Source: Planctopirus limnophila DSM 3776 (lineage in GTDB: Bacteria; Planctomycetota; Planctomycetia; Planctomycetales; Planctomycetaceae). Taken from it: 32,000 nucleotides of DNA. This document shows, piece by piece, positions 1-32,000 of this stretch. Position numbers and translations under genes: made by a program. Under the pieces are notes generated by a model that had not been told where the DNA came from, made no database searches, and worked only from the letters and a program-made list of their open reading frames with translations. The stretch is taken from contig NC_014148.1 in assembly GCF_000092105.1 (NCBI RefSeq), positions 5,391,076 through 5,423,075 of the forward strand, read 5' to 3'. Within the stretch, counting starts at the first letter, position 1, and each line of letters begins with the position of its first letter.

Positions 1-170
1 GTCTTCAAATTCTGCCTCAGTGAGGCAATCTCGGCATTCATAGGCCGAGCGACAAGAAAGTGCATCCCTAACAGACCGGCTGCCACTCCCACAATCAGCA
101 TGGCCCAGGCCAAACGCTGCTGATCCTGAATCTGTTGTTCCATCGCTCTGAGTTTTCCCTGTTCCGACAT
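1..170 (-). CDS. hypothetical protein, N-terminal part only (gene runs off the left edge)
   Basis: A minus-strand ATG at 168-170 opens a frame that stays open to position 1: MSEQGKLRAMEQQIQDQQRLAWAMLIVGVAAGLLGMHFLVARPMNAEIASLRQNLK... It has a polar start followed by one hydrophobic helix. Hand-translated; absent from the ORF track because it is truncated. No family recognised. Confidence 0.3.
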   Translation of the reverse strand, partial: MSEQGKLRAMEQQIQDQQRLAWAMLIVGVAAGLLGMHFLVARPMNAEIASLRQNLK

Positions 171-414
171 ATACACAATGATTTCTCCGATCATTTGATG
201 TTGGGGCTGCAACTGGGAGCATCTGCCAATCCACAGCCAATCTTTTTGCTGTGAGTTCTATCGGCACTTTTCGCCGCTCGGTTGATGGTTTGGGCAGCCT
301 GCTCAAAGATTAACAATTACAACCATCCCAAAAGCTGCGATGAGTCTACGAGGAGGCGATGGCGTATGATCGGGGCTCGTCTTTTCCAAATTGTCGCTGA
401 ATAAGGAGTTAGCC

Positions 415-915
415 ATGACGCAGGCCTTTGGTCGATACAGCATCAGGCGGGGGAATTCTGCTGATGCTGACGTTCTTGCCGCCTTTAATGCGGCCATGGC
501 GCTGGAGACCGAAGGGCGACAACTGGACGGGCCGACGCTCCTGCGTGGTGTGCAAATGTTGCTGGCTGATGAGCAGCGTGGAGCCTATTTTGTGGTAGAA
601 GAATGCGCGACAAAACAGCTCGTTGGCCAGTTATTGATCACCCGGGAGTGGAGTGACTGGAGAGCCGGTGAGTTCTGGTGGATTCAGAGTGTCTACGTGC
701 GGCCTGAAGATCGCCGGCAGGGAGTTTTTCGCCAGCTCATGCAGCATGTGGAACAAGCCGCCAGGCAAGACAGCTTATGCACAGGTCTGAGGCTGTACGT
801 CGATGGCGACAATCAGTCGGCAAAACAGGTCTATCAGACTCTGGGATGGTGCAAAACCCATTATCAGGTCATGGAAATCGACTGGTCAGGCTGCTCGCAC
901 GCAGTCGATGCATGA
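415..915 (+). CDS. GNAT family N-acetyltransferase
   Basis: Track ORF 391..915. I prefer the ATG at 415 because AAGGAG (403-408) lies 6 nt upstream. It has a GNAT motif-A-like stretch WIQSVYVRPEDRRQGVFRQLMQHVEQAA and a C-terminal NQSAKQVYQTLGW, which fits the acetyl-CoA binding fold. Confidence 0.85.
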   Translation: MTQAFGRYSIRRGNSADADVLAAFNAAMALETEGRQLDGPTLLRGVQMLLADEQRGAYFVVEECATKQLVGQLLITREWSDWRAGEFWWIQSVYVRPEDRRQGVFRQLMQHVEQAARQDSLCTGLRLYVDGDNQSAKQVYQTLGWCKTHYQVMEIDWSGCSHAVDA

Positions 916-974
916 CAAAAGTCGAAGATGCACCTGATCACGATACTCACTCCCTTGTGAGTGATCTGACACGA

Positions 975-1649
975 TTAACCAAAGCTGTCAGAACCAACGG
1001 CGAGCATCTCGTGACTGTCATCGCGGCGTTTTCCGTGATGACCATTGAGATCGACCCCGGAATCATCATTAGGGGCCGAAAACAGGTCGTCAAAACGAGG
1101 CGAATCGTTCAAAGGCTGCGATCCGCGCGGTGGCTCATTGACCGAGGAGTGTTCACTGAATTTCCGACGAGAAATCCCACTCTCACTGGCTGGGGAGCCG
1201 TTTCCCGGAAATGCTGTGGATGGAAGTGAATAGCCTGGTATATCCGCATCACTATCAGCAATCGCCAGTGGCAGTTCAGAGCTGACTGGAGATGTGGCAG
1301 AGGCTCTCAGCGCTGGTGTGAAGCCTGCCGTCTCCACAATCTTGTTGTCGACAAGCTGTGGCTTGTTGTGCAGTTTGAAACCAATATCCCCGATCAGAAT
1401 CTCATCGCCCAGTCGCAGCCGATGTTCTTTACGGATACGGGCTCCGTTAATGGAAACACCGTTAGTGCTTCCCAGATCGCGAATCACCCAGCGATCATTC
1501 ACCTGAGCGAAGCAGCAATGCTTGCGGGAGACTTTGCGACTGTGAGTCAGCACGACATCACAATCAGCCTGACGTCCCACAAGGACAATCGACTTCTCCA
1601 GTGGAATCACTGTACCACCGGCATCGAGAGGAATCAGGAAAGCTGGCAT
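975..1649 (-). CDS. FHA domain-containing protein
   Basis: The N-terminal ~100 aa match the FHA pattern: VLVGRQADCDVVL..SRKVSRKHCCF...WVIRDLGSTNGVSINGARI....LRLGDEILIGDIGFKL. The C-terminal ~120 aa are Ser/Pro/Asp-rich and look disordered. Confidence 0.9.
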   Translation of the reverse strand: MPAFLIPLDAGGTVIPLEKSIVLVGRQADCDVVLTHSRKVSRKHCCFAQVNDRWVIRDLGSTNGVSINGARIRKEHRLRLGDEILIGDIGFKLHNKPQLVDNKIVETAGFTPALRASATSPVSSELPLAIADSDADIPGYSLPSTAFPGNGSPASESGISRRKFSEHSSVNEPPRGSQPLNDSPRFDDLFSAPNDDSGVDLNGHHGKRRDDSHEMLAVGSDSFG

Positions 1650-2174
1650 GGCATTACCTTGTCACTGCGGACAGGACAATTTGATTCAACGATCCACCTT
1701 CCGAGGGATCTCTTCAAAATTGTCTTTGAACAAAACGATCCTGCCGGATTCCATATCCACAATTCAAAAGCCTGCCTTGGCACAGTTATAAAGCATCAAT
1801 AATTTGAGAGACTTATCTATCACACAGCGTTTGCCATGCCAATGCATTACTAAAATCGACAGATTTGTATCTTAATCCAATTCTGAAGGCTGATGACAGA
1901 GCAAACCTGCCCAGGAGATGTGATCAAAAGAGCACTAGAGAGGCAGGACCAGCTAAGCCATCGAATCCCAATGAAGTCAAGTCATCCTGCTCACGCATCA
2001 GACGGCTTAGTTCACCTACATCAGTTATCGTAGTCAATAGAGGGGCAAACGGAATGTGAATTCATGAATTCCGTAAGAAGTCGATGGATATTTCTGTCCG
2101 ACAAAGCTCGACTTGCAGGCATTGACCATTAGAGAGGCAGTACCCGAAAATTCACAGCCTGTGGTATGGTCGGC

Positions 2175-2948
2175 TCACGAACGATTTGACGAGTTGTAGA
2201 TTCTGTGCAGAGCGCTGCTGAGCAGACTGCTTCTCGGTCGGGACATTTCCTGCGAAATCCCTGAAAATGCCGTCGCGAGACGAGGCAACGGAGCCATCAA
2301 AGTGGGGGTCAGCTTCTCTACACTCTCCAGGAAATTTTCCCAGCCGGCACTCAGAACCGTCGCCAGAGGATGTGGCCTGGCAGCAAAGCTGTCGAGAAAG
2401 TCGGCCACACTGTCGCTGTCGTAACCCCATTCCAAAGCGGTTTCATGCTTGGAACAGGTGCAGGAAATCAGAATATCGACCCATCGCTCATAGCGTTTCC
2501 GGAAGAGATTGATCTCGGAAAAACCAGAGGTTCGATCCTCTTTTTGTAAGGTCCGGTAGGCCCAGACCATCAGTTGCTGTTGTGACTGAGATAACGAGAG
2601 GACGAGTCGCTCGACAGCAATCAGATCATCACTCAACACTGATTGATGATCGGCCACCGTGATGGATGACCAGACACGCATGATGCCATCCAACATCAGC
2701 ACGTGCATCAGCAGGTCAGTCGTGGGGAGATGAGCTGCTGACGCGTACTGGCTCAAAGTATGCTCACTGGCTGTCGTGCGCACCAGCTCCGTACCCAGGG
2801 TTTTCTGAGCCTGCTTCAGTGGCAGCCAGATATTGTCAGTCATCAGCCGGCGCTGAGCTGATGGCAACAGCGTCCAGCGGAATAATGACCCCAGCAATTC
2901 TCGATACCCGGTGGAATTCAAGCTTCGCTCTACCTCATCGTCGGCCAT
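2175..2948 (-). CDS. hypothetical protein (predicted all-helical, no family recognised)
   Basis: 257-aa ORF with unbiased, protein-like composition and no competing long ORF. No signal peptide, TM segment or motif that I recognise. Confidence 0.65.
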   Translation of the reverse strand: MADDEVERSLNSTGYRELLGSLFRWTLLPSAQRRLMTDNIWLPLKQAQKTLGTELVRTTASEHTLSQYASAAHLPTTDLLMHVLMLDGIMRVWSSITVADHQSVLSDDLIAVERLVLSLSQSQQQLMVWAYRTLQKEDRTSGFSEINLFRKRYERWVDILISCTCSKHETALEWGYDSDSVADFLDSFAARPHPLATVLSAGWENFLESVEKLTPTLMAPLPRLATAFSGISQEMSRPRSSLLSSALHRIYNSSNRS

Positions 2949-3185
2949 GAATCATCGATCGACATCTCAGATCATCATTCGCAGGTAGTAGAGCTTGCCG
3001 CAGAAAAAGAGCATTCGCCAGTCGAAAATCGGAGGGTGATCCGTTTTTGCTGTTGCGAGAAAACCACATCCCGGAACCAACCATTCCTTCCTGTCCACGA
3101 CATGGGAAAAACACCCGTTTTTAAGGGCTGAAAGGCAGGAATAACACGACATCTCGACATCCGGAACAACTCTGATTCAAAGCGA

Positions 3186-3223
3186 CACAGGCAGCACGAG
3201 AAGAAGTTCCCGTACTGCCTGTG
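3186..3223 (-). terminator. putative intrinsic terminator of the first DUF1559 gene
   Basis: CACAGGCAG (3186-3194) pairs perfectly with CTGCCTGTG (3215-3223), and 3 further inner pairs are possible. It lies 34 nt downstream of the stop at 3257. On the minus strand it is followed by TCGCTTTGAAT. Confidence 0.5.
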
Positions 3224-3256
3224 ACGTTGAAGTGGAGCAAGAAACAGAGGGTCTTG

Positions 3257-4297
3257 TTAGAACTCGTTGACCGTCTCTCCCGAGGCACGAGTTCCTATTG
3301 CACCCCACACACCATAAGGAGATGGGCCGCTGCCAGGCGAGGTCGCATTGGGATCACCGGCACTGATGTTTTCGCTGATGAATCGCACAGCGCCATCACC
3401 CATCAACGCATGAATGCCCCCTGTATGCCGACTGGAAGCCGTGGCGTGGCCCCAGCCACCATCGACCGTTGAGCTTTGGCAGGAAGGACCGTTGGGCCGA
3501 ACAGCAGTGGCCACAAAGGCGAAGTATGGCCGTCCATCCCAGGCACGTCCCCCCGGTGGTCGGAAATCTGTCCGCACAGCACCAGTCAAAGTACGGGTGG
3601 CAGGATCAATCAGGCTGAGACAGGCCTGAGGAGTGCTGGTTGTCACACCCACAGCCACACCACCCAGGATCGCGGTGGTATCGACACCACCCATGACAGC
3701 TTCGGCCATCATGATGGTATTGCTGGTACCGTCTGTCACATCACGCATGCCTGTATTGCTGCGGTAGGCGAACATGCCGCGAGTATTGGTGCCGTTGTTG
3801 TCGTTGAGAGTATCTCCCACACTCACGCGATAGTTGAGCAGGCTGGGGCTTTCATTTCGATTGCCGGGTGGTACATCGGAGGGGCAGATGAAGCCGGGAA
3901 CATCGACGGTAAAGTAAGCGGGTCGATTCCAGGGATCAGCCATTCCCGCCCCGGTATTGGCCATGATCGTGTTATACAGTGGTGTCTGATCGACATACGG
4001 CAGAATGCTGATCGCGAAGGAATACCGACGGCCCGATGTCCCTTTCATCCCATCGACACCCGCTGGCGGAAAGACGCGGAACGTGTCGTGGTAATTGTGC
4101 ATCGCAATCCCCAATTGCTTGAGGTTATTGCGGCACTGAGTCCGCCGGGCCGCCTCGCGCGCCTGCTGCACAGCCGGGAGCAGCAGGGCAATCAAAATAG
4201 CGATGATCGCAATGACCACCAGCAGCTCGATCAGTGTGAATCCCGGACGACGAGCAACTCGCCCAGGACGTGCAGTGGGAAGAGTCAAGCGGTACAT
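3257..4297 (-). CDS. DUF1559 / prepilin-type N-terminal cleavage-methylation domain protein (H-X9-DG family), paralog 1
   Basis: Type IV pilin-like leader [56 protein letters not shown], and C-terminal [12 protein letters not shown] (H-X9-DG) followed by VRFISENI. The track ORF starts at 4318. I prefer the ATG at 4295-4297 because it is preceded by GGAG 6 nt upstream. Confidence 0.9.
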
Positions 4298-4707
4298 AAA
4301 GAGCTCCAAAAAGAACATTGCCAGAACTGGCAGGAAGTGAATGCCACAGAATGTGGCTCAAGACATGCAAACAAGATTAGGTAGCAAAGGCCCGAAGAAC
4401 CTGAAATTAGACATATTGAGTCAGAGCGAAATCAACCAGTACGACATGCAGTTTCATGAAGCCAGCCGAAAAGTCACTGGCAGAGATATTGAGATTCTTA
4501 TCAGTGAATTGAGTTTTTTATCGATAGGAACTTGCAGCTTTACGGTGATGAGCGTGATCAGCCAGCCAACCCGATGTATTCTGGACAAACTCTTCAGGTT
4601 TGTCTGGATTTCCACGATCGTATTAAAGTATACTGATATCATCGGGAATGTCACCTCCAAAACTACCCCTCTCTATGGTGTTTCCACCAATTTTTGAAAG
4701 ATTTCCT

Positions 4708-5250
4708 ATGTGTCTCAGAGTCAAACCCCATCGAAACAAAGCCACACCACCTGCTGCGATCTCCACGCGGCTTCCCCACGATCTCGCTTTGAGTTTTACA
4801 CCATGGATTTGTGTTTTTTTACTGGCAATCTTTGTCGCAGGTTGCGGCAGCAGAGTGGCTGTCGATTCGCGCGCCAAAGGACCTGTCACCGGTCGCGTCC
4901 TCGTTGATGGCAAACCCATTCAGGTCGAAGGAGTCGCTTTGGTGCTAATGCCCGCTGATCAATCGGCGGCCGTCACGATCCCTGTTTCCAAAGAAGGAAC
5001 CTTCGAAGGACAAGCCCCCCTGGGGAGGCACTTTGTTTCGATTTCAGCAGGGCACACCCCGGATGCAGGACACGGCGAAGGCCCCAAAGTCGGTTTTGGT
5101 CCGTTGTTCCTGTCGACGGAATCTCCCCTGACAATCACGGTCGCAGAGTCGGCAACCCCTCAGGATCTCGAGGTCGGTAACGCGGCCGCCAAAAAACAGG
5201 AACCCAATCGCCGCCGACTTGGACCCGCGACCACTCCCAGAGCTCATTAA
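4708..5250 (+). CDS. putative lipoprotein with carboxypeptidase-regulatory-like (CarboxypepD_reg) beta domain
   Basis: Hydrophobic segment plus lipobox WICVFLLAIFVAG|C, then GPVTGRVLVDGKPIQVEGVALVLMPAD...VSKEGTFEG, the pattern of the CarboxypepD_reg fold. The start is uncertain: candidates are TTG 4648, ATG 4675 and ATG 4708. Confidence 0.6.
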   Translation: MCLRVKPHRNKATPPAAISTRLPHDLALSFTPWICVFLLAIFVAGCGSRVAVDSRAKGPVTGRVLVDGKPIQVEGVALVLMPADQSAAVTIPVSKEGTFEGQAPLGRHFVSISAGHTPDAGHGEGPKVGFGPLFLSTESPLTITVAESATPQDLEVGNAAAKKQEPNRRRLGPATTPRAH

Positions 5251-5387
5251 TCATTCGCATCCAAGCACGGCGTCGCCTGTGAACCATCAGTACTGGCGAA
5301 GACTCCCGGCTTGTCTTACGCTGCTGCTGAAGTCTCTTGCGGACTGCCATATCGAGATTCACAGGCTCACGTCAAAGGCCAGTTGCC

Positions 5388-6245
5388 ATGTCGCGCTCGG
5401 ATCGGACACATCTGCATCAGATTTTTCCGCTGGAAGAGTATGGCGATACCCTGATCATTACACCCACTGGTGATGCTGCTGGATTTCATCTGCCCCATGT
5501 GCATGCCGAGATGGCTGCTGCCACCGACTATTTTGACAAATCTGAGTTAAAGCACCTCGTGTTTGACCTGAGCAGGGCGAGATACTTCGGTTCGCAGATC
5601 CTTGGGCAATTGATTGTATTCAGCCAGAAAGTGAAGAGTCAGGGGGGCCGCGTGGCCTTGGCCAATCCCTCAACCGAAATGCTGGATGTGCTGCGGATCA
5701 TGAAAGTCGATTCGATCTGGGAAGTATTTCCGTCGCGGAATAAGGCCCTCTCGACCATTGCCAGTCGCCCGTTTTCCGCTCACCTGGTGCAGTTTGGGAG
5801 GCGCAGCTTTCCAGTAGTCCTGCTGGGTTGCCTGGGGGCTGCCTGGTGGTACTGGCCCCGCAGAAATCTCGATCATCATTATCACGATCAACTGCTGGGG
5901 ATTTACCGCGAGAGCCGACAGCTGCTCGACGCCAACCCGCGTGATCAAGACTGGGATCAACATCTGACCAGATCCCGGCAACAGCTTGAGAAAATCACTG
6001 CTGAACTGGAGACGATTGCATCAAGTCAGCGAGAGGCTTTGCGGCGGATGATCTATTGCTCGCGCGATTATCTGTTCCCCGCCTTGCAGGACAAACTCAA
6101 GCTCGATTCCTATCCGCATTTCATGTTCTTTCAGGAAATGAAGGCAGGTGAGAAGGAAATGCGCGAGCCGGTCAAAACCTTATCAGAGACTCTGCGTCCC
6201 GAGGGTTTAACGAATCCCCGTGCTCTCCCTGCCAATCCCTCATGA
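5388..6245 (+). CDS. STAS domain protein (anti-sigma-factor-antagonist-like) with TM helix and C-terminal coiled-coil region
   Basis: The N-terminal ~125 aa are STAS-like: TLIITPTGD....LKHLVFDLSRARYFGSQILGQLIVFSQKVKSQGGRVALANPSTEMLDVLRIMKVDSIWEVF. A hydrophobic helix follows (SFPVVLLGCLGAAWWYW), then a charged helical tail. ATG at 5388 chosen, with AAAGG upstream. Confidence 0.8.
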   Translation: MSRSDRTHLHQIFPLEEYGDTLIITPTGDAAGFHLPHVHAEMAAATDYFDKSELKHLVFDLSRARYFGSQILGQLIVFSQKVKSQGGRVALANPSTEMLDVLRIMKVDSIWEVFPSRNKALSTIASRPFSAHLVQFGRRSFPVVLLGCLGAAWWYWPRRNLDHHYHDQLLGIYRESRQLLDANPRDQDWDQHLTRSRQQLEKITAELETIASSQREALRRMIYCSRDYLFPALQDKLKLDSYPHFMFFQEMKAGEKEMREPVKTLSETLRPEGLTNPRALPANPS

Positions 6246-6421
6246 ACTTTGATTGCCATGACTGTGGTGGTCAACGAGGGCACCATTTGCAGCCAACGGA
6301 AAAGAATTTTGTGTTGGTCAGGCAAATCTTCAAAGTTCGCATTTGACCTGCAAATGTCTGAACATTAGTCTGCCGCCCTAATGGGGATTTGTTCACACAA
6401 CATTCAGGTGGGGAGAACGCA

Positions 6422-6841
6422 ATGGATCTGTTTCGTTTCGCAATGCTGGCACAAGATGACTTCGGCGGTGATGCAGGAGCAGCGGCTGCCGGTGGCATCG
6501 CGATGGTCATCCTGGTCATCGAACTAGCGCTGATCGTTCTATTGATTGCTGGCCTTTGGAAGGTGTTCACCAAAGCTGGTAAGCCCGGTTGGGCAGCCAT
6601 TATTCCGATCTACAATATGATTGTGCTCCTGGAGATCGTTGGGCGCCCCATTTGGTGGTTTCTCCTGCTCCTTGTCCCGTGCGTAGGCATTATCTTTGCC
6701 GTCATCATTTACATTGACCTCGCGAAGTCCTTTGGCAAAGATGTGGCATGGGGGATTGGTTTAGTTCTCCTGCCATTCATCTTTATCCCCCTCTTGGGCT
6801 TTGGAAGCGCCAAGTATGTGGGCCCAGCAGCGAAGAACTAA
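6422..6841 (+). CDS. DUF5684-like small integral membrane protein
   Basis: LWKVFTKAGKPGWAAIIPIYNMIVLLEIVGRPIWWFLLLLVP...DLAKSFGKDVAWGIGLVLLPFIFIPLLGFGSAKY matches the conserved core I remember for DUF5684. ATG at 6422 is preceded by GGTGGGGAGAA. Confidence 0.8.
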   Translation: MDLFRFAMLAQDDFGGDAGAAAAGGIAMVILVIELALIVLLIAGLWKVFTKAGKPGWAAIIPIYNMIVLLEIVGRPIWWFLLLLVPCVGIIFAVIIYIDLAKSFGKDVAWGIGLVLLPFIFIPLLGFGSAKYVGPAAKN

Positions 6842-6920
6842 TTCTCCGGATGGATACTCATCACGAAGTGCTTGGCTGTCATCCGGTGACAGGCAAGCCT
6901 TGAGACCGCACTAAACACAA

Positions 6921-6951
6921 CAGGCCCGACCATGATTCATGGTCGGGCCTG
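6921..6951. terminator. bidirectional intrinsic terminator (ends the + strand genes and the - strand tRNA)
   Basis: Perfect 14-bp stem, CAGGCCCGACCATG (6921-6934) with CATGGTCGGGCCTG (6938-6951). The tail is TGTTATT on the plus strand and TTGTGTTT on the minus strand. Confidence 0.8.
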
Positions 6952-7007
6952 TGTTATTCAGTCGCGAGTTTTGCAGCCAGCTGAGAACAGATAGCAAAAA
7001 ACTCCAA

Positions 7008-7081
7008 TGGCGATGGAGGGACTCGAACCCACGACACACGGCTTATGAAGCCGCTGCTCTAACCGACTGAGCTACATCGCC
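7008..7081 (-). tRNA. tRNA with CAT anticodon (elongator tRNA-Met type; tRNA-Ile2/lysidine not excluded)
   Basis: The reverse complement folds by hand into a 74-nt cloverleaf: GGCGATG TA GCTC AGTCGGTTA GAGC A GCGGC TT-CAT-AA GCCGT GTGTC GTGGG TTCGAGT CCCTC CATCGCC A. G1-C72 is paired and there is no GGG/CCC anticodon stem, so it is not an initiator. There is one U-U mismatch in the T stem, and CCA is not encoded. Confidence 0.9.
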
Positions 7082-7403
7082 AAGATCTCGCCGCAATGAG
7101 AAATCAGAATGATTTCGCACCACAACTTTGCGAATGTTATTCCAATTCCCTCCCTGCTCGCAAGGCAGCGACAATTTTCATGAATTCTGCATGCCGTCTC
7201 CGGGCTGTTTCCATGGATCTGGAGGCAACTCGTTTCATATCAGACTGTTACGTCAGGTCTTGTGAGGGATTGCCTGCTTGAACAATCACAAAAACTCTCT
7301 CTGCAGATTCTGGACACCGGTGAATCGTTTGCGGTTCAATCGTTGATCAACAGAAATTTTCGCACACTCTCTTCGCCCCAACATCAGGTTTCTCGTTGTG
7401 ACC

Positions 7404-8372
7404 ATGTCCTCAAAACTTTACTTCGCGTATGGCTCCAATCTAAACCAGACTGACCAAGAGGAGTGGGCTCTCGAACAAAATGTTTCTTTGGGAGCCATGA
7501 CTCCTTTGGGCCGGGCGTGGCTGCCAGATCATCGACTGGTCTTCAGCCTTCACTCCAAGCGCCGCCACGGAGGTGTGCTCGATGTCGAACCAGCGTCAGG
7601 CCATGTCGTCCCGGGCGTAATCTTCCAGATGGACGAAACAGCCTGGGACGCGATGGATCGCAAAGAGGGGCTGCATGCTACAAAAAGTGGCTATCAGAGG
7701 TACCCAACATTCGTCATCAATGCTGCCGGAGTGCCTCAACAGGTTGAAACCTACACCGCCAAACCGACCTTCAAACAAGCCTATGTCGAACCTCACCCTG
7801 ATTATGTCGCCATTGTTCGACAAGGATATGATCGCTTTGCCTTGAACGATGGTCTCGTGGGCCCAACCGCCAGTGATGTCCTTGATCAAGTCGCTGCAGG
7901 CAAAACTCCTCCCTCACTCATCAGGCAGCTCTTTGTTTACGGCACGTTAATGCAGGGCGAATGTCGCCATCCCTTTCTGAAAGAGGTGGGCAGCCGGTTG
8001 GTGGGCCCACGCATCACAAGCGGCAGCCTCGTCAATCTGGGAACATTCCCCGCAATGATCCTCCCTGCAACCTCATCGTCGGAGAGACAAAGATCATCGA
8101 TCACGCCGGAGCAAAAAATTCCGGGCGAGCTCTTTGAGCTGCAAGATCCAGCCCATGACTGGCCGGTTCTCGATCCTGTGGAAGAGTTTCCTGGTTATCC
8201 CGCTCTGGCAAATGGTGCCTATGCCATGTACCACCGTACGATTATCAAAGTCGCACCACAGGATCGGCTCAATCTTGAGGAACACTCCTGGACGTGGGCG
8301 TGGACGTATTCCCTCGCCGATCATTCCCTGCCCCAACAGCCCATCGCGTCCAATTCCTGGCGCGCATTATGA
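7404..8372 (+). CDS. tandem gamma-glutamylcyclotransferase-like protein (GGCT/AIG2_2-like N domain plus GGACT/AIG2-like C domain)
   Basis: The N half has LYFAYGSNL...DRKEG...GYQRY. The C half has LFVYGTLMQGECRHPFL...IPGELFEL...LDPVEEFPGYP...MYHRT. Each half has the YGS/TL signature and a candidate catalytic Glu. The start is GTG 7398 or ATG 7404. Confidence 0.85.
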   Translation: MSSKLYFAYGSNLNQTDQEEWALEQNVSLGAMTPLGRAWLPDHRLVFSLHSKRRHGGVLDVEPASGHVVPGVIFQMDETAWDAMDRKEGLHATKSGYQRYPTFVINAAGVPQQVETYTAKPTFKQAYVEPHPDYVAIVRQGYDRFALNDGLVGPTASDVLDQVAAGKTPPSLIRQLFVYGTLMQGECRHPFLKEVGSRLVGPRITSGSLVNLGTFPAMILPATSSSERQRSSITPEQKIPGELFELQDPAHDWPVLDPVEEFPGYPALANGAYAMYHRTIIKVAPQDRLNLEEHSWTWAWTYSLADHSLPQQPIASNSWRAL

Positions 8373-8406
8373 TTTGGAGTCCCATGAATAACTGCGCGGC
8401 GTGTGG

Positions 8407-8477
8407 CTGGGGTTGAGTCTTCGAACCCCCAGCTATCTTCGGCACGAACTGGGGTTCGTGAGGACGCTCAACCCCAG
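8407..8477. repeat. pair of related palindromic units (REP-like) between convergent genes
   Basis: Unit 1 (8407-8432) is CTGGGGTT-gagtcttcg-AACCCCCAG. Unit 2 (8449-8477) is CTGGGGTT-cgtgaggacgctc-AACCCCAG. Alternatively, 8407-8417 (CTGGGGTTGAG) pairs perfectly with 8467-8477 (CTCAACCCCAG). Confidence 0.6.
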
Positions 8478-8530
8478 GCACCCCATTCCGAGGAGCCCAG
8501 TTGATTATTGGAATCCCTAGAATCGAAAAG

Positions 8531-8567
8531 TACGAACCTCACACGCGACAGGCGAGTGAGGTTCGTA
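8531..8567 (-). terminator. intrinsic terminator of the HEAT-repeat lipoprotein gene
   Basis: Perfect 12-bp stem, TACGAACCTCAC (8531-8542) with GTGAGGTTCGTA (8556-8567). It lies 44 nt past the stop at 8611 and is followed on the minus strand by CTTTTCGATT. Confidence 0.75.
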
Positions 8568-8610
8568 ATTGAATACATCACAAAGTCTCTACGAATGATC
8601 CGCAGGTCAC

Positions 8611-10881
8611 TCAGGATTTGATCTGCTGCAAGGCGTACTGAGCAGCAGCCCGCAACTCTTGATCAGGATCAGTGGCGGCCTGTTCGAGTTCTGGAATCGC
8701 TACTCGCGACAAGGCACCAATCTCACCCAGTGCATAGATCGCTCCCACACGGACTCGCTTTGCAGGATCATTCAGAACCTTCATCAGGCACAGCACTGTG
8801 TCGGGTCTTTGTGGTGCCAGCTCAGCCAGTGAGTATGTGGCCAGCCAGCGGATGTTCTCATCTGAATCCTTCAGGCAGTTCTGTAACGTATCGAGAGCCC
8901 GACCGGCAAAGCGATCATTCCGCACCAGAACTTCAGCCGCATGCAGACGAACGTAACCGTCGGGATCATCGAGCGACGTGGCCAAGGCTGGCAAAGCCTC
9001 TGCCCCCAGCGGACCCAGTTCGCCGATCACAGCCGCCGAAAAGCTGCGTACTCCCGCATCCTGCGATTTCAGTCCACCGACCAATGTCTTCAGAACCTTG
9101 GGCGATTCTGCTCCCAGGCGGCTCAAAGCGAGAGCTGAGTGAACCTTCACATAAGGATCTTCGTGGTCGAGCAGAGCATTCAGGGCAGGAACAGCTTCCT
9201 GGCCTTTTGCATCCATTTGACCTAACCGATGAACGTTATGACGAATCGCATCAACACTGCTGGTTTCCAGCCCCTGCACCAGGGGTTTAACTTCTTCACT
9301 GATCGCACCACACTTCTCAATCAGCCCTTTGATGACAGGAGCAGTTGCCCCCGTCTTTTTGGCAATAGCTGTGGGGGTGACAGTCGTCTCTTTTTCCCAA
9401 TCAAAGGCATCCTGAATTCGATTCGCAGCCTCAGTTGTGGCATTGGCTGTCGAAGCGACCAGTCGGCTCTTCTCATTTTCGACCTGAGCCCAGGCCATAT
9501 CGGCAGCAGCTTCGGAAGTTTCCGTGGCGAGATCAGCAAATTGAACCGCCTGATCTTTGACTTCCTTCCGCAATTCGCTGGAAAGATTCTCTCCCTTGTC
9601 TCGCAGAGAGTTTGTGGTATTGGCCCATTCGGTGCTGGCGATGGCCTTCGATTCCATCAACTCATCGGCGGCTTTGTCGCGAGCATTGCTGGCCGTGCTT
9701 TTCAGAGAGCGGCTCAGGCTTTCGATCTTTTTGGCAGAATCTGTTTGCAACTCGGCAAACGTCTCTCCCTTTTTCGATGCAGCCTGAGCCACCTGAGGTT
9801 CAGGAGTCTCCGTCGCCCAATCGAAAGTTTTGGTCGGTTGCTTCGTCGCTTTAGCTTCTGGAATCTTTCCACCCGATTTCACAGCGGCCACAAGCTGTTC
9901 AGACTTGGATGTGGTCTCCTGGGAGGGCTTTTCCAGCTTAGCTTCGGCCTCGCTTCGCCCTTCGATCTTCGAGATCCAGGCCGCAAAATCTTCGTCACCA
10001 GTCACTTCCGAAGTTGGCTTGGAAGAAACTTGAGTCTGTGTGCCGGCTGGAGCGGCTTTCTCTTTCTCTGGAGATTTACCTGCCACGAGATCTGCGGCCG
10101 GCTTACTCGCTGTCGTTTCCTTTGATGTGGCAGATTTCGCGGAGGCAGCCTTGGCAGGATCTGATTTGGCGACCTGCCCGGATTCAGCTTTGTTCTGCAC
10201 ACGCTCCGGCCCGTTACCACGACCGGCGGCAATATCTGCCAACGCTTCCGCCAGGAAGGGATCTTCATCCGCAGGAATCAAATCACGAGAAGGCCCGCGT
10301 GTCGGCTTGACCGCTTTCTTTTCGCTACTGGAGGTATCTTTCAAAGTGCTGTCAGACTTGGTGTCGGCCAGTGCTGTCCCTTCAAAGGCCTTTGTGCTGG
10401 AGAGACCCTTGGTGGGTTTGGTCGGATTGCTGTCTGTCGAAGCAGGACTCTTCGCCGCTGTGCCGGCTTTGGAATCGTTCTTGGCGACTTGTTTATCTGC
10501 CGATGACTTCGAAGTGGTGGACTTCTCTTTGGATTCTTGAGAAGCCACGGGGGACTTGTTCTTATCGTCTTTTGATGAAGACGACACTTTGTCGTCGTCC
10601 TTACCCCACGAGAACCAACTGGCTTTCTTTACCCCTTCACCCGCTTCGTCAGCGTCGGCAAGCTGTTCTTTTTCAGCCGTCGACTTCTTGGAAGCATTCT
10701 CTTTGGAGGCGAGGGATTCTTTACCAGCTTCCTCCTTCGAAAGCGGCTTCCCTTGAGCATCAACTTTGGGTTCCCGGTCGAACCAGCCTGTCAACGTCTG
10801 ACTCGAACGAGCACAGCCCGATCCCACACTGGCCAATACAGCGGCGAGCAAAACATTTCGCAGAAGATACCACTTAACCAT
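8611..10881 (-). CDS. HEAT-repeat lipoprotein with long low-complexity linker
   Basis: Lipoprotein signal MVKWYLLRNVLLAAVLASVGSG|C, with a GGAAGGTGAAG ribosome-binding site. About 500 aa are rich in K/S/T/A/E. The C-terminal ~230 aa carry PBS-lyase-type HEAT repeats (DPYVKVHSALALSRLG, DAGVRSFSAAVIGELG, DPDGYVRLHAAEVL, DENIRWLATYSLAEL, AKRVRVGAIYALGEIG, DQELRAAAQYALQQI). Confidence 0.85.
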   Translation of the reverse strand: MVKWYLLRNVLLAAVLASVGSGCARSSQTLTGWFDREPKVDAQGKPLSKEEAGKESLASKENASKKSTAEKEQLADADEAGEGVKKASWFSWGKDDDKVSSSSKDDKNKSPVASQESKEKSTTSKSSADKQVAKNDSKAGTAAKSPASTDSNPTKPTKGLSSTKAFEGTALADTKSDSTLKDTSSSEKKAVKPTRGPSRDLIPADEDPFLAEALADIAAGRGNGPERVQNKAESGQVAKSDPAKAASAKSATSKETTASKPAADLVAGKSPEKEKAAPAGTQTQVSSKPTSEVTGDEDFAAWISKIEGRSEAEAKLEKPSQETTSKSEQLVAAVKSGGKIPEAKATKQPTKTFDWATETPEPQVAQAASKKGETFAELQTDSAKKIESLSRSLKSTASNARDKAADELMESKAIASTEWANTTNSLRDKGENLSSELRKEVKDQAVQFADLATETSEAAADMAWAQVENEKSRLVASTANATTEAANRIQDAFDWEKETTVTPTAIAKKTGATAPVIKGLIEKCGAISEEVKPLVQGLETSSVDAIRHNVHRLGQMDAKGQEAVPALNALLDHEDPYVKVHSALALSRLGAESPKVLKTLVGGLKSQDAGVRSFSAAVIGELGPLGAEALPALATSLDDPDGYVRLHAAEVLVRNDRFAGRALDTLQNCLKDSDENIRWLATYSLAELAPQRPDTVLCLMKVLNDPAKRVRVGAIYALGEIGALSRVAIPELEQAATDPDQELRAAAQYALQQIKS

Positions 10882-11481
10882 GTTTCTTCACCTTCCGTTG
10901 TGAAGCCCGCCTACTGAAGTGTTGAGCCAGAAAAGTTGTTCAATGCTCTCCGGCTGTCCTTGATGAGTTGGCCCAACATTCATTGACCGACAAATGATCT
11001 GGCAACTGCTCTCAACCGGGTTTGGCAGAGAAACAGCCATTCATTTGCCGCTGGAATTTCTAAGTTCAACCTGCATTCGCGAGATCAAATTCGCCGGGTG
11101 AGTTGTGCAAGAGCCGTTAATGACTCTTCTGACCCGGCAGTTCTTTCTCAGCGATGGACGCCTTCTCCGGCACCATCACTTGGGGTATCGGTTATGACGC
11201 TTGTGTGGAATCAGCCGCAACAACCGGCCCTGCCGAAGAATCCAGCGAGGATACCCCCTGTGCGGCACTACAATCATTACAACCGTTACAGATTGACGGG
11301 CGTAATCCGACATAATCGACGCCTTGCGTCCCTTCGCGTGTGATCCAGTCGTTCAGCGAGCTTAAGACTCACCAGATTTCGGCCATGGTGGCAAAGCCGT
11401 CAGATTCGGCAAATTCGTCAAGGTTGAAACTCGTTGCCGCCGATAACCACTTCTGGAGATGTTTCCGTACGGGGGTTCAAA

Positions 11482-11964
11482 GTGCGTCACACTGTGTTCA
11501 GCGTCATGCTGTTGCCTGCCATGAGCAGCCTGATTTTATTCGGGCTGAGTGGTTGCCAGTGCTGCCGTCTGTATAACCCTTATGCCGATGTGATTGACGA
11601 TGTTTCCGATCACGAAGGAAATGCCCAGGTCTTCTGGTCTCCCCGTTGGGATCTGACTCGCATTGGTAAAGCCGACTGGTGCGGGACAAAGTGCGTGGTT
11701 TGCGGCGGCTGCAAAGAGCGGTGCCAGGAAGAAGGTTCTTATACACCTCCTTGCCGCTGTCACCCATACCCGCAGGCTTATCCCTACGTTTACCCGAATG
11801 ACGCCTTGCAGCGGACGCAGTGGCAGGAAGTGCCGCCAGCCGGTGGTGTGACCCCAATGCCAGTCCCACCTTCACCAGCTCAATCAGTGAGTCCTGCGCA
11901 GCCAGCCATTCCACCAGTTCCCGGAGTGTCGCCACCGGCTGCTCTGCAACCTTACGATCAGTAA
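11482..11964 (+). CDS. hypothetical Cys-rich lipoprotein with Pro-rich tail
   Basis: Signal peptide and lipobox (M)RHTVFSVMLLPAMSSLILFGLSG|C. The mature part has many Cys (CQCC, WCGTKCVVCGGCKERC, PPCRC) followed by a tail PPAGGVTPMPVPPSPAQSVSPAQPAIPPVPGVSPP. The start is uncertain: GTG 11482 (GGGGG upstream) or ATG 11506. Preferred over the antisense ORF 11504..12004. Confidence 0.55.
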   Translation: MRHTVFSVMLLPAMSSLILFGLSGCQCCRLYNPYADVIDDVSDHEGNAQVFWSPRWDLTRIGKADWCGTKCVVCGGCKERCQEEGSYTPPCRCHPYPQAYPYVYPNDALQRTQWQEVPPAGGVTPMPVPPSPAQSVSPAQPAIPPVPGVSPPAALQPYDQ

Positions 11965-11996
11965 GTTCTTGCCCATCCAGCTTTGGTCTGAGTGAA

Positions 11997-13190
11997 TCAC
12001 TCACTCTGGTTTGAGACCAGTTGCCGGATAATTCGGCTGTAAAGTTCGGCCCCGCTTTGTAGTTGCTCTAAAGTGATAAATTCATCGGCAGTATGTGCCT
12101 GTCGAATCGAACCCGGGCCCAGGACGATCATCTGTTCGATTTCTGTAAACATCGTGCCATCAGTACCGTAACTGACTGTCTGCGATGATCCTGACCCCGA
12201 AAGCTCGCACATCGTTTTGACAAAGGGCGATTCCGGGTCGAGATAGAGTGGTTGTCCGCGGCGAATGACTTCAAACGTCAGTCCACAGGCAGCCGCAATC
12301 TGTTCGACCTGCGCCACCAGTTCATCCGGCTGCTGATCCGGCATGGGACGAAACGAGACCGTACAGACACTTTGTGCGGGCGTCATATTCACCACATGCG
12401 TGAAGTCGTTAATCCCTATGTTCCAACTGATCCAGGGTGGATCGAAGCGTGCATCGAGCCAGGCTGGATCAGTCAGTGTCTGGTCATGCAATCGCTTCAT
12501 TTCATACAGAAAATCGATCATCGCCAGATTGGCATTGAGACCTTCGCGTGTGCTCGAATGGGCGGCTCTGCCTGAAGAGGTTGCCTTGAGAACGTACATC
12601 CCCTTATGTGCGTGAACCACACTCAGCTCGGTGGGTTCACCAATAATGCCAGCCACTTTTTCGTCCACGAGTTGTCGATAAAGTTGTGATCGAGCAGCCA
12701 CATCGGCGGCTCCATAGAATCCCACTTCTTCATCAGCTGTGGCGACCACATAAATCGGTGCTGCCTGTTCCTCGACAGGGCATTGCTCAATCGCTGCGAG
12801 AAAAGCGGCGGCTGAACCTTTCATATCACAGGCACCACGCCCATACAGGCGGTCACCCATGACGACGGGTGTAAAAGGTTGTTGTGGTTGAGTCGGGCCC
12901 TGTAGAGAATCACTCTCTTTAAGGCCCACCCATCCTTCGGCAGGAACCACATCGGTGTGGCAGAAGTAGGCCACGCCACCCGTCGATTTTGCGGGGCCTC
13001 TTCGTCCGATCACACTCGATTTCAAAACACCTTTAAAATCGTGGTATGTGAGAACTTCCGTGATAAAGCCATGCTCTTTCAACCAGTTTTCTAGAAACAA
13101 CGTCGCGGCATGATTACTGTCTCGGCTGACCGTCGGGATGCGAATCAGTTGCATCGCCAGTTCTAACGCCCGTGCACCGAGTCCATTCAT
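11997..13190 (-). CDS. M20 family metallohydrolase (ArgE/DapE-like deacylase)
   Basis: Metal-binding signatures YFCHTDVVP and LYGRGACDMKGS, plus ATADEEVG. Length is 397 aa, with an AAGGAA ribosome-binding site. Substrate cannot be assigned from sequence alone. Confidence 0.9.
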   Translation of the reverse strand: MNGLGARALELAMQLIRIPTVSRDSNHAATLFLENWLKEHGFITEVLTYHDFKGVLKSSVIGRRGPAKSTGGVAYFCHTDVVPAEGWVGLKESDSLQGPTQPQQPFTPVVMGDRLYGRGACDMKGSAAAFLAAIEQCPVEEQAAPIYVVATADEEVGFYGAADVAARSQLYRQLVDEKVAGIIGEPTELSVVHAHKGMYVLKATSSGRAAHSSTREGLNANLAMIDFLYEMKRLHDQTLTDPAWLDARFDPPWISWNIGINDFTHVVNMTPAQSVCTVSFRPMPDQQPDELVAQVEQIAAACGLTFEVIRRGQPLYLDPESPFVKTMCELSGSGSSQTVSYGTDGTMFTEIEQMIVLGPGSIRQAHTADEFITLEQLQSGAELYSRIIRQLVSNQSE

Positions 13191-13326
13191 CAGTTACGTT
13201 CCTTGTTTCGAACCTTTGACCAGTGGTCATCTTCTGGTGAGGATGAGTTCCTGAGATTCGAGATGACTTTCGAATTGGCCTGGCTTTGACTCAGTCTCAG
13301 AATGAAAGCGATCAGCGTGAAAATCT

Positions 13327-14133
13327 TCAGCGGTGCTGTTCGAGGAGCCACTTGTAAAGTTCAGGGTTGTTGTAAGTGGTCGTCCAGCTGTCATGGCCGA
13401 CACCTGGATAGACGGTCAACTTTGGCTGGCCACCGGCAGCACGAATCGCCTCCACCATCTCTGTGGTTGCTTTGAGTGGTACGACGGAATCTGCATCACC
13501 ATGAAACGTCCAGATGGGAAGCGATTTCAATGATTCTGCATACTCGGCCTTCCCACCTCCACAAATAGGCACGACGGCTGCAAACAGCGTCGGTTGTTTT
13601 GCTGCCAGTCGCCATGAACCAAAACCACCCATGCTCAGCCCTGTGAGATAAACGCGATCTTTGTCTGAATGTGTGGTCTTGAGAATGTGCTCAACCAAAG
13701 CCAGCAATTCACCAGCATCCCATCGCTCAAACACAGGCCGCTGTGTTTCCGTGGCTTGAGGTGAAACCACGATGAATTGTTCGAGTTCAGGCAAGGTTCC
13801 CACGAGCTTGGGGGGGCCATGCTTTTTGACCTTCTCCAGATCAGAACCACTTTCCCCAGCGCCATGCAAGAACAGCATCACGGGCCACTTTTTCGAAGTG
13901 TCGCTGGCGGTGTAATTCTTGGGCAGATAAATCCAATATTGAATGGCCTGTGCTGGCAGATTTTCAAGAACCAGCTTCTGCGCGACCTGTTCCCCTGCTG
14001 CGGGTGTTTTGGAAAAATCAATCGCATCGGCGGCCAGGGCCGATTTCACATGTCCTAAAGCCACAAACATCATGGCATTAAGTAACACCAGAGGGAGCCC
14101 GCAGCAAATCTTTCTGTGCCATTCTTTCAACAT
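13327..14133 (-). CDS. secreted alpha/beta hydrolase (phospholipase/carboxylesterase-type esterase)
   Basis: Signal peptide ...VALGHVKSALA|AD. Oxyanion region MLFLHGAGESG, nucleophile elbow GLSMGGFGS, FHGDADSVVP and GVGHDSW complete a Ser-Asp-His arrangement. Confidence 0.85.
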   Translation of the reverse strand: MLKEWHRKICCGLPLVLLNAMMFVALGHVKSALAADAIDFSKTPAAGEQVAQKLVLENLPAQAIQYWIYLPKNYTASDTSKKWPVMLFLHGAGESGSDLEKVKKHGPPKLVGTLPELEQFIVVSPQATETQRPVFERWDAGELLALVEHILKTTHSDKDRVYLTGLSMGGFGSWRLAAKQPTLFAAVVPICGGGKAEYAESLKSLPIWTFHGDADSVVPLKATTEMVEAIRAAGGQPKLTVYPGVGHDSWTTTYNNPELYKWLLEQHR

Positions 14134-14315
14134 GTTGCCTGACTCCGTCTCAAATGGTGCTGCTTCTGAATTGAGCTGATTCTGTATAAGTCAGCAGGTC
14201 GCGCTGGCTGATCCACGATTCTCATTGAAGGTAGGCTTTAACTGAGTTGGCTGCAATCAGTTGTTGACTGAGAAACACGCCAGAAACTCCACTGAATTGG
14301 TAAGCCAGCTCCTGC

Positions 14316-16283
14316 ATGATTAGCATGCAATATGGAAAAATCGTTTTCACCAGGGGAAGCAGGCCAATGGAAGCACAATCGACAACGATGCATTTGCTGC
14401 AACTCCTGCTGATGCTCTTTGGCGTCGATCAGGCGGGGTTACCTCCCGGGGAACCCGATCTTGTTGTCCAGCGAGCAGCACCTGCCACGGCGGTCTATCG
14501 CAGTGACTGGACGGCACCGGGCCAAGGTGACCCCGGTGCCCCGGGGATTGATGGCTTTTTTGCCGACGTCGAAATCAGCAATTTCCGGCAGGCGCTCGAT
14601 CGTGCTCATCGTGATTTTTCTAATGAGCTGGATCACGACTTTGGCGTGACGCTCGCCGATTGGGATCATGCCGAAGCGAATCTCTTCCGTATGAAATTTC
14701 TGAAGCATGTCCTGGTTCGCCATGCCGGCAGCCTCTGGATTGAGCCGACACCTGCCTTTGACGAAGCCGTCATTGCCCGAGCGCAGAAAAAACTGGAAGG
14801 TAGCGATGCCAACGAGAATGGTGACGCCTCATTTCCGGGAACTCTGGAGGCTATCCCTCCTTTCTGGCGAGTGAGCTCGATGATCCTGCTGATTCGGGCA
14901 GGCGATGAGGCCGATCGAGTTCAGAAGGTGCTCGAACTTTGCCTGGGTCTCGAAGAGGCCACCGGCAACCAGGCCCACGAATTCCGCCATGCGAATCTGA
15001 TGGCTGTCCCTGTCATCATGCATCGCCAGGAGAACGATCTCTGGGTGGCGATTGGCGAATCGGCACTGAGACAAGCCCTCGAGCGCACTCGCCAGTCACC
15101 AGAGATCAAGGCAGAAAAGGCGATTCGATACGAGCAGGCCATTTCCCGAATGGGGATCAGCCGGATCGGTGCGACTCATTTCGTAGATGTCGAGGGTCTG
15201 CGTGACCTGCTGCGAAAGATCCCCGATCCTGCGGTTCAAGCACAGCTTTTACTGGCGGATCTCGCGGGTTTCAGTTCCGTACAAAGCTGTGCCAGTGCCA
15301 CGGGTGTTTCTCAAGGAACACTCACCATGCGCGGCCAGATCGTGTTCAATCAGGAACCCCAAGGCCTGTGGCACATGCTCGATACGCCGGCACTCACAGA
15401 AAAAGACTTTGAACGTGTGCCTGCCAAAGCTGAACTCGTGGCGGCACTCAAACTCAGCCCGGCTCAGTGGCTCAAAACTTTCCGTAAAACAATGAAGGAA
15501 TCCGTCCCCGGGAGTCAGGCTTTGCTGGATGAAACGATTCAGCAGATGAATACCGAACTGGGCGTCATGGTTGAAGAAGATATCTTTTCGGCTTTCGGCG
15601 ACACATGGATACTCTTTGCTTCGAGTGAGCAGGGGGCCATGCTCGACGGTGGTCTGATTGGTAGCTGGGAAGTGCGTGATCCGCGCACAGCGGTTGCTGC
15701 CTTTGCCGAGATCATGAAAGTTGTAGCGAATAGTGTGAGCGTTGAAGATGGTGCCAAAGTCCAGCAGACCGAGTTCATGGATCGCACCATCTATACCATC
15801 GAGACGCCAAGTTACTCGATTCTGCGCACCACGTGGTCGCTGTGCCTGACCGATCGACATCTGGTCGTGGCCTCGCATCCTCAAGCGATCAAGGCGTATC
15901 TGCGCTTTCTGCAAAGTGGCCAACCAGGTTTCAATACGACGATGACAGGAAAAAAGTCGTTGTCTAAGGAAGGGCAGGTGCTGGGTTACGTGTGGATGGA
16001 CAGTGCGACCATCTTAACTCCCATGATTTCGTTATGGTCCACCTGGCTTGATTACAGCGGTCTGGTGAATGATGGATTTGGGGAAGAAGAGTCCAGTCGG
16101 ATCCAGGCGATTGATTTTCCCTCCGCAGCGGCAATTCTGCCTTATGTCCAACCGGGGCGAGCGACCATTGTGCGTTCACCCCGAGCGATCACTCTGGAAG
16201 TCGAACGGCCACTCCCATTAATCGCTGTGATGGAGAATCTGCTGCGATCTTACCTGGCAGAGTATGAGATGAACGCCTGGTGA
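14316..16283 (+). CDS. hypothetical protein (large, no family confidently recognised)
   Basis: 655-aa uninterrupted ORF with balanced composition. The antisense ORFs inside it look Arg-rich and spurious. The start is uncertain: ATG at 14316, 14367 (AGGGGAAGCAGG upstream) or 14388. Confidence 0.75.
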   Translation: MISMQYGKIVFTRGSRPMEAQSTTMHLLQLLLMLFGVDQAGLPPGEPDLVVQRAAPATAVYRSDWTAPGQGDPGAPGIDGFFADVEISNFRQALDRAHRDFSNELDHDFGVTLADWDHAEANLFRMKFLKHVLVRHAGSLWIEPTPAFDEAVIARAQKKLEGSDANENGDASFPGTLEAIPPFWRVSSMILLIRAGDEADRVQKVLELCLGLEEATGNQAHEFRHANLMAVPVIMHRQENDLWVAIGESALRQALERTRQSPEIKAEKAIRYEQAISRMGISRIGATHFVDVEGLRDLLRKIPDPAVQAQLLLADLAGFSSVQSCASATGVSQGTLTMRGQIVFNQEPQGLWHMLDTPALTEKDFERVPAKAELVAALKLSPAQWLKTFRKTMKESVPGSQALLDETIQQMNTELGVMVEEDIFSAFGDTWILFASSEQGAMLDGGLIGSWEVRDPRTAVAAFAEIMKVVANSVSVEDGAKVQQTEFMDRTIYTIETPSYSILRTTWSLCLTDRHLVVASHPQAIKAYLRFLQSGQPGFNTTMTGKKSLSKEGQVLGYVWMDSATILTPMISLWSTWLDYSGLVNDGFGEEESSRIQAIDFPSAAAILPYVQPGRATIVRSPRAITLEVERPLPLIAVMENLLRSYLAEYEMNAW

Positions 16284-16334
16284 TGATCCAGCAGCAGACA
16301 GGCAGGATCGAAGCGAGCATGATCGGGTTTTGGT

Positions 16335-16754
16335 TTAGGTGATCGATTGCTTCTGCAGCCACTGATTGATTTTTGCTGCCAGAATAAAGTCGTTCTCGGA
16401 AAGCCCATCAATCGCATGCGTCCAGAGATCGACACGGATGTGACGATAGCTCGTCAGGTGCAGATCAGGGTGATGTTGCTCAGCCTCGGCCAATTCGGCC
16501 AGCGCATTCAGTTGCTCCATCGCCGAGACAAAGTTGCGGGCTCGCCACGAGCGACTGATCAGCTTGTTGTCACCCGAGACCTGCCAGCCCGGTACAAGCA
16601 GCAAATGGGTGGCAATCTCAGCAGGTTCCAGTCGAGGAATGCCTCCTTCACAGGGGAGGCATTTTTTCGCCAGCAGCGATTCCGCCAGAACGGATTTGTT
16701 TGAGGCGAGTTCACATGCCGGAGATGTTGTCGTGAATTGCTGGCGATCGGACAT
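16335..16754 (-). CDS. phhB: 4a-hydroxytetrahydrobiopterin (pterin-4a-carbinolamine) dehydratase
   Basis: C.PCEGG...L...E......VPGW, then AELAEAEQHHPDLHLTSYRHIRVDLWTHAIDGLSENDFILAAKI, the PCD signature including HHPD. GAGGGAGG ribosome-binding site. About 30 aa of extra N-terminus. Confidence 0.9.
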   Translation of the reverse strand: MSDRQQFTTTSPACELASNKSVLAESLLAKKCLPCEGGIPRLEPAEIATHLLLVPGWQVSGDNKLISRSWRARNFVSAMEQLNALAELAEAEQHHPDLHLTSYRHIRVDLWTHAIDGLSENDFILAAKINQWLQKQSIT

Positions 16755-16963
16755 TGAGATGCCTCCCTCGATTTATCGTATGGATTCAATCATTTGTGAA
16801 TCGATACAGCATACAGGAGGGAGATGATGGGTCATGAGAGGAATTCATGCTCAGCCCAGTTTTGCAGGGTGTCATGAAGTTCCGACGGAATGCACCATCT
16901 TTCACTGCATGACAAGAATGCGGGCGCTTCACAGGACGGTCTCAATGATTCAGGCGGGGGTGG

Positions 16964-16993
16964 CTGGGGTCAAACGTCCTCGTTTGCCCCCAG
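16964..16993. repeat. strong palindromic unit, third member of the TGGCTGGGGT-headed family
   Basis: CTGGGGTCAAACG (16964-16976), loop TCCT, CGTTTGCCCCCAG (16981-16993), with 12 of 13 positions paired. The preceding TGG plus CTGGGGT is identical to 8404-8413. It lies in a 360-bp non-coding gap about 120 nt past the lipoprotein stop. Confidence 0.6.
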
Positions 16994-17114
16994 TTCATTG
17001 GACTCCGATCGCTTATGGCGAGCATGCTCGCAAGTCAGGAAAACATGTCGCAGATGCAGGTATCCGATCCAAACTACCCAAAGGCGTCGTACGGCAAAAG
17101 GACGCAAAATGCAG

Positions 17115-17564
17115 CTATTTCGTCAGATTAAAATTGATGACGTTCTTGCCGGGTTTGACTTCGGCCTCGAGTGTTGATGCCGTGGTGTACTTGGCCGGTA
17201 ACCCTTTTTCATCGGCGGCTGTTTCAAACTGAGCTGTGCCATCTCCTTCGGCAGCCGTGTTATCCAGCCCCTCTTCTCCTGACCCTAGCACCACTCGGCA
17301 ATGGCCCACTTTACAACCACGGGTTTCCCGAATGTAGGTGAGTTCGTACTGGCCACTGGCATTGGTGATTCCAAATGCCGGTCGCCCCTGATCCGGATGA
17401 AAGGTGACTCGAACACCACTGACGGGTTCGCCTTCCATGAGAATCGTGCCAGAAACGAGTCCCAGAGCGGGAGCATCAGATACACCCAGGCAACCCGTAT
17501 TCGCAGCAGAAGCGATTAGGCACAAACACAACAGGAGCTTGCGACCAGTGGCAAAGAAGCTCAT
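17115..17564 (-). CDS. lipoprotein with carboxypeptidase-regulatory-like domain (partner of DUF1559 paralog 2)
   Basis: MSFFATGRKLLLCLCLIASAANTG|C lipobox, then VSGTILMEGEPVSGVRVTFHPDQG...GITNASGQYEL. ATG at 17562-17564 is preceded by GGGAG. Confidence 0.75.
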   Translation of the reverse strand: MSFFATGRKLLLCLCLIASAANTGCLGVSDAPALGLVSGTILMEGEPVSGVRVTFHPDQGRPAFGITNASGQYELTYIRETRGCKVGHCRVVLGSGEEGLDNTAAEGDGTAQFETAADEKGLPAKYTTASTLEAEVKPGKNVINFNLTK

Positions 17565-17614
17565 CTTCTCAACTCCCACAAAACAGGTGCAGATGGATCT
17601 CTGAGGGGCCACAT

Positions 17615-17691
17615 GATGATCGTCGAGTCGAAGAATCGATCATCGAAGAGTCGGGGCTGATTCCCTTTGTGAGATAGAGAAATCAGCCCCG
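17615..17691 (-). promoter_or_regulatory. two intercistronic stem-loops between DUF1559 paralog 2 and its lipoprotein gene
   Basis: CGGGGCTGATT (17652-17662) pairs perfectly with AATCAGCCCCG (17681-17691). GATGATCG (17615-17622) pairs perfectly with CGATCATC (17637-17644). Neither has a U-tract on the minus strand. Confidence 0.45.
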
Positions 17692-17710
17692 GCACATTTC
17701 GTCTTGGGCT

Positions 17711-18652
17711 TTAGAATTCACCCACAGTTTCGTTTTTGCCGCGGGTGCTGATGGCCTGATAGGTGGGCATGTGCATGTTTTCAGAAAGGAAACGGACACT
17801 GCCATCACCCATCAGAAAGTGGGCACCACCGGTGTGATAACTTCCGGCAGCTTCTTCGGTGTAGGAATTGATGGGGTCGTTACCTTCGGCGGCAATCAGA
17901 TATTCCGACATTTCTGTGGGAGGATTGCTGTCGGCACCACCCGAAAAACCATGCTTGCGGTCACTGCCACCACCGCCCAGCCTGTCGGCATCTCCCCCCG
18001 AATCGACCACTTCACTGATGAAGATCGTGTTGGAAAGTCCATCGGTGACATCCCGGAAGCGAATGCTGCTGCTGATGAAGAAAATCCCATCGCAATTCAT
18101 GCAGCCACCGGCCTGTGTCATCGTGGCGAATGTGCGACCACCACTCAGGCAGTCGTCGCCATCGTTTCCAATCAATGTTCCCATGTTGGCATTGTAGTTG
18201 GATGGTGCGTAGCCATTCTTTTGAACACCCAGCGTGACATCGGGCTGCGAAGGACACCAGAAGACCGTTAATGGTGCTTTACCCACCAGATCCTGCTTGG
18301 AATCGCCTACGCCACCACCTTCAGTCCCCATACCATTCACACCCTGGACTTCGTTGTACATGGGTGCCTGATCAATGAACGGCAGCAGGCTGGCATGCCA
18401 CGTCCAACCGTGACCGTTGTAAGCCGTCCCGGCGGCATTCAGCAGGACAATGCTTCCGGAAGGAAGCGCCTGATAGACATCGTGATAGTTGTGCAGAGCC
18501 AGGCCGATCTGCTTGAGATTGTTTTTGCACTGAGTTCTGCGGGCTGCTTCTCGAGCCTGCTGAACAGCTGGGAGCAGGAGTGCAATCAGAACTGCGATGA
18601 TCGCAATGACCACAAGTAACTCAATCAGAGTAAAGCCACTTCGGCGTCGCAT
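17711..18652 (-). CDS. DUF1559 / prepilin-type N-terminal cleavage-methylation domain protein (H-X9-DG family), paralog 2
   Basis: [58 protein letters not shown], and C-terminal [12 protein letters not shown] followed by [11 protein letters not shown] at 18652 has GAGGAA upstream; the track ORF begins at TTG 18658. Confidence 0.9.
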
Positions 18653-18946
18653 GAACAATTCCTCAAATCATGGCAAGAAAACAGGGACGAGCTGATGGTT
18701 TGCTCCGCTCGGAGCTGGCTCAAAAACAGGAGACGAAAGTAGCATGACGAGCAAACCTGTTGGTGATCACACCAGTTTGCCTGGCTACTGAAATTGGAAA
18801 AATTCGAGCATTATCAATCACTTTGAACTAGGTGAAAACACTCGTTTGTTTGTGTGAATTCCGTATGAACGTCCTGTTAAGTAACTGATAGGAATTAAAA
18901 TCGATTACTGGTTGACAAATCATCACAACTGAACAGCCTCCAAAGC

Positions 18947-18987
18947 AAATCACGGTCAGTCGCTGTGACAGCCACTGACCGTGATTT
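18947..18987 (-). terminator. intrinsic terminator of the DUF1800-DUF1501 operon
   Basis: Perfect 14-bp stem, AAATCACGGTCAGT (18947-18960) with ACTGACCGTGATTT (18974-18987), plus an inner GCTG/CAGC pairing. It lies 39 nt past the stop at 19026. The minus-strand tail is ATTTGCTTTGG. Confidence 0.7.
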
Positions 18988-19025
18988 GTAAGGTGAGAAG
19001 AATGCCTGCCGTTCAATCGTGGGGA

Positions 19026-20261
19026 TCAGCCAAGGATTCCTGCCATAGGCAGAATGGACGGATCGAGGATGCTGGCGGGGTTGGCTCCCAGCCAGTCCTT
19101 GAGAATCGAGGCATAAACGCTGCGGAAATCAGTGGTGTGGTGTAAGTCCCCCACGTCATCCAGTCGGGCAAGATCGGAACGCGTTCCGTGGAACCCTGCT
19201 CGGGAAGTTCCTCCCGCCATGAACATGAGGTTCGCCGTCCCATGATCCGTTCCTTCGCTCTGGTTCTCGGCCACACGGCGGCCAAACTCAGAAAAGGTCA
19301 CAATCAGTGTGCGATCCAGATGCCCTAAGTTTTTCAAATCGCGCACAAAGCTTGAGAGGCTCTCACTCAGTTCCTGCAACAGCATCGCATGACGCATCTT
19401 CTGTGTGGCATGATGATCAAACCCGGGCAGTGATACGTAATAGACCCTGGTCGGAACCTCTGCGGCAATCATTTTCGCCACCAGTCTGAGTGTCTGCGAA
19501 AACTGATAGGGCAGGTAATCCCTTGTTGTCGGCTGCAACCTCACCTTTTCGGAAAGCTGTCTCGAAACAGACAGGACGTCGTTCCCTGTTCGCTGCAGAA
19601 ATGCCAAAGAAGAATTCGCACTCACTGAGGGAACATGAACTTTGGCCAACTCGTCTTCTCGCGCTGATCCGCCGGAAAACTGAAAGAGCTGAGGATTCGA
19701 GAGAGTCACAACGCGCGGATGATCGCCGGCAAAGGTTTGTGCCGTTCGTTCGCCAAGCTGCACACCCAGTGTTGGTGTCGCCGCTTTTGAGCATTCGCTG
19801 TCAAAGTATCGGCCAATCCAGCCACTGGCGATATTCTTCTCCGATCCCGAAGCCGTCTCCCAGATTTCGGTGGATCGAAAGTGCGAGCGGTCAGGATTCG
19901 GGTATCCCACACCCTGAATCAGACTGAGCAGGCCATCTTCCCACAACTCCCGCAGAGCGTACATTTCTGAATGGAAACCACAGTAATCGTCAATCCTGAG
20001 CACGTCTTCCTGCGCCACAGAGAGCTTGGGACGTGCCTTGTAATACAGATCATCACCGTAGGGGACGAGTGTGTTAAGCCCATCGTTCCCGCCAGCCAGT
20101 TGAACCAGCACGAGGATGCGATCATCCGGCAAACCCTCAATGGGTGCATGAGCCAGCGCCTGGCGTGACTGCACCACAAACTGCGGAAGTGTCAGACTCC
20201 AGGCAGTCAACAGTCCTGCCTGCTTCAGAAATTCGCGTCGACTGGAAAAAGAGATTGCCAT
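19026..20261 (-). CDS. DUF1501 domain protein with Tat-type signal
   Basis: MAISFSSRREFLKQAGLLTAWSL... (twin-Arg motif), LPGFDHHATQ, and TFSEFGRRVAENQSEGTDHGTAN, typical of DUF1501. ATG at 20261 has GAGG 6 nt upstream; the track ORF starts at TTG 20312. Confidence 0.9.
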   Translation of the reverse strand: MAISFSSRREFLKQAGLLTAWSLTLPQFVVQSRQALAHAPIEGLPDDRILVLVQLAGGNDGLNTLVPYGDDLYYKARPKLSVAQEDVLRIDDYCGFHSEMYALRELWEDGLLSLIQGVGYPNPDRSHFRSTEIWETASGSEKNIASGWIGRYFDSECSKAATPTLGVQLGERTAQTFAGDHPRVVTLSNPQLFQFSGGSAREDELAKVHVPSVSANSSLAFLQRTGNDVLSVSRQLSEKVRLQPTTRDYLPYQFSQTLRLVAKMIAAEVPTRVYYVSLPGFDHHATQKMRHAMLLQELSESLSSFVRDLKNLGHLDRTLIVTFSEFGRRVAENQSEGTDHGTANLMFMAGGTSRAGFHGTRSDLARLDDVGDLHHTTDFRSVYASILKDWLGANPASILDPSILPMAGILG

Positions 20262-20312
20262 GCTGACCTCGCACTGAATCGATGGATGAGAATTTCCGCT
20301 TGATACAACCAA

Positions 20313-21938
20313 TCATGTGAGCTGGTAATCGGGCGAACTGAGGATCAGCCGCAGGACTGCCTGAACCCGCAAAGGTCCCACGTTTCGTGTCGCCGCCTCC
20401 ATGGCAGCTGCCCGAAGTTCTGCCCGTGGTAAATCCACCAGCAATCGATTCAGCAGTTGGTCAGCCAGATCGGCAGACGAGTCCGGGAGACCGGCAGGAA
20501 AGAGTTTGTCTGGCGAGAATTTGACTTCGTAAGCGGGGCCGGTTTCCCGTTCGCCGCGACGAGGTGCCATCATCCCTTCACCCTCAGACATTCCTCCTCC
20601 CATACGAGCAAGAAATCTGGCTCGCTCCGCAGGATCTTTGGGAAGCATGACCGGCCGACCGCGATCCCGCCCCATGGGGTCCATTCCTGGAGGCTCTTTC
20701 GATTCCAGAACAATATCCGTGAGGTGGTATCTCAGTGCCAGAGTTCCAGCGCTGATCCATGTTTCACCACCTGGCCAGCCTTTCACATTGGGTGGCTCAA
20801 AGAGTTCCTGACCCAGGGCTGCCAGATATTTGTTGACTCCTCGCGTATAGGTTGTGTCGAGTTGCAATTGACGACAGGTGCTCACCCAGAGCACGACCGG
20901 ACTCTTGATGAGACGATTTCTGGACCCATCGGTGTAAAACTCGTCAGCAGTGAACAGCACGCGCAGCATCGGTGCGATCTCACCACCGGTTGATCGGAAC
21001 ACCTCGGCCATCTGCTGTTGGACTCGACCGGTTTCATCACTCAGACCAAAGTAGCTGGCCAGTTTTTCAGCAAGAAATAATCCGCAAGCCGGGTGATTGA
21101 CTGTGAGTTCGATCACTTCATCGAGACCGAATGTGCCTGTTTTTCCAAAGATTGTTTTAGTGCCCGAATCGTGCCGCTCGACCACCAGTTCTGCGACAAT
21201 ACCATCGCGCGTAAAGCGTCGATTATCCGCTGGGTTGGTTGGTCTCTGGGGTAAGGTTGTGCCAGGTGGAGCATTCAGCTGCCACCCTGAGAGTGCACGA
21301 GCCGCCTCGCGAATATCGGCCTGAGTGTAATGACCGTGCCCGAGAGCAAAGAGTTCAAAGAGTTCGCGGGCGTAATTCTCATTGGGCTGTGTTTTTTCGC
21401 TGTCCTCCAGATCGAGATAAATCATCATGGCGCCATCAATCGTCATGGCTCTCAGCAGCTGACGAAAGTTCCCCAACGCATGCTTTCGTTGAGTCGCATT
21501 CTGCTCGTACATGGCTTGAGATATGAGAACCTTGCCAATGCTCGAGGCAAAGTGGCTGTGCCAGAAGAGTGTCATCATCTCCCGCAGTGGTACCAGAGAC
21601 GTCAGCATCTCATTCACCCACCAGCGGCGCAGATCAGCAATCTCACGGGCATACCGACCGTTGGTCGCACCATGCTTGCCGCGAAATTCTTCGGCAGTGG
21701 TATCTGCATATCGCCGCTCTGTGTTCACCCACGGTGTTTTGACCCACTCGGGCGGCGTAGGGCAAGGGGCCTTCTGAGCGTCTTCCAGAAGCTGATCGAC
21801 TGCCTGTTCTCGTGATAAGGCAGCCAGTTTCTCTTCGTGCTTCAGATCGAAGCCAAATCCCGTCCTCGCGAGGAGATGCCGGGCGGCTAGTGACGACCAT
21901 CCCGACTGCTGTGCTTCATGGACACGATTGCGAGGCAT
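20313..21938 (-). CDS. DUF1800 domain protein
   Basis: N-terminal ARHLLARTGFGF and TLFWHSHFASS match the DUF1800 signatures (hLL.RagFG, FWhnHF). GGAGGG ribosome-binding site. It lies immediately upstream of DUF1501, the classic pairing. Confidence 0.9.
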   Translation of the reverse strand: MPRNRVHEAQQSGWSSLAARHLLARTGFGFDLKHEEKLAALSREQAVDQLLEDAQKAPCPTPPEWVKTPWVNTERRYADTTAEEFRGKHGATNGRYAREIADLRRWWVNEMLTSLVPLREMMTLFWHSHFASSIGKVLISQAMYEQNATQRKHALGNFRQLLRAMTIDGAMMIYLDLEDSEKTQPNENYARELFELFALGHGHYTQADIREAARALSGWQLNAPPGTTLPQRPTNPADNRRFTRDGIVAELVVERHDSGTKTIFGKTGTFGLDEVIELTVNHPACGLFLAEKLASYFGLSDETGRVQQQMAEVFRSTGGEIAPMLRVLFTADEFYTDGSRNRLIKSPVVLWVSTCRQLQLDTTYTRGVNKYLAALGQELFEPPNVKGWPGGETWISAGTLALRYHLTDIVLESKEPPGMDPMGRDRGRPVMLPKDPAERARFLARMGGGMSEGEGMMAPRRGERETGPAYEVKFSPDKLFPAGLPDSSADLADQLLNRLLVDLPRAELRAAAMEAATRNVGPLRVQAVLRLILSSPDYQLT

Positions 21939-22040
21939 GCCAGCCCTCCGGTTCCGCAGTTGAAAACTCTCCAGCAGTCACCATGGACTCTGTGCCAATC
22001 TTTTCGATCAGAGCCAGTGACTATACACAGGCAGAATTTT

Positions 22041-22125
22041 ATTGCAAATGAATTGCAAATAAGATTACGGGCTTTAGAATGTTCTAGCATTGGAAGTTCT
22101 AAAGATATTGATGTGCAGTTGCAGT
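22041..22125. promoter_or_regulatory. cluster of short direct and inverted repeats in the divergent DUF1800 / DUF1559 promoter region
   Basis: ATTGCAAAT occurs twice (22041-22049 and 22052-22060) with an 11-bp period. CTTTAGAA (22072-22079) and TTCTAAAG (22097-22104) form an inverted repeat. The palindrome TAGAATGTTCTA is at 22075-22086. TGCAGT is tandem at 22114-22125. The context is AT-rich. Function is not established. Confidence 0.3.
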
Positions 22126-22272
22126 ACATAAGATCTTTGGCTTTGGTTCCCAGGTCAGTGGTCGATCGATGCCTCTGGTAGATCGACTTTCGAGCCTGAA
22201 ATGTAACGGTTTATCAAGTATCCAGTTCAAGTTTTTGTTTTTTTACACTAGTGATCGAGGAGGTCTCTTCGC

Positions 22273-23325
22273 ATGAACATCCAGAAACGACATGGTTTCA
22301 CTTTGATTGAACTGCTGGTAGTGATCGCCATTATTGCAATATTAATTGCATTGCTTTTACCAGCCGTGCAGCAGGCCAGAGAGGCCGCCAGGCGAACTCA
22401 ATGCCGAAATAATCTCAAGCAACTGGGTCTGGCTCTCCATAATTACGAGAGCACTTTCACGGTCTTTCCCACAGGTGGAAACAGTTCGAGTTACTCGGTC
22501 CAGGCTCGAATTCTCCCCTATATCGATCAGGGCAATGTGCAGAATCTGATCAACTTCAGCGTGCCTCCACAGATTGGCTCCGGCCCCAGTTCGACAGTCA
22601 ATCCGGCACTTGCGACAGTTTTCCCGAACGTGGTGCCCGTTTTCCTTTGCCCCAGCGATCCTGCTCCCACGCAATATCGATTCGCTTCCGGAGCCAACAC
22701 TTATACCTACGGCGGCAACAACTACATGGTCAGCACCGGCAGCGGGACCGGCACCTTCTACGACGACCGCTTTCCCACAGATGGAATCTTCTGGTTTAAC
22801 TCGAGTGTCCGCTTCCGGGACATCACTGACGGGACTTCCAATACCGTTTTCATGAGTGAAACCATTCGCGCCGATGGAAGCCCTGACAGCACGAGTGAAC
22901 CATTTCCTTACCGCAAGCTGCTGGCTGGAACTTCCGGTGCCTCGAGCAGTGGAGCTCCCGCCACGGGCGGCTACATGGGTTCTGGAAGTGGCTGGCAAAC
23001 AGGCCTCATCAGCAATCCCGATCTCGCTCCCGTCATTCCCGGAAAGACCTGGAAAGGTGGAACGGATGGCTCAGGACGCGGCCTCTCCTGGGTTCGTTCA
23101 CTCAGCACTTACGTCACCACCAACGGTTATAACCGACCCAACAGCAACATCCCCGATGTTCAAGTTCACGGCGTCGGCTTCTATGGCCCTCGCAGTCTCC
23201 ACACAGGTGGCGCTCACGTATTGATCGGCGACGGAACCGTTCGCTTCCTCTCTGAGAACATCGATATCACACTCCACCGCGCACTTCACAGTCGCAACGG
23301 CAACGAAGTCGTCTCCGAATTCTAA
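22273..23325 (+). CDS. DUF1559 / prepilin-type N-terminal cleavage-methylation domain protein (H-X9-DG family), paralog 3
   Basis: GAGGAGG ribosome-binding site. [62 protein letters not shown]9-DG is [12 protein letters not shown] (His codon at 23200, Asp codon at 23230), followed by VRFLSENI. Confidence 0.92.
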
Positions 23326-23590
23326 CCCCTGGCGGGGCTTGGGGCAGCGTATGGACGCCAGTCGTTCATTAACGAAAGGGGCTTACGCTGCCAGAGGGTG
23401 ATATGAGTGAATTGCCCATGCCTCTTGCGGGGTTTGTGGCAGCGTATGGACGCAAGTCGTTCATTGATGAATGGGGCCTACGCTGCCAGAGAGTAATGTG
23501 AGTGAATTGCTCATGCCCCTTGCGGCGTGTGTGGAAGCGTATGGACGTCAGTCGTTCATTGATGATTGGCGCCGACGCTGCCAGAAAATC
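23326..23590. repeat. tandem repeat, 95-bp period, about 2.8 units, each unit with a nested hairpin
   Basis: Unit starts are at 23343, 23438 and 23533 (GGCAGCGTATGGACG / GGAAGCGTATGGACG). Units 1 and 2 align without gaps with 12 mismatches in 95 by hand count. The outer stem is GGCAGCGT/ACGCTGCC. The inner hairpin is ATGGACG-N5-CGTTCAT. Confidence 0.85.
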
Positions 23591-23596
23591 TTCAGT

Positions 23597-23650
23597 CAGG
23601 CATACTGCCTGGAAAGTCACTTTATCGCTTGAGAGCGGTGGGTGACTTTC
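23597..23650 (+). other. two further stem-loops downstream of the tandem repeat
   Basis: CAGGCA-TAC-TGCCTG (23597-23611). GAAAGTCAC (23612-23620) pairs perfectly with GTGACTTTC (23642-23650), with an inner CGCT/AGCG pairing. No clear U-tail follows. Confidence 0.4.
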
Positions 23651-23737
23651 TGCCATTCGATAAAGACGTGTTGGCGGAAATAGAATGACTTCTACACAAC
23701 ATCAGAATTTAGCGGTCGTTCCTGGAGAGCAAATGAA

Positions 23738-25210
23738 ATGAATCGATGGTACTTGCAGGTTTGTGGTTGGATCACGGCTGGTCTGTCTCTTTGGGGCACA
23801 TCTCAGGCGACAGAAGTATGGCCTGGCTTTCGAGGCCGGGGAGACAGCCATATGGATGGTGGCCAACTCCCATGGTCCTGGGAAGCGCGAGGTCAAGTTC
23901 AAGGGAACTGGTCGATCCGACTCAAAGGCTATGGGCAATCCAGCCCTGTCGTCTGGAAAAATGTCGTCTATGTGACATCCATCTCGGGAGAGATGAAGGA
24001 GCACCTGCACCTTTTCGCGTTTCATCTTGCTGACGGTGCCCTTCTTTGGGAGAAGGAGTTTTCCGCCACTCAGAAGGTCAAGGACAGCGACACCGTTAGC
24101 CGGGGGGCTCCGACGCCAGTTGTAGATGATGGTCATGTTTATGCCATGTTTGAAAGTGGCGATCTCTTTGCACTCGACCACTCAGGAAATCTGAAGTGGG
24201 AGCGATCTATTGTCAAAGACTATGGTGAGTTCAAGGGCCCGCATGGCTATGCCAGTTCACCGCTGCTGGTGAACGACCTGTGTGTCATTCAAGTGGCGCA
24301 TTCAGGCCCTTCTTACATTCTGGCTCTGGATCGAAAGTCAGGCCAGAACCGCTGGAAGGTTGATCATCCGTCACAAACAGGGTGGAGTTCGCCGGCAGTT
24401 TACGACAAGGATGGCCAGTCTCAGATCCTGATTTCGACTGCCGGGAGTGTCCGCTCTTTGAATCCTGAGAATGGGGCCACACTTTGGATGAGTGAAGAGA
24501 TCCAGGGCAACTCCACAGCATCTCCCACAGTGGTCGGAGATCTCGTCGTGATTGGTGCCGCAACAGAGCGGGGTGGTGGGGGCGGACGACGCACTGGGAC
24601 AACCCCACCTGGCGTCACTCCATCTGCTCCGACTTCAAGTTCACCTGTTCAGACTTCTCAGGGTGAACAGCCTCAGGACGCAACATCAAAACCTCCGGGT
24701 CCTTCAGGAAATGAATCGGCGGGTTCGCCATCCAGCAGTGAGCGTCCGCAGAGTCCACCCTCCAGCAAACCTACAGGAAGTGGCGTTTTTCGCCTGCATG
24801 ATCTTTCGGCCGATCAGACTCGTCTGGTCTGGAAATCGGATAAGGTTTCTTCGGGCTATGCTTCACCCGTTGTTGTGGGAGATTTCGTCTACTTCGTGAA
24901 TCGAGTGGGTGTCGTGACTTGTGCAAGACTCAGCGATGGAGCGATCCAGTGGCAACACAGGCTCCCCGGTGAAGTCTGGGCCTCTCCGATTGCCAATAAT
25001 GGACACGTCACTTTCTTTGGAAAGTTTGGCTTTGTGGTCACGCTCAAAAGCGGGCCACAGATTGAAGAGATCGGCGAAAGCAATATCTCGACAACCGAGG
25101 TCGTTTATGGAGTTGCAGCCGTTGATAACAGTTGGATTGTTCGCACTGGTCGAGGATTGATTCGGATCAGTGACCCATCGAATACGAAGCCGAGTTCTCC
25201 AGCAAATTAA
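23738..25210 (+). CDS. PQQ-like (BamB-type) beta-propeller repeat protein, secreted, with internal low-complexity insert
   Basis: GGAGAG ribosome-binding site and a signal-like N-terminus. WPGFRGRGDS, with repeated blades of the form ...SSPVVWKNVVYV..., ...DGALLWEKEF, GAPTPVVDDGHVYAM...GDLFALDHSGNLKWE, SSPLLVNDLCVIQ..., ALDRKSGQNRWKV. A G/P/S/T-rich insert of about 70 aa is present. Confidence 0.85.
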   Translation: MNRWYLQVCGWITAGLSLWGTSQATEVWPGFRGRGDSHMDGGQLPWSWEARGQVQGNWSIRLKGYGQSSPVVWKNVVYVTSISGEMKEHLHLFAFHLADGALLWEKEFSATQKVKDSDTVSRGAPTPVVDDGHVYAMFESGDLFALDHSGNLKWERSIVKDYGEFKGPHGYASSPLLVNDLCVIQVAHSGPSYILALDRKSGQNRWKVDHPSQTGWSSPAVYDKDGQSQILISTAGSVRSLNPENGATLWMSEEIQGNSTASPTVVGDLVVIGAATERGGGGGRRTGTTPPGVTPSAPTSSSPVQTSQGEQPQDATSKPPGPSGNESAGSPSSSERPQSPPSSKPTGSGVFRLHDLSADQTRLVWKSDKVSSGYASPVVVGDFVYFVNRVGVVTCARLSDGAIQWQHRLPGEVWASPIANNGHVTFFGKFGFVVTLKSGPQIEEIGESNISTTEVVYGVAAVDNSWIVRTGRGLIRISDPSNTKPSSPAN

Positions 25211-25253
25211 GGCTGGCTCTCGTGGTGGGATGAATGAAAAGGCTTTGCTGAAC

Positions 25254-25291
25254 GAAAAGCGCGTCTGCAATCATGCACCGACGCCCTTTTC
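25254..25291. terminator. possible bidirectional terminator between convergent genes
   Basis: GAAAAGCGCGTC (25254-25265) pairs with GACGCCCTTTTC (25280-25291) at 11 of 12 positions. The core is GC-rich, with an A-tract on one side and a T-tract on the other. The GC core is short, so support is only moderate. Confidence 0.45.
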
Positions 25292-25353
25292 TATTGAACC
25301 TGTGGATCCCCTGAATTTCGGACATTTCACAAGTCTAGCAAAGTTTAAACGAT

Positions 25354-27261
25354 TCAAATTTCGTCAGAATTGTGCTGGGGTCGATAGGTGCGTACCACCA
25401 CGGTATCAGCGAGCAGGTCGCCGACTCTTTGCCATTTGTACTGCAGGCCAATCAGCATGACTCCCACGACGTAGTTGAAAAAACCATCGATGAGAATGGC
25501 CGCATTTCGCAAGATCGAGCGAAAGAATCCACAAGGCCTGAGTGTCGTTCTCAAGGTCTCGATCCGGCACAGAAACTTTCCGGGAGTCGTCCCCCACGTC
25601 CCTTCGACCCAGCAGTACATCAGAAACACAATCAGGAAATAGCTGAAGTAGCCCAGACCCACCACTAAGGCCCAGATGGCCCATTGAGTCAACTCTTTCT
25701 CAACCATGTTCCCATTCTGGAAAGTCCCGATCACTGCCGACCAGTCCATCTGATAAATGTAGTAACCGGCCAGTGCATAAGGCGGGATGGAGAAGATCAT
25801 AAAGTCGAAGGTGCGGGCAATTCCTCGGCGAAGAATCGAAGCCATTTCCACTGTCTGGTCCGAAAGCTCCAACTGATTTGTACGGAACATGGCCATGAGA
25901 ATGGTGGGCACCAGGCCAATGAAAATCAGCACAGAGAAGCCAAAGATCATGTTCCACTGAATAATGCCCAGGTAATAGGCCACTGCCGGCTGTGCGGCCC
26001 AGCCGGCCAGCTTGATCGGTTTCTGCAATTCTCCATTGATCAGCGGATGCATCCGCAGCCCGTGGGCCACATCATTTGTAATGAAGACGATCGTGTCATC
26101 GCTGGCGCCCGGTACTGCAAAGACTTCACCATCGGCATTCACTTCCAGATCCGCACGGGTGACCAGCCTCGGCTCGGCAGACCAACCCTCAGCAGTCCGT
26201 TCGTAGACCGAATAGAACTGGCCATTCACATCCCGCATCACCAGCCGCGTGACATTGGACGACGGCAGAATCGTGAGTGGTAGCAAATCGGCTGGAAAAT
26301 CAAGTGTCTCCCAGTCGGCAGGGTCATTTGTGGCAGGCTGTGGTTTCGGCGCCAGATCATCCACCGGTTCGTTTGGTCTGAGAAACTCATCAGCCTCCAT
26401 CGAGCGATAAACCGTTTTCCCACCCTCAGTCACAATCAGGTACACTTTGGTTCCCAGTGAGGCAGTCTTCACGTGGAGGTTGTTCGTAGAGACCACCAGA
26501 TCCTCCCCAGGCGGGGCGACGATTACGGGTTCTTCTCCATTACCTGTCGATGGCTCATTAGCAGGAGTCATGAACTCCGGTAGATTCAGGCCGATGCCAC
26601 GACTGTCGAGCCCACCGTCGATGCGCCGTAATCCCAACAGCAGAGTCGGTTTTCCTTCGAGCAATAAAATCGAGGTCGAACTTCTGCAGACTGGTCTGCC
26701 GCGAATCAGGATCGCATCCGACTGCACTTCTCCCGGGCCGCTGGCGGCCATGTCAAACTGCGTTTCACGCTCGACCGAGATACCGCCCTGAATTTTCTCC
26801 GCGCGATACAGTGCATCAATAGTGATAAGGTACACCTGCTGGTCGTTCGCGAGCACCGCCAGAGCGGCACTATCGGCAAGTGGCCTCGCAATCTCTCCAT
26901 TGGCTTCCATGGGGAGTTTGACGCCTGAACCATCTTTGAGCGAAAAAGCGACGAGTGAGCCACGAACACCCACGCCACCCACACCACCGACATACTGGTC
27001 TTCCGTCCCCACAACCAGAAAATCTCCCCACCGGGCAGAAAGTTCGGGCTTGAAGCTACGGACAATCGTAAAACCCTTCTCGAATTGCCGCTGCATGCGG
27101 AACTGCTCAAAGAACTGAATCGCGAACGGCCCAGCGACCGTCACGATGGCAAACGCAATCATGAGACCAATGTAGACCTTACGGCCCTGTTCAGATCGAT
27201 AGCCCAGAGGTGGTGGATCGGAATAAGGAACAGTCTCTGGCAAAATCTGTGAACTGGACAT
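25354..27261 (-). CDS. RDD family membrane protein with large N-terminal extracytoplasmic domain
   Basis: GGAGAG ribosome-binding site. An N-terminal TM helix (VYIGLMIAFAIVTVAGPFAIQFF) is followed by about 370 aa of beta-rich sequence and further TM helices. The C-terminal RDD-like region is ILRRGIARTFDFMIF...WGTTPGKFLCRIETL......RNAAILIDGFFNYVVGVMLI...QRVGDLLADTVVV. Confidence 0.85.
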   Translation of the reverse strand: MSSSQILPETVPYSDPPPLGYRSEQGRKVYIGLMIAFAIVTVAGPFAIQFFEQFRMQRQFEKGFTIVRSFKPELSARWGDFLVVGTEDQYVGGVGGVGVRGSLVAFSLKDGSGVKLPMEANGEIARPLADSAALAVLANDQQVYLITIDALYRAEKIQGGISVERETQFDMAASGPGEVQSDAILIRGRPVCRSSTSILLLEGKPTLLLGLRRIDGGLDSRGIGLNLPEFMTPANEPSTGNGEEPVIVAPPGEDLVVSTNNLHVKTASLGTKVYLIVTEGGKTVYRSMEADEFLRPNEPVDDLAPKPQPATNDPADWETLDFPADLLPLTILPSSNVTRLVMRDVNGQFYSVYERTAEGWSAEPRLVTRADLEVNADGEVFAVPGASDDTIVFITNDVAHGLRMHPLINGELQKPIKLAGWAAQPAVAYYLGIIQWNMIFGFSVLIFIGLVPTILMAMFRTNQLELSDQTVEMASILRRGIARTFDFMIFSIPPYALAGYYIYQMDWSAVIGTFQNGNMVEKELTQWAIWALVVGLGYFSYFLIVFLMYCWVEGTWGTTPGKFLCRIETLRTTLRPCGFFRSILRNAAILIDGFFNYVVGVMLIGLQYKWQRVGDLLADTVVVRTYRPQHNSDEI

Positions 27262-27485
27262 ATTCCCGGCTCTCCAAGTCTCAAAATTTGAGGGACTGGC
27301 AGAATTGTGAAATCAAGAACTGTTCGCGCAATTCCACTGGAAGAATGCAATGCACAAAGGTTGGCTTCAAGAGGTGGCGCTATAATCTTTTGTTTTGAGC
27401 TGCATACGGGCTCGTTAGCCATCGTGAGCAAACCGCGAGAAGTCGAAAATCAGCGGGTGGTCTGTAATCCACCCCATCCCCGAGG

Positions 27486-29330
27486 ATGACTGAAAACACT
27501 ATGGGATATGCGAGTTTACAGGCCTGTGTGCGTGATCTCGAACAACACAATATGCTGCGGCGTATTGATGCCGAGATCGATCCCTGCCTGGAAATGGCCG
27601 AGATCCAGCGGCGGGTTTATCTGGCCAAGGGCCCGGCTCTTCTCTTTACCAGACCTAAGGGGTGCCGCTTTCCGATGGTTTCCAACCTGTTTGGAACGAT
27701 TGAACGCACACGATTTCTTTTTCGTCACGAACTCGAAGCGGTTCGTCATCTGGTCGAACTCAAGATCGATCCGCAGCAACTGGCGAAAAAGCCGTGGCGA
27801 TACTGGGATGTGCCACTCACTCTCTGGAAAATGTGGGTGCGGCGGGTGCGTTCGGGCCCTGTTACCGCCTGCGAAACGACGATCAGTCAGTTGCCACAAC
27901 TGAAGAGCTGGCCCAACGACGGTGGCGGCTTTATCACTTTGCCACAGGTTTACAGCGAAGATCCCTTCGCACCAGGCTTTGGCAAGTCGAATCTCGGGAT
28001 GTACCGAGTTCAGTTAACGGGAAACGATTATCTGCCCGATCGTGAAATCGGTCTGCATTATCAGATCCACCGCAGTATTGGTGTCCATCATGCCCATGCG
28101 GCCCAGCGTGGTGAACGACTCAAGGTCAACATTTTTGTCGGCGGCCCACCGGCGATGACCTTAGCCGCCGTCATGCCCTTGCCTGAGGGACTTTCGGAAC
28201 TTCTTTTTGGGGCCGCACTGGGTGGCAGGCCGATTCGCATGGTTTCGCGCCGGGGAGAACTTCCGTTCTGGGCCGATGCCGATTTTGTCATCACCGGATC
28301 GATTGATCCCCATGAAACCAAGATCGAAGGCCCGTTTGGCGATCACCTAGGGTACTACAGCTTGCCGCATCCCTTCCCGGTGATGCAGGTCGATAAGGTG
28401 TACCACCGCAAAGACGCCATCTGGCCATTAACGGTCGTTGGTCGGCCACCTCAGGAAGACACCTCCTTCGGCGAGATCATTCATGAGATTACCGGCCCGA
28501 TCATTCCCACAGTCATCCCCGGTGTGAAGGCCGTGCATGCCGTCGATGCGGCTGGTGTGCATCCTCTGCTTCTGGCAATTGGCAGTGAGCGCTATACGCC
28601 TTATGCGAAGCGAAATCGTCCCCAGGAACTCCTCACACAGGCCAATGCAATCCTTGGACAGGGACAACTCTCACTGGCCAAGTATCTGCTGATTGTGGCT
28701 CATGAAGATGAACCATCGCTCGACATCCACGACATCGAGGCCTATTTCGCTCATCTCTTGCGCCGGATTGACTGGTCGCGTGATCTGCACTTTCAAACCA
28801 AAACAACCATCGACACACTCGATTACTCAGGGAGTGGTTTCAACGAAGGCTCAAAAGTGGTGATGGCAGCCACCGGGCCCGTTCGTCGGGAGCTACCTAC
28901 TAACATCACGGAAGAGTTTCATTTGCCAGATGGATTTCGAAATCCCAAACTCTGCATGCCGGGTGTGCTGGCGATTGAAGCTCCGGCCTTTCAGCCAGAA
29001 AACGCGGATCTGCGCAGGTTCTGCGATGCGTTTCCAGTCAATTCGCCGATCAACAGCTTCCCGTTGATAATGCTGGTCGATGATGCCGATTTCTCGGCTC
29101 GCACACTCAACAACTGGTTATGGGTGACATTCACCCGATCGAACCCTGCCATTGATATCGATGGCATTGGTGCGTTTACAGAAGCCAAGCATTTTGGCTG
29201 CACAGGGAGCCTTGTGATCGATGCACGAATCAAGCCTCAGCATGCTCCACCTTTGATCGAAGATCCTCAAGTTTCTGCCCGAATCGATCAATTGGCAATT
29301 CGAGGTGGGCCATTGGCAGGATTATGGTAG
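27486..29330 (+). CDS. UbiD family decarboxylase, long (~610 aa) form as found in futalosine-pathway menaquinone producers
   Basis: UbiD-like N-terminus (L..C...L......L.RI..EIDP.LEMAEIQRRVY...GPALLF..PKG..FPMVSNLFGT.ER) and a central FGDHLGYYS. The 614-aa length matches the long UbiD homologs I recall from Helicobacter and Campylobacter. The start is ATG 27486 or ATG 27501. Confidence 0.88.
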   Translation: MTENTMGYASLQACVRDLEQHNMLRRIDAEIDPCLEMAEIQRRVYLAKGPALLFTRPKGCRFPMVSNLFGTIERTRFLFRHELEAVRHLVELKIDPQQLAKKPWRYWDVPLTLWKMWVRRVRSGPVTACETTISQLPQLKSWPNDGGGFITLPQVYSEDPFAPGFGKSNLGMYRVQLTGNDYLPDREIGLHYQIHRSIGVHHAHAAQRGERLKVNIFVGGPPAMTLAAVMPLPEGLSELLFGAALGGRPIRMVSRRGELPFWADADFVITGSIDPHETKIEGPFGDHLGYYSLPHPFPVMQVDKVYHRKDAIWPLTVVGRPPQEDTSFGEIIHEITGPIIPTVIPGVKAVHAVDAAGVHPLLLAIGSERYTPYAKRNRPQELLTQANAILGQGQLSLAKYLLIVAHEDEPSLDIHDIEAYFAHLLRRIDWSRDLHFQTKTTIDTLDYSGSGFNEGSKVVMAATGPVRRELPTNITEEFHLPDGFRNPKLCMPGVLAIEAPAFQPENADLRRFCDAFPVNSPINSFPLIMLVDDADFSARTLNNWLWVTFTRSNPAIDIDGIGAFTEAKHFGCTGSLVIDARIKPQHAPPLIEDPQVSARIDQLAIRGGPLAGLW

Positions 29331-29403
29331 ATTCAAAGGGGCGTCCGGTGACCAAGGCTCCCTGCATCGTGACGACTGTGACAGGTCGTTATGGTGGTGA
29401 CTT

Positions 29404-31020
29404 ATGTCCTGCCCTTACAAATTTTGCCCGCCTGTTCGAACCACCCGTATCTTCTTGACGATGGTGATTCTCGGAATCTGTCCTTCCCCTGGCGACTGGC
29501 CCTTATCCTGCTTCGACCTAACACAACGCAGAGAATCTGTTAGAACATTGGCCTGGGCCCATCATCTGCAAGCTGAAAGAGAGCAGCCTGCAAGACAGCC
29601 AGCCAATGATGCCGCGAGCGATGCCCGCCAGCGTGTCGATCTGGCCTTACAGACACTCGACTATACACAGCCCCCTGCGCCGGAGTTGCTGGCTGATCTC
29701 AAACGACTGGTCGTGAGCCATGACGTGGATAATCTGGTTCGCCGCAGAGCTGCGATCGCTCTGGCCAGGTTAGGATCGCGAGCACCTTCGGGAGTGGCTG
29801 CATTAAAGCAAGTGCTGACAGAAGTGAAATCGGGTAAAGAACCTGCGAGCACACTTCTGTGGGTGTTACCTGCACTGGGCCGGTATGGTTCGCTGGCACA
29901 TGAGACCGCCGCCGACTTGGCGTTCATTGCGTTCGACAGCCATTACCCGGAAGAAATTCAGCTCAGTGCCATTGCGGCACTCGTCGAGATGGGAGCCACT
30001 CGCGAGGGCTTGGCTGTGATCGAGAAGCTGTTGACCAATCGTCACTTGCCGCTTGAATTGAGAACAGCCGGAATGCAGGGGGTCATTGCCTATCGGCAGG
30101 AAGCGTCGATACTTTTGCCGCAGGTTCTCCGCTGGCTCGATGACGAAAACTTCGCTTTGAGAGCCATGGCGGCGGAGGCGATTGGCGGTTTTGGTGAGCG
30201 GGCGATGGTGGCCGAAGAACGGCTTGCCGCCATGTTTCTGGATGATCCTGCTCCACTCGCGCGGGAGAGCGCTGCACAGGCGATTCTTGCGATTTCTCCG
30301 CAGCCTCCCCCATGGATCATCAACATTTATGATGAGACCATGACAGAGATTGCCAAAGTGGAAGCCGCCATGTCGTCGGGGTCGTTGGCTTCGAAAGCAG
30401 GACAACTTTCCGACGATCTCCAGGCCGAATTGGCTTTGAAGCTCGCTGCCTTACGACTGCGGCAACTCGAGATTCTGCAATTGATGGGGAGCAGCAGAGA
30501 CTGGCAACCGATGGCGACGAATTCAGCGAGGCCCCAGGGTGCGGCAGATCTGACTCAGTGGAAACTCTGGCGAGCACGTTTTGAAGCTGCCCTGAAAAGT
30601 GATTCGCTAAAAGTGAGCCTGCTGGCATTAGAGATCCTGCTGCGATCAAACACCTTGAAAGGTGTCGAATGGCAGCCAGTGATTCAGCGTGGATTGTTCA
30701 GTACAAGCCCGGAAGAACGGCGGGCGACAGTCAGGCTCTTTCAGAAGTATCCCTGGGATGCTCAGTGCCAGATCTGGCTGGAGGGTTTACTGAAAGACCT
30801 GCAAGGCCAGGCCCTGCAGATCGAAGACCAAGCCCCTTCTGTAAATTCACAAGCTCCCGCAGAGCAGCGGCTGGAGACCTTGCAACGGATCGATGGCCTG
30901 ACGGATCGTCAGGTGGTTCAGCAGGCCGCGACCCGCCAGCAGCGATTGCTTTCTCAGCAAATGGCGGCTGTGCGAGCCGCCATTCGAGCTGTTGAAACCA
31001 GGAAGGTTCCCGCACCATGA
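29404..31020 (+). CDS. HEAT-repeat domain protein (hypothetical) with N-terminal hydrophobic segment
   Basis: HEAT-like repeats DNLVRRRAAIALARLG, EEIQLSAIAALVEMG, ELRTAGMQGVI, ENFALRAMAAEAIGGFG and APLARESAAQAILAI. The C-terminus is helical and Gln/Ala-rich. Its stop overlaps the next start (ATGA at 31017-31020). Confidence 0.75.
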   Translation: MSCPYKFCPPVRTTRIFLTMVILGICPSPGDWPLSCFDLTQRRESVRTLAWAHHLQAEREQPARQPANDAASDARQRVDLALQTLDYTQPPAPELLADLKRLVVSHDVDNLVRRRAAIALARLGSRAPSGVAALKQVLTEVKSGKEPASTLLWVLPALGRYGSLAHETAADLAFIAFDSHYPEEIQLSAIAALVEMGATREGLAVIEKLLTNRHLPLELRTAGMQGVIAYRQEASILLPQVLRWLDDENFALRAMAAEAIGGFGERAMVAEERLAAMFLDDPAPLARESAAQAILAISPQPPPWIINIYDETMTEIAKVEAAMSSGSLASKAGQLSDDLQAELALKLAALRLRQLEILQLMGSSRDWQPMATNSARPQGAADLTQWKLWRARFEAALKSDSLKVSLLALEILLRSNTLKGVEWQPVIQRGLFSTSPEERRATVRLFQKYPWDAQCQIWLEGLLKDLQGQALQIEDQAPSVNSQAPAEQRLETLQRIDGLTDRQVVQQAATRQQRLLSQQMAAVRAAIRAVETRKVPAP

Positions 31021-31985
31021 AGGTGGTTGTGGCCAGCACTTCATCCAGTCAGGCTGCCGGAGCGAGACTCCTGTTTCCTTTGGAGAAGGACATACAGGCA
31101 GAGGCCCTGGCGGCAGGTGCCGAAGCTCACTGGCTGCTGGCGTTGTCAACAGAAGATGATGCCAGCGTGATAGGGGCTGCCCTGGCCCTGCCAGGAAAAG
31201 ACGGGGTGATCATGGTCTGGCCTCCTCGAGTTCAAGAGGGTGTTTCTGAACGGGTGGCCCAAGAGGTGGAAGATCGACTGCTGGAGCAATTGCGAAATCA
31301 ACTATCGCATATCCAACGAGGATCAGTTGATCTCCCGATGGCATACGCCCAGTCATTGGCCGACCCAGAGGAATTGAATCGATGGCTGCTGTTGACTCGC
31401 ATTGGATTTGAGCAGGTCGGAAACATTCTCTTTTATGGAAAAGACCTGCAGACGTACTGGAACGAAAAATCGCCAGAATTGGCAGAGCCAGCTCGCGTGC
31501 ATGAACTTTTGGAAGGCAATGAAAACTGGCGAACGTTATCGCTCAGTGACATGCAAGCCCCAGAGGACGTCGCCCTGATTCTCGATTCAACCTTACAGGG
31601 AAGTCTCGATCTCCCTTGCCTCGACGGCTTCCGCAGTGGTGCACAAATGCTGTTGGGGCACCTCCAATCGCCTCGATTCTGCAATGAGTTGACGCGTGTC
31701 GCATTTGTGAAGAATCGACCAGTGGCTGTGGGAATGCTGAGTGAAGATGCAGAAAGAGCGACAGTGGAGTTGTCGTACCTCGGCGTTGTTTTTGGGCAAC
31801 GGGGCCAAAAATTTGGGCAGCGACTGTTGAGAGAATTGGAACTGCGGGCACTGGCGAGGCGACAGCGCTGGGCCATGCTGGCCGTAGATGCCACAAACCA
31901 TTTTGCAATAAAACTTTACGAGAACTGTGGCTATGTGCCGCTCTTCTCGCGAGAGGTTTTCATCAGCTTTCCAAACACTCTCTGA
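31017..31985 (+). CDS. GNAT family N-acetyltransferase (two-lobed; canonical GNAT core in the C-terminal third)
   Basis: VELSYLGVVFGQRGQKFGQRLLRELELRA... (motif A Q/RxxGxG/A) and NHFAIKLYENCGYVP. The N-terminal ~200 aa may be a degenerate second GNAT lobe. The start is translationally coupled to the upstream HEAT gene. Confidence 0.8.
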   Translation: MKVVVASTSSSQAAGARLLFPLEKDIQAEALAAGAEAHWLLALSTEDDASVIGAALALPGKDGVIMVWPPRVQEGVSERVAQEVEDRLLEQLRNQLSHIQRGSVDLPMAYAQSLADPEELNRWLLLTRIGFEQVGNILFYGKDLQTYWNEKSPELAEPARVHELLEGNENWRTLSLSDMQAPEDVALILDSTLQGSLDLPCLDGFRSGAQMLLGHLQSPRFCNELTRVAFVKNRPVAVGMLSEDAERATVELSYLGVVFGQRGQKFGQRLLRELELRALARRQRWAMLAVDATNHFAIKLYENCGYVPLFSREVFISFPNTL

Positions 31986-32000
31986 GAAAGAAATTGACAG

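Follow-up and report, generated by a model that had tools for sequence, protein, structure and literature searches.

A low-copy structured element of Planctopirus, tandemly amplified downstream of a DUF1559 gene in Planctopirus limnophila

A structured module of about 75 nt was identified in intergenic regions of Planctopirus limnophila DSM 3776 and its relatives, and comparison of its copies indicates that the family is a genuine, unannotated, selected, and previously undescribed low-copy element of Planctopirus and close relatives. The module was recognized in a 32-kb stretch of the P. limnophila genome (32,000 nt; hereinafter referred to as the window, to which all coordinates refer), where it forms part of a tandem array with a 95-bp period. 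Copies were found at three orthologous loci (A, B, and C), of which locus A is the one in the window.

Tandem array at locus A

The array lies between a gene for a DUF1559/N_methyl pseudopilin-like protein and a gene for a PQQ-like β-propeller protein, in a gap that, as the initial annotation had given, extends for 412 bp from the DUF1559 stop codon (23323-23325) to the next ATG (23738). Tandem Repeats Finder delimited it to 23326-23585 with a period of 95, 2.7 copies, 86% matches, and 0% indels (score 380), which confirmed the exact 95-bp period claimed for the sequence after the stop codon, and the same three copies were obtained by a second repeat search of the window. The array starts at the base directly after the TAA of the DUF1559/N_methyl gene and ends approximately 150 nt before the propeller gene. 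The unit starts previously noted were also reproduced, with GGCAGCGTATGGACG beginning at 23343 and 23438 and GGAAGCGTATGGACG at 23533, as were the 12 mismatches in 95 positions between units 1 and 2 (13/95 in the register from 23326) and the decay of the third unit, in which similarity stops after ...CGCTGCCAGA. The core pattern matched three times in the window vs. 0 expected from shuffles, and no further module copy was present in the 32 kb beyond the array. An identical spacer was found on a Logan contig of P. limnophila.

Each unit in the window was folded into three hairpins, H3 (12 nt), H1 (50 nt), and H2 (approximately 22 nt). The features of the region are as follows.

22273..23325, + strand: upstream gene, DUF1559/N_methyl pseudopilin-like (Pfam PF07596, E 7.5e-66; PF07963)
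23326..23337, + strand: H3 copy 1, short GC hairpin CCCC-TGGC-GGGG (sequence)
23343..23392, + strand: H1 copy 1, 50 nt, basal arms GGCAGCGTA/TACGCTGCC (module -34.5 kcal/mol, z -2.9; covariance model R1, 87.9 bits)
23396..23417, + strand: H2 copy 1, locus-specific inter-unit hairpin GGGTGAT...ATTGCCC (MFE fold; G-C to A-T exchange vs. copy 2)
23421..23432, + strand: H3 copy 2 (CCTCTTGCGGGG), followed by TTTGT (sequence, fold)
23438..23487, + strand: H1 copy 2 (R1, 85.5 bits; inverted repeat; fold)
23491..23512, + strand: H2 copy 2, GAGTAAT...ATTGCTC (fold, sequence)
23516..23527, + strand: H3 copy 3 (CCCCTTGCGGCG), one stem mismatch (sequence)
23533..23582, + strand: H1 copy 3, terminal; basal stem with two mismatches (GGAAGCGTA/GACGCTGCC), upper helix continuous (R1, 71.9 bits; fold)
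23597..23611, + strand: small hairpin CAGGCA-TAC-TGCCTG 3' of the array (sequence; inter-species comparison)
23612..23650, + strand: 39-nt hairpin GAAAGTCAC...GTGACTTTC (inverted-repeat search; inter-species comparison)
23738..25210, + strand: downstream gene, PQQ-like β-propeller, PQQ_2 (Pfam; protein identical to ADG70047.1)

The outer inverted repeat that had been described for every unit paired without mismatch over 9-10 bp in the first two units but carried two mismatches in the third; the outer hairpin itself was kept in all copies of the family. The inner pairing ATGGACG-N5-CGTTCAT was present in the window units with one G.T pair and with the loops CCAGT, CAAGT, and TCAGT. The inter-hairpin segments of units 1 and 2 were approximately 80% identical. 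The 95-aa minus-strand open reading frame across the array, already discounted as a gene in the initial annotation, had no Pfam match and was absent from a collection of 15 billion proteins, and a six-frame translation of the array against 5.8 billion proteins yielded nothing at E<=10.

Both stem-loops reported 3' of the array were present. The hairpin at 23597-23611 was kept in P. hydrillae, and a different small hairpin was found in its place in a metagenome-assembled genome (MAG), GCA_006365015.1 (contigs VFQR..., hereafter the VFQR MAG). For the hairpin at 23612-23650, the arms did not differ among P. limnophila, P. hydrillae, and the VFQR MAG; this hairpin has no T-run, and it may be either an intercistronic structure or the 3' boundary of the DUF1559 transcript. 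A pattern scanner found no terminator-like site in 23200-23800. A σ70-like match at 23657-23686 was rejected, as it was not conserved (the -10 of the orthologues is CAGCAT or CAGAAT), and a promoter of the propeller gene's own is therefore unproven.

Definition of the conserved module

The initial annotation had taken the 95-bp unit as the structured element. The element proved to be real, with copies at other loci and in other genomes, but the unit common to all copies was not the 95-bp period; it comprised approximately 75 nt, consisting of H3, a 5-nt linker, H1, and AGA, and both H2 and the 95-bp period were specific to the locus. In the module, H3 is a short GC hairpin (CCCCTTGCGGGG) of 4-5 bp, the linker is U/G-rich (TTTGT or CTTGG), and H1 is a 50-nt hairpin with near-invariant basal arms. 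The basal stem of H1, (U)GGCAGCGUA/UACGCUGCC(A), has 9-10 bp and is conserved as sequence. Nearly invariant positions in H1 comprised the arms GGCAGCG(T)A and (T)ACGCTGCC, an ATG 3' of the 5' arm, and the apical motif AGTCGTTSA (AGUCGUUSA in RNA), while the 3' half of the apical region was variable among copies; the H1 interior is free to vary at a fixed length. H3 was located 5' of H1 at fixed spacing in every copy, single copies included, and H3 alone was doubled in several copies.

Distribution of the module

A strict pattern, GGCAGCGNATG-N20-42-ACGCTGCCAGA, was scanned over 185,579 species genomes, each species being represented by one genome. Planctopirus-type matches were limited to three contigs of P. 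hydrillae and to two MAGs labeled "Planctomyces sp."; those copies of P. limnophila and P. ephydatiae that conform to this pattern were not among the matches. The nine remaining matches differed in length and context, were mostly located inside coding sequence, and look like chance. An exact 23-nt core pattern gave 0 matches against genome contigs, in a collection that apparently lacks the source genome. A looser pattern applied to JGI metagenomes added two orthologous copies, and targeted look-up yielded loci B and C for both P. limnophila and P. ephydatiae, so that the further copies sought elsewhere were indeed found, at loci B and C and in other genomes. A total of 24 distinct copies were assembled (alignment A3), and the covariance model R1 was built from them. 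Applied to 210 kb of Planctopirus-type DNA, the model found nothing beyond these copies. No match was found by pattern scan in viral contigs, nor in plasmids and phages.

All three loci were orthologous across the Planctopirus genomes examined. At locus A, the module directly abutted (0 nt) the TAA of the DUF1559 gene in five genomes, with three H1 copies in P. limnophila, two each in P. hydrillae and MAG DS3.3.33, and one each in P. ephydatiae and the VFQR MAG. The window thus shows the highest copy number at this locus. The propeller protein of the window was 95% identical to that of P. hydrillae, the closest relative, and 64% identical to that of the distantly related MAG DS3.3.33. In P. 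ephydatiae, the propeller gene was absent from locus A and the module still stood directly after the DUF1559 stop codon, indicating that the module goes with the 3' end of the upstream gene and is not part of a downstream leader. Of the three roles that had been offered, namely a 3' untranslated region (UTR), an independent small RNA (sRNA), and a 5' leader of the propeller gene, the last accordingly became the least likely.

Locus B harbored a single module 2-3 nt after the stop codon of a gene for a DUF4953/DUF5117 zinc metalloprotease. Approximately 20 nt 3' of this module, a GC-rich stem of 11 bp was followed by T5-6, as in a classical terminator, and its stem showed a G-C/T-A exchange between species; the hairpin was missed by a simple scanner, probably because its loop exceeds 8 nt. 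Locus C contained an array of two to three modules with a period of approximately 89 bp, located approximately 80 nt from the start codon of lnt and divergent from it. These modules lie on the strand opposite to both neighboring genes, with no co-oriented open reading frame upstream, and their copy number was 2, 3, 2 or at least 2. No transposase, recombinase, or integrase gene was found among the called neighbors of any locus (up to 10 kb).

Outside this group, DUF1559 orthologues with 73% and 68% amino-acid identity gave no covariance-model match, and nothing comparable to the module was found at the Schlesneria orthologue. The 73%-identical orthologue belongs to a more distant organism; approximately 15 nt after its stop codon is a hairpin, CGGCAGCACGC...GCGTGTGCTGCCG, that is shorter but has the same GGCAGC/GCTGCC base, and this may be a precursor of the module.

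H1 copy 3 of the window corresponded to the terminal copy of P. hydrillae; both carry the variant GGCGCC and are followed by the flank AGAAAATCTTCA. P. ephydatiae and the VFQR MAG have this flank as well, at their single copies, where it is combined with an interior like that of unit 1. These mixed interiors and flanks fit a history in which two or more ancestral units underwent unequal crossing-over repeatedly, rather than a single recent slippage. Relatives have one or two copies at locus A, and the triplication is an amplification specific to P. limnophila.

Sequence conservation

Between the window and MAG DS3.3.33, third codon positions in the last 600 nt of the DUF1559 gene were 55% identical, and the module was 84% identical (hand count). 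Forty-nine nucleotides were unchanged in the same comparison, namely H3, the linker, and the 5' arm (32 nt) together with the 3' arm and AGAGGG (17 nt; hand count). The values of 84% for the module and 100% for the arms against 55% at synonymous sites point to a selected sequence, not slippage debris. Moreover, the arms were near-invariant among the three paralogous loci, and they have stayed the same even though these loci are older than the species splits. Within Planctopirus, H1 was 92% identical, compared with 90% at synonymous sites and 74% in the adjacent spacer; the conservation signal within the genus is weaker than that against the distant relative. These alignments place the module under strong purifying selection, or concerted evolution. 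The outcome in which the repeats would have been a local slippage duplication only is refuted by the conserved paralogous and orthologous copies.

Structure and covariation

A structure consisting of H3, the 10-bp basal stem, and the middle and apical helices was specified and scored by hand on the 24 copies. In this structure 83.7% of cells paired, compared with 27-48% when the partners were slid by 1-3 columns, and in H3 the proportion was 95.8%. Covariation was found in a small number of positions. The outer pair of H3 showed a C-G/G-C exchange in seven sequences, which probably reflects only one or two events, and in the middle helix a single copy, that of the VFQR MAG at locus B, had exchanged C-G for U-A. 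In H2, a G-C to A-T exchange was seen by inspection between units 1 and 2 of the window and in comparison with P. hydrillae. The covariation test suggested for homologous copies gave double changes in only 3 of the 25 pairs, one of which was in a degenerate copy.

The basal stem of H1 showed no covariation and was conserved outright. Conservation as sequence without covariation suggests sequence-specific recognition, as opposed to a requirement that any hairpin would satisfy. Its arms are mutual reverse complements, and both strands are able to form the stem. We read this as a real hairpin whose base would be recognized by its sequence.

The H1 interior was less uniform. The inner hairpin proposed for the array, which is present in the three window units, was paired in only 70% of cells across the family, and pair 38-46 failed in 18 of the 24 copies. 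The identity of its stem arms, previously read as suggestive of selection, reflects only the recent common origin of the window units. An alternative apical helix was paired in 76.5% of cells and failed in the locus A copies of P. hydrillae (unit 1), P. ephydatiae, and the VFQR MAG. When the 24 copies were folded jointly with RNAalifold, H3 and one small alternative helix were the sole outcome; H1, its basal stem included, was not recovered. As the competing inner pairings are each incomplete across copies, the H1 interior has no single conserved fold.

With regard to the strand, the element strand carried 66 G.U pairs against 4 A.C combinations (the G.U pairs of the complement) over H3, P2, and P3, the latter two being the middle and apical helices. 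In all five copies that were folded, its structure was more stable than that of the complement, by 3-11 kcal/mol. The fold z-scores ranged from -0.9 to -3.7 with neither strand consistently favored, the locus A copy of P. ephydatiae (z -0.9) folding no better than shuffles; since these z-scores are moderate and unspecific for strand, the G.U excess may be partly compositional. On these folding calculations, the top strand is probably the folded one, either as RNA or as single-stranded DNA.

Comparison with known element classes

The module was not assigned to any known class, in agreement with the initial annotation, which had recognized no RNA family, REP, MITE, or CRISPR. Rfam 15 gave no match inside 23326-23737 at E<=10, and only sub-threshold chance matches at loci B and C, none of which covered H1; the best score was 25.8 bits against a gathering score of 57, on the terminator hairpin of locus B. 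No transcriptome, sRNA, or repeat description for Planctopirus was found in the literature.

REPs are imperfect palindromes of 20-40 nt in which one end carries an unpaired tag (GTAG or CGTC) and which occur in tens to thousands per genome, mostly as head-to-head dimers, and often tied to RAYT transposases (PMC3733652). The REP and BIME elements of Enterobacteria and Pseudomonas resemble the module in being intergenic palindromic hairpins, single or clustered, that are often located after stop codons or between cistrons, and in their proposed role of blocking 3'-5' decay of the upstream message. The malE-malF intercistronic REPs of Enterobacteria stabilize the upstream mRNA. The module differs from REP/BIME in size (approximately 75 nt, with a 12-nt and a 50-nt hairpin), in the flanks TTTGT/CTTGG and AGAG without GTAG or CGTC, in its head-to-tail arrangement, and in its restriction to about three orthologous loci (three loci in P. 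hydrillae by the strict pattern; none extra in 210 kb by the covariance model). In flanks of up to 10 kb around each locus, no called gene encoded a RAYT or IS200-like tyrosine (HUH) transposase.

ERIC/IRU, RUP, Correia/NEMIS, and BOX elements (approximately 100-130 nt) are comparable in size, have long imperfect hairpins, and are located in transcribed intergenic regions; palindromes of the ERIC/IRU type can alter mRNA stability or processing. These families are dispersed, MITE-like, high in copy number, and variable among strains, whereas the module occupies stable orthologous positions in very few copies with no evident target-site duplication. A MITE was rejected for this reason: all copies were located at the same three orthologous positions, no flanking direct duplication was found, and only the copy number within arrays varied. 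Likewise, a CRISPR array was rejected because the whole 95-bp unit repeats, "spacers" included, and no cas genes were found in the window or at the loci.

ToxI and CptI resemble locus A in having a tandem direct-repeat array directly upstream of a protein gene, followed by hairpins. Their repeats of approximately 36-40 nt precede a ToxN/AbiE-type endoribonuclease gene, whereas locus A has 95-nt repeats and a gene for a PQQ_2 β-propeller that is dispensable for the module, and the neighbors at loci B and C are different again; the type III toxin-antitoxin reading was therefore rejected. An integron attC site was rejected because the ends GGCAGCG/CGCTGCC do not fit GTTRRRY and no integrase gene was found at any locus. 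A 16-codon micro-ORF (ATG...TGA/TAA; MDASRSLTKGAYAARG) in H1 of window units 1 and 2, with synonymous-looking differences between the two units, was rejected since its frame is broken in other copies: the DS3 copy has a stop as codon 6, and three copies from locus B have one as codon 2. Further, a σ54 promoter reading of TGGCAG-N-..GC failed on its GG-to-GC spacing (8 nt, not 10; hand count), and K-turn, CsrA-GGA, and oriT-like readings failed because the motifs were not conserved across copies on inspection. As an intrinsic terminator, H1 is followed by AGAG and not by Ts, and H3 (4-5 bp, then TTTGT) is a weak candidate. No σ70-like promoter or terminator pattern was flagged for the module by the scanner.

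Possible functions of the module

The reading we tentatively put first, at somewhat below even chances, is that the module is a transcribed 3'-UTR or intercistronic RNA hairpin whose basal stem is recognized sequence-specifically. This reading draws on the stop-adjacent, co-oriented position of the module at two of the three loci, on its location upstream of a terminator hairpin at locus B, and on its staying with the upstream gene when the downstream gene was lost. Transcription would place the module in the mRNA of the upstream gene, in its 3' untranslated or intercistronic portion, where it would act in cis, as a stable, protein-bound hairpin setting or protecting the 3' end of that message as REP hairpins do; the active form would be RNA rather than DNA, and its partner a protein. 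A small RNA derived from the 3' UTR might be an additional product, and unequal recombination or slippage between neighboring modules would let copy number drift. The orientation at locus C weighs against this reading, in that a pure sense 3'-UTR model requires either an independent promoter there or a function independent of orientation; the objection is softened by the arms being mutual reverse complements, such that a reader of the basal stem sees the same sequence either way. Also on the opposing side are the thin covariation, the lack of a single fold of the H1 interior, the moderate z-scores, the small within-genus excess over synonymous sites, and the missing U-tract after H1.

Locus C, which stands alone with no co-oriented gene upstream, speaks for a family of independent sRNA genes, which we consider unlikely. 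Each unit of approximately 95 nt would then be its own gene, tandemly duplicated like other multicopy sRNAs, and would open with the H1 hairpin, continue through a linker that is either single-stranded or formed by H2, and end in H3 plus UUUGU or, at locus B, in a stronger terminator; AGUCGUUSA would be the seed. LhrC1-5, PrrF1/2, and OmrA/B are known as head-to-tail structured units of approximately 100 nt with a conserved single-stranded motif, and their copy number varies between species; the module shares the head-to-tail structured copies, the conserved motif, and the variable copy number. The closing of internal units with H3 followed by TTTGT is in accordance with this layout, as are the resemblance of locus B (H1, an A/U-rich linker, and a strong terminator hairpin) to the 3' half of an sRNA and the conservation of the apical motif while its proposed pairing partner varies. 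However, each of those sRNA genes has a promoter and a Rho-independent terminator, neither of which was detected for the module. No promoter-like sequence was found upstream of any unit, and a promoter at loci A and B, where the module begins 0-3 nt after the stop codon, would have to sit inside coding sequence. In addition, H3 has only 4-5 bp, and its fixed spacing before H1, even in single copies, makes it resemble the start of the module more than a terminator of the preceding unit.

The basal stem, which both strands can form and whose arms are conserved without covariation around an interior of variable sequence and fixed length, would also suit a function at the DNA level, to which we assign a similarly low probability. 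The palindrome TGGCAGCGTA-N30-TACGCTGCCA would in that case be a protein-binding or recombination site, or a relic REP/PATE/IS200-like single-stranded DNA hairpin for an HUH enzyme, amplified in tandem like BIME clusters, with transcription being irrelevant. The occurrence in both orientations relative to neighboring genes and the intergenic location with local tandem amplification are consistent with such a function. Against it, only three loci were seen per genome, all orthologous and with no sign of mobility, no transposase or recombinase was encoded nearby, and plasmids and phages had no match. Moreover, H1 has no GTAG/CGTC tag and exceeds the REP size of 20-40 nt (PMC3733652), and the G.U asymmetry (66 vs. 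4) and the H3 exchange fit a single-stranded top strand better than a duplex.

Functionless debris, that is, a neutral local slippage duplication of a terminator-like hairpin, is highly improbable: the lineage-specific triplication, the decaying terminal copy, and the locus-specific H2 part agree with it, but the degree of identity of the module and its arms relative to synonymous sites and their retention at three paralogous loci in every Planctopirus genome examined already contradict it for the module itself, so that it could survive only for the extra copies.

Implications

To our knowledge, almost no regulatory RNAs or intergenic repeat families have been described in Planctomycetota. A more specific proposal, which we regard as improbable, is that the basal stem (U)GGCAGCGUA/UACGCUGCC(A) and the apical AGUCGUUSA would form the recognition module of a dedicated, as yet unknown RNA-binding protein or endonuclease of Planctopirus. 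If this were true, the module would represent a new post-transcriptional control system or a family of 3'-UTR-derived sRNAs, and the tandem arrays would serve as multivalent binding platforms or decoys, with copy number tuning the response. The family also carries a caution, in that the striking tandem repeat was its young and variable part, and the smaller conserved unit became visible only through comparison. P. limnophila is among the few Planctomycetota known to be genetically tractable, and the module offers a concrete target defined by a covariance model, with three loci per genome and clear purifying selection. Further, its natural copy number of one to three between sister species would provide an allelic series for studying mRNA 3' ends, mRNA stability, and intercistronic expression ratios.

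Coding potential and possible origin of the H1 hairpin

In units 1 and 2 of the array, H1, the 50-nt hairpin of the module, contains a 16-codon frame running from ATG to TGA or TAA:

window 23351-23401, frame in unit 1, MDASRSLTKGAYAARG
window 23446-23496, frame in unit 2, MDASRSLMNGAYAARE

Three of the seven differences between the two frames were synonymous, and the stop codon was replaced by another stop. The frame was interrupted in the copy from the distant MAG DS3.3.33 and in the copies at locus B, downstream of the zinc-metalloprotease gene, and is therefore probably coincidental rather than coding.

A DUF1559 orthologue with 73% identity from an ENA metagenome carried a hairpin, CGGCAGCACGC-N11-GCGTGTGCTGCCG, approximately 15 nt past its stop codon (L039:1528-1585). 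This hairpin is shorter than H1 but shares its GGCAGC/GCTGCC base, and may represent an ancestral form of H1.

Other palindromes and DUF1559 paralogues in the window

Two long near-perfect palindromes, each followed by a short T-rich stretch, were identified in the window:

window 6920-6952, 33 nt, predicted fold of -40 kcal/mol
window 18946-18988, 43 nt, predicted fold of -36 kcal/mol

Both are unique sequences unrelated to H1, and they probably represent the usual terminator style of the P. limnophila genome. The three DUF1559 paralogues of the window were 73-77% identical at the nucleotide level over approximately 160 nt at their 5' ends, which span the N-terminal methylation/prepilin region:

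window 4068-4243, minus strand, conserved 5' end
window 18480-18638, minus strand, conserved 5' end
window 22293-22469, plus strand, conserved 5' end of paralogue 3

Only paralogue 3 was associated with the hairpin module.

A second hairpin repeat in Planctopirus

Another hairpin repeat, TGTGCCATGCTTGCGGCyCTGrGCAAGCATG, unrelated to the H1 module and absent from the window, was found at no fewer than four distinct intergenic sites in Planctopirus DNA. Its 9-bp stem is formed by the arms CATGCTTGC and GCAAGCATG. Matches in the compared sequences were as follows:

L013:4555-4590 (P. hydrillae)
L035:3104-3140
L037:9660-9700, minus strand
L037:12788-12825, plus strand
L033:9740-9780, minus strand (P. 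ephydatiae)
L028:3700-3740, minus strand
L020:2824-2840, minus strand

The zinc-protease gene of P. ephydatiae was flanked on both sides by copies of this repeat, two in total and in inverted orientation, and one Logan short-read contig terminated within it. The repeat looks like a REP-like family of higher copy number. The P. hydrillae sequence also encoded a LarC-type nickel-insertion protein (L013:5181-6680), of which the C-terminal tail is a long (HDHS)n repeat of approximately 100 residues.

Genomic surroundings of the modules

For both P. limnophila and P. ephydatiae, the independent Logan assemblies all ended 200-310 nt upstream of lnt (L031:1-60, L032:1-50, L034:1-55), just past the modules of locus C, which is consistent with repeat-induced assembly breaks. 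In P. ephydatiae, lnt was separated from the DUF900 hydrolase gene by a two-gene insertion (L033:11986-12557), comprising an 87-aa ORF and a ParE-toxin-family gene, that was missing in P. limnophila. Further, comparison with window 23326-25353 revealed that the interval between the DUF1559 and RDD genes of P. ephydatiae was a 137-bp spacer (L029:7699-7835) without the PQQ-like propeller gene, and this gene is thus a presence/absence polymorphism within the genus.
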